Assembly (NCBI GenBank): GCA_977020255.1
Contig: CDROCS010000253.1
Location: 4,588,001 to 4,652,000 of the forward strand
Length of the DNA: 64,000 bases
Direction: 5' to 3'
Origin: Obrimoposthia wandeli
Lineage: Eukaryota
Shown: one piece after another, positions 1 to 64,000 of the stretch
Position numbering within the stretch: the stretch's first letter is position 1
Layout of the letters: the number at the start of each line of letters is the position of its first letter
Notes under the pieces: model-generated
Told to the model about the DNA's origin: nothing
Database searches by the model: none
What the model saw: only the letters and a program-made list of their open reading frames with translations
Translations under genes and position numbers: made by a program

Positions 1-144
1 AACTCGTTAGATGAAATACATATTAGTGAAGAGAAGAGTGACGGCACTATAGGTAGCCGTCCATTAACTTTTACTGAAAAAGCAGAAAAGTTGGCCTTAA
101 GTAAAAAACACGAAAACCTTTACTGTAATAAAGACGACAACTAA
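1..144 (+). CDS. 3' end of a gene entering from the left (partial, unknown product)
   Basis: Frame 1 is open from base 1 (NSLDEIHISEEK...CNKDDN) to TAA at 142-144 and converges on clpB across a hairpin. Confidence 0.55.
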   Translation, partial: NSLDEIHISEEKSDGTIGSRPLTFTEKAEKLALSKKHENLYCNKDDN

Positions 145-148
145 ATTA

Positions 149-183
149 ACTTAGCCCTACAGGCAACACTAGTAGGGCTAAGT
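149..183. terminator. Hairpin between convergent genes (probable terminator)
   Basis: Perfect 12-bp inverted repeat ACTTAGCCCTAC (149-160) / GTAGGGCTAAGT (172-183) with an 11-nt loop. Confidence 0.55.
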
Positions 184-223
184 AACATTACGACTTACTT
201 TCTTCTCCAAATTATCCACAAGA

Positions 224-2800
224 TTATTTGGAAGAAAAGACTAATTCCCCCTCAACAACTCCCACTGCAATTGTACTACCCTTAGTAAATTCATTACCTA
301 GTATCTTTTGGGCTAAGGGATTTTCAACACCTTGCTGAATTGCACGTTTTAAAGGTCTTGCGCCAAATATTGGGTCAAAGCCGGCGGTAGAAATTAGTGA
401 AAGTGCCTCTTCATTGATAACTAAATTTAGCTCTTGCTCGATTAGTCGAGCTGTTAAGGCCTTAATTTGTATTTTGGCTATTTGCTTAATTTGTTCGGCT
501 ACCAGCGGATGGAAAACCACCGATTCATCAACACGATTAATAAACTCAGGCTTAAAGTGCTGGCCTAATATATTCATTACTTGCGCTTTCATCTGTTGAT
601 ACTCACTATCGCCCGCAAACTCTTGAATAATATCAGAGCCAATATTTGAGGTCATGATAATAACGGTGTTTTTGAAGTCAACTGTTCGGCCTTGCCCATC
701 AGTTAATCTGCCATCATCAAGCACTTGCAGCAATATATTAAATACATCAGGGTGAGCCTTTTCTATTTCATCGAGCAATATTACTGAGTAAGGCTTTCTG
801 CGTACCGCTTCGGTTAAATAACCGCCCTCTTCGTAACCAACATAACCAGGAGGTGCGCCCACTAAACGTGCGACTGAATGTTTCTCCATAAACTCTGACA
901 TATCAACACGAATTAATGCATCTTGTGAGTCAAATAAAAACTCTGCAAGTGCTTTAGTTAATTCAGTTTTACCCACGCCCGTTGGCCCAAGAAATAAAAA
1001 TGAACCTATTGGCTGATTTGGATCACTCAAACCTGCACGGGAGCGTCTAATAGCGTTCGATACTGAGGTTACGGCTTCATGTTGACCAATAACATTTTGG
1101 TGTAAGTAATCTTCCATATGCAGTAGCTTATCACGCTCTTGCTCCAACATTTTAGCAACAGGGATCCCGGTAGCACGACTAAGCACATCAGCGATTTCCA
1201 CCTCGGTAACTTTATTCGCTAATAAGGTCATTTCTTGCATTTCAGCTTGGCTAGCTAGGTCTAATTGCTTTTCTAGCTCTGGTATTCTTCCGTACTGTAA
1301 CTCAGACATGCGATTTAAATCGCCTGTTCTTCTTGCCGCTTCAAGCTCAATTCGCGCTTGTTCAAGCTCTTCTTTTATCGTATGGGCACCATAAAGCGCT
1401 GCTTTTTCAGTGGTCCAAACTTCATCTAACTCATCATATTTTTTCTGCTTTTCAGAAATCTGTTTGGAAATAATTGCCAAGCGTTTGAGGGTAGCCTCAT
1501 CCTCATCTTTTTCTAGCGCTCTTTGCTCAAGCTTTAATTGAATTAATCGTCGTTCAAGTCTATCTAAATCTTCTGGCTTAGAGTCCATTTGCAAACGAAT
1601 GCTTGAGGCCGCCTCATCAATAAGGTCAATGGCTTTATCCGGTAATTGTCTGTCACTAATATAGCGATGGGATAATGTTGCTGCTGCCACAATAGCTGGA
1701 TCGGTGATATTTACCGAATGATGCAATTCATAGCGCTCTTTTAAACCACGCAAAATTGCAATGGTATCTTCCACACTTGGCTCTTCTACCAATACTTTTT
1801 GAAAACGTCGCTCAAGTGCCGCATCTTTTTCAATGTATTTTCGATATTCATCCAGTGTAGTTGCACCCACGCAATGTAAATCACCGCGGGCTAATGCTGG
1901 TTTTAACATATTCCCCGCATCCATGGCACCATCTGACTTACCCGCACCGACCATAGTATGCAATTCATCAATAAAGAGAATGACTTGCCCTTCTTCTTTT
2001 GACAATTCATTTAACACCGCTTTTAAACGCTCTTCAAACTCACCTCGATATTTTGCTCCCGCAACAAGACTACCCATGTCCAGTGACAATACTCGCTTAT
2101 TTTTCAAGCCTTCTGGCACTTCATTATTGACGATGCGTTGAGCTAAGCCTTCAACAATCGCCGTTTTTCCCACGCCCGGTTGTCCTATTAGCACAGGATT
2201 GTTTTTAGTACGTCGTTGTAATACTTGCAAAGTGCGACGGATTTCATCATCTCGACCGATAACAGGATCGAGTTTGCCCTGCTTAGCAAGTTCGGTTAAA
2301 TCAACAGTATATTTATTTAAGGCTTGGCGAACATCTTCTGCATTTTGATCTTCAACATTTTGGCCACCTCGAATATGATCGATTGCCGATTTTATCCGTT
2401 GTTGGTTTGCGCCTAATTCAACAAGAATTTTTCCTAAAAGGCCTTTGTCATCGATAGCGGCGAGTAAGAACATTTCTGAAGAAATGAATTTATCTGACAT
2501 TTTTTGTGCATGTTTATCACAAAGATTTAAAATTCGTCCTGAGGCCGCTGATAATTGCACATCGCCAGCGCTGTCTTGCACTTGTGCTAATGATGTTAAC
2601 GCTTGTTCGAGTTTCTGGCGCAAAGAACGCACATCAATACCAGCACTCTTCAATAACGCAATAATAGAATTGCCGTTTTGATTAAGTAACGCCATCATTA
2701 AATGAACGGGTTCGATAAACTGATGATCCTTGCCAAGGGCAAGTGATTGCGCATCGGCAATGGATTCTTGAAATGATTGGGTAAAGCGATCTAATCGCAT
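224..2800 (-). CDS. clpB: ATP-dependent disaggregase ClpB
   Basis: 858 aa; Clp N-domain, two AAA+ modules (Walker A GQPGVGKT and GPTGVGKT), coiled-coil middle domain, GYVGYEEGG pore loop. Confidence 0.98.
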
Positions 2801-2839
2801 GTTAACTCTCCTAACTTATTCTCTTAAACATAGTTAAGT

Positions 2840-2865
2840 TATAGGGCTAAAAGATTATTTTTCAA
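2840..2865 (-). promoter_or_regulatory. Sigma-32 (RpoH) heat-shock promoter of clpB
   Basis: Minus strand TTGAAA-N13-CCCTATA about 40 bp upstream of the clpB ATG, close to the TTGAAA-N13/14-CCCCAT consensus. Confidence 0.75.
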
Positions 2866-2925
2866 TACAATTTCAGATATATGATTGATATAAATCAACA
2901 AGGCATTAGTTAATGAACTAAACCA

Positions 2926-3798
2926 CTAACGTCGACAGATAACACTCGCCATACGGCCGGTTATTTGCTCTTTTCGATACGAATAATATTTGTCCGTTTC
3001 TTGGTAGGTACATTCTGCGAGACTAGCAATGACAGTGATCCCTAAAGACGTTAGTTGTAGTCGTGCTATTTGGTGTAAATCAGCTAAGTATTTTCCATTT
3101 TCTTGCTTTACAAAGGCATTATTAAAAATCATATCTAGTTGCGTAAAGACTTGTTTAACTTCACCACCCACTTCAAAAGCATCTTTACTAATACACGGAC
3201 CAAGCCAAGCGACAATATCAGCAGGTTTACTGTCCATTTTTGCTATTGTTTTAGCTATAATATTAGCAGCTAGCGGACGCCAGCCACCATGTATTGCGGC
3301 AATCTCACTACCAGTCTTATGACTTAATAATATTGGTAGGCAATCTGCGGTCATTATAGCCAACGCGATATTTTTCTGACGAGTGATACTGGCATCGGCA
3401 ATCATAGCTTGTTCATCAACACGAGTGACTGTTGCTACTTCATTACCGTGAACTTGCTCTAACCACTGGATTTTCACTTCATCAGTTAGTTTTGTGTCGG
3501 ATACTACTGACTTATTGAAGAGCTTTTGGCTAATAAATTGTTTCAACACATTACGATTATGAGTAACTCGCTCTGCGCTATCACCAACATGAAAGCCCAA
3601 ATTAAAGCCACTAAAAGTTGATGGAACTTGTTCGCTTAGCGATGGTTTTAATGATAACTGAGGAGGAAGACGTGTTGTTTGTAGCGCGAGGATTTTATCA
3701 TCGAACGAATTCGATGGGTTTAATGGCCATTTTACCAACTCAACAGTAGTGTTGGTAAAATTAGCCAGTTTACTATTACAAGTATTCGTCTTGGGCAT
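2926..3798 (-). CDS. pgeF: Purine nucleoside phosphorylase / peptidoglycan editing factor PgeF (YfiH)
   Basis: NLGxHVGD, QVHG, TADCLP, AIHGGW and YSYR motifs; conserved position between rluD and clpB. Start uncertain (ATG at 3798 overlaps the rluD end). Confidence 0.93.
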   Translation of the reverse strand: MPKTNTCNSKLANFTNTTVELVKWPLNPSNSFDDKILALQTTRLPPQLSLKPSLSEQVPSTFSGFNLGFHVGDSAERVTHNRNVLKQFISQKLFNKSVVSDTKLTDEVKIQWLEQVHGNEVATVTRVDEQAMIADASITRQKNIALAIMTADCLPILLSHKTGSEIAAIHGGWRPLAANIIAKTIAKMDSKPADIVAWLGPCISKDAFEVGGEVKQVFTQLDMIFNNAFVKQENGKYLADLHQIARLQLTSLGITVIASLAECTYQETDKYYSYRKEQITGRMASVICRR

Positions 3799-4753
3799 TA
3801 AGCTTATTATCTTCTTGAAGAAGCTCAATTAGCTCAACAAAGTCTTCTGGTAGATCAGCATGCCAAGTCATTTCTTCTCCTGTTATAGGATGGAACAAAG
3901 ATAACATAGCCGCGTGCAATGCTTGGCGCTTGAAGCTACGTAACTTCATTAATAACGCTTCTGTTGAGTTTTTTGGTGGACGAGGACGACCGCCATAAAC
4001 AGGGTCACCTACTAATGGATGAGTAATATGAGACATATGAACACGAATCTGGTGTGTTCTGCCTGTTTCTAAACGTAAGCGTAAACGCGTATGTAAACGA
4101 TATTTTTCCATTACTCGGTAATGTGTTACCGAAGGTCGGCCAATATAAGAGACTGCCATTTGTGTACGTTTAGTAGAATGGCGCCCAATTGGCTCATCAA
4201 CTAAACCACCAGCTGTCATCACACCGTTTGCCACCGCTTCATATTCGCGCGTGATCTCACGTAACTGTAGAGCATCAACCAAGTTAGTTTGTGCTGGAAT
4301 GGTCTTTGCCACAACCATTAAACCGGTTGTATCTTTATCAAGACGATGAACAATCCCCGCTCTAGGCACTACATTAAGAGCAGGATAATGATGCAACAAC
4401 GCATTAAGCAATGTGCCATCCGGATTACCAGCACCAGGGTGAACAACTAAACCGGCAGGTTTATTTATCACTAAAATATAGTCATCTTCATAGACAATAT
4501 TTAACGGAATATTTTGTGCTTCAAAACGTATTTCAGCTTCAACTTTTGCATTGATATCAATGGCTTCACCGCCATACATTTTCTCACGAGGAATGATTAA
4601 AACTTCTCCATTTACTTTCACTTGCCCGGCTAAAATCCACTCTTTTATCCGTGATCGTGAATAATCAGGAAACATTATCGCTAATGCTTGGTCAAAGCGT
4701 TTACCTAAACATGACTCAGGCACTATATCTTTATGTTGGATGATTTCTGACAT
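3776..4753 (-). CDS. rluD: 23S rRNA pseudouridine synthase RluD
   Basis: S4 domain, HRLDKDTTG catalytic motif, GRTHQIRVH; likely start ATG 4753 (MSEII). Confidence 0.97.
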   Translation of the reverse strand: MSEIIQHKDIVPESCLGKRFDQALAIMFPDYSRSRIKEWILAGQVKVNGEVLIIPREKMYGGEAIDINAKVEAEIRFEAQNIPLNIVYEDDYILVINKPAGLVVHPGAGNPDGTLLNALLHHYPALNVVPRAGIVHRLDKDTTGLMVVAKTIPAQTNLVDALQLREITREYEAVANGVMTAGGLVDEPIGRHSTKRTQMAVSYIGRPSVTHYRVMEKYRLHTRLRLRLETGRTHQIRVHMSHITHPLVGDPVYGGRPRPPKNSTEALLMKLRSFKRQALHAAMLSLFHPITGEEMTWHADLPEDFVELIELLQEDNKLNAQDEYL

Positions 4754-4927
4754 TAAATTCTCTTTTAACTGGTTTAAACCTAGCGAATTAATCAAATTAC
4801 CATTTGCACTGTGCAAGGTAAGATTGCTAGGGTAGAATGCATATTCTTAAATATAGAAACATTTTACCCGTTTACGTGGTGGTTTGATATTTATTTTAAT
4901 TAAAACAAAGTAGCGATAATAAATTTC

Positions 4928-5686
4928 ATGGCAAAATTGACAGTAAAAATTATTTTAACCGTTTGCGCGTTGGCCTTAACAGGCTGCTCATCTTCTGAAA
5001 ATGATATAGACAAAGTACCTGATAAATCAGCACAGTCTTTATTTGTAGATGCCCGTTCAGCCCTTGATAATGGCTTATACCAAAAAGCTATTCAAATCCT
5101 TGGCGCTATTGATTCACGCTTTCCTTTTGGTCCTATTTCGCACCAAGTACAGCTTGATTTAATTTATGCTTATTATAAAAGCGGTGATGCTGCACAAGGC
5201 ATTGCTTTAGCCGATAGGTTTTTACGCTTAAATCCAAATAACTCCAATATTGATTACGTTTATTACATGCGTGCACTTATCAATATTTCTACTGAAGAAA
5301 ACTTATTTCAAGATCTGGCGGGAATAGATCGTGCCGATCGCGATCCAGCGGCTTCACGCAGTGCTTTTCGGGATTTTAAGAACATTATTACTGATTTCCC
5401 AGAAAGTAAGTATGCTGCAGATTCGCGTAAACGCATGATTTCAATAAAATCTCGCCTTGCGCAATATGAAATTTCCGTTGCTAAATATTATGTAAAACGT
5501 GAAGCTTATGCATCAGCAGCTAACCGTGCTCGTTACGTGGTTGAATATTTTTCACCAAGCCCGGAAATAGAGCAAGCATTAGAAATCATGGTTGAATGTT
5601 ATGGCAAGCTTGGGTTAACGGACTTAAAGAAGAATGCAATGCAAGTACTTGCCGCTAACTACCCAAGTAACTCATTAGTTAACTAA
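4928..5686 (+). CDS. bamD: Outer membrane protein assembly lipoprotein BamD
   Basis: Lipobox LTGC, TPR repeats, divergent from rluD as is typical. Confidence 0.96.
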   Translation: MAKLTVKIILTVCALALTGCSSSENDIDKVPDKSAQSLFVDARSALDNGLYQKAIQILGAIDSRFPFGPISHQVQLDLIYAYYKSGDAAQGIALADRFLRLNPNNSNIDYVYYMRALINISTEENLFQDLAGIDRADRDPAASRSAFRDFKNIITDFPESKYAADSRKRMISIKSRLAQYEISVAKYYVKREAYASAANRARYVVEYFSPSPEIEQALEIMVECYGKLGLTDLKKNAMQVLAANYPSNSLVN

Positions 5687-5730
5687 TTAATGTGTATCTA
5701 AAATCTGATTTCAGAACACGGATTTTAATT

Positions 5731-5767
5731 AAAAAAAGCTAAATTATTTAGGTAATTTAGCTTTTTT
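5731..5767. terminator. Bidirectional intrinsic terminator (bamD/glnB)
   Basis: A-tract, AAAGCTAAATTA/TAATTTAGCTTT stem, T-tract, between convergent genes. Confidence 0.8.
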
Positions 5768-5785
5768 GTAATTCTAAATATTTTA

Positions 5786-6136
<351 letters not shown>

Positions 6137-6153
6137 TCAGTTAAAGTTGTATT

Positions 6154-6417
6154 TATACCATTCCATTTAAAGCAGCCACCACTTAGAACAACATGGGCGA
6201 TATGAGAACAAGCAAAACTGGTATAGATAGTTATTCTATATTAAACAAGTTTTGTGCTGTTATCATGACGGTCATTTGTTCCCGAAGGGCGATTTTTAAA
6301 GATTTATATGCTGCGTTATTGATTTTGACAAGAGAATAACCATTATCTGTAATCACGCCCTTTCCTCTAAACCTTTAGATTATCGCTAAGCAATCACTTT
6401 CTTAAAGGGATTGGTAT
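6154..6417. mobile_element. Composite non-autonomous intergenic element (ATACCAATTCCATTAA-type termini)
   Basis: Left end TATACCATTCCATTTAA (6154), internal TGGTATA (6219-6225), right end TTAAAGGGATTGGTAT (6402-6417), whose reverse complement matches the 50691-50706 terminus at 14/16. Confidence 0.65.
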
Positions 6418-6539
6418 TATTAATATAATAAAGTTATTACAGCGTGTTTATTGCAATTTAGCAATATCCAATTGGCTTTTAATTTTGTTAAACTAGTGAA
6501 AACCACAAACGGTACACTCAAGCCTTGCTAGGAAATCCT

Positions 6540-7385
6540 ATGGATCAGCAAATTATCATTGCAGAAATGAAAGTTTTACCTGAAATTGATATTCAATTTG
6601 AAATAAACCGCCGTGTTACCTTTATCAAAAAACAATTAATGCAATCAGGACTAAGTAATTTAGTACTAGGAATTAGCGGTGGTGTTGACTCCTCAACATG
6701 TGGGCGTCTAGCTCAACTTGCTATTAACCAGCTTAATGAACAACAAGATAAGAATGAAGATGGCACAAACTATCAATTTATTGCAGTACGTTTACCCTAT
6801 GGCATTCAAGCCGATGAAGATGACGCTCAACAAGCGTTAGATTTTATTCAACCAAGTCATTGTTTAACAACTAATGTACTTGCAGGTGCTGATGGCATTC
6901 ACCATGAAGTATTACAAGCCCTGAGCAAAGCTCAAATTTTAACGGCCAGCGATGCCCAAATTGATTTTTCTAAAGGTAATGTAAAAGCCAGAGCGCGTAT
7001 GGTAAGCCAATATCATATTGCAGGTATCATTGGTGCTTTAGTGATAGGTACAGACCATAGCGCAGAAAATATCACCGGATTTTTCACTAAATGGGGTGAT
7101 GGCGCTTGCGATTTAGCACCACTTTTTGGTTTATCAAAAAGACAAGTAAGAGCCCTAGCCAAGGAGCTTGGAGCACCAAGCATCTTAGTAGATAAAGCAC
7201 CTACCGCTGATTTAGAAGAACTAGAGCCAGGTAAAACGGATGAAGATGCTTTAGGTATTAGCTACGATCAATTAGATGATTTTTTAGAAGGTAAACGAGT
7301 CACTACCGCCGTTAGCGAACACATCATCAATATTTATAAAAAAACTCAACATAAAAGACAAGCGATACCAACAGTTTACGATTAA
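6540..7385 (+). CDS. nadE: Ammonia-dependent NAD+ synthetase
   Basis: SGGVDSS PP-loop, [23 protein letters not shown]; no glutaminase domain; AGGA RBS before ATG 6540. Confidence 0.96.
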
Positions 7386-7477
7386 ACCTAAATTAAAAGG
7401 CTCGTAAAGCTTCGCAAAATCCATTTTTATTATCTATAACTGAATAACACAGGGAAGTTAATAAAAATGGATTTTTT

Positions 7478-8104
7478 ATGCTTAATACTCCGCCGAATGG
7501 TTATAGAAAAATACCGACAAGAACTTCTGTTACCTACCATCAATTAAAGTTATCACTAGGAATGACATTAATTGAACTGATGGTAAGTATAGGAATTACC
7601 TCTCTACTCAGCACAATTGCTTTACCCAGCTTAAACGATTTTGTTGTGCAATTGCGGGTCGATAATGAAATTTCACATCTTACCCGTTTGTTACTCACTG
7701 CACGAAACCATGCAATAAATAGCGCAGATAACGTTATTGTCTGTCCATTAGAAAACAATGGCGCATGTTCGGGAAATTGGCATGAACAGCTCAGTGTATT
7801 TATTGATAGTAATGGCAACAAAAAATTTGATAGCGCTGACGGTGAACTACTCATCACAACAAAAAGTCCGATAACATCGGGTGATATACTTAAATACGCA
7901 AAAAATAGAACTAAAATAACCTATCAAGCCACTGGTCATTTATTTGGTTTGAGCAATGGCACGCTGAGATATTGCCCGAAAGGCTACCAAGACAAATCAA
8001 GAGCTATCGTGATAGCACGATCAGGTAGGCTTTATGCAACTACAGATAGCAATAATGATGGTATTGATGAGACGCGTAGCAATAAAAAAATCATTTGTGA
8101 CTAG
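7478..8104 (+). CDS. GspH/FimT-family minor pilin (orphan)
   Basis: Type IV prepilin cleavage motif G-MTLIELMV with hydrophobic helix, AR-x-x-AI motif, FimT-like C-terminus. Confidence 0.85.
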   Translation: MLNTPPNGYRKIPTRTSVTYHQLKLSLGMTLIELMVSIGITSLLSTIALPSLNDFVVQLRVDNEISHLTRLLLTARNHAINSADNVIVCPLENNGACSGNWHEQLSVFIDSNGNKKFDSADGELLITTKSPITSGDILKYAKNRTKITYQATGHLFGLSNGTLRYCPKGYQDKSRAIVIARSGRLYATTDSNNDGIDETRSNKKIICD

Positions 8105-8210
8105 GGCCTATTGACCTTTCAGGGGTAAAGTTTATTCAATGGAAAACGTATTTAATCGCGGCTCGAGTTTTGTGGCTATGTAATAAACGAGCAACAATGA
8201 ATGAATAATA
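8101..8210. mobile_element. Remnant of a CTAGGG-terminated miniature element
   Basis: CTAGGGCCTATTGACCTTTC (8101-8120) matches the reverse complement of 37634-37653 at 17/20. The right boundary is approximate. Confidence 0.55.
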
Positions 8211-8280
8211 TTTTGAATTGACTAAAACAGCATAATATTAATATGGGTTTTTTCGTGATTTACGCTTTAAATTAGACATA

Positions 8281-8307
8281 AAAAAACCAGCTAAAAAGCT
8301 GGTTTTT
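8281..8307 (-). terminator. Intrinsic terminator of the RRM gene
   Basis: AAAAAACCAGCT-AAA-AGCTGGTTTTT hairpin just beyond the stop at 8324. Confidence 0.8.
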
Positions 8308-8323
8308 GACTTAAATAATAACT

Positions 8324-8560
8324 TTACTGAGCTATTTTTACTCGGATCTTATTCTTAGCGACTCTTGTTTCATGCAAACTAGATAGTGCCACTTTTGCTT
8401 CAGCCTCATTAGGCATTATAACAAAAGCAAAACCTTTTGATTTAGCGGTTGCTTGGTCTAAAACTAAGCTACATTCTGTGACTGCGCCATGGGCGGAAAA
8501 TAAAATACGAAGTTCTTGCTCGGTTGTTGAGCGAGAAAGGTTACGAACTAAAAGTTTCAT
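8324..8560 (-). CDS. Single-RRM RNA-binding protein
   Basis: 78 aa; RNP2-like LLVRNL and RNP1 KGFAFVIM. Confidence 0.92.
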   Translation of the reverse strand: MKLLVRNLSRSTTEQELRILFSAHGAVTECSLVLDQATAKSKGFAFVIMPNEAEAKVALSSLHETRVAKNKIRVKIAQ

Positions 8561-8601
8561 AATGAACCATTGATTGTTATTGCGATCTAAATTGTCTCAT
8601 A

Positions 8602-8690
8602 TATACCTGTTACCAATCAAGATGCATGTTTCAGAGTGCTTGAACAATTTCAATTCAAGGCGCGGTGATGAAATAATGCTTATTCTAATT
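8602..8690. mobile_element. ERIC-like element, left part (truncated copy)
   Basis: TATACCTGTTACCAATCAAGATGCATGTTTCAGAGTGC is 35/38 identical to 59435-59471. The right boundary is approximate. Confidence 0.75.
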
Positions 8691-9584
8691 TACTACGGTT
8701 AACTGATAACTTCCTTTACCACTGTTTTTTACTTTGTATAATGCTGCATCAGCTTGTTTGACAATATCTTCAGATGAACATCCACTAATAAATGATACCG
8801 CAATACCAATGCTAACCCCTATGGTGAGTCTTTTATTATCAATAACAAAAGGCTCAATAAATTCGGCTAGAATTTTATTTACTAATACTATTAAGGAGTC
8901 TGTAGAAGAAATATTCTCTAATATTACAGAAAACTCATCACCTCCAACCCTAGCAATTATATCGATTTCTCGAAAATTATTTTTTAATTTTTTAGCTACT
9001 TCTATTAATAGAGCATCGCCTGTAGGGTGACCATAGCTATCGTTAACCTGTTTAAATCCATCTAAATCCAACATCAAAAATGCCAATGGGAAGTTTTCTC
9101 TGTGCTGACGTAACAATGAATACTCTAGACTCTTCATCAACGAATATCTATTATCTAAACCCGTTAAGCTATCGGTTAATGCAAGCTGCTCCAATGATTT
9201 TTCAGCTTTTTTTCGTTCCGTAATATCAAGTATTGAGCCGACAATGCCTTCAATACCCTCCTCTTCAGCGTGAAAATAAGCCTTATGAAACATAACATCA
9301 CGAATTGAGCCATCAGCATAATTCACTTTAGCTTCGTAAATTTGAGTACCTTTTCTATCAAATAGTACTTTGTCTGCTTCAAAGTAAATTCTAGCTGAAT
9401 CATCATCAAAAAGTTCGAAGACATTTTTGCCAATTAATTGCTCACATTTTAAGCCAATATATCCCTCAAAGGCTTTATTGCAACCTAAGTATCGACCTTC
9501 TCCATCTTTATAAAAAATAGGGGTTGGTGCAGCATTAATAACTGCTTGCATAAAATCCGTTTCATTATGTACCGGTGATGTCAT
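8685..9584 (-). CDS. PAS-GGDEF diguanylate cyclase
   Basis: PAS/PAC domain, intact GGDEF and RxxD I-site (REID). Confidence 0.93.
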   Translation of the reverse strand: MTSPVHNETDFMQAVINAAPTPIFYKDGEGRYLGCNKAFEGYIGLKCEQLIGKNVFELFDDDSARIYFEADKVLFDRKGTQIYEAKVNYADGSIRDVMFHKAYFHAEEEGIEGIVGSILDITERKKAEKSLEQLALTDSLTGLDNRYSLMKSLEYSLLRQHRENFPLAFLMLDLDGFKQVNDSYGHPTGDALLIEVAKKLKNNFREIDIIARVGGDEFSVILENISSTDSLIVLVNKILAEFIEPFVIDNKRLTIGVSIGIAVSFISGCSSEDIVKQADAALYKVKNSGKGSYQLTVVN

Positions 9585-9684
9585 AAAAATGTCTCATCAT
9601 ATTTGTATTTTCGACTCTATCTTGAATACACAAATATTATTCAGGTAGATTGTCGATCATTATTGGACAAAAAATACAGTTATC

Positions 9685-12600
9685 TTAATTTTGACTATTC
9701 ATGCTAACGGGTAAGTTCATATACATAGCTGTATCACCCGAAGTTCGAGCTAACAATTGTAAAAACTCATCGCCAGGTATGGGTCTTGAGAAGTAATAAC
9801 CTTGGCCATAATCACAGCCAGAATCAAGCAATAACTTCCTTTGTTCTTCTGTTTCAATACCTTCAGCTATTACTTTCAACCCTAACTTCTGAGCCATGGT
9901 GATAATGGCTTCAGACAAAATCATATCTTCCGATCCCGGAGCTAGGTTTTTTGTAAATGACTGATCTATTTTTAGGTAATCAAGCTCAAATTTTTTCAAA
10001 TACGATAGTGATGAATATCCTGTGCCAAAATCATCCATCGATAGTTCAATATCAGCAGCTCTAAACTGAGAGAGTCGCTTCATAGTGCTTGCATTATTAT
10101 CCATCAACAGACCTTCGGTTATTTCAATAACAATGTTTTCCCCTGGTAATTGATTTTCAGTTAGATAGGCTAACCAATCTAACTGGCCTATTGTTTCTCT
10201 GAATTGCACAGGTGATTTATTGACGCTAATTTGTATATCTAGACCAAGCTGTTCTTTACATTTTTTAATGTGTTGAACAGTTTGTTTAAAGACCCAATCA
10301 CCTATTTCTACTATTAATCCAGATTCCTCTGCCAGTGGAATAAATTCTGCAGGACTTACCATGCCTCTAACGGGATGTTTCCAGCGTAAAAGCGCTTCTG
10401 CTTTATGAATAATACCGGTCTGCAATTCAACAATGGGTTGATAAAACACCGCGAGTTGATTACAGCTAATTGCTTTACGTAAATCATTCATTAACTCTAA
10501 ATGATTTAGCGCTTGTTCCTGCATTGATGCGGTAAAGTAACAAAATCGATTACGTCCTAGGTTCTTGGCAAGATACATCGCTTGATCAGCATTTTTGAGT
10601 AGTTCCAACGTGGTGATAGCATCATTAGGATAGAGTGTGATCCCTAAACTAGCGGATATATAGGTAGGAATATCAGAAATATAAAAAGGCTTAGTTAAGG
10701 CATGTAATATTTTCTGACAAATAGTTTCAACATTACATGGGTCCGATAAATCAGACAAAATGATAGTAAATTCATCACCGCCTAGTCGAGCAACCGTATC
10801 TACTTCTCGTACACAATGTGAAATTCGTTTTCCTGCCTCAACAAGTAGTGCATCACCATAGTCATGCCCCTTACTGTCATTGATAATTTTAAAATTATCA
10901 AGGTCAAGAAAAACTAAAGCAAATTCTTGTTCCTTACGTTGAGATACCTTGATCTCTTGTTCCAATCTATCAATAAACATTCGTCGGTTGGGTAACTTAG
11001 TGAGGCTGTCATAATTAGCTTGCCTTAATATCAGTTCATCCGCTGCTTTCTTTTCTGTAATATCAGAAAACAAGGCAATACGTCTGAAGACGTTGCCAGC
11101 ATCATCATAAATAGTGTTAATTGAAATCCATTCGGGGTAATCAGTACCATCTTTTCTAGTATTTAAAATTTCACCCTGCCATCTTCCTGTTAGCTTTATT
11201 TCTTCCCACATTGATTGATAGAATTGTGGGCTTTGTTTACCAGAGCTAAATATTTTAGGATCTTTCCCCATTAGTTCATTTTTACTATAACCAGTAATAT
11301 CAGATAAAGCAGGATTAATCGCAATAATCTCATTATTAATATTGGTAATCATCATCGCTTCAAAACTATTTTTATACACCATATCAGCAAGTTTTAAATC
11401 GTCTTCCTGTTGACGTTTATTAGTTATATCTTTACTGATACCGATCAAACCAACAACTTCACCTCGTGTATTTTTCAATTTTACTTTTGTGACTTCAAGA
11501 ATGCATGATTTTTTATTTAAACGGGGAATTGTTTCATAGGAAATATGAGGAGAATTTTGTGCTAAAGCAGCGCTATCGGAATTTAAACAATTATGAGCGA
11601 CTTCATTTCCCAATAACTCGGCTAAATTAGAGGGATGAGTATTAAGCATGTCTTCTTCTTCTATTCCTGCTAAATTACAAAAGGTCTTATTAGCGAAATG
11701 GTAACGACCATCCGCCCCTGTAAACCAAATTCCTATGGGTGAATTATCAATAATAGCACGCAGTCTTGCGCTTATTTCTTCTTTATCAATCACTAGTTTT
11801 TGAAAGGATACAGCCATCTCATTAAATCCAAGGGCTATATTATTTAGCTCATCATGAGTATCAAGGGTTACGCGAGCAGCAAGATCCCCACCGTAAAACT
11901 TACTGGTAACTTGAATTAAAGAATTGATACTTTTCATTGTTGATAAATACAGCCCTATTATAAAATACAGTACAATAATAAATAATGTTGATGAAAGGCC
12001 TATACTCACGATTAATTGAGTATTTGTTCGTTTAACCCGGCTGTGCAGCAAACTACTTAGTGTAAAATAAAGTGAGTTATCTAAAAATTGATAGCCGATA
12101 TCAATAACGGAAGTAGATTGATTAAAAAGCGCGAGTGAATTTAAAGAAGTTGTCTCAGCTAAGTTTCCATCTAATGTTAATTTGATGTGCTGTTCAATGG
12201 TTTGAATGAGGATTTGAGCAGAAATACTTTCTCCATCCGAAATCAATCCTCTTTTAATCTTGTGTACATTTTCTTTAAATACCTCCAGAGGGACAATGCT
12301 ATTTGATAAGAGTGTTGTTATGGTTTGTTTATATTTTGTATCTTTATTAACTAACTGTGAAACACCAACAGCACGTGCTTGTCCGAGTAGTTCTAACGTG
12401 ATGGGTATTGTGAATAAAAAACTATTTGTTAAATAATATGAATCAAGATCATTCATTACCAGCAAGTAATAATAGTCAGCGACCCTAAGCTGTAAAGAAT
12501 TTAGATTCTGAATTAATTCGGTATGTAAATTAAAGCTTTCATCTAATTCTAAAGCCATTCCTTTCGTTTTTAAATATTTCCATTGGTCTTTAATAGTAGA

Positions 12601-12972
12601 CCATTTTTCAGTTTCCTTTAACGCTGAAGGTAATCCATTACTGACTTTTAAAAAGTTATCCTCAACCTTTTTATTAACGGATATCTGCTTCTTCGCACTA
12701 TCATTAACACCTGCAATAACAGCCGAAGAAATTCCTCTATGCTGTTGTAGTGATTGAATCAGTCTGGATGTTTTTTGTGTCTGATTTAAGCCTGCTAGCT
12801 GCTGATTAGCGGTACTGATCGATCCGGATAAATAAGTGATTAGAGAAATAGAAACAATCAATAACGCAAGCAGTGAAAGTCCTCCAATGACTATAAACTT
12901 GCGAAAGTAACTCAAATTGTTCATTAAATTTATAGCGGGGGTAAATAATTTTTTCACCAGTGTACCTTGCAA
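9685..12972 (-). CDS. Membrane sensor-HAMP-PAS-PAS-GGDEF-EAL c-di-GMP protein
   Basis: Two TM segments around a NIT-like sensor, HAMP, two PAS domains, RLGGDEF, EALLRW and DDFGTGYSS motifs. Start uncertain. Confidence 0.93.
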   Translation of the reverse strand: MQGTLVKKLFTPAINLMNNLSYFRKFIVIGGLSLLALLIVSISLITYLSGSISTANQQLAGLNQTQKTSRLIQSLQQHRGISSAVIAGVNDSAKKQISVNKKVEDNFLKVSNGLPSALKETEKWSTIKDQWKYLKTKGMALELDESFNLHTELIQNLNSLQLRVADYYYLLVMNDLDSYYLTNSFLFTIPITLELLGQARAVGVSQLVNKDTKYKQTITTLLSNSIVPLEVFKENVHKIKRGLISDGESISAQILIQTIEQHIKLTLDGNLAETTSLNSLALFNQSTSVIDIGYQFLDNSLYFTLSSLLHSRVKRTNTQLIVSIGLSSTLFIIVLYFIIGLYLSTMKSINSLIQVTSKFYGGDLAARVTLDTHDELNNIALGFNEMAVSFQKLVIDKEEISARLRAIIDNSPIGIWFTGADGRYHFANKTFCNLAGIEEEDMLNTHPSNLAELLGNEVAHNCLNSDSAALAQNSPHISYETIPRLNKKSCILEVTKVKLKNTRGEVVGLIGISKDITNKRQQEDDLKLADMVYKNSFEAMMITNINNEIIAINPALSDITGYSKNELMGKDPKIFSSGKQSPQFYQSMWEEIKLTGRWQGEILNTRKDGTDYPEWISINTIYDDAGNVFRRIALFSDITEKKAADELILRQANYDSLTKLPNRRMFIDRLEQEIKVSQRKEQEFALVFLDLDNFKIINDSKGHDYGDALLVEAGKRISHCVREVDTVARLGGDEFTIILSDLSDPCNVETICQKILHALTKPFYISDIPTYISASLGITLYPNDAITTLELLKNADQAMYLAKNLGRNRFCYFTASMQEQALNHLELMNDLRKAISCNQLAVFYQPIVELQTGIIHKAEALLRWKHPVRGMVSPAEFIPLAEESGLIVEIGDWVFKQTVQHIKKCKEQLGLDIQISVNKSPVQFRETIGQLDWLAYLTENQLPGENIVIEITEGLLMDNNASTMKRLSQFRAADIELSMDDFGTGYSSLSYLKKFELDYLKIDQSFTKNLAPGSEDMILSEAIITMAQKLGLKVIAEGIETEEQRKLLLDSGCDYGQGYYFSRPIPGDEFLQLLARTSGDTAMYMNLPVSMNSQN

Positions 12973-13565
12973 AATTTATAAGCGTCTCAAGCAGCATATT
13001 ATACCTATTCATTTTCAAATAGCATGCTTTAGTCTTTTGAAAAAAATCAATTTACTTATCCTATAAATAACTTTATTACAGCAAAAACTGGCTATTTTTA
13101 TAATTTTTAGCCTTTACCTTCCAAAACCACCCCATGGATTTTAAATGCATAATAATTTGTTAGATGCACTTGCCTGAGCGATCTGTAGTTGCTCAGTAAA
13201 TATTGCTCATTCAAAGTGTAACTAGCAATATCTTGTAAGGTAGTTTGCGCTAAAGATCAGGCAAACATCATTTGAACAATTTGAATAAAAAACAAGCTCA
13301 ATCTACCTTGAATTTTTAAAAAAATCTGAGTAGAAAATAACCTTATCGATAGATAATAATAAATAAAATCAGTAAATATCCGGTATTTTTATCCATATTT
13401 ATATGTTATTAAATTTTATTTTTTTTAATAAATTAACGTATTTTTCTTAAGTTTGTGCTAGGTTTACTAGAATAAAGTTAATTATTTATTAACTTTAATT
13501 TATATATGTACCAAATGGATGAGGAAATATATAGCGTCCCATCATTAATAAAGGTATAAGTTTAT

Positions 13566-15590
13566 ATGATCAAATTTAAAAAAATTAATCACAAACTTGT
13601 TTTTACATTTTTATCTCTTTCTTTAACCCCACTCATTATTTTTGCCTTTATCAGTATCAATATGGCAAGTGACTCCATTCAATCACAAGCATTTAGTCAG
13701 TTAGAATCTGTACGTTCGATTAAAAAAGCGCAAATTTCTAACTATATTTCTTCATTAAAAGCCAGCTTGCAGGTATTGAATAATGATCCCTATGCCTCAG
13801 AAGCTTTCGATGCCTTTGATCAAGCAATGACTTCGGATGGCTTAGATAGTGGGTCATGGCGTCAAGCTGAAACTAAATATGCTGCTCGCTTTAAAGAAGT
13901 TAATGACGTTAATGCTTGGTACGATCTCTTTTTTATCAATTTACAAGGTGACATTGTATATAGTGCTGCAAAAGAGTCTGATTTAGGCGTTAATATTCCT
14001 CAATCTTCTCTTAATCAAACCAGTATCGGGGATGCATTTAACAAAGCACAACAAAATGGTTTAACTGAAATATCAGTCAGTGATTTTAAGCCATACCCAC
14101 CTTCCAATAATGAACCTGCTGCGTTTATGATGACAAAGCTCATTAATTCGAATGGCACTAAAATAGGTTATGTTGCTTTACAATTTCCTTTAAATAAAGT
14201 CAATAAAATCATGCAACAGCGTGATGGCATGGGCGAAACAGGAGAAACTTACTTAGTAGGTGAAGATAAGAGAATGCGTTCAGACTCTTACTTAGACCCG
14301 ACAGGACATTCAGTTATTGCTTCTTTTGCGGGTGATATTCGTAATAATGGCGTGAATACCGATGCGGTAAGCGCTGCCTTTAATGGCGAAACAGCAAGCC
14401 GTATTATTATTGATTATAACGGCAACAGCGTACTTTCTTCGTTTAGCACCTTAGACTTAGGAGATTTTAAATGGGCGCTTATTGCTGAAATTGACGAAGC
14501 AGAAGCTTTTGAAACAGCCAATAAATTAATTAATTTATCAACAGGCATTGTCGCTGCGGTATCAGTGATTATAAGCTTTATAGCTATTTTGATTGCTAAA
14601 AATATTAGCGGCCCTATCGTACAAGCAGTATCAGTAGCACAACGTGTATCTTCAGGTGATTTAACGGCAAAGATAACCGTTAATCAAAGTGATGAGTTAG
14701 GATTATTACAACAAGCTATGCAAGAAATGGTAGCTAAGTTGAGAAATATGATTGAACATATTTCTAGTTCAGCCGATCAGCAAGCGATTGCTTCCCAAGA
14801 ACTTTCCAGCATTACAGAGCTAACCAATACCAATGTAGCTCGACAACATCAAGCAACAGAGCAAGTTGCTACTGCAATAAATGAAATGAGTATGTCGATT
14901 GATGAAGTGACAAAAAACACTTCTGAGGCTTCAGATGCCGCCGATACATCAACAAAACTAGTAAATATTAGTGCTATCGCAGTCAATGAAACGATAGCAC
15001 AAATTCTACAATTATCAGATGATATCAGTAAATCTAAAGCCTTAATTGATGACGTTCAAGCAGGTACAAAAGACATAGCGAATATTTTAGTCACCATTAA
15101 AGGCATTGCCGACCAAACAAACTTACTCGCATTAAATGCAGCAATAGAGGCAGCCAGAGCAGGAGAACAAGGCCGAGGTTTTGCTGTTGTAGCTGATGAG
15201 GTAAGAAATCTAGCACAAAACACCCAAAATTCGACGGTAGAAATAGAAAAAATGATTAAGTCATTAGAAATAAATGTCAGTGCTGCAACAGAATCAATGA
15301 TTGCAGGTACAGAGCAAGCTCAGCTAATCGTTGATAAAACAAATGAAGTAACACACTCATTAACAGAGGTTCAATCATCGGTATCAATGATCTCTGACAT
15401 GAACATTCAAATTTCTACCGCCACACAACAACAAAGTACCGTTGCGCGCGATATAAACCAGCAAGCAACAGAAATAAGTAACATTTCAATTGAAACCGGT
15501 GAAAGTACTAAGGAAATTTCTTCTGCGAGTGACGAATTAGCCGCTTTAGCAGTAGAGCTTACAGACCAAGTCAAATCGTTTAAAGTCTAA
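13566..15590 (+). CDS. Methyl-accepting chemotaxis protein with Cache-type periplasmic domain
   Basis: TM-periplasmic domain-TM-HAMP; signalling hairpin [31 protein letters not shown]. Confidence 0.96.
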
Positions 15591-15654
15591 CTTGTTATGT
15601 TCAATAGTGATATTTTGGCAAAGCGTGATGATCAGTAAGATCGAATTAACGCAC

Positions 15655-15692
15655 AAAAAAGCCCTCGCGACTCTAGTCTGCTAGGGCTTTTT
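15655..15692. terminator. Bidirectional intrinsic terminator
   Basis: AAAAAAGCCCT...AGGGCTTTTT between the convergent MCP and RND genes. Confidence 0.75.
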
Positions 15693-15776
15693 ACTTTACT
15701 TATTATTTGCTTATTACTTACTGATAATTTAGTGAGTAAGACACTAAGGTAAACTTATCTCAAGAGGATACTTCCA

Positions 15777-18700
15777 TTACCTTTGTTGCTCAGCTTTTTC
15801 AATCACATTGGCAATCGCTTGCGGCGATCCCGTATTACGGCATAACCAATAATATGCACCTGGTACAATAAACAAGGTAAATATACTCGCTAATGAAACG
15901 CCGGCAAAAATAACGACACCGATAACCATGCGACTTTCTGCGCCAGGACCAACAGCTAACACTAAAGGAATCGCACTCGTTACCGTAGTAAATGTAGTCA
16001 TTACAATAGGACGTAATCTTTGCTGCGCGGCACTAATGAGTGCCTCTTCAAAAGCAATACCTTTGTCACGTAACTGGTTAGCAAACTCAACAATTAAAAT
16101 ACCATTTTTTGCTGCTAAACCAATTAGCATGACAATACCAATTTGACTATAGATATTTAAACTCATCCCCATCAATTCAAGACCGGCCAGCGCACCAACT
16201 AGCGCCAGTGGTACGGTTAGTAATATAACGAAAGGATGAATAAAACTTTCAAACTGCGCAGCTAACACCAAGTAAGTAATTAGCAGTGCCAGTAAGAAGA
16301 CAAACAAAATAGAGTTTCCTGACTCTTGTAGTAATAACGATTCGCCTTTATAGTCAATTTGCACATGCTCAGGTAGCTTGTTTTTAGTAACATCAACAAG
16401 AAAATTTAACGCATCACCTAAGGCATAACCATCAGCTAAGTTTGCTGTCACCGTGATGCTACGTAAGCGATTATAACGGTTGAGCCTCGACGAGGTGGCA
16501 TTCTCACCAATATTAAGTAAGTTAGCTAATGGAATTAGTTTTTCCGTTGTGCGAGAACGTACATAAAGATTATCGATATCAGTCGGGCTTTGAAATTGTT
16601 TTTCATCACCTTCAACAATTACATCATACTCTTCACCACGATCAACAAAAGTAGTAACACGGCGCTGCCCTAACATAGTTTCTAAGGTTTGAGCTATGTC
16701 ACCTACTGGCACACCTAAATCATAGGCACGTTCACGGTCTATTTGCACTAATAACTGAGGATAGGTTTCTTTATAATCACTATTAATATTTGATAGATTA
16801 GGGTTCTTTTGCGCTTCCGTGATCAAAATATCACGCCATTGAGCTAGCTCTGCAAAGGTATTCCCTTGTAAAACAAAAGAAACAGGTGCATTACTACCGC
16901 CACCGCCGCCAATGCCACGACGCATTATGGCAAAGGCACGAACATCGGTAACGCTCTGTACATCACGGTTTATTTTGTTAATAAAACTAAAAGTATCAAT
17001 ACTACGTTTATCCCACTCAGGTAAGCCAACAATGGCAATACCACCGCTGCCACCAAAGCCAGGTACACGTACTAACACACGATCTAATTCCCCCTCTTCT
17101 TGGTAACTTAAAAGTTTCTCTTCAATTTTATGCATATTTTTAACGTTACTTTCATAACTAGCTCCCTCGGCGCCTTGCATTATTAAGAAGAAATTACCGC
17201 GATCTTCCTTTGGTGTATATTCAGAAGGTAATTTATTAAACAATAAAAATACTGCCGCTAACGATAAGCCCAATACAAGGACAATTAACATAGGTTGATG
17301 AATACTACTTGCTAATGCACGGCCATAAGCGGCTTCAAAGCGAGCAAAAGCGCGATCAAGCTTTTGTCCAAAGGAAGAACTTCGCTCTCTATGCTTTAGC
17401 ATTTTTGAACACATCATCGGCGTAAGTGATAAAGCTGTCAGGCTTGAAAAAACGACAGCGGCGGCGATAGCAATGGCAAATTCGGTAAATAAACGTCCCA
17501 TATTGCCAGAGAGAAAGACCAATGGGACAAATACAGCAACCAATACTAGCGTGGTTGCAACAACGGCAAAAGCGACTTCCCTGCCCCCTTCATAGGCAGC
17601 CATGAGTGGCGCTTGACCATTTTCGATACGACGATAAATATTTTCTAATACCACAATGGCATCGTCAACGACTAGACCAATAGCCAATACTAAAGCGAGT
17701 AGTGTTAATAGATTGATAGAGAAGCCAAACCAAGATAACGCCATCATTGAACCAATTAAGGCGACAGGTACCGTAACGGCAGGAATTAGGGTCGCGCGAA
17801 CATTACCTAGGAATAAAAAGATAACTAAGACCACCATTAACATTGCGATAATTAAGGTGTTATAGACTTCATCGATAGAACCTTGAATAAACACAGAACT
17901 ATCATAACTATTGGTGATCGTTGTTCCCACAGGGAGAGAGTCACGAATAGCGATCATTTCTTTCCTAGCGGTTTTCACCACATCCAAGGTATTGGCTTTT
18001 GATTGTTTAATGACACCCAAACCCACCATATTTTTACCATTACCGCGGAACATGTTTTCATCGTCTTGCGCACCAATAAAGACTTCAGCAACATCGCCTA
18101 ATCGCACTACTGACTTACTCTCAGAGTGATTAATGACCATATTGGCAAAGTCTTGCGCTGTTAAATAGCTACGCTCAACGCGAATAGAGAAATCTCTGTC
18201 GATTGATTCTATACGTCCTGCAGGTAGTTCAACATTCTCGTCACGTAAGGTACTTTCAATATCTTGTACGGTAATATCACGCGCAGCCATAGAAGCACGA
18301 TTCAAGCGAATTTTCATGGCATAGGTACGACCACCACCAACGCGTACACGGGCAACACCATCCACCACGGCAAAACGGTCAACGATATAACGATTAGCAT
18401 AATCAGTAAGCGCTAACGTGCTCATGGTTTCACTTTGTAAAACGAACCAAACAATGACGCTTTCATCGTCATTAGCTTTAGACACTTCAGGAGGAGCAGA
18501 TTGCTCTGGTAGGTTGTTTAATGCACGAGAGATGCGATCGCGTACATCATTTGTGGCCGCATCAATATCGCGGTCTAAATTAAACTCAATGGTAATGCTT
18601 GAACGACCAACACGACTATTAGAGTTAATGGTTTTAACCCCCTCAATGCCGCTAATTCTATCTTCAAGTAATTGGGTGATTTTAGTTTCAACAATCGCTG

Positions 18701-18866
18701 CAGAAGCCCCTGGATAGGAAGTGCTGATATTAACAATCGGTGGATCAATGTCCGGATATTCCCGTAAGGGCAACATTAAAAACGCAACAATACCAAAAGT
18801 TATAATAAGTAAGTTTAATACGGTAGCAAAAACAGGTCTTTTAACCGATAGATCAGAAAGAATCAC
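15777..18866 (-). CDS. RND efflux transporter permease (AcrB/AcrD/AcrF family)
   Basis: 1029 aa; RPVFA start, proton-relay motifs VDDAIVVLEN and KNGILIVEF, RLRPIVMT. Confidence 0.96.
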   Translation of the reverse strand: MILSDLSVKRPVFATVLNLLIITFGIVAFLMLPLREYPDIDPPIVNISTSYPGASAAIVETKITQLLEDRISGIEGVKTINSNSRVGRSSITIEFNLDRDIDAATNDVRDRISRALNNLPEQSAPPEVSKANDDESVIVWFVLQSETMSTLALTDYANRYIVDRFAVVDGVARVRVGGGRTYAMKIRLNRASMAARDITVQDIESTLRDENVELPAGRIESIDRDFSIRVERSYLTAQDFANMVINHSESKSVVRLGDVAEVFIGAQDDENMFRGNGKNMVGLGVIKQSKANTLDVVKTARKEMIAIRDSLPVGTTITNSYDSSVFIQGSIDEVYNTLIIAMLMVVLVIFLFLGNVRATLIPAVTVPVALIGSMMALSWFGFSINLLTLLALVLAIGLVVDDAIVVLENIYRRIENGQAPLMAAYEGGREVAFAVVATTLVLVAVFVPLVFLSGNMGRLFTEFAIAIAAAVVFSSLTALSLTPMMCSKMLKHRERSSSFGQKLDRAFARFEAAYGRALASSIHQPMLIVLVLGLSLAAVFLLFNKLPSEYTPKEDRGNFFLIMQGAEGASYESNVKNMHKIEEKLLSYQEEGELDRVLVRVPGFGGSGGIAIVGLPEWDKRSIDTFSFINKINRDVQSVTDVRAFAIMRRGIGGGGGSNAPVSFVLQGNTFAELAQWRDILITEAQKNPNLSNINSDYKETYPQLLVQIDRERAYDLGVPVGDIAQTLETMLGQRRVTTFVDRGEEYDVIVEGDEKQFQSPTDIDNLYVRSRTTEKLIPLANLLNIGENATSSRLNRYNRLRSITVTANLADGYALGDALNFLVDVTKNKLPEHVQIDYKGESLLLQESGNSILFVFLLALLITYLVLAAQFESFIHPFVILLTVPLALVGALAGLELMGMSLNIYSQIGIVMLIGLAAKNGILIVEFANQLRDKGIAFEEALISAAQQRLRPIVMTTFTTVTSAIPLVLAVGPGAESRMVIGVVIFAGVSLASIFTLFIVPGAYYWLCRNTGSPQAIANVIEKAEQQR

Positions 18867-20044
18867 TAGGTTTTGCTCCCGTTTTCAGCGGGTGCATTAT
18901 TAGTCTTTTCGTTAGCTGACTTAATACCCTTATCGTTTATCTCAGCTTCTACCTCAGCGACTTGACCAATGATACTAACTGCTGAGCCATCTCGAAGCTT
19001 AAGTGCACCTTCAACAACCACATGTTCACCTTCAACTAAACCTGATAAGACCTCTACTAAACCAGGATGACGTCGGCCAATTTTTATCGCTTTTCGTACC
19101 GCTTTCCCTTCACTTTCAACAAAGACATAGTGAATATTTTCAATAGGAATGATACTGCTTTCAGGTAATTGCAATATATTCTCTACTTGTAATAACACGC
19201 TAATATTAAGTAACATGCCAGGATGAAGTTTTAATGCTTTATTACTGATAGTGGCGCGAACTTTAATACTTCGCGTACTTGAATCAATTCGACTATCAAT
19301 GGCAGTAATTTTACCAGTAAACTCTTTATCTCGATAAGCACTATTCACCGCACTAACTTGTTGCCCTACATGTATATGAGTTAGTAAACGCTCAGGCAAA
19401 TGAAAATCTACCTTAATAAGACTCAAGTCATCTAAACTAGTAATAGCATCACCAGCATCAATATAAGCACCTTTACTCACCTCACGAAAACCCAATATGC
19501 CAGTAAATGGCGCACGAATAGTTAAATCATTTAATTTAGCGCGCGCACTCACAAGTTGTGCTTCAATTGCCTTAGTTTTTGCTTCTTGCTGCTCGACTAA
19601 AGACTTAGAGGTTGCTCTACTGGACAGTAACTCAGTTAAACGCTTTAAATGCGCTTGTGATTCTGACAAATTGGCTTTTAATTCATTAACCTTTGCTAGC
19701 TCTTGTTGATTATTCAACTTAACCAACATGGCGCCTTTTTTAACTCTCTGTCCATCATCAAAAAATATTTCGTCAACAATATCTGAATATTTACTGGTAA
19801 TAACAACTTGTTCATTGGCTCTTGCTGTACCCACCGCTTCCACGCTTTCAATGAATTCGGCAAGTACTACCGGAACCATTTTCACCGCAACAACACGCTT
19901 AAATTTACTTTTTTCTTGCTTAGCTTCTGGCCATTGCAAATAAGTGATTAAGGCCGCTAGGATGACAACGATAATAAATAGGGGTAAACGGCTGATAAAA
20001 GTTGAAGTACTTGCAGGCGCTGTAGACACAGACTTATTGGACAT
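18866..20044 (-). CDS. RND periplasmic adaptor (membrane fusion protein)
   Basis: N-terminal TM anchor, lipoyl/hairpin architecture, IRAPFTG and GLVEGEHVVVEG; stop overlaps the permease start. Confidence 0.95.
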   Translation of the reverse strand: MSNKSVSTAPASTSTFISRLPLFIIVVILAALITYLQWPEAKQEKSKFKRVVAVKMVPVVLAEFIESVEAVGTARANEQVVITSKYSDIVDEIFFDDGQRVKKGAMLVKLNNQQELAKVNELKANLSESQAHLKRLTELLSSRATSKSLVEQQEAKTKAIEAQLVSARAKLNDLTIRAPFTGILGFREVSKGAYIDAGDAITSLDDLSLIKVDFHLPERLLTHIHVGQQVSAVNSAYRDKEFTGKITAIDSRIDSSTRSIKVRATISNKALKLHPGMLLNISVLLQVENILQLPESSIIPIENIHYVFVESEGKAVRKAIKIGRRHPGLVEVLSGLVEGEHVVVEGALKLRDGSAVSIIGQVAEVEAEINDKGIKSANEKTNNAPAENGSKT

Positions 20045-20207
20045 AAAATTCTCTAGTAGCGTTATAGTGTGATGAAATCATTCATGGTGTCGTATATTTA
20101 CGCAAAAATACTATAACCTATAGTCTACTTAATAGCATTTACCTAGGCAGCAACTTAGCTTAAAATATTAACCACTTAACGCAAATTAACGCAAAAGAGA
20201 TAACCCC

Positions 20208-21047
20208 TTGAACAAATTAGCCGTACTAGCCTTTGCCTTACTATTATTTTTTAGCACCATGTCATGGTATCTCGCCAATAGCTCTTTAAATGATTACCTC
20301 AAAAGCCAAGTTGTGTTGCAAAGTCATTACTATAGTGCTCAAGAAGCAAAATTACTCAGTGCTAACTTTTCAGACAATACTGGCATCACCCACTTTACTG
20401 ATTTTTCTCTGAGTAATATTGATGGCTTAACGCAGCCCTTACTCTTTAAAATCGATAACATTAGCGCACAACTGGCAGAAGTACCGACCCAACAGCTTGA
20501 TTCGCCCAGCATACAGAAAAAAACAACCACTATTGTTCACGTTAAAGAACTACGTTTTAGCAACTTGCAGGCTTGGTCTGAAGTCACTCAAACAGGTGAA
20601 ACTAATTTAGCAGTACTGCTTAATCAAATTAATACTCAGCTGGCAACCGATTACCCCGCTTTATACCCGCAAATAAGTGCGGGTCTATATGCAAAACAGT
20701 ATCCTGAACGAAGTGAAAAATTAGCTTTAGAAGCATTAGACAGTAATCCAAATGTACCAGAAGTTGAAACCAATCAAGCGATAATCGCCTCCAATGAAGC
20801 TAAGCAGAAAAAACGCTTGTTAGGTAAGGCGCTAACACGGGTAAAAATAAGCTCTGTAATTATTGAAGACTTGACTCTAACCGTCATTAAAGAGAATAAA
20901 ATATTAACCAAGCACTTTAGCAATATAAAGTTAGGCAGTTTTGGTAATGAGAATGGTCTAGAGAGTAATCAGTTGGGTGGCGAGCTACTTAAACAAATTC
21001 TTTATAACTTAATCAGTATAGAAAACGCTGACGCCATGAAAAAATAA
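20208..21047 (+). CDS. Membrane-anchored hypothetical protein (possibly AsmA-like)
   Basis: 279-aa ORF with an N-terminal hydrophobic helix and beta-rich segments; the family guess is weak. Confidence 0.7.
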   Translation: MNKLAVLAFALLLFFSTMSWYLANSSLNDYLKSQVVLQSHYYSAQEAKLLSANFSDNTGITHFTDFSLSNIDGLTQPLLFKIDNISAQLAEVPTQQLDSPSIQKKTTTIVHVKELRFSNLQAWSEVTQTGETNLAVLLNQINTQLATDYPALYPQISAGLYAKQYPERSEKLALEALDSNPNVPEVETNQAIIASNEAKQKKRLLGKALTRVKISSVIIEDLTLTVIKENKILTKHFSNIKLGSFGNENGLESNQLGGELLKQILYNLISIENADAMKK

Positions 21048-21112
21048 GCGAGTTAGAATAAGCAGTTTTAATAAATCATGTACAGAGTTTATATAATTTA
21101 CTAAAAATTCAT

Positions 21113-21138
21113 TAAAGTTCACTCTCTGCTGCCGATAT
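21113..21138 (+). promoter_or_regulatory. Probable sigma-28 (FliA) promoter
   Basis: TAAAGTTC-N10-GCCGATAT upstream of the Aer-like gene; consensus is TAAAGTTT-N11-GCCGATAA, so spacing is 1 nt short. Confidence 0.55.
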
Positions 21139-21193
21139 AGATCAAAACACTGATTTTTTATCACTGTTATTATTAATCTAACCACTTTAAGTT

Positions 21194-22720
21194 GTGCAAT
21201 TTATGTCATCTACTATGAAACAATTAATTACTGTTACCGACTTGAAGGGTAATTATACCTATGTAAATCAAGCATATTGCCAAACAACCGGCTATCAAGA
21301 AAGTGAACTGCTCAATACTGATACACGTAGTTTAACCCATGAAAAAATGCCAAAAATGGTGCTTGATGAATTATCTGCAACCTTGGAAAAAGGTTTTTCA
21401 TGGCACGGTTTATTACAACTAAAAAGCAAAACAGGTAATCCAATTTGGCTTGATGTTTTTATTACTCCGCAATATAGCCAAAATAAAATAACGGGTTTTC
21501 AATGCATTAGTTCCATCGCAGACACTTCACTTGCTAACAATGCTGAACAGATCTATCAAGCACTTAATAAAAATAACAGCTGGGTAACCTTTGAGTTTAC
21601 TAAAAACCATAAGTTTGCTTTTCTAGTTTTACTGTCGATTGTAGCGCAAGGGTTTATTTTTACTCAGCTCGGCTTGTTTGCCTCCATCGTTGCAGCGCTT
21701 AGCGCCATTACCCCTGTTCTCGTTTTTTGGTCTGATATTATACCTACCGCAATGCGTGCCCAACGTATGCAAAGTGTGTTTGACTCCGTATCTCGCAAAG
21801 TGTATTTCGGTAAGGGCACGTCCAGTGTTTTTGACTTTAATTTTTTACTGTTAAAAACTAAGATTAAAGCCATTATTGAACGCACGCTTGACGCTGCTAA
21901 ACCGATAAAAGCCGTTATGGGAAAAGTGAGCCAAGGTCTAACAGATACTCGCACAACATTAGCGCAACAAAAAAATGATTTAGAACAGCTCAGTACTGCA
22001 ATGACTCAAATGCAGGAGTCTACGCAAGATATTGCCCAAAACACGGTCAATGTTGCCAGCGAATTAGAAGTAACTTTCGAGCACTGTGAGCAATCTCAGC
22101 AAAGCATTTATGAAACTAGCGATAAAATAAGTCATTTGGCACAATCGGTAGAGAGTGCTTCAAGCTCTGCAGACAGCTTAACGCAGTCGGCAAATAACGT
22201 AGGTGCGTTGATGGAAGAGATTCAGTCGATTGCCGACCAAACAAACTTATTGGCCTTAAATGCTGCCATTGAAGCCGCACGAGCCGGTGAACACGGCCGA
22301 GGTTTTGCCGTAGTTGCCGATGAAGTACGAAACTTGTCATCACGTACCCAAGACTCAGCGGTAAAAATTCATCAACGCCTAACCATCATGCTTAATACCA
22401 TAGAGGAATGGGTTGCCTTGATGAATAAAAATAAAGATGAAGCGCAATTCTGTGTTGATAGTGCTCAGGCATCGCATCAGCAAATTAATTCAGTGGTCGA
22501 AAAAATGCAAAATATTAACCAAGCAGCGACTCAAATAGCGACAGCAGCTGAAGAACAGTCTTGCGTTTCTCACGAAATAAATAGCCACTTAACCGATATT
22601 GCACAAAATACCGAATCGACTTGGCAGCAAACTGATAATGTCGCTGAGCAAATGGAAGAACTGGCAAAAAGTGTTGATGATATTGCCGACTTGGCAAGCA
22701 CCTTTGTCCCCAAAAAGTAG
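21194..22720 (+). CDS. Aer-like PAS-domain methyl-accepting chemotaxis protein
   Basis: N-terminal PAS, hairpin TM segment, MCP signalling domain; likely start ATG 21203. PAS residues diverge from E. coli Aer (see findings). Confidence 0.92.
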
Positions 22721-22738
22721 GTAAATAAGGAACTGATC

Positions 22739-23293
22739 ATGACTTGGAAAAACACTCAAAATCACTATGGTTCGCTTTCAATTAAAATGCACTGGTTAAT
22801 GGTGGTTTTAATGATTTTAGTTTTTGCTAGTATTGAAAGCAGAGTATTTTTTGAAAAAGGTACAGAGCTGCGAGACCTCTTCAAGATGTGGCATTTCATG
22901 CTAGGTTTATCGGTTTTTATTTTAGTCTGTGCGCGCCTCTATTTACGCAGTGTACAAGTTATTCCCCAAATAACCCCGCCACTTTCAGCTCTTCAAGCTC
23001 GGGGAGCCCACATGGCACATCTAATACTTTATCTTTTCATGATTGCTATGCCAATCTTTGGCTGGTTTGTACTCAGTGCCAAAGGCAAAGTAATTCCTTT
23101 TTTCGGGCTAGAGTTACCTGCACTTATTTCCTATGACAAACCTTTAGGAAAATTATTAGAGGGGTGGCATAAAGAGATAGGCTCATGGGGTTATTACCTT
23201 ATTGCTTTTCATGCGGTGGCAGCATTAGTACATCATTACATTCAAAAAGATGACACGCTAACGCGTATGTTACCGGTAAAGAAAAAACACTAA
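22739..23293 (+). CDS. cybB: Cytochrome b561 (CybB/YceJ family)
   Basis: HW motif in TM1, HFMLG, HLILYLFM..MP..GW and H..AALVHH heme ligands; four TM helices. Confidence 0.9.
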   Translation: MTWKNTQNHYGSLSIKMHWLMVVLMILVFASIESRVFFEKGTELRDLFKMWHFMLGLSVFILVCARLYLRSVQVIPQITPPLSALQARGAHMAHLILYLFMIAMPIFGWFVLSAKGKVIPFFGLELPALISYDKPLGKLLEGWHKEIGSWGYYLIAFHAVAALVHHYIQKDDTLTRMLPVKKKH

Positions 23294-25449
23294 GGCAGTA
23301 ATTCTTCACTGGTTTCTATAAAAACAGTTTTACTGCCATCACAATGTAAGTCTGCAATTAACTGTGGCGAGCCATCATCATGAAGCTCTAAATACCCCAA
23401 GCCACTTTTAGGTTGCAGCCGTTGATGACCTAATTTCAATTTCTGTTCTTGCTCATCAACCATTAACTTACGTCCTTTAATACGCATAGAACGACGTTTG
23501 GTGAATAAATTAAGTGGTGAATAAGGTCCATAAAACCAACGATTCATCCGATCAAATAAACCAATGAGCGGTTGAGGGAATTGGTTCTTAATACCACTGG
23601 AAGTAATTTGCCAAATATGCGGCGAATGGTGACGAAACCTCAACTCAACATCGTAAACAAAAGAGTAATGCACATCGCCAGAAAGAATAACAAAGTGTTG
23701 TGGTGTTTTAGGGTGCTTAAAAATATTCAACAAGGTACTCGCGGCCCCCGGATGTGCCATCCAATTTTCAGCATCTACTGCCAATGGATTACCCGCTAAG
23801 GTAACAATGCGTTGAATAGTTTCAATGATCTTAACACCAAAAATTGGTGCGGGTGATACCAATAATATTGAATCATGTCCTATTAATTCTTGCTGTAATT
23901 CGCATAAAGCTTCCCAATCCATTAACCCTGAAGGGTGATCCAAGGCATGCTCTGAGCGCCAGCGACGTGTTCTACTATCAAGTACTACGAGTTTAGGCTG
24001 ACTATCAAGAGTATATTGCCAATGGGAAAATTTTAATAAATAGTCAATGAATATGTCTTGTAAGTCAGAGTCTTGCGAACATAAACCTTGGCTGTCAGAG
24101 CTTTGTAAATCTGGACCTTGCTGTTCGGAAGTCGCTGCTTTTTTATTTATATGAGCGATTTGATAATCATTGGCAACTTGATAAAAATCACCTTTAAATT
24201 GTTTCGGATCATTGCCCCAACCTTGGCATAACCAATAAGCAAACAAGCTATTACCAATAATGCGTTTTGCCAACGGATCTTGATAAGCAGCTTGCTCCCA
24301 TGCGGCGGTTAAATTCCAATCATCGGTAACATCATGATCATCAAAAATCATGTAGGTTGGCGTGTGCGCAAGTAAACGCTGAACTTTATTCAAGCCACTG
24401 ACAAACTCTTTAATGGCGGCCAACTCTTGCTGATGAATCGCTTTGTACTTTGTCGGGACGTTAAAACCTTCCAGCTCAACCTGCTGCCATAACGTAGGTG
24501 ACCACACCAAAAAATACATCGCCAGATTCTCAGCAAAGGTCATTACATGATTATGAGCATAGGTTGAGGTGAAAATGGGTTGTTGCTTTCTTGATATAAA
24601 AAAAGCGGGTCTAAACCAAGATGCTGAAGAGTTGCTTTTAGGTAACAGTAACTCCCGCTGAAAATATTGCTCGCTGAATTGATAAAGCTCACTACCACAG
24701 CTAATGCCCCGTTTAGCTAAATTGTCATCGCTAAAGCTTTCATCATTTAATCCTAATAAAGTGATAACTTGATGAATAGCGTAGAGCGTGACACCAGCAA
24801 CATGATCAGCATAAATTTGGTCGCCAGACATCATCAATAACGCCGGCCTTTGCTCAACATTTGTTAAGGTTTTTCCAACTAAAATCTCACCAGCTAATAA
24901 ACTATCTGGACTCTCATGATGTGGATTACGACAAGAACCATGCAGTAAATTATTTATATTTTCTTGGATAATAAATGAGGGTCTGCTTTTGTTACCAAAG
25001 GTTAAATGGGGAATAATTTCAGCTAGGCATTTACGGTTAACTTTAGCACTAACTTTAGTGCTATCGATGCTGTTACCACTACTTGTATCAAACGAATCAT
25101 TTGAATTATCTAGTAATAGATCATATTCAATATAAGTCTCTACCGGTAAGTTAATACTTACATCTAACAAATGCACAACGGCTTTTTCACCGACACGAAA
25201 TGTCGTTAGATTATGAGCATCAAGGGCTGCTATAAAGATTGGCTTATCTTTAGTTGAAGCATTAGCGGTGGTATTTGTTGAATCAGTATCAGCTAAACTA
25301 TCATCATCTACGCTCTGAACACTTAAGCTCTCATCGCCTAAGTAACAGTGAAGTTCGCCACGACATTCAAACGGACTAAGCCACCACAGCACTAATTGTT
25401 GTGATGTTAAACGTCGTAAAATTGGCCCCACTAAAATATCTGCTAACAC
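23290..25449 (-). CDS. PhoD-like metallophosphoesterase, no obvious export signal
   Basis: SGDQIYADH, FDDHDVTDDW and LSGDVHYS motifs; begins MLADILVGPILRR. Confidence 0.85.
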   Translation of the reverse strand: MLADILVGPILRRLTSQQLVLWWLSPFECRGELHCYLGDESLSVQSVDDDSLADTDSTNTTANASTKDKPIFIAALDAHNLTTFRVGEKAVVHLLDVSINLPVETYIEYDLLLDNSNDSFDTSSGNSIDSTKVSAKVNRKCLAEIIPHLTFGNKSRPSFIIQENINNLLHGSCRNPHHESPDSLLAGEILVGKTLTNVEQRPALLMMSGDQIYADHVAGVTLYAIHQVITLLGLNDESFSDDNLAKRGISCGSELYQFSEQYFQRELLLPKSNSSASWFRPAFFISRKQQPIFTSTYAHNHVMTFAENLAMYFLVWSPTLWQQVELEGFNVPTKYKAIHQQELAAIKEFVSGLNKVQRLLAHTPTYMIFDDHDVTDDWNLTAAWEQAAYQDPLAKRIIGNSLFAYWLCQGWGNDPKQFKGDFYQVANDYQIAHINKKAATSEQQGPDLQSSDSQGLCSQDSDLQDIFIDYLLKFSHWQYTLDSQPKLVVLDSRTRRWRSEHALDHPSGLMDWEALCELQQELIGHDSILLVSPAPIFGVKIIETIQRIVTLAGNPLAVDAENWMAHPGAASTLLNIFKHPKTPQHFVILSGDVHYSFVYDVELRFRHHSPHIWQITSSGIKNQFPQPLIGLFDRMNRWFYGPYSPLNLFTKRRSMRIKGRKLMVDEQEQKLKLGHQRLQPKSGLGYLELHDDGSPQLIADLHCDGSKTVFIETSEELLP

Positions 25450-25633
25450 TGAAGTCTCTATTGTTAATAGTTGAACGTTGTAGGTGAAAGTAACCGTTAA
25501 ACAGTATGGTTAACAAGCCTAGTCAAAAGGTGTTTATCTCGTAAGTTAGCCCTAATAGCAAGATGAAATTGTTAGCTGATGTAATCACCTCATCCACTGC
25601 ATAACTGCTAGCTAGCCTCTTACCTCCAGCAGA

Positions 25634-25651
25634 CTGTCACATTTCTGTTAT
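25634..25651 (+). promoter_or_regulatory. Pho box (PhoB site)
   Basis: CTGTCAC-ATTT-CTGTTAT, two half-sites at 11-bp period, between divergent phosphatase genes; an extra CTGTCAT half-site lies at 25689-25695. Confidence 0.8.
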
Positions 25652-25816
25652 AAATCCTTCATCGTTCCTTCATTTTTACTTTACCAAACTGTCATTTTTA
25701 GTCACTAGGATACTGAGGATGTTAATGCATATGCATTAGCAATAATAATTAATTTAACTAATAACCTTAATTTTTAACCTTACTTCTAACGTTAAAATAA
25801 CACTAAAGGAAGCATT

Positions 25817-27400
25817 ATGAACTCAAAGTGGATTTCACTTTCAGCTTTGTCATCATTTTTACTCTCTAGCATCGCGAATGCTGGAGTATTGCCTAATGTA
25901 CAAAAAGAAAGTCAATGGTTTGTTGATGGTCAACAAGCTGTTATCGCTAAAACCAAACTAACCACACGTAATAAAGCAAAAAATGTCATTTTATTTGTCG
26001 GTGATGGCATGGGTTTATCAACCTTAACTGCAGCGCGCATTTTAGCGGGACAAAATGAAGGTAAATCAGGCGAAGAAGGTTATTTAAGTTTTGAAACATT
26101 TCCTTATTCCGCGCAAGTTAAAACCTACAATGTTGATGCTCAAACGCCTGACTCTGCTGGCACGATGACCGCAATGATGTCAGGGGTAAAAACTGATGTG
26201 GGTGTTATTGGTGTTGATGAAGATATTGCCCGTGGTGATTGCTCGACGGTTACCGGTAATGAATTAGTAACCTCACTAGAAGCGGCTGAAATTAAGGGCT
26301 TGTCGACGGGAATTATTTCGACCGCTCGCATAACCCATGCAACACCTGCTGCTACCTATGCAAAGTCTGCCGATCGTAACTGGGAAGACATCTCAGATAT
26401 GCCTAAGGGTGCTGTAGATGCTGGTTGTACTGATATTGCTACACAACTTATTGATTTCGAGAAAAACTTAGAAAAGCGCTTTCCTGGTGTTGATGTTGAT
26501 GGCATTGAAGTTGCTTTTGGTGGCGGTCGTAGACACTTTCTACCCAAAGATGAAAGCTACAACAGTGCCGATGCTAACAGCGCTATTGAAGGTGATCGCA
26601 CTGATGGTGTTGACCTAACAGCCAAGTGGCAAGAGCAATATCAAGACGGTAAATATGTTATCGATCAAACAGGCTTTGATGCTATTGATGCCAGCAGTAC
26701 TGAACGCGTACTAGGACTCTTCAATGAATCTCATATGCAATATGAAGCAGATCGAAAAAATGACATTGCTGGTGAGCCATCACTCACTGAACTGACCAGT
26801 AAAGCCATCGATATTTTAGATAATAATGACAAAGGTTATTTCCTTGTGGTTGAATCTGGACGTATTGACCATGGTCATCATGCAGGCTCGGCCTATAATG
26901 CATTAACCGATACCATCGAATTTTCTAATGCGGTACAAGCTGCCATTAACAATACCAACCCTGAAGAAACCTTAATTTTAGTGACTGCGGATCATAGCCA
27001 TGTATTTACTATTGCAGGTTACCCTAAACGTGGTAATCCTATTTTAGGCAAGGTAGTTAACGTGGGGAAAACAGAGCCAGCACTCGCTAGCGACGACATG
27101 CCATACACCACGCTAGGTTATACCAACGGTAAAGGCTTTAGAAATTTAGTCAATGAAACCAATGCCGACCTGACTTATAACGATGATGCTGTTGCCGGTC
27201 GTCAAGACTTAACAACCGTGGATACAAGCTCAACAGGTTTTCATCAAGAAGCTGCTGTACCACTAGGTTCAGAAACTCATGCTGGCGAAGATATTAGCTT
27301 ACACGCTTCAGGTCCTGGATCTCATTTAGCACAAGGTGTTATCGAGCAAAGTGTTGTTTTTCACATCATCAATCAATCTCTTGGCTTAATTGCTCAATAA
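25817..27400 (+). CDS. phoA: Alkaline phosphatase (PhoA family), Sec-exported
   Basis: VILFVGDGMG, PDSAGT (catalytic Ser), THATPA, GRIDHGHH, TADHSH, ETHAGED; cleavable signal peptide ending IANA. Confidence 0.95.
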   Translation: MNSKWISLSALSSFLLSSIANAGVLPNVQKESQWFVDGQQAVIAKTKLTTRNKAKNVILFVGDGMGLSTLTAARILAGQNEGKSGEEGYLSFETFPYSAQVKTYNVDAQTPDSAGTMTAMMSGVKTDVGVIGVDEDIARGDCSTVTGNELVTSLEAAEIKGLSTGIISTARITHATPAATYAKSADRNWEDISDMPKGAVDAGCTDIATQLIDFEKNLEKRFPGVDVDGIEVAFGGGRRHFLPKDESYNSADANSAIEGDRTDGVDLTAKWQEQYQDGKYVIDQTGFDAIDASSTERVLGLFNESHMQYEADRKNDIAGEPSLTELTSKAIDILDNNDKGYFLVVESGRIDHGHHAGSAYNALTDTIEFSNAVQAAINNTNPEETLILVTADHSHVFTIAGYPKRGNPILGKVVNVGKTEPALASDDMPYTTLGYTNGKGFRNLVNETNADLTYNDDAVAGRQDLTTVDTSSTGFHQEAAVPLGSETHAGEDISLHASGPGSHLAQGVIEQSVVFHIINQSLGLIAQ

Positions 27401-27424
27401 CTTGCTAATCGAAAGGAATTAACA

Positions 27425-29230
27425 ATGAAAAAATTAAATTTAATCTCATTAGCCGTGTTAGCCGCATTAGCCGGTTGCGATGGCAGCGATGGTACTGATG
27501 GCGATAACGGTACCAGTAGTTTAATCAAACAAACTTTAGTTAATGTTGGTCATGAACAGTGCCTTAATGGCGGTGTAAAAATTGACTCAGGCTCAGATAG
27601 TGATAGCTCTGGTACTTTAGAAGCGGGCGAAATTGAGGCGACCGAATTTGTTTGTAAAGCAACAATAACACAAATGCAAGGTTCATCATTGGCCGCCACG
27701 ACTAATAACGCTTGGTATGAGCAGGGTAAAAGTGTAGTAAACCAAGCGCAGTTAAACGCTAAATCATTGATTAATGCGCGCGGTAAAGCAAAAAATGTCA
27801 TTTTATTTGTCGGTGACGGTATGGGGTTATCAACTGTTACTGCCGCGCGTATTTTAGCGGGCCAACAATTAGGTAAGTTGGGTGAAGAACACCAGTTAAG
27901 TTTTGATAAATTTCCTTACTCTGGTTTTGCTAAAACCTATAATGTTGATGCACAAACACCTGATTCTGCTGGCACGATGACGGCAATGATGTCAGGGGTA
28001 AAAACCGATGCTGGCGTGATTGGCGTGAGTGAAGCGATTAGCCGTGGAGAATGCTCTACCGCATCAGGTCATGAGCTAGTAACGGCATTAGAGTTGGCGG
28101 AAATGGCAGGAAAATCAACCGGCATTATCTCTACCGCTCGTATTACTCATGCAACGCCAGCCGCAACTTATGCTAAGTCTGCAGAAAGAAACTGGGAAGA
28201 TATTTCGGATATGCCTGCAGAAGCTATTGCAGCGGGTTGTGTAGACATAGCTTCGCAGCTTATCAGTTTTGAAAGTGATCTTGAAAGTCGCTTTTCAGGG
28301 GTTAATGTTGACGGTATTGACGTTGTACTCGGTGGCGGAAGACGTCACTTTTTACCCAAAGACGCCGCATACAATACCGCTGATGCAGCAAGTTCTATTG
28401 AAGGTGATAGAACCGATGGCCGAGACTTAACCGCTGAATGGCAAGCTCAATATCCATCAGGCAGTTTCGTTATTGACCAAGCGGGCTTTGATGCGATTAA
28501 TGCCGATACTACGCCACATTTATTCGGTTTATTTAATGAATCACATATGCAATATGAAGCAGACCGTAAAAATGATATTTCAGGAGAACCTTCGTTACGT
28601 GAAATGACCAGTAAAGCGATTGATATACTTGATAATAATGAAAAAGGTTTTTTCTTAATGGTTGAAGCTGGGCGAATAGATCATGGTCATCATGCTGGCA
28701 GTGCGCATGGTGCCTTAACGGATACTATTGCCTTTGCGGATGCAGTACAAGCCGCCGTTGATACAACCGACCCCGAAGAAACCTTAATTATTGTTACCGC
28801 AGATCACAGCCATGTCTTTACCATGGCTGGCTATCCAAAACGTGGTAATCCAATATTAGGTAAGGTAATAAGTGTCGGAAAAACTGAACCGAGCCTAGCA
28901 AAAGATGGCATGCCTTACACCACCTTAGGTTATACCAATGGTAAAGGTTTTAGAGATTTAGGCACAGAAACTAATGCCGATGAAGGTTATAACGGTGATG
29001 CTATAACTGGCCGTCAAGACCTAACGCTAGTTGATACTACATCAACAGGTTTTCATCAAGAAGCTTTAGTACCAAGAGGCTCAGAGACGCATGCGGGGGA
29101 AGATGTGGGTATTTATGCAATGGGACCTGGTGCTAACTTAATTACTGGCACCAATGAGCAAAGTGTTATTTTCCATGTAATAGATTATGCCGCTGACTTA
29201 GTGAAACAGGCTGACAAGGCAATGAATTAG
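27425..29230 (+). CDS. phoA: Alkaline phosphatase (PhoA family), lipoprotein with N-terminal tether
   Basis: Same catalytic motifs as the upstream paralog; lipobox LAG-C, short G-x-D repeats and a Cys-bracketed module before the catalytic domain. Confidence 0.95.
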   Translation: MKKLNLISLAVLAALAGCDGSDGTDGDNGTSSLIKQTLVNVGHEQCLNGGVKIDSGSDSDSSGTLEAGEIEATEFVCKATITQMQGSSLAATTNNAWYEQGKSVVNQAQLNAKSLINARGKAKNVILFVGDGMGLSTVTAARILAGQQLGKLGEEHQLSFDKFPYSGFAKTYNVDAQTPDSAGTMTAMMSGVKTDAGVIGVSEAISRGECSTASGHELVTALELAEMAGKSTGIISTARITHATPAATYAKSAERNWEDISDMPAEAIAAGCVDIASQLISFESDLESRFSGVNVDGIDVVLGGGRRHFLPKDAAYNTADAASSIEGDRTDGRDLTAEWQAQYPSGSFVIDQAGFDAINADTTPHLFGLFNESHMQYEADRKNDISGEPSLREMTSKAIDILDNNEKGFFLMVEAGRIDHGHHAGSAHGALTDTIAFADAVQAAVDTTDPEETLIIVTADHSHVFTMAGYPKRGNPILGKVISVGKTEPSLAKDGMPYTTLGYTNGKGFRDLGTETNADEGYNGDAITGRQDLTLVDTTSTGFHQEALVPRGSETHAGEDVGIYAMGPGANLITGTNEQSVIFHVIDYAADLVKQADKAMN

Positions 29231-29351
29231 CACTTTTAGAAATAATACCAAGGAAGTTGCCACGTTTAGCACAAAATAGGTAACTTCCTTACTCTAACTA
29301 ACTTATTTTATTTTAATCAATTCACTTCTTTCTTATGAGAGCAATCTTAGT

Positions 29352-30098
29352 ATGAAAACTATCTCTTTATCACGATTAACCCTATTACTATTCACCTTAT
29401 TAGGAGTAACGACATCAGTCAGCAGTACTGCCAGCGAATGCAAAATATTACCCAAAGTACTTAGTGCTTATTATGACTTTAGCCAACAGACAGCTAATAA
29501 TCATGAGGAAAAAAACACACAGGCAGTTAAACAGACACTGCTATTTGAATTACACCGATATAATAATAGAGTGCTGCAGCGAGATATTAACCAAGGTGTT
29601 GATGATATTTGGTTGTTAAATGGTAATAGATTATCGTTAAATAGAGCTTTTGAACAATATCAGCATGTTATTGAATATCAACCCAATGAATTACGCTACC
29701 AACCAAAATGGCAAGATATTTTTCACTTAGTGGCGACACCTGATCTTAATGAAATGCAGCTTGTTGGACAAAAAAATTCAGGCTGTCAATTAGAAGAACA
29801 CTACACCCTCAAAACTAAAGAATCAGCATATCAATTAGTTTGGTTACCGAAACTAAAACTAGTAAAGTTCTTCGAACGCAAAAGCGCAACCACAACTCGA
29901 CAGTGGGCCTTAACCGATTATCAAGGTAACACAGAGAAAATCGCCTCTCTCTTTAACGAATATTCCCATTATCAAAGTACCGATTATGCTGATGTTGGTG
30001 ATAATGAAGCAACGCCATTTTTAGCAGCTATGATTAATCAAGGTTTTTCAGCCACACAGAATACTCAAACGGAACACACACATCACGAAGCACATTAA
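29352..30098 (+). CDS. Exported hypothetical protein with His-rich C-terminus
   Basis: 248 aa, signal-peptide-like N-terminus, ends TEHTHHEAH. Confidence 0.8.
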   Translation: MKTISLSRLTLLLFTLLGVTTSVSSTASECKILPKVLSAYYDFSQQTANNHEEKNTQAVKQTLLFELHRYNNRVLQRDINQGVDDIWLLNGNRLSLNRAFEQYQHVIEYQPNELRYQPKWQDIFHLVATPDLNEMQLVGQKNSGCQLEEHYTLKTKESAYQLVWLPKLKLVKFFERKSATTTRQWALTDYQGNTEKIASLFNEYSHYQSTDYADVGDNEATPFLAAMINQGFSATQNTQTEHTHHEAH

Positions 30099-30139
30099 CC
30101 GTAACCTTTAACATCCCCCTGACCTAATAAAAATCACGG

Positions 30140-30163
30140 TAAAGGGAGTATTTACTCCCTTTA
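30140..30163. terminator. Hairpin downstream of the His-tailed gene (probable terminator)
   Basis: TAAAGGGAGTA-TT-TACTCCCTTTA perfect 11-bp inverted repeat. Confidence 0.6.
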
Positions 30164-30315
30164 ATTTACCTCGCCAAATAGAGTATTCATCACAATACGT
30201 AACCCTTGAACAACTTCGGTTTTTAAGAGGTTCTGATTGCACATGTCAGCAATCAGCACACTAAGCAGCATGCTTAACTCCTAATGCGCTTAGTGCTAAT
30301 ACTGGTTAATAATAG

Positions 30316-30828
30316 CTATAAGCCAAGGTCAGTTAAGCTTGGGTATTCTGTAGGTCTGCGGCCTTGAGGCCAATGAAACTTTCGCTCTTTCTCCGTGATT
30401 TTAAGGTCATTGATACTGGCATGACGTTCAACCATCAATCCTTTATCATTAAACTGCCAATTCTCATTACCATACGAACGATACCATTGTCCTTCAGCAT
30501 CTAACCATTCATAAGCAAAACGTACTGCGATGCGTGCCCCATCAAAAGCCCATAACTCTTTTATTAAACGGTACTCTTGTTCACGTTGCCATTTTTCTTC
30601 TAAAAATTTAACTATGGCTGGTCTGCCTTGTAAAAATGTATCTCTATTGCGCCAAACGCTGGTTAAGCTGTAAGCAGTTGCCACCTTAATTGGATCTTGG
30701 CTATTCCAGCCATCTTCTGCTTTTCTTACTTTTTCTTGTGCCGACGCTAAGGTAAATGCAGGTACAGGTTGTCGAGTCTCTTCATGTTCAATACCTAACT
30801 TTAGATTGGTGTTTATATTCGAGTTCAT
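30316..30828 (-). CDS. DUF1348 / SnoaL-like NTF2-fold protein
   Basis: AEDGWNSQDP, EYRLIKELWAF, RSYGNENWQF and HASIND motifs typical of DUF1348. Confidence 0.9.
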   Translation of the reverse strand: MNSNINTNLKLGIEHEETRQPVPAFTLASAQEKVRKAEDGWNSQDPIKVATAYSLTSVWRNRDTFLQGRPAIVKFLEEKWQREQEYRLIKELWAFDGARIAVRFAYEWLDAEGQWYRSYGNENWQFNDKGLMVERHASINDLKITEKERKFHWPQGRRPTEYPSLTDLGL

Positions 30829-30842
30829 AAGTTTTCCTTATT

Positions 30843-32507
30843 TTAAAGATCTAGTTCTAACATGTCTTGCGCAGCTCTTGATACACACAAACACATAAGT
30901 TTATTTAATTTATCGGTATTGGTTAGGCATTTATCTTTATGGATGACATTACCTTTAACTACAGGAACCACGCAAGTTTTACATGCACCTGTTTTACAAC
31001 TGTACGGCACTTCAATACCTTGTGCTAATACCGCATCTAAAATAGATTCTTGGGCTGAAACCGTTATTTTCTTTTGGGAGCGATTAAGTTTCACCGTAAA
31101 GGGTTTTGCACTGGTCTCTACTATATTAACAAAGCGCTCAAAATGTAGATGGGTACTGGCAATGCCATGCTGTTGAGCAATATTTAGCAACTGATCTATC
31201 ATCTTTTTCGGGCCACAAAAGTAAAAGTGAGCATTCGTGGGTGATGTGATTAATAGCTCTTCTACATTCAGTTTATTGCCTTGATCTGCTGCATATAAAT
31301 ATAATTTATTGCCTAACTGACTGATTAATCGACCACTAAAGGCCATTTCATCAATTGAGCGACCACAATAATGTAATGAAAAGTCACGTTGCTGACTTGA
31401 TAACGTTAAGGCCATCGATTTAATTGGCGTAATACCAATACCGCCTGCGATCAAAACAACGGCATCAGTTGACTGTTCAAGGGGAAAGTAATTTTGAGGA
31501 GGCGAACAGTCTAATTTCAGCCCAAGTGTGAAATGTTGATGAATAATAGCAGAGCCACCTTGCTCATTGAAATCATTCTGCTCATTCAGTACGGCTATTT
31601 CATAACAATCGGTTCTATCGGGGTTTGAACAAATTGAATAATGTCTGTGCGTTAACGTGCCGTTTGTTAATACCACAGGTATTGCCAAATGTGCCCCAGC
31701 CTCAAAGTCAGGTAATGTTTCACCCTTTGCATGTTTGAGTTCAATCGCTCTAATACGAGGGGTTAGTTGTCTAATACCACTAATAACCAGCGGTAACTCT
31801 CCCTCTCCTGATCTTGGTGGATAACTAGGTAATATTGGTTCTTGTGATGAACCTTGCTTAGATGAAAATACTTGCTGCTGTTTTGTCTGAGTCTTTGACT
31901 GAGCTTTCGACTGCGCTTCTAACTGTGCTTTGACTTCTGATAACTCATTATTTAGCGGAGCAATTAATGACTCAAGTTCACTTTCACTATATCTAGGAGT
32001 TATATGCTGCGGGCAATTCCAATCAAACGCTTCAACTTTAATGACGAAACCACGCTCTACTTTAGCTCGATAACTATCATCTTCAAGACTAACCAGTGTT
32101 TGCCAATCATCTTCGGCTACTTGACTGATTCGTCCCATCAATTTTAAACGACGTTTATTAGGATAATCGACAAAGATCACAGCAACACGATCATTATTCC
32201 GGAAATTTCCTGCACTGACATACTGGCGATTACCTTGATAGTCCGCAAAACCTAATGTGGAAGCATCAAGTACTTTTAAAAAACCTCTAGGCCCACCACG
32301 GTGTTGAACATAAGGCCAATCGGTTTCACTGACACTCGCCATATAAAAGCTATCTCGCAGAGCAATAAACTCAGCTTCAACTGTGGATAAAAGAAAATTG
32401 TAATGCTCTCCTTGATCCATACTGGCATAGCCCGCTCGACTATTTTGCTCTTGCTGCATTGCTCTTACTGAATCAGTAAATGCAAGTTGTGCATATTTAT
32501 GTGCCAT
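30843..32507 (-). CDS. Pyridoxamine-5'-phosphate-oxidase-like FMN domain fused to a PDR/VanB-type reductase (FNR + 2Fe-2S)
   Basis: PYVQHRGGPRGF and WNCPQHI in the N-domain; RHYSICS, GGIGITP, CGP; C-terminal CKTGACKTC...CLC ferredoxin. Start ATG 32507 has an AGGAG RBS. Confidence 0.9.
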   Translation of the reverse strand: MAHKYAQLAFTDSVRAMQQEQNSRAGYASMDQGEHYNFLLSTVEAEFIALRDSFYMASVSETDWPYVQHRGGPRGFLKVLDASTLGFADYQGNRQYVSAGNFRNNDRVAVIFVDYPNKRRLKLMGRISQVAEDDWQTLVSLEDDSYRAKVERGFVIKVEAFDWNCPQHITPRYSESELESLIAPLNNELSEVKAQLEAQSKAQSKTQTKQQQVFSSKQGSSQEPILPSYPPRSGEGELPLVISGIRQLTPRIRAIELKHAKGETLPDFEAGAHLAIPVVLTNGTLTHRHYSICSNPDRTDCYEIAVLNEQNDFNEQGGSAIIHQHFTLGLKLDCSPPQNYFPLEQSTDAVVLIAGGIGITPIKSMALTLSSQQRDFSLHYCGRSIDEMAFSGRLISQLGNKLYLYAADQGNKLNVEELLITSPTNAHFYFCGPKKMIDQLLNIAQQHGIASTHLHFERFVNIVETSAKPFTVKLNRSQKKITVSAQESILDAVLAQGIEVPYSCKTGACKTCVVPVVKGNVIHKDKCLTNTDKLNKLMCLCVSRAAQDMLELDL

Positions 32508-32618
32508 TGTTCGACTCCTGCTAGTCACTAAACTAGGTTGCTAACTAAATATTTCGAATTGCACCAATGAAAATAGTCCAAATTAACGCCCTATTCATTT
32601 GGACTATTAATGCGAATA

Positions 32619-33164
32619 TTATGATACTTTTTGCAAGGCAACTTTAGGGAAATCGATAGCGACACGACTTGCCTTACCTAAAATATTTGTCATGATATTC
32701 ATACCCACATGGGTAATAATTTCAACAATCTCAGCATCTGAATAACCTACATTGCGAACTTCTAATAACTCAGCTGTCGTTACTTCACCATTATGTTCAG
32801 CTAAAGAGCGTGCAAATTTAACCGCGATAGCTGCTTGTGCATCTTGACTACCGCCGGCTCTATTTTCAGCCATTTCATCTTCCGTTAAACCCACGCCTCT
32901 ACCTATTGCAGTATGTGCTGAAACACAATATTCACAGCCATTTTTTTCAGCCAAACCTAAGGCAATACGCTCTTTAGTTTTAGCCGTTAACTCTCCCTCG
33001 TTAGCTATAGAGTGTAAACCTAAAAAGGCTTTTAAGGCTGCGGGTGAATTAGCGAATACTTTTAAGAAGTTTGGCACCATACCAAGCTGACTCGTTATGG
33101 CGGTGTAAAGCGCGGCTTGTTCTGGATTTGCTTGCTCAGGGGTTACTAAATTAATACGGCTCAT
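32619..33164 (-). CDS. AhpD/carboxymuconolactone-decarboxylase family peroxidase-related protein
   Basis: GMVPNF and ERIAL...NGCEYCVSAH (CxxC-x3-H) AhpD core. Confidence 0.92.
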   Translation of the reverse strand: MSRINLVTPEQANPEQAALYTAITSQLGMVPNFLKVFANSPAALKAFLGLHSIANEGELTAKTKERIALGLAEKNGCEYCVSAHTAIGRGVGLTEDEMAENRAGGSQDAQAAIAVKFARSLAEHNGEVTTAELLEVRNVGYSDAEIVEIITHVGMNIMTNILGKASRVAIDFPKVALQKVS

Positions 33165-33398
33165 TGTTATTCCTTTCTTTTCTGTTTATATGATTGTTTG
33201 TTTTTATGCTACGAGGTTTTAGCAACGCTGCACTGTGTTTTTCTGTCATGTATCGCTTACTTGTTGCCATCTCATCTAAAGATAAATACTGCTAATCAAG
33301 CGATAAAGCTATTGTGGAATAAAACGGTTTAATTAAGAATAAGCATGATTTACAATTAATTATTCCAAATAATGAAACAATAAACAGGAAAAAATACA

Positions 33399-34298
33399 AT
33401 GGATTTATTTCATTTAATGAAGGTTTATATTGCTGTTGCTGAAGAACAAGGCTTCTCTGCGGCAAGTAGACGTCTAAATATGTCTCCACCTACGGTAACT
33501 AGAGCCGTTGCGCATTTAGAAGATAAATTGAAAGTAAAACTACTCAATAGAACCACACGTTATGTCAGAATGACTGAGGCGGGCGCCCGTTATTTGGACG
33601 ATGCGAAAAGAATTTTGCACGATGTGAATATTGCTAACGAAGCGGCTTTAGGTATCAACTCAACACCACAAGGAAAAATTAGCGTCACTGCCCCAGTGCT
33701 TTTTGGACAGCAGTTTGTACTGCCATCCATCACCGACTATTTACTGCGTTTTCCGCAAACACAAGTTAATGCTGTTTTCTTAGACAGAGTAGTTAATTTA
33801 CTCGAAGAAGGTCATGACGTGGGCATTCGCATTGGTGAACTGCTTGACTCAAGTATGCGCGCTAAGAAAGTAGGTAATGTTAGATTAATACTCGTAGCCT
33901 CCCCTGAGTATTTAGCAAAAAAGGGAATTCCAAAAAACTGTCAGGAGCTAACACAACATACGCTCATTGCGGCCAATACTGGTAGCCTTAACCCAGATTG
34001 GCAATTTCTGGTCAATAAACAGAACCAAACGGTAAAAATAAATCCTCGATTAACCGTTACCACAAATCAGGCGGCAATTAACGCGGCAAAAAATGGTTTA
34101 GGCATAACCCGAATTATTTCATATCAAGTTGCTGATGAGCTTAGAAATAATACCCTTAAAATTGTATTAGAAGCTTTTGAGCATCCTGCTAAGCCAATTA
34201 ATATAGTACATAGAGAAGATAAGTTTTCTTCAGCTAAAGTGAGAAGCTTTATCGACTTACTAGCTAAACAGCTTCAGTCTAACCCTGCTTTAAACTAA
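33399..34298 (+). CDS. LysR-family transcriptional regulator
   Basis: N-terminal HTH (FSAASRRLNMSPPTVTRAVAHLE), substrate-binding domain, divergent from the AhpD operon. Confidence 0.96.
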   Translation: MDLFHLMKVYIAVAEEQGFSAASRRLNMSPPTVTRAVAHLEDKLKVKLLNRTTRYVRMTEAGARYLDDAKRILHDVNIANEAALGINSTPQGKISVTAPVLFGQQFVLPSITDYLLRFPQTQVNAVFLDRVVNLLEEGHDVGIRIGELLDSSMRAKKVGNVRLILVASPEYLAKKGIPKNCQELTQHTLIAANTGSLNPDWQFLVNKQNQTVKINPRLTVTTNQAAINAAKNGLGITRIISYQVADELRNNTLKIVLEAFEHPAKPINIVHREDKFSSAKVRSFIDLLAKQLQSNPALN

Positions 34299-34510
34299 GC
34301 CTTCATCACAAATAAACTACCCATGATGCTAGATAGTTCTCAAGGTAATTGCGTTCTATCGGCTTATCCATATGCCAAGTTGACGTAGTGGATTAAAAAA
34401 TTTATTATCTTCAGATACTTTTAAAATTTACCAAGTGTTAACCAAATAATTACTATTAGTTAACGGATTTAAAGTCATTAAAAATGATTTATTACAGGGA
34501 AGAACAATCC

Positions 34511-36049
34511 ATGATTAGTAAAAAAAACAAACTGCTCACCTCCTCAGCCCTTGCACTATCTCTTGCAGCCTGCGGTGGCAGTGGCTCTGACAATTCAGAG
34601 CTAGTGTCAGTAAAAACACCCGTGCCAGTGCTAACACCAATACCAGCGCCAATTCCAGTACCAGTACCAGTACCAATTCCAGCTCCCATCAGTACCACAA
34701 TCAACTCTAGCGGAAAAGTTATCGATGGATATGTAGAAGGCGCGACAGTATGGTTAGATTTTAACGGTGATGGCAAATATGACAAACAAACAGAACCCTC
34801 TACCATCTCTGGCGAATCAGGTGATTACAGCTTTGACTTCACCGAAGAACAAGCATCATGTGTCCCGTATTCAACTACCTATGTCGATGTTCCCGTTGGC
34901 GCTATGGATCTTGACCTTGGCAAAGTGACCGAAGCTTATCAAATGTCATTTTCACCATCCATCGAACCAATATCCGATGGTGATATCCGCAATATTTCAC
35001 CACTAACCTCCGTTATTTGGGAACAGCTAAAAAGCCAACTCCAAGATAATGATAAAGGTAATTTAACCTGTGATAAGCTAAAACAAGACGGTAATCTTCG
35101 CTACGAAATAAAAAATGAAGTGGAAGATGTAATGCGTAATCTGGTGCAGCACTACAACCTATCGGAAGCTCAAATCTATTCTGATTTTATCGCTTCTAAC
35201 GACAGCGAAACTTATGATCGCGCTCAATCAATTGTCAAAGGTCTAAAAGCTGCATATAAATATAAAAAAGCACTTGAAGGTACTAACCCTGACGCAACTG
35301 AAATCCGTGTCACTGTTTACCAAAATGCCAGCAAAGATGAAGAATATGGCTTCACGGACGCATGGTATCGCGATGAAATTATTTTCCTCGATACAGGATA
35401 CTCCTTTGAAGAAGTAAAACTGACTGACGATAAATCACATGGTCACGTTGATGTCATTCTAACAAAGCTCCGCAGAATCAATCAACCTTGGGGTAACAAA
35501 GACCTTAATGGATTGCTAAGTCTTCGCCAAGACACCTACCGTAACAAGGACAAGACTTATCGCTGTGGCAGTATAGAACGTGTAAGTTTCGATAAAAACG
35601 GCGTGAATTACGAGCTAAATAATTCATTTAGCGGCAACACGTCATTTACAACAATAGAAGCATGCTCAAACGATAATCTAGCCACTCCATATGAGCGCAA
35701 CTACACCTTTATGTTTACCAAAGAAAATACAAGGTACACAACTGATTTGTTTTTTAGAGAGCAAAATGAAGAGTTCACCACACTACCAGATTGGATCAAC
35801 GTAAAAGAAAAGAGCGAGATGTTAGCCGCCACAGAGATGATCAATCATATGTCAGTAATTGCCATCGGTTGGGACGACGAAGTCATTGTTGATACTGATT
35901 ACTGGCGTAAACGCATGGAGTACGACAATATAGTTATTGACAAAAACAATGACAATGAATGGCTCAAGTCGACATTAAATGAAGACAACACCAGAAACTA
36001 CGAATGTAGCATAGATGGCGTGAATTGGATTACATGTAAAGGCTATTAA
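34511..36049 (+). CDS. Surface lipoprotein of unknown function with Pro-rich linker
   Basis: Lipobox LAA-C, (Pro-X)n linker, GKVIDGYVEGATVWLDFNGDG Ig-like/Ca-binding-type module; start ATG 34511. Confidence 0.85.
   Translation: MISKKNKLLTSSALALSLAACGGSGSDNSELVSVKTPVPVLTPIPAPIPVPVPVPIPAPISTTINSSGKVIDGYVEGATVWLDFNGDGKYDKQTEPSTISGESGDYSFDFTEEQASCVPYSTTYVDVPVGAMDLDLGKVTEAYQMSFSPSIEPISDGDIRNISPLTSVIWEQLKSQLQDNDKGNLTCDKLKQDGNLRYEIKNEVEDVMRNLVQHYNLSEAQIYSDFIASNDSETYDRAQSIVKGLKAAYKYKKALEGTNPDATEIRVTVYQNASKDEEYGFTDAWYRDEIIFLDTGYSFEEVKLTDDKSHGHVDVILTKLRRINQPWGNKDLNGLLSLRQDTYRNKDKTYRCGSIERVSFDKNGVNYELNNSFSGNTSFTTIEACSNDNLATPYERNYTFMFTKENTRYTTDLFFREQNEEFTTLPDWINVKEKSEMLAATEMINHMSVIAIGWDDEVIVDTDYWRKRMEYDNIVIDKNNDNEWLKSTLNEDNTRNYECSIDGVNWITCKGY
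34636..34689 (+). repeat. Hexamer (Pro-X) coding repeat
   Basis: CCAATA CCAGCG CCAATT CCAGTA CCAGTA CCAGTA CCAATT CCAGCT CCCATC; three exact CCAGTA copies at 34655-34672. Confidence 0.85.
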
Positions 36050-36137
36050 TACGAATAATGGTAAGCATATAAAATGATGCGAGAATTGAATAGATTGTAG
36101 ATATATAAAATTATTGATATCTATTTTTCTATATTCT

Positions 36138-36173
36138 AGACATTTAAGGCACTATAAAGTGCGTTAAATGTCT
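36138..36173. repeat. Long intergenic hairpin
   Basis: AGACATTTAA-G-GCACT-ATAA-AGTGC-G-TTAAATGTCT: 15 paired bases with one G/G mismatch and no U-tract. Confidence 0.7.
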
Positions 36174-36243
36174 GCCAGAATAAGTCGATCTTCAGGCGTT
36201 CTACCTTACTTACCTAGCAAAAAATAGCCACTTTTTTAATTCT

Positions 36244-36266
36244 GCCACCCATGATAAGTATTGAAT
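36244..36266. repeat. Left inverted motif flanking the HUH transposase
   Basis: GCCACCCATGATAAGTATTGAAT is 18/23 identical to the reverse complement of 37512-37534. Confidence 0.65.
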
Positions 36267-36477
36267 TAACGAATTAACTATAATGATAACTACAAGCAAT
36301 CATGACAAACTGATTGAAGATTTTCAGGTTAAATAAAATAGGTATTTATAACGTAATCTATTTGGGTTATTGCCTTATTATTCAGATTGCCCAATTCATG
36401 GAGGGTTAGCTTAGTTTTGATTTAGCTACGCCCGTCACCTTAAGGTAACAGTAATTTTTCTGCTGATAATAGAGGAA

Positions 36478-37458
36478 CTATGCGCTATTTAAACAGGCTT
36501 GAGCATTGGCTATACCGTGTGCGCGTTGTAAGCCAACATGTTCACTAAATTCACCTAAGTGCTCCGCGGTACCTACCGCACCTGTGAAGATACTTTCAAA
36601 ATTCGTGGTCAATTTTATCCAGCTTTCATCACTGATATGAATCCTTGCTAGAATACTTGCTGTTTTATCATTGATAGCACCACGTTTGTCATCACGCAAG
36701 ATACGCCCTGTTTCATCAACTAGTGTTAAGTAGTCTTGTAAACTAAAGCAAATTCCCGTTGTTTTGTGTTGGTGTTCGTTACCCGTAAAAGGTAATAACG
36801 AGCTTGGTTGTTCACCTTTAATCACGGCTTTGATGCGTAGTTGAATACTGGTAAAGTCAGACTGCTCTGATGTTCGGGCAATGCCTGCCCGTACGGGATT
36901 TAAATCAACATAAGCCATGCACGACAGTAATGCCCCTTCATCAAGTAATGCCTGTGATTTAAAACGCCCTTCCCAAAAGTGCCCTGTACAGTTGTCTTCT
37001 TTGTTTGCTTGTCGGGCAATAGGCTCATTGAGCGAACGCATAAACCAACTGATATCAATTAATCGCTTTTTATACACATCAGCCGTACTTTCAACCATCG
37101 CCAATTGAAACTTATCAAGCGCTTGGTTATTTTGATATTTTTGAGTCAGTAGTGTGCCCTTGAATAATAGATGCCAACGCGTAAGCACTTCGCCTGTTGA
37201 CCAGTTTTTGACTTGCTCGACATCTACGTGTAATACGAGATGTAAGTGATTATGCATTACTGCATGGGCACAAATATCGATAGAAAATACCTGAGCTAAT
37301 TGAAAAATACGCTTTTCAATCCATGTACGCCTATGTTCAAAACTGGCGCCTGTCTCCCTATCTACCCCACACAAAAATGCCTTTCGTACCGTGCGGCTGC
37401 AAATGTGATAATACGGCGTATCTAATAAACTAATTTGTTGTGAACGAGGCTTAGGCAT
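36478..37458 (-). mobile_element. RAYT-like Y1 HUH tyrosine transposase (IS200/IS605 TnpA superfamily, long form)
   Basis: YYHICSR strand, HUH motif MHNHLHLVL, FWEGRFKSQ, catalytic Tyr in YVDLNPVRAG; uninterrupted ORF of about 326 aa from ATG 37458; no tnpB nearby. Confidence 0.9.
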
Positions 37459-37506
37459 AACAATCACCAAACTTAACAAAGGTAAATTAAGCTTAGTTTA
37501 GTGATT

Positions 37507-37584
37507 GAAATATGCACAAATTATTATGGGTGGCCTAATAAGTTCAGAAATATGCACAAATTATTATGGGTGGCCTAATAAGTT
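37507..37584. repeat. Tandem duplication (2 x 38 bp identical, 40-bp period) containing the right inverted motif
   Basis: GAAATATGCACAAATTATTATGGGTGGCCTAATAAGTT at 37507-37544 and 37547-37584; partial third copy CCTAATAAGTT at 37591-37601. Confidence 0.95.
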
Positions 37585-37616
37585 AAGTTACCTAATAAGT
37601 TATAGTCTGATGAATA

Positions 37617-37653
37617 GCTGCAAAAACAATCTCGAAAGATCAACAGACCCTAG
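37617..37653 (-). mobile_element. Terminus of a CTAGGG-type miniature element
   Basis: Minus strand CTAGGGTCTGTTGATCTTTCGAG, 17/20 identical to 8101-8120; the inner boundary is approximate. Confidence 0.55.
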
Positions 37654-37656
37654 TGA

Positions 37657-38865
37657 TTATACTACCAGACTAGGTTGGGCTCCGCACTCGGCCATAACGA
37701 CTTTGTTTCGCCCCGTTGCTTTAGCTTTGTATAAGGCTGTATCTGCGGCCTCTAAATAGAGACAAAGGTCAGGACTATCTTCCTCTATCATTGCCAGACC
37801 AATACTGACAGTAGTACAAAAGTCTTCTCCTTTTTTTGATTTAAGAGTAAGTGAAGACATAAATTCACTAATTCGCTTGGCTATATTTTTTACATCAGCG
37901 TGGTCAATGTCGACGCATAACACGACAAATTCTTCACCACCAAATCGGGCTACTATATCGGTTGAACGAGTATTTTCTGTCAGGCAATGAGCAAATTCGA
38001 TTAAAACATCATCGCCTGTAGCGTGCCCATAAGTGTCATTAACTAACTTAAAATGATCTAAATCGAATGCCATGATTGCGCAAATATTTTCTCCTTGTAT
38101 GTGACGCTTTATTGCTACTTCTGACAGTAAATTAAACCCCCTACGATTAAGCAGTCCAGTAAGAGGATCACTCTGAACTAATCCGTTCAACTTAGATTGA
38201 AGGCGCTCAGCGGAAATGAGCATCAATCCAAACATAGAAGTAACTTGAATAAAAACAACGGTAATAAATGTTTCGATACTGTAAGTCATTGAACTGCTGA
38301 TTAGTGGTGGGAGGCTAGACGGTAAGGTAATCACTTTAAAAATAGACAGCACTGCGACCACAGTAAAGCCGCAACCAACTAAAACTGAAGTGATTAGTCG
38401 TGGAGAACGGTAACTGATAAATTCTTTGGCTATTGCAAACTGATAAAACGCCAAAGTTAGAAATAACATTATATAACCAGTTCGAAATAACGCACCGTCT
38501 TCAATCCATTCTAAGGCTACCAATGCTCTGGCACTTACAGAGAAAGCGACGACAATCAAGGCGGGTAACATAATTAGCAATGGGTGTAGTCGTTTTCTCT
38601 TAAAGAAGTATCTTGATGCACTCCACCACATTGCATGAGTGGCCATAACAGCGATTACTACAAATAATATAAGTGATGGGTGAGGCGACTCGAGGTCCAG
38701 CAATATGGAAGAAAAACATACCGCCAATGCAAGATGCCCCCCAGCCCATAGTGTCATCCCCGACATACGCAGAATAGAAAAACGAGCATAAATGTAGGCA
38801 AAAAAAGCTAATATGTTCAGTGTTGAAAGTATCAACACTAATGTTCTAATATCAAATTCTTCCAT
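37657..38865 (-). CDS. Integral membrane diguanylate cyclase
   Basis: About seven TM helices followed by a GGEEF domain with RxxD I-site (RSTD). Confidence 0.93.
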   Translation of the reverse strand: MEEFDIRTLVLILSTLNILAFFAYIYARFSILRMSGMTLWAGGHLALAVCFSSILLDLESPHPSLILFVVIAVMATHAMWWSASRYFFKRKRLHPLLIMLPALIVVAFSVSARALVALEWIEDGALFRTGYIMLFLTLAFYQFAIAKEFISYRSPRLITSVLVGCGFTVVAVLSIFKVITLPSSLPPLISSSMTYSIETFITVVFIQVTSMFGLMLISAERLQSKLNGLVQSDPLTGLLNRRGFNLLSEVAIKRHIQGENICAIMAFDLDHFKLVNDTYGHATGDDVLIEFAHCLTENTRSTDIVARFGGEEFVVLCVDIDHADVKNIAKRISEFMSSLTLKSKKGEDFCTTVSIGLAMIEEDSPDLCLYLEAADTALYKAKATGRNKVVMAECGAQPSLVV

Positions 38866-39078
38866 ATTATCTCTCTAACATTGTGTCGTAGCTATCCAAA
38901 CGATATAAGATAGGATATCGAGAGAGTAACCGTCAAAATGCTTAAATACAACTCTAGTACTGATTTATAAAGTTCAGAGTTATAGAATAAAATGTGCAAA
39001 GCCCTCAGAATATGAGTTAGTAGTTCACGCTAGTTACATAACTAGCGTGAATAAGGGTTTAAAGCTTAAATGAATTTA

Positions 39079-40221
39079 CTATTTTTTCAATTCATTAGCC
39101 TTTAATAACATCGATTTACTTTCTTCGAGGAAATCTCCAGCATAATCGCCAAACCAATCAGAAACATGATTAAACATATCAACAAAAGCATCTTTATCAT
39201 CAAGGCTGACATCTTCAAGTAGTTCTAAAAATCGATAAGCAAACCGTTTCATCATGCTTACATTCTCTTTATTAGCAAAAATAATATCAGCATAAAGGGT
39301 AGGGTCTTGAGCAAATAATCGCCCGACCATAATCAGCTCTAATCGATAAATGGGTGAACTCATCGCGACCAAGTTTTCGATATCAGCCCCTTCGCTCATC
39401 AAATGATAACCGTAAGCAATGGTAGAGAAATGTCGCATAACTTGCACCATCGACATGGCTTCATCATGCTCGTGTGCTTGCACGGGATGAATTTTAGCGC
39501 CCCACACTTCAAACTGCTCAATTAACCATTGGTACTGCTCTGGGTGGCGACCTTCACAGCTAATGATGGTTTGTTTAATTAAGCCGGTCACATCAGGACC
39601 AAACATGGGATGTAAACCAACGACAGGGCCAGCATGTACCTTTTTCATTTCAAACAAAGGCGACGCTTTAATACTGGTTAAATCAGCAAGAATACAATCT
39701 TTTGGTAAGTTATCAAGATGATGTATAACCATAGTAGTAAGGCGTATAGGCACAGCAACAATAACCAAACTTGCATCCGCTAATATAGCGTCACTGTTCG
39801 GCCAGTCGTTTTGCTCAATAATGGCAACTTGGTAACTCGAACGCTGAAATAAGTCGACAAAAACAGCGCCTAGCTGCCCTTTACCACCCACCACAACCAC
39901 TTTTTTGCACGTTGGGTTAACACAGCGATAGCCACTGGCATCTTGACTTACGTAAGAGTCACGCATTAAACGGCGTAAAACATCTTCAATTAAATCAGGT
40001 GATAAACCAGCATCGCTCGCTTGTAATCGTCTTTTAGTAAATAGACTTGCTTCGCGTACGGGGTCGTAAATAGGCTTGCCTACATCACTCTTTAATTGAC
40101 CTACTTTACTGGTAACGCTGAGTCGCCTTTGTAATAACTTGACTAAATCACTGTCAATTTCATCAATTTCGTCACGTAAACTGGTTAACTTTTTATCAAA
40201 GTCGAGGTCTGAATTTGTCAT
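39079..40221 (-). CDS. tyrA: Bifunctional chorismate mutase / prephenate dehydrogenase (T-protein)
   Basis: N-terminal AroQ domain (LRDEIDEID), VVGGKGQLG Rossmann motif, GLHPMFGP. Confidence 0.96.
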   Translation of the reverse strand: MTNSDLDFDKKLTSLRDEIDEIDSDLVKLLQRRLSVTSKVGQLKSDVGKPIYDPVREASLFTKRRLQASDAGLSPDLIEDVLRRLMRDSYVSQDASGYRCVNPTCKKVVVVGGKGQLGAVFVDLFQRSSYQVAIIEQNDWPNSDAILADASLVIVAVPIRLTTMVIHHLDNLPKDCILADLTSIKASPLFEMKKVHAGPVVGLHPMFGPDVTGLIKQTIISCEGRHPEQYQWLIEQFEVWGAKIHPVQAHEHDEAMSMVQVMRHFSTIAYGYHLMSEGADIENLVAMSSPIYRLELIMVGRLFAQDPTLYADIIFANKENVSMMKRFAYRFLELLEDVSLDDKDAFVDMFNHVSDWFGDYAGDFLEESKSMLLKANELKK

Positions 40222-40292
40222 TAATGTCTCTTATCTAAAACATAGTATTTGAAGCATATTACATAATGCCTTTAAAATAGAAAAACGCGACA

Positions 40293-40325
40293 TATACCCG
40301 TGTACTTTGATTGGTAACGGGTATA
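40293..40325. mobile_element. ERIC-like element, internally deleted 33-bp copy
   Basis: TATACCCG...CGGGTATA; 40300-40325 is 24/26 identical to 59468-59493. Confidence 0.75.
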
Positions 40326-40375
40326 AGTCGCGTCTAATTAAAATATCTTACCTGCCAACGTAAGGCAAATAACCT

Positions 40376-41470
40376 TTAGGCAATACGCGAGGTTAAACAA
40401 CCGGATAGACGTGCATCAGCATCAGCTAATAGTTGTTCGGTTTCAGCAAAATTAATACAAGCATCAGTAACAGAGACACCATAAGCTAAGTCTGCTTTTG
40501 CTAAATCACTGCTTTGGTTGCCCGCGTTAATATTACTCTCTAACATTATACCAATAATCGATTTATTACCTGCACAAATTTGTTCAATAACATCTTGTGC
40601 AACCAGAGGCTGACGGCTGTAATCTTTACTTGAGTTACCGTGACTACAATCAACAATAATACCTGGATCAATACCTTGTTTCGCTAAAGCTTGCTCGCAC
40701 TCTGCAATACTTTTTGCATCGTAATTAGGCGCTGCACCACCACGTAAAATAACATGACCATCAGGGTTACCACTGGTTTGAATTAAAGCAACCTGCCCTT
40801 GACGGTTTATCCCCATAAAATGATGTGGTGAGGCGGCTGATTGTAATGCGTTTACCGCTACACCTAAACTACCGTTAGTACCATTTTTAAAGCCAATTGG
40901 CATAGATAAACCACTGGCCATCTCACGGTGAGTTTGTGACTCGGTGGTACGCGCGCCAATGGCCGACCAGCTAAATGCTTCAGCAAGGTATTGCGGGCTA
41001 ATCGGGTCAAGCGCTTCGGTTGCCAAAGGCAAACCAAGCTCTGTTAAGTAAAGGATCAATTCACGTGCTTTTCGAAGGCCTGTTTCAACATCAAACGAAC
41101 CATCCATATGTGGGTCATTAATCAAACCTTTCCAACCAACAGTCGTGCGCGGCTTTTCAAAGTAAACACGCATAACAACAAATAATGAACCTTGGTATTT
41201 GTTTTGTAGCACTTTTAACTGACGGGCATAATCTTTAGCTGCTTCAACGTCATGTACAGAACATGGGCCTGAAATAACGAGCAAGCGAGGATCACGCTTG
41301 TGGATTATGTCACTAATTGTTTTACGCGACTGCTGAACAAACTCACGACCCTCTTCTGAAAGTGGTAATTCAGCCCGTAGCGCCGCTGGGGTAATTAATA
41401 CATGCTCGGCATTAACATGAATGTTATTTGAGCTGGTTGGTACGGCTGATAATTCGCTGGCTGTTGTCAT
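40376..41470 (-). CDS. aroF: 3-deoxy-7-phosphoheptulonate (DAHP) synthase, class I alpha, probably Tyr-sensitive
   Basis: GPCSVHD, KPRTTVGWKGLINDP, IGARTTESQTHREMASG, DCSHGNS; directly upstream of tyrA with TyrR boxes. Confidence 0.9.
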   Translation of the reverse strand: MTTASELSAVPTSSNNIHVNAEHVLITPAALRAELPLSEEGREFVQQSRKTISDIIHKRDPRLLVISGPCSVHDVEAAKDYARQLKVLQNKYQGSLFVVMRVYFEKPRTTVGWKGLINDPHMDGSFDVETGLRKARELILYLTELGLPLATEALDPISPQYLAEAFSWSAIGARTTESQTHREMASGLSMPIGFKNGTNGSLGVAVNALQSAASPHHFMGINRQGQVALIQTSGNPDGHVILRGGAAPNYDAKSIAECEQALAKQGIDPGIIVDCSHGNSSKDYSRQPLVAQDVIEQICAGNKSIIGIMLESNINAGNQSSDLAKADLAYGVSVTDACINFAETEQLLADADARLSGCLTSRIA

Positions 41471-41643
41471 TTTTGTTCCTTAATTTGAATCTCTTCCACT
41501 GAGTGGATATTCAACATTTACTTTAAAAAGCTTTAAAAGAGGGTTTACGCTAGCTAACTAAACAGATTAAAAACTTGAAATTCGGGAAGGATAACAGTGA
41601 CTCTATAAAGGCTACAGCTCAACCAAAAACAAAAACAAGAAAT

Positions 41644-41684
41644 CGTAAAGATTTAATTACGCGATTTGTAAGGTTATTTTTACA
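41644..41684. promoter_or_regulatory. Tandem TyrR boxes upstream of aroF-tyrA
   Basis: TGTAAG-N6-TTTACA (41667-41684) and weaker CGTAAA-N6-ATTACG (41644-41661); consensus TGTAAA-N6-TTTACA. Confidence 0.8.
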
Positions 41685-41841
41685 TGTTTTTTTTGCGCTG
41701 TATAGTGTTAAATAGTAATAATTAATAAAAACCGAGTAAAAATTTAGCCAAAAGAGTATTACAGTAATGCGGTGTTAAAAACAAAATCAAAACACCAGAA
41801 AATAACCTTATATTTTTAGCGTATATAAAAAAGTCAGCCAT

Positions 41842-41867
41842 AAAAAAAGCGCCTTTCGGCGCTTTTT
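41842..41867 (-). terminator. Intrinsic terminator of acs
   Basis: AAAAAAAGCGCC-TTTC-GGCGCTTTTT. Confidence 0.88.
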
Positions 41868-41897
41868 ATTAGTTTACGAATGATAAGCCATTAAGGT

Positions 41898-43844
41898 TTA
41901 TGCACCGTGAATAATACGTTTCTCAATCAGGTTTTCAACAACACTTGGGTCTGCCAATGTTGAAGTGTCTCCTAAACTATCTACATCGTTTTCAGCAATC
42001 TTACGTAAAATACGACGCATGATTTTACCTGAACGTGTTTTCGGTAAGCCCGGTGACCATTGAATGTAATCAGGTTTAGCAAAGCGACCTAATTCTTTAG
42101 CAACAAATTCACGTAGCTCTGCATTTAACTCGTCAGATTCCGTCGCGTTGCCCATTAAGGTCACGTAACAATAAACGCCTTGGCCTTTAATTTCATGTGG
42201 GTAACCAACAACAGCCGCTTCAGCAACTGCAGGGTGAAGTACCAACGCACTTTCAATTTCAGCAGTACCTAGTCTGTGTCCCGAAACGTTAAGTACGTCA
42301 TCAACACGACCTGTTATCCAGTAATAACCATCTTCATCACGTTTAGCGCCATCACCGGTAAAGTAATTACCTGGGTATTGACCTAAATAAGTTTGATAGA
42401 AACGATTATGATCACCATAAACGGTACGTAATTGTCCCGGCCAACTTGCCGTCATTACTAACAGACCTGCGTTTTCACCTTCTAAGGTATTGCCGTCTTT
42501 ATCAAATAATGCCGGTTGTACACCAAAGAATGGCTTACCCGCACAACCTGGTTTCATGTCAACAGCACCCGGTAATGACGTAATTAAAATGCCACCTGTT
42601 TCTGTTTGCCACCATGTATCAACAATTGGGCAATTACTCTTACCAACAACTTCGTAATACCAATGCCATGCTTCAGGGTTAATTGGCTCACCTACCGTAC
42701 CTAACAAGCGTAAAGAGGATAAATCAGCTTGATTAACTAAATCATCACCAATGCTCATTAATGCGCGAATGGCAGTAGGAGCGGTATAGAATACGTTAAC
42801 TTTATGTTTTTCACATACTTGCCAAAAACGACCTGCATCTGGGTATGTTGGCACACCTTCAAAGACTAAGGTGGTTGCACCGTTCGCTAACGGGCCATAG
42901 AAGATATAAGAGTGACCTGTAATCCAACCAGCATCGGCTGTACACCAGTAAACTTCGCCTTCTTTATAATCAAATACATACTTATGTGTCATGGCTGCAT
43001 AAAGAATATAACCACCACACGTATGTACTACACCTTTTGGTGTGCCCGTTGAGCCTGAGGTATAAAGAACAAATAATGGGTCTTCAGCATCCATTACTTC
43101 TGGTTCACAGATTGCTGATTGTTTCGCAACGGCTTCTTCGTAGTTGATATCTACTTTATCATTCCAAGCAACGTCACCACCCGTACGAGCAACAACAATT
43201 ACTGAGTGAACGTTAGGACAATCAATAACCGCAGCATCAACATTTGATTTAAGTGGAATACGTTTACCACCACGTAATGATTGGTCAGCAGTGATAATCA
43301 CTTTACAATCAGCATCAAGTACACGGGCTTTAATAGATTCAGTAGAGAAACCACCAAAGACAACAGAGTGAATAGCACCAATACGTGCACACGCTAACAT
43401 GGCGTAACCGACTTCAGGGATCATCGGCATGTAAATACAAACACGATCGCCCTTTTTAACGCCACGCTCTTTTAATAAGTTAGCTAAACGACAAACATGG
43501 TCGTGTAATTCTTGATAGGTTACTTTTGAATCATCATTTGGATCGTCACCTTCAAAAATAATAGCCGTCTCATTCGCTTTAGTGGCTAAATGACGGTCAA
43601 TACAGTTATAACTTACGTTAAGTTTAGCGCCAGAGAACCAGTTAATTTCAGAGTTTTTAAGATCAACCTTACTCACGCTGTCCCAAGGTTGGTACCAATC
43701 AATAAATTCTTTTGCTTGCTCGCCCCAAAACACATCAGGTTGCTCAATTGATTGCTTATACATCGCATCGTATGTAGCCGCATCAATATGAGTATGGGCC
43801 TTGGCTTTCTCTGAAACTGGATAACAAGATTTTAATTCTTTCAT
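41898..43844 (-). CDS. acs: Acetyl-CoA synthetase
   Basis: [12 protein letters not shown]3 motif, [21 protein letters not shown] acetylation site. Confidence 0.97.
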
Positions 43845-44290
43845 TTTCTCTTCCTTCGGACTTAACTTGAGGTTATTAATACCATTGGTGTTAACTAAGT
43901 AACTCTATGTTGACCCATTAATTAACGCATTTGGTTTAACATGAAATATCTCTTCTTTATATTTATTATTCTTCAACGCTAAATGTTCTTTGACATAGTT
44001 TTAACGTATTGTTTTCTCTATTTCTAGCAATAAAACTACGTGAGTTATATGGCTAAAGATAATTTGATAACTAACATGCTAAAATTTTTAATCAGATTTT
44101 AATATACAACTTTAGTATTAATTTAAGTTTTTACTCTAAAAGGTTATTATCAAAATAGGCTAGCCAGTACCATAACATTGGAGTTTGAAATTGATAGCGT
44201 TAGCATTTCTTGTCTGAATGTTTACCATAAAAAATCATCTTCTTCGAGTTTGGCTATTTTTTTGATGGCTTAATGTCATTTTTCAGACAT

Positions 44291-44316
44291 AAAAAAACCG
44301 AGCACATGGCTCGGTT
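44291..44316 (-). terminator. Intrinsic terminator
   Basis: AACCGAGC/GCTCGGTT stem followed by a U-tract on the minus strand. Confidence 0.8.
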
Positions 44317-44350
44317 ATTTAGTAATTTGAAGCATTAGCTATATGGCTAA

Positions 44351-44668
44351 CTAGTCTTCAAGATCACTATCATCTTCTTCTCTTGCGATAAAGGTTCTAA
44401 TACCTTCTTTTGCTACAATCTCAATGTAAAATGACGTTAAGCCAGCTACTTGAGTTTGATCAATGCGTTTATTAAGATCTGACAATGCCACTACTTCAGC
44501 TTCTTCTTTGGTATTACCAAATTGGCAATCAAAATCCCAAAAGTCAGCGCCTGCTGGTAATTTTTTGTTGCGTTCTCTTTTAAGGTATTTTTTAACCTCG
44601 TGCTTTACAGCGTCAACGCGTCTTTCAAGTTTTACTTTCGGGTGGGTTAATTCAAACGTTTTTTTCAT
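44351..44668 (-). CDS. Small conserved hypothetical protein (DUF6172-like)
   Basis: MKKTF start, KYLKRER and DFWDFDC motifs recalled from this family. Confidence 0.8.
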   Translation of the reverse strand: MKKTFELTHPKVKLERRVDAVKHEVKKYLKRERNKKLPAGADFWDFDCQFGNTKEEAEVVALSDLNKRIDQTQVAGLTSFYIEIVAKEGIRTFIAREEDDSDLED

Positions 44669-44841
44669 GGATGGCCTTAAGTCGATGGCTACAATTACTC
44701 GCCTTTAGGGTACGAATAACAGGTGTAAATTAGATAATGGCAGTATTTTACGTTACTTTCACGCAAGTAGCGAGATAGTGATGACAACACAAGCATAAAA
44801 AGTTATTGTGTTGCCGATGTATCCGTTTTATACCATTAACA

Positions 44842-45798
44842 TTACAGTGATAACATTGCTTGAGTTGCCGTAATTAAATGATGTTTAGTATTAGGTTCAG
44901 CAGAAGCATGACCTGAAGCTTCACTTAAAACGAGTGTTGATTTAGGTAATTTTTGATGTAATAACCAGGCATTATCAGCTGGACAAACTATGTCATAACG
45001 CCCATGAACAATTGCGGTTGGAATATCTTTTATTTTATCGCAGTTAGCTAAAATTTGGTTGTCTGTTAAAAAACAGTCATTAACCATATAGTGCGCTTCA
45101 TGGCGAGCTAAGGTCCAAGCATGGTCATCACCTGTTGCTGCATCAACAAAGGCTTGATCTGGAATTAAGGTACAACAACGTATTTCCCAAAGACTCCAAG
45201 CCGTTGCTATTTTCTGCGCTAGGGCTTTATCATCACCAATTAACATTTCATAAGCCGCTTTGGTCGTCGCCTGTTCCCTACCTAGCGGCAGCACATCGAT
45301 ATAATCTTGCCAATAATCGGGGAAGATACGGGTTGCGCCACCACCGGAGAAAGTCCAATTTGTGTCCACGTCTCGACCTAAGAAAATACCACGTAATACA
45401 AGACTGGTAACACTTACCGGGTGTGTTTGAGCATAAATTAAAGATAAGGTAGAGCCCCAAGAGCCGCCAAAAACATGCCATTGTTCAATGTGTAAATGCT
45501 GACGTATTTTTTCTATATCTGCTACCAATAAACTTGTTTCATTATTATCTAAACAACCGTGCGGTAATGAACGGCCACAACCACGTTGATCAAATAAAAT
45601 GATATGGTATTGCTCAGGATCGAAAAAACGTCTGTCGTTAGTTGAACAACCGCCACCTGGTCCACCATGAATAAAAAGCACGGGTTGCCCTTTTGGGTTA
45701 CCACATTGTTCTACATAAATTTTATGTTGACCGTCGACATCAAGTAAAAAGTCATTAAAAGGAGATATTTCAGGGTAAAACTCATTCATTATGTTCAT
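44842..45798 (-). CDS. pip: Proline iminopeptidase
   Basis: HGGPGGG, FDQRGCGRS, nucleophile elbow GGSWG, GRYDIVCP, GHAS. Confidence 0.95.
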   Translation of the reverse strand: MNIMNEFYPEISPFNDFLLDVDGQHKIYVEQCGNPKGQPVLFIHGGPGGGCSTNDRRFFDPEQYHIILFDQRGCGRSLPHGCLDNNETSLLVADIEKIRQHLHIEQWHVFGGSWGSTLSLIYAQTHPVSVTSLVLRGIFLGRDVDTNWTFSGGGATRIFPDYWQDYIDVLPLGREQATTKAAYEMLIGDDKALAQKIATAWSLWEIRCCTLIPDQAFVDAATGDDHAWTLARHEAHYMVNDCFLTDNQILANCDKIKDIPTAIVHGRYDIVCPADNAWLLHQKLPKSTLVLSEASGHASAEPNTKHHLITATQAMLSL

Positions 45799-45883
45799 AC
45801 TATAAAGTCTCTTTAAGTATCTACTGAGATTAAGCTAATACTTGAATTAATTTGATTACGTTCATTTAATTAACTGATGTTGA

Positions 45884-46261
45884 TTAACTTAAGTCTAACG
45901 CAAATTTTTTCAATATCTCAATCGGCACTATTTCCAACGCTTTTATATGGGTCTTTCGTAAATGAACTCTTGGTGCTCTATCACCTTGATAAGCTTCTAA
46001 CCAGCGCTCTGCACATAAACACCAAATATCTCCTGGTTTAATACCTTCAAAGTTAAATTCAGGTCTAGGTGTTGATAAATCATTACCTTTGAAGCGAGAA
46101 AACTCTAAAAACTGCTCGCTTGCTTCAATGCAGATGGTATGTGAACCAACATCTTGCTCAGAGGTATTACATTTATTATCACGAAAAAATCCAGTTACCG
46201 GATCTCCACCACAGCCTATTAACGCTTCACCAAAAACGTTAATTGATTCATCCATTTCCAT
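45884..46261 (-). CDS. DUF2237 family protein
   Basis: TGFFRDNKC, GNDLSTPRP, GDIWCLCAERW motifs. Confidence 0.9.
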   Translation of the reverse strand: MEMDESINVFGEALIGCGGDPVTGFFRDNKCNTSEQDVGSHTICIEASEQFLEFSRFKGNDLSTPRPEFNFEGIKPGDIWCLCAERWLEAYQGDRAPRVHLRKTHIKALEIVPIEILKKFALDLS

Positions 46262-46538
46262 CTTTTTTCCTATTGCTACGACTAATAAGCCCATACTATA
46301 ACCTCAACAGCCATTGAGATACATTTTTGTCGTTAGCTATTTTTATCGTCGGTAGGAAACCCGTCTGTTTCGATTGTACTTAAAATAATGAATTGATATT
46401 ATTCACTTAACTAAGAAAAACACTATTAATATTATTTTTTTGCTGTACCGCAACCAAATTTTTGTTGCGCATTTTGACCATAATCATGACAACTTATTGG
46501 TCTCTACCCACAGCATTAAAAATGAGGACGCATAACCA

Positions 46539-49500
46539 ATGAATGTGGAAAATAAAAGTTCACGCTATTTTATCGTTTGCCTGCTGTGGGTTTTATCCAT
46601 ATTTTCATCGGCTGCATTTGGCGTAACTGAACAAGTTAGAGTAAGTGCCAATAATGATGATGCCGAAGAGCGAATCAGCGATGGTGATATGTATCAAGAC
46701 AGTTCTGATCTCGAATTAGGTTATGACTCTTGGTCAGGTGTAGCTGGTCTACAAATTGTTGGTATGCGTTTTAAAAATGTGAATATTCCACAAGGGGCAA
46801 CGATCAATTCTGCCTACATCGAATTCGAAACAGATGAGGCCAGTAGTGGAACAACTACTCTTGTAATATTTGGCGAAGATGGCAATAGTCCTAAAGAATT
46901 TAAGAAGGGTAAGAAGAACATTAGTAAGAGAACAAAAACATCGGCTTTTGTAAATTGGACTCCTTCACCATGGACTACCAACGGCGAACTTCATCAAACA
47001 CCTGATATCAGTGGTATTATTCAAGAAATCGTCAACCGAACTGGCTGGACAGCCAACAATAACTTAGTGCTAATGGTTAAACCTGGTTCAGGTTGCACAA
47101 CAGCTAGCTGTAAACGAACAGCTGAATCACATGACGGTGAGTCTAATAGCGCGCCATTACTGGTTGTCGATTATACAGTTGCCCCTAGTAAACTATCAGT
47201 GACTACCGAGAACGTAATTCAAGAATATGACGTTTCCAGTTATGGTGGTAATCAAGATCAAAACGGGATGGTAGAAATTACAGATACAGGCTTTGGTCTA
47301 TACCTTGATGGCAATCGTTGGCAGAAAATAGATTTTCCTTACACGGTAACTGAAAACACCGTAATCGAATTTGACTTTCAAAGTACTGTCCAAGGTGAAA
47401 TTCATGGCCTGGGTTTCGATAATAATTTAAATATCAGCCCAGATAAGAGCTTTAAGGTACATGGCACTCAAACCTGGGGGCTCCCCAATTTTGATATATA
47501 TTCTGGTAGTAGCATAACCCATTTTACTATTCCTGTTGGGGACTTCTACACCGGTGACTTTCAATATCTATTTTTTATACATGACGATGACAACAACCCA
47601 ACAGGTAATAGCCTTTACAGTAATATCGTCGTATATGAGGATACAGGGCCGTCAGTTACACCCGTATTAGAATATCGTTTCGATGAAGCAAGTTGGAGCG
47701 GTAACAACGACGAAGTTGATGATAATTCAAATAACCAACTCGATGGTAGCGCTGTTGGAAATACCACTACAATCCCTGCTGGGCAGGTGTGCCGTGCCGG
47801 AACCTTTGACGGCGCAGGAAGCTACATAGACGTCAGCGGCATAAACGCATACCTAAACACAACCGCGAGTCTCTCTTTTTGGATTAAGAGTAATCAAACC
47901 GGTAATACCTCACCATGGAACGCACCTGGGCTAATCGGTTTTGAACAAAGGGGTGGCGGCGACGATATTTTCTGGGGATATCTAGACGCCAATGGGCATA
48001 TTCATATGCAAAAAGGTAACGGTAACTCTGCTCAAACGAGCAATCCTATTAACGATGCCAGTTGGCAGCATGTAGTATTAACTTATGATAGTCCTAGTGG
48101 TGCTGTCCAAGTATTTGTTAACGGAAATTTAGACGATAGCGCCATCTCTGACGCCGGCGATGTTAGCAGTGTATTTTCCAGCATTGGTAGAATTCATAAT
48201 AGCTTTAGCAATAAAAACTTTAACGGGCAACTTGACGAGTTAATGGTTTTTGATTCTGTGCTCTCAACAATCGACGTGAACTACATTTATACCAATCAGC
48301 TGAATGGCGACAACTATGATGGCAGTGAACGAACCTGCCCTGTTCCCGTTATTCACCATTATGAAATTAATCACGATGGCCAAGGGTTAACCTGTGATAC
48401 TGAAACTGTCACGGTTAAAGCATGTACCAATGCGAGCTGTTCCACGTTAAGTACTGAGTCAGTTACCCTTGATTTTCTTGGTAACGGCACGCTTATTAGT
48501 ACTAAAACCTTTACCGGTAGTATCGATATTGATTTTAACAATACCGATGTTGAAACCCTCACCTTTTCAATAAAAAATGCCACAGTAATAGCGACAGAGC
48601 CCATTGTGTGTGACGATAGTAGTAGCGCAAGTTGTGACATGATATTTACCGATGCAGGTTTCAGGTTTCTTTATGGTGCCAATAATGACACAACATTACC
48701 TAATCAAACATCAGGCCTAGCTTTTGGTGATACTTTAAAAATTCAGGCCGTGAAAGATATTGATGGCGTTTGTACGGGTTTATTTGACCGTGATACAGAG
48801 GTTGATTTATGGCAGGAAAACGTCGCTCCAAGCGGCACCAGCGGTCTCAGTTTCAGTATTGGTGGTGATGATATCGCAAAAAAAGCGGGTATCCTCCCCA
48901 TTACTACCATAGCATTTGGTGCCAACAGTATTGCGACAATACCAATCCCTTTATACAAAGATGCAGGACAAGTTCGTTTACATGCTAATTATGATGCAGC
49001 TGGGATAAAGTTATCGGGTAGCAGCAACGCATTCTGGGTAAGCCCTGCTGAACTTGTTGTTAGTGCAAAATCAGGAACCACTAGCTTAAATGGCAACACA
49101 GCAGGAACAACGAACTTAGATGGTGTTACGGCAACAACCATTCATAAAGCAGGCGAAAGCTTCACGCTAACCGTAGCTGCTTATAATAGTATTGGTGCGA
49201 TTACGCCAAATTATTCACCGGGACAAGTACAGTTGAAGTTAGAACGTACAGGACCTACGCTTGCTGGCAGTGTAAACGGTAATTTAAGCTATGCTACATC
49301 GAGTACGTTGACAACTAACACGAGTGCTATATTCCAAGATGTTACTCTGAACAGTTTTTCTTCGGGTGAGTCTACTTTTAATGATGCGCAGTATTCAGAG
49401 GTAGGTTTGCTTAATCTAGATGTTCAAGACAGTAATTATGGTAATACTAGTATTGTTATTCCAGCTACCGCGATTAATATCGGTCGTTTTATTCCTGATC

Positions 49501-50519
49501 ATTTTAAGCAAACAGTAATAGAAGATGGTTTTTTTCAAGCGACATGTGATTCCAGAATGGCATTTTTCGCTTACAACGGTCAAAAGGACGAAGCAACAAG
49601 TAGTAAGGGGGCTATTTCATACCTAACTAAACCAATATTAGCTATTACTGCCTACAATAAACAAGATCAAATTACCCAAAACTATTATGAAGATAGCCAA
49701 GGGAGTGTTAATGACTATATGAAACTCAGTGATACCGACGTTCACATCACTGAACCGACGTTAGACCAACTAGCGACAGGAGTTGATGGTAACAAATTAC
49801 CTTTAACGGCTAATATGAATACTGGCACCTTAAGCCAAAATGATTTAACAGTATTACCTATCATCGTTGCATTACCTAAAGGAGTATTGCACTACCAATT
49901 ATCAGAGAATGATAGCTTTTTCTATAGCCGCTCAGCTAACGCAGTGGTGGTACCATTTAATTCAAAAGTTAACTTTTCAATTGATACTATTGTAGATGAA
50001 GATGATGTAGATCTAATACCTACCGTTCCCGTTGCTGGCTCACCAACAACTACTGACGTATTGCCAATAGGGGTTGAGATTCGCTTTGGTCGCTTAGTGT
50101 TGGGAAATAGTTTTGGACCTGAAACGTCAAATTTACCTCAAACGATGCAACTTGAACATTTTGATGGCACAGCCTTTACAGTCACCTCTGATAATAATTG
50201 CAGCAGTTATAACATTACTAACATTTTATTAGATCCTGCTCTTTCCCCCGATGTTTTAGTGCCTGCTGACACGGAAGTACTAGGTAATCCCAGTACAGGT
50301 ATTTTTAATGAAGGAAAAATTGAAACAAACGCTATTATGCTTAAAGCACCAGGAGCAGGAAAACGAGGTTCTTTAATAGTGACTTATGATACTTTTGATT
50401 GGCTGAAGTATGATTGGGATAATGATTTATCATATGATGACAACCCTTCAGCTGACGCCACATTTGGTTTATTCCGAGGTAACGACCGAATTATATACTG
50501 GCGAGAACTATCCAAATAG
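46539..50519 (+). CDS. Large exported LamG/DUF6701 (MshQ-like) adhesin
   Basis: Signal peptide, two N-terminal beta-sandwich modules, LamG (WQHVVLTYD, GQLDEL), MshQ-like C-terminus (GRFIPDHF, RFGRL, NSFGPE, ATFGLFRGNDRIIYWRE). Confidence 0.88.
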   Translation: MNVENKSSRYFIVCLLWVLSIFSSAAFGVTEQVRVSANNDDAEERISDGDMYQDSSDLELGYDSWSGVAGLQIVGMRFKNVNIPQGATINSAYIEFETDEASSGTTTLVIFGEDGNSPKEFKKGKKNISKRTKTSAFVNWTPSPWTTNGELHQTPDISGIIQEIVNRTGWTANNNLVLMVKPGSGCTTASCKRTAESHDGESNSAPLLVVDYTVAPSKLSVTTENVIQEYDVSSYGGNQDQNGMVEITDTGFGLYLDGNRWQKIDFPYTVTENTVIEFDFQSTVQGEIHGLGFDNNLNISPDKSFKVHGTQTWGLPNFDIYSGSSITHFTIPVGDFYTGDFQYLFFIHDDDNNPTGNSLYSNIVVYEDTGPSVTPVLEYRFDEASWSGNNDEVDDNSNNQLDGSAVGNTTTIPAGQVCRAGTFDGAGSYIDVSGINAYLNTTASLSFWIKSNQTGNTSPWNAPGLIGFEQRGGGDDIFWGYLDANGHIHMQKGNGNSAQTSNPINDASWQHVVLTYDSPSGAVQVFVNGNLDDSAISDAGDVSSVFSSIGRIHNSFSNKNFNGQLDELMVFDSVLSTIDVNYIYTNQLNGDNYDGSERTCPVPVIHHYEINHDGQGLTCDTETVTVKACTNASCSTLSTESVTLDFLGNGTLISTKTFTGSIDIDFNNTDVETLTFSIKNATVIATEPIVCDDSSSASCDMIFTDAGFRFLYGANNDTTLPNQTSGLAFGDTLKIQAVKDIDGVCTGLFDRDTEVDLWQENVAPSGTSGLSFSIGGDDIAKKAGILPITTIAFGANSIATIPIPLYKDAGQVRLHANYDAAGIKLSGSSNAFWVSPAELVVSAKSGTTSLNGNTAGTTNLDGVTATTIHKAGESFTLTVAAYNSIGAITPNYSPGQVQLKLERTGPTLAGSVNGNLSYATSSTLTTNTSAIFQDVTLNSFSSGESTFNDAQYSEVGLLNLDVQDSNYGNTSIVIPATAINIGRFIPDHFKQTVIEDGFFQATCDSRMAFFAYNGQKDEATSSKGAISYLTKPILAITAYNKQDQITQNYYEDSQGSVNDYMKLSDTDVHITEPTLDQLATGVDGNKLPLTANMNTGTLSQNDLTVLPIIVALPKGVLHYQLSENDSFFYSRSANAVVVPFNSKVNFSIDTIVDEDDVDLIPTVPVAGSPTTTDVLPIGVEIRFGRLVLGNSFGPETSNLPQTMQLEHFDGTAFTVTSDNNCSSYNITNILLDPALSPDVLVPADTEVLGNPSTGIFNEGKIETNAIMLKAPGAGKRGSLIVTYDTFDWLKYDWDNDLSYDDNPSADATFGLFRGNDRIIYWRELSK

Positions 50520-50546
50520 TCTGACTATTCAAGCGCATTGTATTGT

Positions 50547-50706
50547 TATACCAAGCCCATTAAGTTTGTGATCTTATTGGGCATAGGGAAAATAAATCAG
50601 GGTAAGTCACTTGATTGAGCAATAGTTGGCTATTGGAATTGAGATCAACGCAGTCGTGAAGTATTTTAACCAGCACAAGTGAGCAATAATTTAATGGAAT
50701 TGGTAT
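50547..50706. mobile_element. MITE-like element of about 160 bp with terminal inverted repeats
   Basis: ATACCAAGCCCATTAA (50548-50563) versus the reverse complement of TTAATGGAATTGGTAT (50691-50706): 14/16. Confidence 0.8.
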
Positions 50707-50757
50707 CACTCAATTTTGGCTCCGCGACAACATATATTAGCTAACTAACTCCCGCTT

Positions 50758-51870
50758 TCAGTTCAAACGCGCTGCTATCAATACAAAATCTTTCGGCGAA
50801 AATTCTTTACCATTAAGTATGATTGATACTTGGTGTTTTCCTGAATATAACACTCGCGTGCTTATCGCTTTAAAACTCTGCTTTCGTTCCACTTTATGTG
50901 ACTCATTAGCCCCAAGATTACGTTCACTGATCTTAAAAACCTTTTTCGACAGCTGACCGTTCTTTTTCATAAAATACAGCCCATATTCCAAGCGTATTTT
51001 TTTGCTTATTGTTGAGGTGTTTTTTACCGTAAAACTGAATTGAGCATACTCGCCAAAATTAACCTCATTAGTTAGTATCGCAAATTCAGTGAGTTCAATG
51101 CCTGTGCTGTCGTAACCAAAAAGTGCTAGGGTATCAGGGCAAGCCTGTTTTAATAACGTTCGACAAGCATGTTTAAGCGTTCGGTCGAACTGTTCACTAG
51201 TACCTAGGTATTCTTTGACAAAAGCAATCACCACTTGCGGGTTATCTTTGGCGATATCATTTAAGTTATTGGCAACGCTACGACGAACAATTTCTGTCGG
51301 ATCATCAACTAGACGATGTAATATAGGTAAGAGTTCAACGGGATCTTTCTTATATTCTTGCAGCGCTATCGCCCAAGGTAAACGGGGTCTGCTACCTTCA
51401 GTCGCTAAACGCCTAACCAAGTAATGCTCATGTTGGCTCCATAAGATCATTTGCGCTAACATTTGATTGCCATATTTAATTAAGAAAGGTCGAACTGCAA
51501 ATTCACCACTGGTAAATTGCGTTACTTGCTCCATAACCTCAACCGATTCTTGAAAGTGATTTATGCCATAGGTTTCTATATATTCTGGTAAGAACATATA
51601 TTCAACACTGCCTTCAGTAATGCCAGCATCGGTTAAACTTGCAATTAACTTAACTAAAATGTCGGCAGCTTGAGGGAAATCAGTTGGCATAAACTGATGC
51701 ATTACCGCTTTGGTATGACTCATGCGTTCTTTTAGCTCTAATACTTCAAAGTTATCGTATAACATAAGTGCCATGAACTCTTGCTCATCAAAGTCTGGCA
51801 AACAGGCTTTTAAATGTATCGATAAGGTTAAATAAAAGCGCTCGTTGTATAAATTTTTAAAAGGTTCCAT
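50758..51870 (-). CDS. alkC: HEAT-repeat alkylpurine DNA glycosylase, AlkC-like with C-terminal Ig-like domain
   Basis: EFAVRPFL, RRLATEGSRPRLPW, VRRSVANNLNDIAKD and C-terminal RLEYGLYF...KVFKI; start ATG 51870. Confidence 0.8.
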   Translation of the reverse strand: MEPFKNLYNERFYLTLSIHLKACLPDFDEQEFMALMLYDNFEVLELKERMSHTKAVMHQFMPTDFPQAADILVKLIASLTDAGITEGSVEYMFLPEYIETYGINHFQESVEVMEQVTQFTSGEFAVRPFLIKYGNQMLAQMILWSQHEHYLVRRLATEGSRPRLPWAIALQEYKKDPVELLPILHRLVDDPTEIVRRSVANNLNDIAKDNPQVVIAFVKEYLGTSEQFDRTLKHACRTLLKQACPDTLALFGYDSTGIELTEFAILTNEVNFGEYAQFSFTVKNTSTISKKIRLEYGLYFMKKNGQLSKKVFKISERNLGANESHKVERKQSFKAISTRVLYSGKHQVSIILNGKEFSPKDFVLIAARLN

Positions 51871-51972
51871 AGTGATGATTTGAATCCAGAGTTTTTCAAA
51901 GGGTAAAATAGGTATAACACTATACTGCACTAAGGCTGTATATAAATACAGTCACGTTTCTTTAGTTATTTT

Positions 51973-54345
51973 TTACTCAACATACAGGGTAACCATATCA
52001 CTGTTACCTTGCTGGTCTTGCACTATGATTTGCTGCTTACCTATGGTTGATAATAAATGCTCTTTGTCTTGGTTTGGCTTGATTTGATAACTGTGTTTGC
52101 CGTTGATATACCAATTGTGTGTACCTAAGCCGCCAATGCTTTTTAACCATACGCTCGGTATTTTGCCTTTATCCCCTGACTTTCGATAAATACTGTCCTC
52201 TTCAATACCGGTAATTTTTAAGGTCGCACTTGAGGCTATATCTGGGCTAGCACACTTAGGGTCAAGCATAGGTATCAAGGTAAATCGTCGTTGTTTTACC
52301 TTAATCCAAGGCTCTAATACCTTAGGCCAAACAGCAACATCGTTAACTTTTTTCGGCACTGTCGCGCAATCCATAGCAACTCTCAATTGGCTTGCTGGAT
52401 TAGTCCAAAAGGTAAAAAGTCCACTTTGCCATGCATCTACATCGCTGGTATGCCAAGTAGGCGGCACAGTATCGTCAATAATCCACGCTTGGTGATCTTC
52501 CTGACAATCACTCGCTCGGTTGTCGCTTTTTCTGGTGCCTAAAGGCCAACATATTGTCTCTTTCGTTACCTTGTCAGGTTTTGTGATCTGTTGTGCACTC
52601 AAATTAAGACGGTCTGCAACATTAAATAATAACGGTCCAGCACTAATACTGCCATAGTGCCCTGGCATGGCGGTGCCATCGGGTCTACCTAGCCATACGC
52701 CTAAGGTATATTCTTTAGTTACTCCGATTGCCCAAGAATCACGAAAACCGTAACTTGTACCTGTTTTCCATGCCATCTTTCCTTGTTGTAAAGACGAGGC
52801 AAAAGTATCAATACTGCCAGGGCGTTCAATGCCAGCTAAGAGCTCTTGAACCACCCAAGCACTCTCTGAGGAAAGTAAATTACGTGTTTGCTTCTCTTGT
52901 GTTAACTCTTTCTGTAAAAAGCGTAATTGACTTACTTTACCTTGGTTAGCAAAAGCCGAATAACTTTCAACGAGTTGTTCTAATGAGGTTCCTGCGCCAC
53001 CTAAAATAATGGCTAAGTTGGGTTTTCCTCCTGGGATTGATAGGGTTAAACCCGCATTTTCTAATTGCGCAACAAAGCGATTAACGCCATAGCGCTCTAA
53101 AAGATCTACTGCTGGCATATTGAGAGAACGCTTCAAGGCTTCTGCCGCTGACACAGGTCCATTAAAGGCACCATTGAAATTACTGGGGCGATAATCCCCC
53201 CAACTGCGCGGAACATCAGCCAGTAAAGAATGTGAATGAATCAAGCCTTCATCTAATGCTAAGCCATAAATAAACGGTTTTAAGGTAGACCCCGGAGAAC
53301 GGATGGCCTGCACCATATCGACATAACCATGTCGCTCTGCATTAGCAAAATCAGCGGTGCCAATATAGGCCTTCACTGCCGAGTTTTTATTGTCTACCAC
53401 TAAAATAGCCGCTGAGCTTTGTTTAGGTAACCTTGTCATATAAGAGGTAAGTGAATCTTGTAACGCCAGCTGCAAGTCACTATCAATAGTGCTTTTTACC
53501 ACCGATTGACCATTGGAATGATTCAATAACCGCCGAGCCAGTAATGGCGCTAATTGCTTAGGGCGAAAATTAAAACTAAAAACTTGCTCTAACATTGCAT
53601 CATCCACAATTTCTTGTGGCCATACATCAAAATCTGCAAGCCGTTGTAATACCTTATTTCTCGCTTTTTGAGCTGCTGAGGCATGTAAATCAGGACGATA
53701 TCGAGTAGGTGCTTGTGGGAGAACCGCCAGTAGAGCAGCTTCCGCATGAGTAAGCTCTTTTGCCGATTTATTTAAGTAGGTAAAGCTTGCCGCCTGCACT
53801 CCTTCAATCGTTCCACCAAAAGGCGCAGTATTAAGATAAAGCTGTAGAATTTGCTTTTTATCTAACTGCCACTCTAGTTGTAATGTTCTTAATACTTGCT
53901 TAGTTTTTCCCCATAAACTTCGCTTGTGCGGATGTAAAATCCTCGCCACTTGCATTGAGAGTGTTGAGCCACCAGAAACAATTTTATTACTCGCGACATT
54001 TTGCATGGTCGCTCTGAGCAATGAAAACGGATTTATGCCCGGATGATGCCAGAACCAGCGATCTTCATAATTAATTAACGCTTCGATATAGAGTGGGGAG
54101 ACTTGATGCAATTTTATCGGGTAGCGCCAAATACCATTTTTATCAGCAAAGCTTCGTAATGGTCGATCATTTTCATCCACCACAACACGGGCAAATAAGT
54201 TATTTTTCTCAGGTAAGTTTAATGGGTAAAGACGATCAAGCGTAAATAACACAGCGAGTGACATAAACAAGGCTAACGCCAAAAAGACCACTATTCGTTG
54301 ATGTTTACACCAACGAATAATGGTTGTTAAAACTTGTTTAATCAT
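51973..54345 (-). CDS. pbpC: Penicillin-binding protein 1C
   Basis: Transglycosylase EDRWF/GGSTLSMQVAR, SxxK (STLKPF), SxN (SLN), KTGTS; directly downstream of the alpha-2-macroglobulin gene. Confidence 0.95.
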   Translation of the reverse strand: MIKQVLTTIIRWCKHQRIVVFLALALFMSLAVLFTLDRLYPLNLPEKNNLFARVVVDENDRPLRSFADKNGIWRYPIKLHQVSPLYIEALINYEDRWFWHHPGINPFSLLRATMQNVASNKIVSGGSTLSMQVARILHPHKRSLWGKTKQVLRTLQLEWQLDKKQILQLYLNTAPFGGTIEGVQAASFTYLNKSAKELTHAEAALLAVLPQAPTRYRPDLHASAAQKARNKVLQRLADFDVWPQEIVDDAMLEQVFSFNFRPKQLAPLLARRLLNHSNGQSVVKSTIDSDLQLALQDSLTSYMTRLPKQSSAAILVVDNKNSAVKAYIGTADFANAERHGYVDMVQAIRSPGSTLKPFIYGLALDEGLIHSHSLLADVPRSWGDYRPSNFNGAFNGPVSAAEALKRSLNMPAVDLLERYGVNRFVAQLENAGLTLSIPGGKPNLAIILGGAGTSLEQLVESYSAFANQGKVSQLRFLQKELTQEKQTRNLLSSESAWVVQELLAGIERPGSIDTFASSLQQGKMAWKTGTSYGFRDSWAIGVTKEYTLGVWLGRPDGTAMPGHYGSISAGPLLFNVADRLNLSAQQITKPDKVTKETICWPLGTRKSDNRASDCQEDHQAWIIDDTVPPTWHTSDVDAWQSGLFTFWTNPASQLRVAMDCATVPKKVNDVAVWPKVLEPWIKVKQRRFTLIPMLDPKCASPDIASSATLKITGIEEDSIYRKSGDKGKIPSVWLKSIGGLGTHNWYINGKHSYQIKPNQDKEHLLSTIGKQQIIVQDQQGNSDMVTLYVE

Positions 54346-54394
54346 GACAGTACCAACACGTATTCCTTTTGGATTAATAGTTTTCGACCAATAC

Positions 54395-57300
54395 TTACTG
54401 ACTAATACTTATATCGCCAATAGTAGCACCAATGCCTCTAAGCTCTGGTCGATACATATCTTCAACTAAAGATGCTGGTACCTTGTAAACACCGGGAGTC
54501 ACCGCGCGCACTAAGTAAAACAAATGCGCAGTGCGACGTTTGCTAATGTTAAGTGCAGCAACAAAACGATCATCACGATATTCTTGATAAGTTATCGGCG
54601 TATTTTTTTGCCAATATTCAATCGTTTTTCCATCAACGTTAAGCTCATCTAGTTTTATCGAATTAGCGAGATTTTGATTTTCCAATTCAAAACCCGCAGG
54701 TAACAAATCAACCACTAGGGCATCAGGTGTTCGCTGCTTAGCAGAGACTTGCAAGTGAACCAAGAATAGCTGACCGACTTTGACTTGATCAATACTGGTT
54801 TCTTTACCTTTTACGCTTAACCACTGTCTTTGAATCGACAAACCATTGGCACTTTCTTTCGGGGCTTTTTTACCGTAACCACTGACGCTAATATTTGCTA
54901 ACAGCGGATGTTTATTGTCGGAAGTGATAGTTACTTCTTGTTGCAGTACCTCACTCGACAAACCTTGCTGATAAACCGAGGTTTGGCTGAGTTTATTGTT
55001 AGCCGCGCCAAGAATAACGTTGGCAGACCAAGGTTTTCCTTCAAACGCCTGCAGTGATAAACCGGCTAAGAACAAAGCATTACGTTCTTGCGTACTCAAG
55101 TACTGACGTAAATTAACCTCTTCAGCCAAGGTAAAACTAAGGGCGATAGCTTCTTCTTTAGCTTTATCCTCCTTTAACATTAAGTGGATCATTAGTGCTA
55201 AGTCACGTATTTGGCTGCCATAATCAGCAAGATATTGTTGTCGTTTTTTCGGTAGATTATTTAACGCGATAGCCATTAATTGCTCACCACGTTTTTTATC
55301 ACCCATGTTAAATAATGCCAATGCAAGATGTATTTGCGACAACCCAGTTTTGGCGTTAGCACTATGGTTTTTAGCCAAGTTACGTAAGGTGCCAAGTGGC
55401 GCTTGATTAACCCGAGAGAGTACATAAGCGGCATAAGCTTTGTAAGCGAAGTAATAGTGTTTACCATCATCACTCCAACGTTCGTTATAAAACGGTCGGG
55501 TGCGCGCTAAGTAATTTTGCAAACGCGTTAAAGTTTTAGCTAACATTTCTTCAGGTACAGCTATGCCCATATCACGGGCATTTAATAAAAAGTCCGCAAC
55601 ATAAGCAGTTAACCAGTGCTCTTCTGCAGAGGTATTATTCCATAAACCATAACCACCATTACTCAGTTGTAACATCGCTAATCTTTCGATGCCTTTATTG
55701 ATCATATCTAACCGTTTATCTTCACTAACCGCTTTAATGCCCATACTTTTCTGTTTGTCTGGCGTGGCAAAAAGCAATGGATAAGCACGACTACTGGTTT
55801 GTTCTAAACAACCATAAGGATATTGTAATAAGTGAGTCAGTTGCGCCTGAAGATCAATGTTTGCTTTAGGCGATATAGTTAAAGAGGCTTGCACAGTCTC
55901 AGTAAATAACGCTTGAGCAATACTTGGGTCAAGACGCAGGCTATCACCTTGTTGAAGAGTTTTTTGACTGCGAGTTAACGTTGCCGGATAAGCGGGTCGC
56001 AAACCTAGAGACCAATTTCGATTAACATCTTCAAGTAATTTTGTACCCGAGACATTGAGTGAAAACCTTGCTTTTCCTTCATGTGCTAAGGCCTTCACAG
56101 CATAGTTAAGAGTGGTTTTCTCGCCCTGTTCAAGGGTGATTTTTTTAGTATGTTCAAAGGCTACAACGGGTCCTGAACTGCTTAGCTGTACCGTTAACTG
56201 CTGCTGTTCACCACTGAGGTTAGTTACATCTAAGGCCAGGGTAGTTTCATCTCCCATCGCTAAGAATCGCGGCATAGCCAGCTGGGTAACAACGGGGGCT
56301 GCTATAGTGACTTCTTTATCGTTATGACCAAATTTATCGGCAGAAAAAGATAAGGCCATTAAGCGAATCCGACCATTAAAATCAGGGATGTTTAATGGAA
56401 TGATGGCCTCGCCCTTTTCATCTAATGACACTAAACCACTAAATAAAGAAACAATTTGCACATCCGATTGTGGCTCCTTGCCGCCTCGCGTTAAATCACT
56501 ATCGCCACCAAAACGTAAGCGGGCATTTTCAGCCTGGTTAACTTCAATAACTTTACTATAAACATCCCGAGAATCGACTTCATATCGTCGCTGGCCAAAA
56601 AAAGCCTCAAAAGGATCTGGCGTTTTAAAATCACTAATACTTAATACACCTACATCAACTGCAGCAAGTGTCACAAAAACTTTTTCAGCTATTGGCGCTG
56701 CTTCCGTGTTCTGACCGACTTGATGACCAACTTCATTTGTCACTTTTATTTTTACAGGTAATATTTTATTGGGAAGTGCTTTTTCAGCAACCTCAAACTC
56801 AATATTGAGTTGTTGTGATTCACGCTGAAGCGGTAAGTGAACCAAGCCAAAACTGCGTTTAGGGGTTATGGTTTTGAGTTTATCGCCCGGCTGTAAGACC
56901 AGCGCACTGATATAGATGTTGTGCTGTTGCCAATCCGCCGATACAGGGATTTCAATAATGGCACCTTCAGCAGGAATAAACTGACGCGTTGACCATAGCG
57001 GGCTATTTCCTTCCACTAGAATGATGGCTTCACCCGCCTGCGGAGGAACAATGTTCACTTTAACAAGATCACCAGGAGCATAACTTGCTTTATCCAGCGC
57101 CATGGTAACTTTATCAGGTCTAGCAGCGCCGCTGCCTGATTGACTCTTTTTCCAATCTGCATACCAATTGGTGCCCGCATAAAACTGCACACTCGATAAT
57201 AAACCGCTGTTAACATCACGCACTTCTACGCGATAACTGCCCCAAGAAACAGGAAAATCAACACTTGCTGTTGCACCCTCTTTTATAGTCAACGAGCTCG

Positions 57301-59392
57301 TTAGCTCAACAAACTCATTATCATTCCATTCATAATGCCAGCCTCGATTTTGAGAATAGACCCAAAAATAACGTCGGTCTTCACGAATTAATTTAATATC
57401 TAAAGCTGTGGCGGCATGCTTAGTGCCATCAAGTGAAGCTTTAACAAGTTCAAAACTAACCTTTGAATTTGCTGTGGGGTTGTCATCGCCAAAACTGGTT
57501 CTAATGCCTAACATTTTCTCGCTAGGCCAGACTAAAGCTGAATAGGCACGTGTTACCGGGCGACCACCTGATTCAAATAAACTACTGATAAAATTAACTT
57601 TTAATGGGCTATGCAAACCACTCCAATCACCTTGGTAGCTTATAATTGCTTGTCCTTTGGCATCTAGTTCAATGTCTTTAAGTTCCGTACGATTATTGAA
57701 GCGCGTTTGTCTAATATCGCCAAATTCAAATTTTGGTAAGGTCTCCACAGGGTTTCGCCACTGTGTAGTATTCACTTGGGTAGAAAGTCGATTACCTGAC
57801 GCTGGCGCACCAAATAAATACTCGCCTAAAATCGGCAACTTAATGTGTTGTTTTTTAGTGGCTAGCAATCGTTCTTGTGGCGCTTTAGCATTGAAAGTGA
57901 TTTTTAATCGTTCAGGTAAGAACTCTTCCACTTTAAAGTCATAAGTAAAACTTTCTCGATTAACATTCACTACTTCAAGTTGCCAATTACCTAATGCAGC
58001 GCTCTTGGGGATTTGCCACTGATAATGATAAAAACCTTGTTCATCTCCTTGCCACTTAAAGGTTTTTATTTTGCTGCCATCGGGGCTTTTTATCGCGGCA
58101 GATAAAATACTTTTTACAGTTAATTTGCCATCATCACTACGTAATAAAGCATTAAAATCGACAAACTCTGCTGGTCGATATAAATTTCTCGGTGCATATA
58201 TAAATAACTCTTGGGCGCTATATGGGCGAAGACCAAGATCAAAGTCTGACAAATCTAGTGCCGGTTTATTAAGCTCAATAATGGAGAAGTGCTGTTCATT
58301 TTGCGCAATAATTAATGACGCTGAAGTTAAATCACTGGCAAATGAAGCTTCACCACTTGGCGAGGTAACACCTTGCTGTAAGATATTGCCCTTGTCATTC
58401 ACTAAGGTCACAGCAACGTTTCCTATGGCTTTACCGGTTTTTAATGACGAAGCGTAAACATCTAATTGTTTATTATAGAAACGGGCATGAAGACCGATAT
58501 CCGTCACAGAGAACCACATAACCTGATGATTATCATAGGCACCCGCTTGGGTCATCACAGCTAAGTAGATACCTGGCTCTGAGAGCTGTGCTATGCCTTC
58601 AATGTTAATACTGTGTTTAACGCGGGTATTTTTAGGTTGGTCGAGATCGTATCGTCCACTATAAACAAGCTCACTAAATTGCGTAATTCGCTTCATATCC
58701 CAGCGATAGTTTTTATAGGACATTTCTTGCAAAAAATGTTGACGATCTTTTTCTTTTACTTGATAAAAATTAACATCTACCGCATCTATGTTTACCGATA
58801 CTACCGATAAACCATTGCCTAAACCCTGAGTTAAAAAGGCTCCCGTAGTATCAAAGTTAATGCTCGCAGTGATGCTACTGGTTTTAACTTTTTTGTTCAT
58901 TGTTTTACTTAAAACTTTGCCATTAGCTGCCACTAAACCTTGATAAATGGTGACATCAAAAGAAGTATCGGGGTCGACATACGGAAACCAAATAGTTTTG
59001 CCTGATTTTGAAATAACCCATGCACCGTCGATAGCGCCTTTATCTGCAGCACTGATATTAAAATATTGCTGGTGATTTTTAGAAGGATCTAGGGGAACAG
59101 ATAACGTAATGGCAACAGAGTTTCTACCGTCTTTGCTACGTTCAGAAACGTCTAGTACGGTAAGTGGTGTTTCACCATAGTCTTTTTGTACTTGTTGTAA
59201 ATTAAAACTGCTTTCATTAGGTTCACCGCTAGCGATTGTCTGTTTCGCACTGACTTCAGCATCAACTGATACCTTGACATCAGCCCCCTCACTCAGCGGC
59301 TTGCTATTTTGCTCGCCACAGCCGAACAGCATCATATTGGCGAGTAATAGTAGCGTCCAAAAAATGATTGGTGATTTGAAGTTAGTTTTCAT
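54395..59392 (-). CDS. yfhM: Bacterial alpha-2-macroglobulin (YfhM type) lipoprotein
   Basis: 1665 aa, lipobox LFG-C, intact thioester motif YPYGCLEQ, paired with pbpC. Confidence 0.95.
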   Translation of the reverse strand: MKTNFKSPIIFWTLLLLANMMLFGCGEQNSKPLSEGADVKVSVDAEVSAKQTIASGEPNESSFNLQQVQKDYGETPLTVLDVSERSKDGRNSVAITLSVPLDPSKNHQQYFNISAADKGAIDGAWVISKSGKTIWFPYVDPDTSFDVTIYQGLVAANGKVLSKTMNKKVKTSSITASINFDTTGAFLTQGLGNGLSVVSVNIDAVDVNFYQVKEKDRQHFLQEMSYKNYRWDMKRITQFSELVYSGRYDLDQPKNTRVKHSINIEGIAQLSEPGIYLAVMTQAGAYDNHQVMWFSVTDIGLHARFYNKQLDVYASSLKTGKAIGNVAVTLVNDKGNILQQGVTSPSGEASFASDLTSASLIIAQNEQHFSIIELNKPALDLSDFDLGLRPYSAQELFIYAPRNLYRPAEFVDFNALLRSDDGKLTVKSILSAAIKSPDGSKIKTFKWQGDEQGFYHYQWQIPKSAALGNWQLEVVNVNRESFTYDFKVEEFLPERLKITFNAKAPQERLLATKKQHIKLPILGEYLFGAPASGNRLSTQVNTTQWRNPVETLPKFEFGDIRQTRFNNRTELKDIELDAKGQAIISYQGDWSGLHSPLKVNFISSLFESGGRPVTRAYSALVWPSEKMLGIRTSFGDDNPTANSKVSFELVKASLDGTKHAATALDIKLIREDRRYFWVYSQNRGWHYEWNDNEFVELTSSLTIKEGATASVDFPVSWGSYRVEVRDVNSGLLSSVQFYAGTNWYADWKKSQSGSGAARPDKVTMALDKASYAPGDLVKVNIVPPQAGEAIILVEGNSPLWSTRQFIPAEGAIIEIPVSADWQQHNIYISALVLQPGDKLKTITPKRSFGLVHLPLQRESQQLNIEFEVAEKALPNKILPVKIKVTNEVGHQVGQNTEAAPIAEKVFVTLAAVDVGVLSISDFKTPDPFEAFFGQRRYEVDSRDVYSKVIEVNQAENARLRFGGDSDLTRGGKEPQSDVQIVSLFSGLVSLDEKGEAIIPLNIPDFNGRIRLMALSFSADKFGHNDKEVTIAAPVVTQLAMPRFLAMGDETTLALDVTNLSGEQQQLTVQLSSSGPVVAFEHTKKITLEQGEKTTLNYAVKALAHEGKARFSLNVSGTKLLEDVNRNWSLGLRPAYPATLTRSQKTLQQGDSLRLDPSIAQALFTETVQASLTISPKANIDLQAQLTHLLQYPYGCLEQTSSRAYPLLFATPDKQKSMGIKAVSEDKRLDMINKGIERLAMLQLSNGGYGLWNNTSAEEHWLTAYVADFLLNARDMGIAVPEEMLAKTLTRLQNYLARTRPFYNERWSDDGKHYYFAYKAYAAYVLSRVNQAPLGTLRNLAKNHSANAKTGLSQIHLALALFNMGDKKRGEQLMAIALNNLPKKRQQYLADYGSQIRDLALMIHLMLKEDKAKEEAIALSFTLAEEVNLRQYLSTQERNALFLAGLSLQAFEGKPWSANVILGAANNKLSQTSVYQQGLSSEVLQQEVTITSDNKHPLLANISVSGYGKKAPKESANGLSIQRQWLSVKGKETSIDQVKVGQLFLVHLQVSAKQRTPDALVVDLLPAGFELENQNLANSIKLDELNVDGKTIEYWQKNTPITYQEYRDDRFVAALNISKRRTAHLFYLVRAVTPGVYKVPASLVEDMYRPELRGIGATIGDISISQ

Positions 59393-59434
59393 TAAAGACC
59401 CTTTAAGAGTTCACAGTTTCCATAAATAGGATTA

Positions 59435-59493
59435 TATACCCATTACCAATCAAGATGCAGTTTCAGAGTGCACTTTGAATGGTAACGGGTATA
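59435..59493. mobile_element. ERIC-like element, 59-bp hairpin copy with both termini
   Basis: TATACCCATTACCAATCAAGATGCA...TGCACTTTGAATGGTAACGGGTATA, a long imperfect inverted repeat. Confidence 0.82.
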
Positions 59494-59640
59494 TGCCCGT
59501 TAAATAGTTCAAATTCAAAGTATTTGTATTAACAGGAATAAACTTCAAGAAATAGCGTTACTAACACTAAGTAATTTGAATGAATGGCTAAAATTAGAAA
59601 GATATAAATACTGAAATATCGGCAATAAAATGTCCATAAC

Positions 59641-59665
59641 AAAAAAGCGCCCTTAGGCGCTTTTT
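59641..59665 (-). terminator. Intrinsic terminator of the TonB operon
   Basis: AAAAAAGCGCC-CTTA-GGCGCTTTTT. Confidence 0.85.
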
Positions 59666-59692
59666 CATTGTAATACTTTAACCGTGCGTAAA

Positions 59693-61078
59693 CTAATTAA
59701 GCATGGCTAGCTGTACTTTATAGTTTTGTTGCTCTCGCTCAACATACTTGCCCCATTGCAAAGCCGTTTTTTTAGTACTGACAAATTTTGATGCTTTTGC
59801 AAAGGATGCCAAAGAGCGTTCAAAACTTTTCAGGTTAAAGTTCGCCATGCCCAAGATTAAATGCATATTGGCGATGTCCTTTATTTTATTTACCTTATCT
59901 TGCTCATGCTCAGCATAACGAGCCAATGCTAACGTTGAAGCGTTTATCGCCGCTTGCCATTGTTCCGTATTTAAATACGTTTGCGCTAATAAAGCATCAT
60001 GATCCCCTGATTGGGCAATGTCACTAACGCGAATCAAAACATTAATCGCTTTATCGTATTCTTTAGCGGTCAAATAGGCACGGGCCAACATACTTAAATG
60101 ATCTTCATCAGCAAAAATACTACCTTGATCAATCGCATCAGCCAAAACAGCGGCACTTTTATAGGGTGCGCCATGGAATAAATAGAGTTGCGACAAGGTA
60201 ATAATATCCGTCGTTTTGGTCACATACCCCGCTTGATAAGCTGCTTCCATTACCGCCATTTGTTTATCTTCTTCACCAATTTCACCGTACATACCTGAAA
60301 GCTGTAACCAGTATTGTGGTTTATCATATAAACGTACTAACTTTTCAATTACCTTGGTTACTTGCTTAGGTTGTTTTAGTTCATAATAAGTGGCGCGTTG
60401 TAAAGTAAGCCAGTTTTCTTTAGGCAGTTTGTTTTTTGTTTCAACTAAACTGATCGCCATTTCAATATGTTTTAAGCTATTAACAAAATCTTTGTCTTGA
60501 AAATAAACTTGTGCAAATAACATTTCTTGCGTGCTGGTTAATTCTTTAGGAGCCTTTAGCGATCGAGAGTCAGTCTCACGCCACTGGATTAAGTAAGCAA
60601 GTGCCGCTTTATAGTTTTGTTGCTGCATGCTTAATTGCGCTAAAGAATAAAGTGTCGAGATGATCAAACTATCAGGAATTGCTGTTTCAGCAATGACTTT
60701 GTTAAAGCTATCAACCGCGAGTGTTATATCTTCATTGGCATAATACATAAAACCGTAAAAGTTATATAACATGGCTCGCTCATAACTGTTTAAGCTATCA
60801 AGTCGATCCTCTACATCAGCCAATACTTCAAAACCTTCGATGTTGTCACCTTCATCAGCCAGCTGTTGTGCCCGTGATAATTGTGCATAGACGCGATTAC
60901 GCATAGCAGGGACTTTTTTACTAGCGCGATAACTTTGTTTAGTGACGTTTTCTTTATCACTGCTGCTTATCGTTGCACTTTTATCTGCTTGCGTTTCTTC
61001 AGCAATACTTTTATTGGCTGTTAAGGTAACAAGTAAAGTGAATGCAGTTGTCAGTAGTAAGGAGTTTTTGTTTTTCAT
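59693..61078 (-). CDS. Exported TPR protein of the TonB2-type system (TtpD-like)
   Basis: Signal peptide, helical TPR-like repeats, last gene of the exbB-exbD-tonB operon. Confidence 0.85.
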   Translation of the reverse strand: MKNKNSLLLTTAFTLLVTLTANKSIAEETQADKSATISSSDKENVTKQSYRASKKVPAMRNRVYAQLSRAQQLADEGDNIEGFEVLADVEDRLDSLNSYERAMLYNFYGFMYYANEDITLAVDSFNKVIAETAIPDSLIISTLYSLAQLSMQQQNYKAALAYLIQWRETDSRSLKAPKELTSTQEMLFAQVYFQDKDFVNSLKHIEMAISLVETKNKLPKENWLTLQRATYYELKQPKQVTKVIEKLVRLYDKPQYWLQLSGMYGEIGEEDKQMAVMEAAYQAGYVTKTTDIITLSQLYLFHGAPYKSAAVLADAIDQGSIFADEDHLSMLARAYLTAKEYDKAINVLIRVSDIAQSGDHDALLAQTYLNTEQWQAAINASTLALARYAEHEQDKVNKIKDIANMHLILGMANFNLKSFERSLASFAKASKFVSTKKTALQWGKYVEREQQNYKVQLAMLN

Positions 61079-61144
61079 AATTTGATCCTCATTAATATCA
61101 TTATTTATACAAACTCAGCAATAGAATCCAAATAAAGTGGTTTA

Positions 61145-61804
61145 TTAACCATCAATTTCAAAACTAATTTTGTTCTGTACGCCAGCCACTTCCATAGCAA
61201 CGCCATCTACCACACGTGGTTTGTATTTAAACTTAGCAACAGCATCAAGGGCGGCTCGATCAAATACCCCTTCCGGTTTCGCTTGTACTACCATGGCATT
61301 ACTCACTGAACCTGTTTTGGTCACAATAAACTCAACAATAACGAATCCTTCAATGCCACGAGATTGTGCTCGACGGGGATAAATCGCTGCAACCTTAACA
61401 ATAGGCAAGTAATCCCCATCACCACTGTCTAAACTCAAACCGCCAGATAAACCAATATCCCCTTGAATGTCCGCTGCAAAACTACTTTTTATCGCATTGG
61501 CATTAGGGTTGGATTGCTGCATTTGAGGTGCTTTCATTGGTGGTGGTGGCTCTTTTGGTTTAGCCGGCTTTTGTAGCTTGCGCTCTTTTTTAACGATCGC
61601 CTCATCTTTTTTTAAACGAATGAAATCAAGAACACTGCCTTTAGCAGGGTCTGTCATCACTTCATTGCCACCTGCAATTAATTTTTGCATGCCCCAAAGT
61701 AAGATAAAGGTCATGCTTAATGCTAATACTCCAGCAATAGCATATCGAGCGCCACTGCGTACAATCACCTGTCCTGATAGGTGTGTTGACATGCTTTCTG
61801 ACAT
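61145..61804 (-). CDS. tonB: Energy transducer TonB
   Basis: TM anchor, Pro/Lys linker, C-terminal YPRRAQSRGIEG and FKYKP. Confidence 0.95.
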   Translation of the reverse strand: MSESMSTHLSGQVIVRSGARYAIAGVLALSMTFILLWGMQKLIAGGNEVMTDPAKGSVLDFIRLKKDEAIVKKERKLQKPAKPKEPPPPMKAPQMQQSNPNANAIKSSFAADIQGDIGLSGGLSLDSGDGDYLPIVKVAAIYPRRAQSRGIEGFVIVEFIVTKTGSVSNAMVVQAKPEGVFDRAALDAVAKFKYKPRVVDGVAMEVAGVQNKISFEIDG

Positions 61805-61844
61805 GTTAAGTCCTTAGCCTTTCTTAGCTGCGTTAGTAAACATA

Positions 61845-62255
61845 TTAAACCTCTTGCGCGGCAATAGAGACATCATAAACACCGGCGGCACGTGCAGAAT
61901 CCATCACTTTAATTAAGGTATCTGTGGTCGATTTTTTATCTGCTTGAATCACAACCGTACCTTGTGGGTTTTCTGCTTTTAAGCGCTCAATATTGGCTTG
62001 TACACTGCGAATATCTACTTTGCGTTTATTGATCCAAATATCACCCTTATCGCTAATAGCAACCAAGATATTGGCACGTTCTTTTTTTACAGCGGTAGCG
62101 GCTTCTGGACGATTAACATCAATACCGGCTTCTTTAACAAATGAAGCGGTGACAATAAAAAAGATTAACAAAATAAACACCACATCAAGCATGGGTGTCA
62201 TATCAATCTCTTCTTTTTCATCTTGATCTTGTAACATTTGGTTTAAGTGACGCAT
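61845..62255 (-). CDS. exbD: Biopolymer transport protein ExbD
   Basis: IDMTPMLDVVFILLIFFIVT motif. Confidence 0.95.
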   Translation of the reverse strand: MRHLNQMLQDQDEKEEIDMTPMLDVVFILLIFFIVTASFVKEAGIDVNRPEAATAVKKERANILVAISDKGDIWINKRKVDIRSVQANIERLKAENPQGTVVIQADKKSTTDTLIKVMDSARAAGVYDVSIAAQEV

Positions 62256-62293
62256 AACTAACTCCTAAAATTATTACTTTTAAATTATGTTGC

Positions 62294-62821
62294 TTAACGA
62301 GCAACCGTTAAGCTATCAGCCAGTAACTCGGCTTCTTTTTTAGCATTTCGGCGTAACCAGGTTGCGGTAAATACACCTGACAATGAACCGACCATACCTG
62401 CCATTGTCGGGATAGTGGCGCGTGATACACCCGACGCCATCGACCTTGCATTACCACTCCCCGATATTGCCATCACATCAAATACTTCGATCATGCCTGT
62501 AACCGTACCTAGTAAACCGAGTAGCGGACACAAGACCACCAAGGATTGAATAAGCGCTAAATTACGATTTAACTTAGTAGTACCACGAGAAATTAACGCA
62601 TTGCGTATTTGTTCGCTGTACCAAGAGGTTTGGTCTTTACGACCTTGCCAGACACTAATCATGTGTTTCTTTACACTGCGGTAGCTATAAAAAACAAAGA
62701 CAAAACGTTCAAAAATCAATAACCACATAATGAAGATAACGGCGGCAATCACAATTAACACTTGACCGCCGGCATCCATAAACTCATTAATGGCGTCGTA
62801 CATTTCCATTAAGGCAATCAC
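62294..62821 (-). CDS. exbB: MotA/TolQ/ExbB proton channel protein ExbB
   Basis: PLLGLLGTVTGMI motif; short ExbB upstream of exbD. Confidence 0.92.
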   Translation of the reverse strand: MIALMEMYDAINEFMDAGGQVLIVIAAVIFIMWLLIFERFVFVFYSYRSVKKHMISVWQGRKDQTSWYSEQIRNALISRGTTKLNRNLALIQSLVVLCPLLGLLGTVTGMIEVFDVMAISGSGNARSMASGVSRATIPTMAGMVGSLSGVFTATWLRRNAKKEAELLADSLTVAR

Positions 62822-62824
62822 TAT

Positions 62825-64000
62825 TTATGCTCCTTGACCTGCAAGCGTTTGGCTTTGGGCTAATTCTGCTCGCTCAGCTCGTTCAGCAATTAGGCCTGTA
62901 CTTTCTTGTTGTAAAATATTAACAATGTTGCGACTACGGCCATTTAAGTAGGCAAAGATAAATACCATTGGAATGGCAACAACTAAGCCTAAAACGGTAG
63001 TAACAAGTGCTTGAGAAATACCGCCAGCCATCAGTTTAGGATCACCGGTACCAAACAAGGTAATCGCTTGGAAGGTATTAATCATACCCGTTACCGTACC
63101 GAGTAAACCGATGAGCGGTGCAACCACTGAGATGATTTTAATTAAAGTTAAGCGTTTTGATAACTTAGGCACTTCTCTTAAAATAGACTCTGATAATTTA
63201 AGCTCTAAGGTTTCTGTATCGAGGTTTGGATTATTGTCTTTAACCTGCATAACACGACCCAGTGGGTTATCACTCGATGCTGTAGCTGATTTAAGCTGAC
63301 GCTCAACTTTTGAGCCGATAAATATTAAGCTAATTAACCGTTCTAGTGCGATAAGTAAACCGACGAAACCAATGGCTAAAATGATGTAACCTACTGGACC
63401 ACCTTGGTCTACACGCTCTTTCAAGTCAGGCGCTTGCACTAATAAACTTAAAATTGAACCACCCGTTGGGTCTAAAGCAAAAGCAGTGGTATCACCGCCA
63501 CTGTTAACCAAATCACTTGTCGATGCTAAGTATCGGTTAGAGGGTTGTCTAATAAGCTCTGCAACCGTGCCTGTTTCATCAATATATTCTAAATACTTGC
63601 CATCGGTGATTAAATTAAAACCACCGACACGGGTAACTGCAGCAACTTTACGGTCGCCATTATCTAAAACAACTTCTCGATTAAACGTTGTCACCTTACC
63701 GCTTTGTGTCATTTCGCGTTGTAATTCAAACCATAAACGCTCAATCTCGCTAATGGATGCCAGTTTTGAACTAGAGCCCATGCTTTGCGCAAATTCATCT
63801 AAAAACTGACCACGTCCTGGTATCTGCGCAGAAATAACTGATGTTTGAAACTTACTACGAGTATCACCAGATACTTGCTGTAACACACCAAACAACTCTT
63901 TTAATTCACCCAATCGCTTATCTAAAGCCTCAGCCTTATTGGCTAAATTAATTTCATTATCAGCAAAGTTTTGTTCAAGCTGTACACTGAGTACTAAGGC
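62825..64000 (-). CDS. ttpC: TtpC-like large ExbB-family protein (5' end outside window)
   Basis: Periplasmic N-region plus APLIGLLGTVTGMI; frame stays open to base 64000 (ALVLSVQLEQNFADNE...). Confidence 0.82.
   Translation of the reverse strand, partial: ALVLSVQLEQNFADNEINLANKAEALDKRLGELKELFGVLQQVSGDTRSKFQTSVISAQIPGRGQFLDEFAQSMGSSSKLASISEIERLWFELQREMTQSGKVTTFNREVVLDNGDRKVAAVTRVGGFNLITDGKYLEYIDETGTVAELIRQPSNRYLASTSDLVNSGGDTTAFALDPTGGSILSLLVQAPDLKERVDQGGPVGYIILAIGFVGLLIALERLISLIFIGSKVERQLKSATASSDNPLGRVMQVKDNNPNLDTETLELKLSESILREVPKLSKRLTLIKIISVVAPLIGLLGTVTGMINTFQAITLFGTGDPKLMAGGISQALVTTVLGLVVAIPMVFIFAYLNGRSRNIVNILQQESTGLIAERAERAELAQSQTLAGQGA

Follow-up and report, generated by a model that had tools for sequence, protein, structure and literature searches.

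Inverted repeats with a covarying 9-nt core at the ends of a subclass 2.3 Y1 HUH transposase locus, a likely TIRtron-type element

The window, the 64-kb stretch of DNA analysed here, contains a transposase gene, tnpA, with short inverted motifs on both sides of it, and this raises the question of whether these motifs are the ends of a mobile element and, if so, what kind of element it is. A previous sequence-only reading of this DNA had described 23-bp inverted motifs around the ORF, at 36244-36266 on one side and at 37512-37534 and 37552-37574 on the other. All of them are present at these positions, and the identity of 18/23 that was given for the two sides holds on direct comparison. The same reading placed the enzyme in a poorly characterised HUH class, and this has to be revised, since the class has already been described as TnpA-Y1 subclass 2.3 (PMC6006769).

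The tnpA ORF occupies 36478-37458 on the minus strand and encodes a Y1 HUH transposase of TnpA-Y1 subclass 2.3, with 326 aa counted from the ATG, or 333 aa if the reading frame is begun at a TTG upstream of the ATG, as in the ORF listing. Residues 71-73 are HLH, the HUH motif (H71/H73), and the preceding N70 gives NHxH. W162-E163 is the WE motif of the transposase, and residues 183-188 are YVDLNP, in which Y183 is the predicted catalytic tyrosine. The HUH-to-Y distance is 110 in the window protein. In an alignment of 36 homologs, the columns H71, H73, W162-E163, and Y183 through P188 are invariant, which bears out the earlier description of an intact HUH motif and catalytic tyrosine. The AlphaFold model of the transposase (pLDDT 87.8, pTM 0.89) has additional helices at residues 80-155, after the HUH strand and before the strand that leads into the tyrosine helix. 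Its top structural matches are to E. coli TnpA-REP, both the structure 4er8, with a bound REP hairpin, and Swiss-Prot Q47152, with TM by target of 0.65-0.68, followed by the IS200, ISDra2, and IS608 TnpA proteins, and Foldseek gives a probability of 1.00 to each of 4er8, 2f4f, 2xma, 2ec2, and 2a6m. The protein has intact catalytic motifs and is predicted to fold like a Y1 HUH enzyme. The match to Pfam Y1_Tnp is sub-threshold (18.5 vs a cutoff of 23), and the NCBIfam model REP_Tyr_transpos (NF047646) scores 38.8 bits vs a curated cutoff of 80, with the C-terminal half of the model alone covered.

The C-terminal ~130 residues (~196-326) form a helical, presumably subclass-specific tail that is conserved across the 36 homologs. 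A search of this tail against Pfam gave zero family matches, including no recognisable DnaA-C or HTH domain, and structure searches with it gave nothing significant (best Foldseek PDB match, E = 3.4; best VIA wide match, Z = 4.0). Three-helix HTH domains surfaced at noise level only, and a sequence match to CcdB at E = 0.27 was dismissed, leaving neither as an identity for the tail. The neighbours of tnpA are a lipoprotein gene at 34484-36049 and a GGDEF gene at 37657-38865 on the minus strand. As had been noted before, there is no tnpB-like ORF beside tnpA in the ORF listing of the window. An Rfam search of the window found no RNA families, and the GC content of the element is the same as that of the window.

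There are exactly three copies of the 9-mer ATGGGTGGC in the window, at 36244-36252 (minus strand), 37526-37534 (plus strand), and 37566-37574 (plus strand), and all three copies bracket tnpA. The expected count is 0.32 per window, three copies were reached in 0/100 shuffles, and there are no solo cores elsewhere in the 64 kb. When read from the outside to the inside, the core is GCCACCCAT. The distal terminal inverted repeat, beyond the 3' end of the gene, is at 36234-36266 on the minus strand, with its core at 36244-36252 and ~10 semi-conserved nt outside the core at 36234-36243. A non-coding 3' segment of ~225 nt (36253-36477, minus strand) separates the stop codon from the distal core; its length is conserved family-wide, while its sequence is lineage-variable. 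On the other side of the gene, the inner copy of the promoter-proximal terminal inverted repeat is at 37512-37544 on the plus strand, with its core at 37526-37534 and its outer 10 nt, CTAATAAGTT, at 37535-37544. A perfect 40-bp tandem duplication (37507-37586, plus strand; period 40, 2.0 copies, 100% matches) includes this end and also carries the second core at 37566-37574. The two right-hand 23-mers are identical to each other, and both belong to this duplication. Just beyond the duplicated end, at 37574-37602 on the plus strand, a repeat search found further, incomplete copies of the outermost segment of the end, CCTAATAAGTTA x2, and the same type of search extended the inverted match between left and right to 28 nt at 75% and to 37 nt at 70%. 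In run X3, one contig has TAATAAGTTA inserted at 37535.

The right-hand copies had been described as sitting in a weak hairpin. At -2.9 kcal/mol and z = -0.30 this structure is no better than shuffled sequence, and we also rejected a hairpin as a feature of the family: seven ends folded as DNA gave z = -0.95 to +0.65, and flank pairing was 3.7 of 8 vs 3.1 in cross-sequence controls (112 ends), a marginal excess that the Colwellia clade accounts for. On direct reading, neither end of the window copy shows a GTAG or GGAG tag, and no target-site duplication is visible at this copy. The ends are unstructured and have no GTAG, and so differ from IS200/IS605 hairpins and GTAG REPs, as the sequence-only reading had said. 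A 10-bp direct repeat, AGCTTAGTTT, had also been taken as flanking the ORF. The repeat exists, but its flanking position carries no significance, as four such exact direct pairs of 10 nt occur in a 2.1-kb AT-rich stretch. Because it is one of these chance pairs and sits within the unit and not at the edges, we rejected it as a target duplication and regard it as a chance-level 10-mer.

For comparison, we used 80 homologous loci printed in register with the gene, with proteins 52-87% identical and one genome per species. More than 8,000 word-sharing candidates were scored in the homolog search, the best of which were Colwellia proteins (82-89% identical) labelled 'transposase' or 'RayT' by their sources, and a profile-free scan of 1.84 billion representatives gave 1,178 cluster representatives at E < 1e-30. 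The hosts of the homologs are Colwellia, Shewanella, Psychromonas, Paraglaciecola, and others. In most loci, an upstream core G(C/A)CACCCA(T/C) is found 74-83 nt before the ATG, and a downstream core that is its reverse complement is found 182-268 nt beyond the stop. There were 60 loci with both flanks available, and of these 30 had an exact inverted 9-mer pair and a further 10 had a pair with one mismatch. The earlier proposal had staked itself on the core ATGGGTG(G/T)C being present in homolog flanks, and these counts are what the flanks contain. The conserved core at the ends of homologs therefore stands, and the recognition role that was proposed for it is suggested by the comparison. Read from the outside inwards, 112 ends give the consensus A.TAA..A. 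G(C/A)CACCCAT aaTaA. Two metagenomic relatives at ~40% protein identity, one with a GC-rich host, have the same arrangement of cores.

The two ends of a locus vary together. At position 2, GCC pairs with GGC and GAC pairs with GTC, with zero cross-pairing among the loci with exact or one-mismatch core pairs, and both ends covary in at least six different ways. Upstream and downstream cores are, respectively, GCCAGCCAT and ATGGCTGGC in L012, GACAGGCAT and ATGCCTGTC in L031, GCCATCCAT and ATGGATGGC in L044, GACATCCAT and ATGGATGTC in L067, GACACTCAC and GTGAGTGTC in L077, and GACACCCAC and GTGGGTGTC in L037, L039, and L042. In the protein tree, core type tracks clade, with 4 changes vs 9.5 for shuffled labels, and 0/500 shuffles gave a number as low. 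Two deep protein lineages are found side by side in Colwellia genomes, and each has matched cores of its own; in C. marinimaniae, for example, the co-resident lineages have GACAGCCAT-type and GACAGTCGC-type cores. Clustering of core with clade is what co-inheritance of the gene and its ends predicts, and it is consistent with cognate recognition but is no proof of it.

A box of the form CTANN[CT]T is found 35-45 nt 5' of the ATG in 62/81 loci, where 12.6 would be expected. In the window it is the conserved CTAAGCT box at 37490-37496 on the minus strand, ~35-45 nt upstream of the ATG, which is probably a -10 element of TAnnnT type. A generic sigma-70 promoter scan did not call the CTAAGCT box, and no terminator-like structure was called in the region. 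Since the proximal core directly abuts the promoter region on its upstream side, this arrangement suggests autoregulation. Upstream of the lipoprotein gene (~34317) there is a candidate copy of the core that matches at 7/9 positions, which is at chance level and was rejected.

Pairs of copies in the same genome are 89-95% identical, and their alignments begin 0-11 nt outside the upstream core and finish 3-11 nt outside the downstream core. From these limits the unit is 1.28-1.31 kb, and the earlier proposal of 36244-37574 as the unit is thus correct within ~10 nt per side. In run X8, the match of a related marine-metagenome contig to the window ceases at 37544, 10 nt beyond the core. The outer ~10 nt could be either the tip of the element or a preferred AT-rich target. 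Between the window and the Colwellia loci, similarity ceases ~14 nt past the stop. Searches for an empty site found none; they led to orthologs of the lipoprotein neighbour that were at most 71% identical and not syntenic, to no records containing the window's flanking proteins, and, for the flanking proteins of L018, L073, L080, and L042, only to the same genome or to a strain with the element in place. Among the contigs aligned to the window there was no joint that skips the element. In one strain pair, the gene is retained at the same site.

Several genomes have at least three loci, in unrelated genomic contexts, and some contigs of ~1.2 kb hold little besides the gene. One of them, the L004 contig, has a coverage of 428, compared with 168 for a large contig (L077) from that assembly. 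The window's flanks were common to 0/14 Colwellia loci. Plasmids and chromids, among them a conjugative plasmid of Shewanella, also carry copies, and one Shewanella and one Psychromonas transposase are nearly identical. In the public run X1, in which 94% of the words of the window are found, contigs that match the gene body exactly have a depth of 80-95 vs 40 for the flanks, gene-body depth is 2-4 times flank depth, and many more diverged pieces are also on the gene. Based on the depth and these pieces, this organism has diverged copies and, besides the one in the window, at least one more that is near-identical. A single-copy contig in the same run reaches in from the flank to 36459, and the duplicated sequence starts at ~36430-36459, not at the distal core. 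The 3' spacer also differs between otherwise near-identical copies, and given both of these observations, some of the duplication may be by recombination and not by transposition of the whole element.

Derivatives without the gene are also found. Over a total of 137 kb of distal flank, the core belonging to the respective locus was counted 38 times, vs 0.64 for permuted cores. L031 has a 72-nt miniature element with both ends and without the gene, L018 has solo promoter-proximal ends, and L007 and L059 have arrays of distal ends. Tandem repeats at up to 60 nt outward of the cores are present at 16/45 proximal ends and 17/49 distal ends (~35%), compared with 4.6% of random windows. The 40-bp duplication in the window is one case of these end tandem repeats. 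In the examples that we read, the repeated end units have a common outer start and variable stops in or past the core, and some of the units include locus-specific flank bases (L006, L007). Partial tandem copies of the 3' part of the gene together with the distal end occur in L001, L007, and L017.

We consider it likely that 36234-37544 in the window is one intact ~1.3-kb IS-like element of TIRtron type, which reaches ~37602 when the duplicated end is included. In the best-supported explanation, the element consists of a subclass 2.3 Y1 gene, a promoter belonging to it, and ~225 nt of 3' spacer, bounded by imperfect inverted repeats with a 9-nt core, and the TIRtron arrangement, known from subclass 2.1, is here extended to subclass 2.3. 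The transposase would recognise the core by its sequence and not via a DNA hairpin. It would then make a single-strand nick at most ~10 nt outside each core, the position and strand being those that we predict, using Tyr183 and an HUH-bound metal and forming a 5'-phosphotyrosine link. The segment would then be moved or copied by a mode of transposition that we can only presume. Binding of the core beside the promoter would probably also throttle transcription of tnpA itself. The inverted geometry of the ends does not fit well with 'peel and paste', the same-strand pathway of IS200/IS605. It is possible, though on balance unlikely, that subclass 2.3 enzymes are mechanistically distinct Y1 HUH transposases, in which the subclass-specific insert and C-terminal domains would read an unstructured 9-nt core by its sequence at inverted ends, the nick would fall ~10 nt outside it, and the nested duplications would be footprints of abortive copy-out or strand transfer. 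Such a reading has nested tandem duplications starting at one fixed outer position at about one-third of the ends, and, if true, the route would differ both from IS200/IS605 'peel and paste' and from REP processing.

Other explanations would give some of these observations a different meaning. The enzyme might be domesticated, a RAYT-like processor of single-stranded DNA that is retained by the host and does not transpose itself, with the cores being cis sites that spread in a REP/REPIN-like manner or serve the host. The protein is highly conserved between species, and conservation as strong as that across Colwellia (82-89%) would also fit a host-beneficial role. The GC content that the element shares with the window, the solo and miniature core repeats and arrays near genes, TnpA-REP as the closest solved fold, and the retention of the gene at one site in a strain pair all point the same way. 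What makes domestication improbable is that the entire 1.3-kb unit, including the gene, recurs within a genome in copies that are 89-95% identical and break off sharply at the cores, and that having at least three copies per genome in unrelated contexts, copies on plasmids, and near-identity across genera is IS-like. Subclass 2.3 as a whole has a mean of 3.9 copies per genome (PMC6006769), and the 64-kb window is without solo cores. It is far harder to believe that the cores are regulatory sites only, either operators or terminator-associated, with no connection to cleavage or mobility, and we rate this as extremely improbable. The promoter-proximal core does lie immediately 5' of a conserved promoter-like box, but the second, inverted core ~200 nt past the stop covaries with it and has no obvious regulatory role, homology between copies stops at the cores, solo copies and arrays are found away from genes, and no terminator-like structure was called in the region.

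Copying could also be one-ended and rolling-circle-like, in the manner of IS91/ISCR, with a nick at the promoter-proximal end only and replication through the gene to a loose terminator core. Variable 3' spacers and nested duplications would both follow from such a route: 3' segments are variable and often tandem-duplicated (L001, L007, L017), nested end duplications share an outer start in the examples read, and the duplicated sequence in run X1 is without the 3' spacer. However, the distal core is conserved as well as the proximal core is, and at a conserved distance, and the rolling-circle transposases known so far are either Y2 enzymes or members of other HUH families, so that we find one-ended copying very improbable for this locus.

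The reading that we prefer, an IS-like element of TIRtron type with two defined ends, matters beyond this locus in several ways. Marine Gammaproteobacteria have thousands of subclass 2.3 proteins, which are publicly annotated as 'transposase' or 'hypothetical protein' only. One systematic survey found no DNA partner for the subclass, and the ends now make this orphan enzyme testable. The definition of the ends has four parts, which are the 9-nt core, its fixed position relative to the gene, the lineage-specific variants, and the natural miniature derivatives. Cognate and non-cognate pairs of core and enzyme from the same genome are ready-made controls for specificity. If a Y1 enzyme reads a short unstructured sequence, this property would be attractive for HUH-tag and single-strand DNA tools. 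Defined ends also explain why short-read assemblies break at subclass 2.3 genes, and they supply annotators with a rule for the element.

We found no published description of subclass 2.3 ends in a literature search, and a search of the literature for the 9-mers gave unrelated primer matches only. Members of TnpA-Y1 subclass 2.3 have a median length of 325 aa, NHxH, WE, and YVDLNP motifs, and an HUH-to-Y distance of 110 (Quentin, Siguier, Chandler and Fichant 2018, PMC6006769). They also have a 55-aa core insert and a subclass-specific C-terminal tail, and their hosts are Alteromonadales or Chromatiales, with several diverged copies, 3.9 per genome on average (PMC6006769). The window protein shares the motifs, the length (326 aa), the spacing of 110, the core insert, Alteromonadales hosts, and the multi-copy state. 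Its C-terminal tail is conserved in 36 homologs and has no Pfam match. In that study, automatic and manual searches did not find REP-like sequences beside subclass 2.1 or 2.3 genes, and no associated repeat is given for subclass 2.3 (PMC6006769). In contrast to the subclass as published, without a flanking repeat, the loci described here have a covarying inverted 9-nt core at both ends as well as miniature and solo derivatives.

The TnpA proteins of IS200/IS605 (IS608, ISDra2) share with our element the HUH/Y1 fold, a single-gene unit of ~1.3 kb, and the lack of a visible target-site duplication. The ends of the window element are inverted and unstructured, whereas those of IS200/IS605 are same-strand subterminal hairpins; the tyrosine motif is Y---NP here and Y---Q there; there is no tnpB partner; and Pfam Y1_Tnp scores 18.5 vs 23. 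RAYT/TnpA-REP (E. coli YafM, PDB 4er8) is the closest solved fold and has the Y---NP tyrosine motif, and its cognate repeats are also inverted around the gene and covary with it. Unlike that system, the window element has no GTAG or stable palindrome at its ends, its protein is twice as long, the gene-bearing unit is itself multi-copy, and NF047646 scores 38.8 vs 80. We found no association of the window element with REPs, GTAG, or tnpB.

TIRYTs and TIRtrons, Y1 genes flanked by terminal inverted repeats, have been described mostly from the sister subclass 2.1 (Di Nocera, De Gregorio and Rocco 2013, PMC3733652), and 0 of the 26 published TIRYTs are in subclass 2.3 (PMC6006769). TIRtron repeats are also moderately abundant as solo, dimeric, and clustered copies, and have a G-rich motif, GGGGWSAS (PMC3733652). 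Our element differs from these in belonging to subclass 2.3 and not 2.1, in having another 9-mer as its core, and in having a tail without a recognisable DnaA-C or HTH Pfam domain. The motif GGGGWSAS matches TGGGTGTC and TGGGTGGC at 6/8 positions, a suggestive resemblance. Inverted cores at both ends with at most one mismatch are present in 40/60 loci. As in TIRtrons, there is a Y1 gene, its terminal inverted repeats are at fixed distances from it and are unrelated to GTAG REPs, and the repeats also occur as solo copies.

Three of the homologous transposase loci from other genomes carry partial tandem copies immediately after complete elements (L001:4183-4501, L007:4219-4577 and L017:4200-5129, each in the locus's own coordinates), and these copies consist of the 3' part of the gene, the 3' spacer and the distal end. 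The 3' spacer of the element in the window is closer to the second, duplicated segment of L001 than to the first. In Paraglaciecola, solo copies of the distal end, each made up of ATGGGTGTC plus flank, form an array with 13 or more units (L059:5700-6760), located 1.5 kb away from the element of that genome. Terminator-like host sequence has been co-duplicated with these units, with a period of ~554 nt. We also observed a miniature element of 72 nt in Marinomonas (L031:818-889), in which GACAGGCAT and the promoter box form a promoter-proximal end and are fused almost directly to a distal end, ATGCCTGTC. Another solo end is located 56 nt upstream of this element.

Between the element in the window and the stop codon of the GGDEF gene there is a short dispersed repeat of ~40 nt (37613-37654). 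It is single copy within the window, and the depth of X1, the public sequencing run of this organism, is ~380 at 37621 versus 40 in the flanks. On both sides of the repeat, 5-6 different contigs diverge in the sequencing runs X1 and X3, and both orientations of the repeat are present on one metagenome contig.

Upstream of the lipoprotein gene, we considered a further copy of the motif (34317-34330), which would make this gene captured cargo, but it reads ACTACCCAT and its 7/9 match is at chance level. The gene itself contains a short Pro/Val/Ile-rich tandem repeat with periods of 6 to 24 nt (34625-34683), placed just past the lipobox region.

The transposases of Shewanella metallivivens (L016) and a Psychromonas MAG (L020) are nearly identical, with a path length of ~0.17 on the tree, and this indicates a recent transfer between the two genera.
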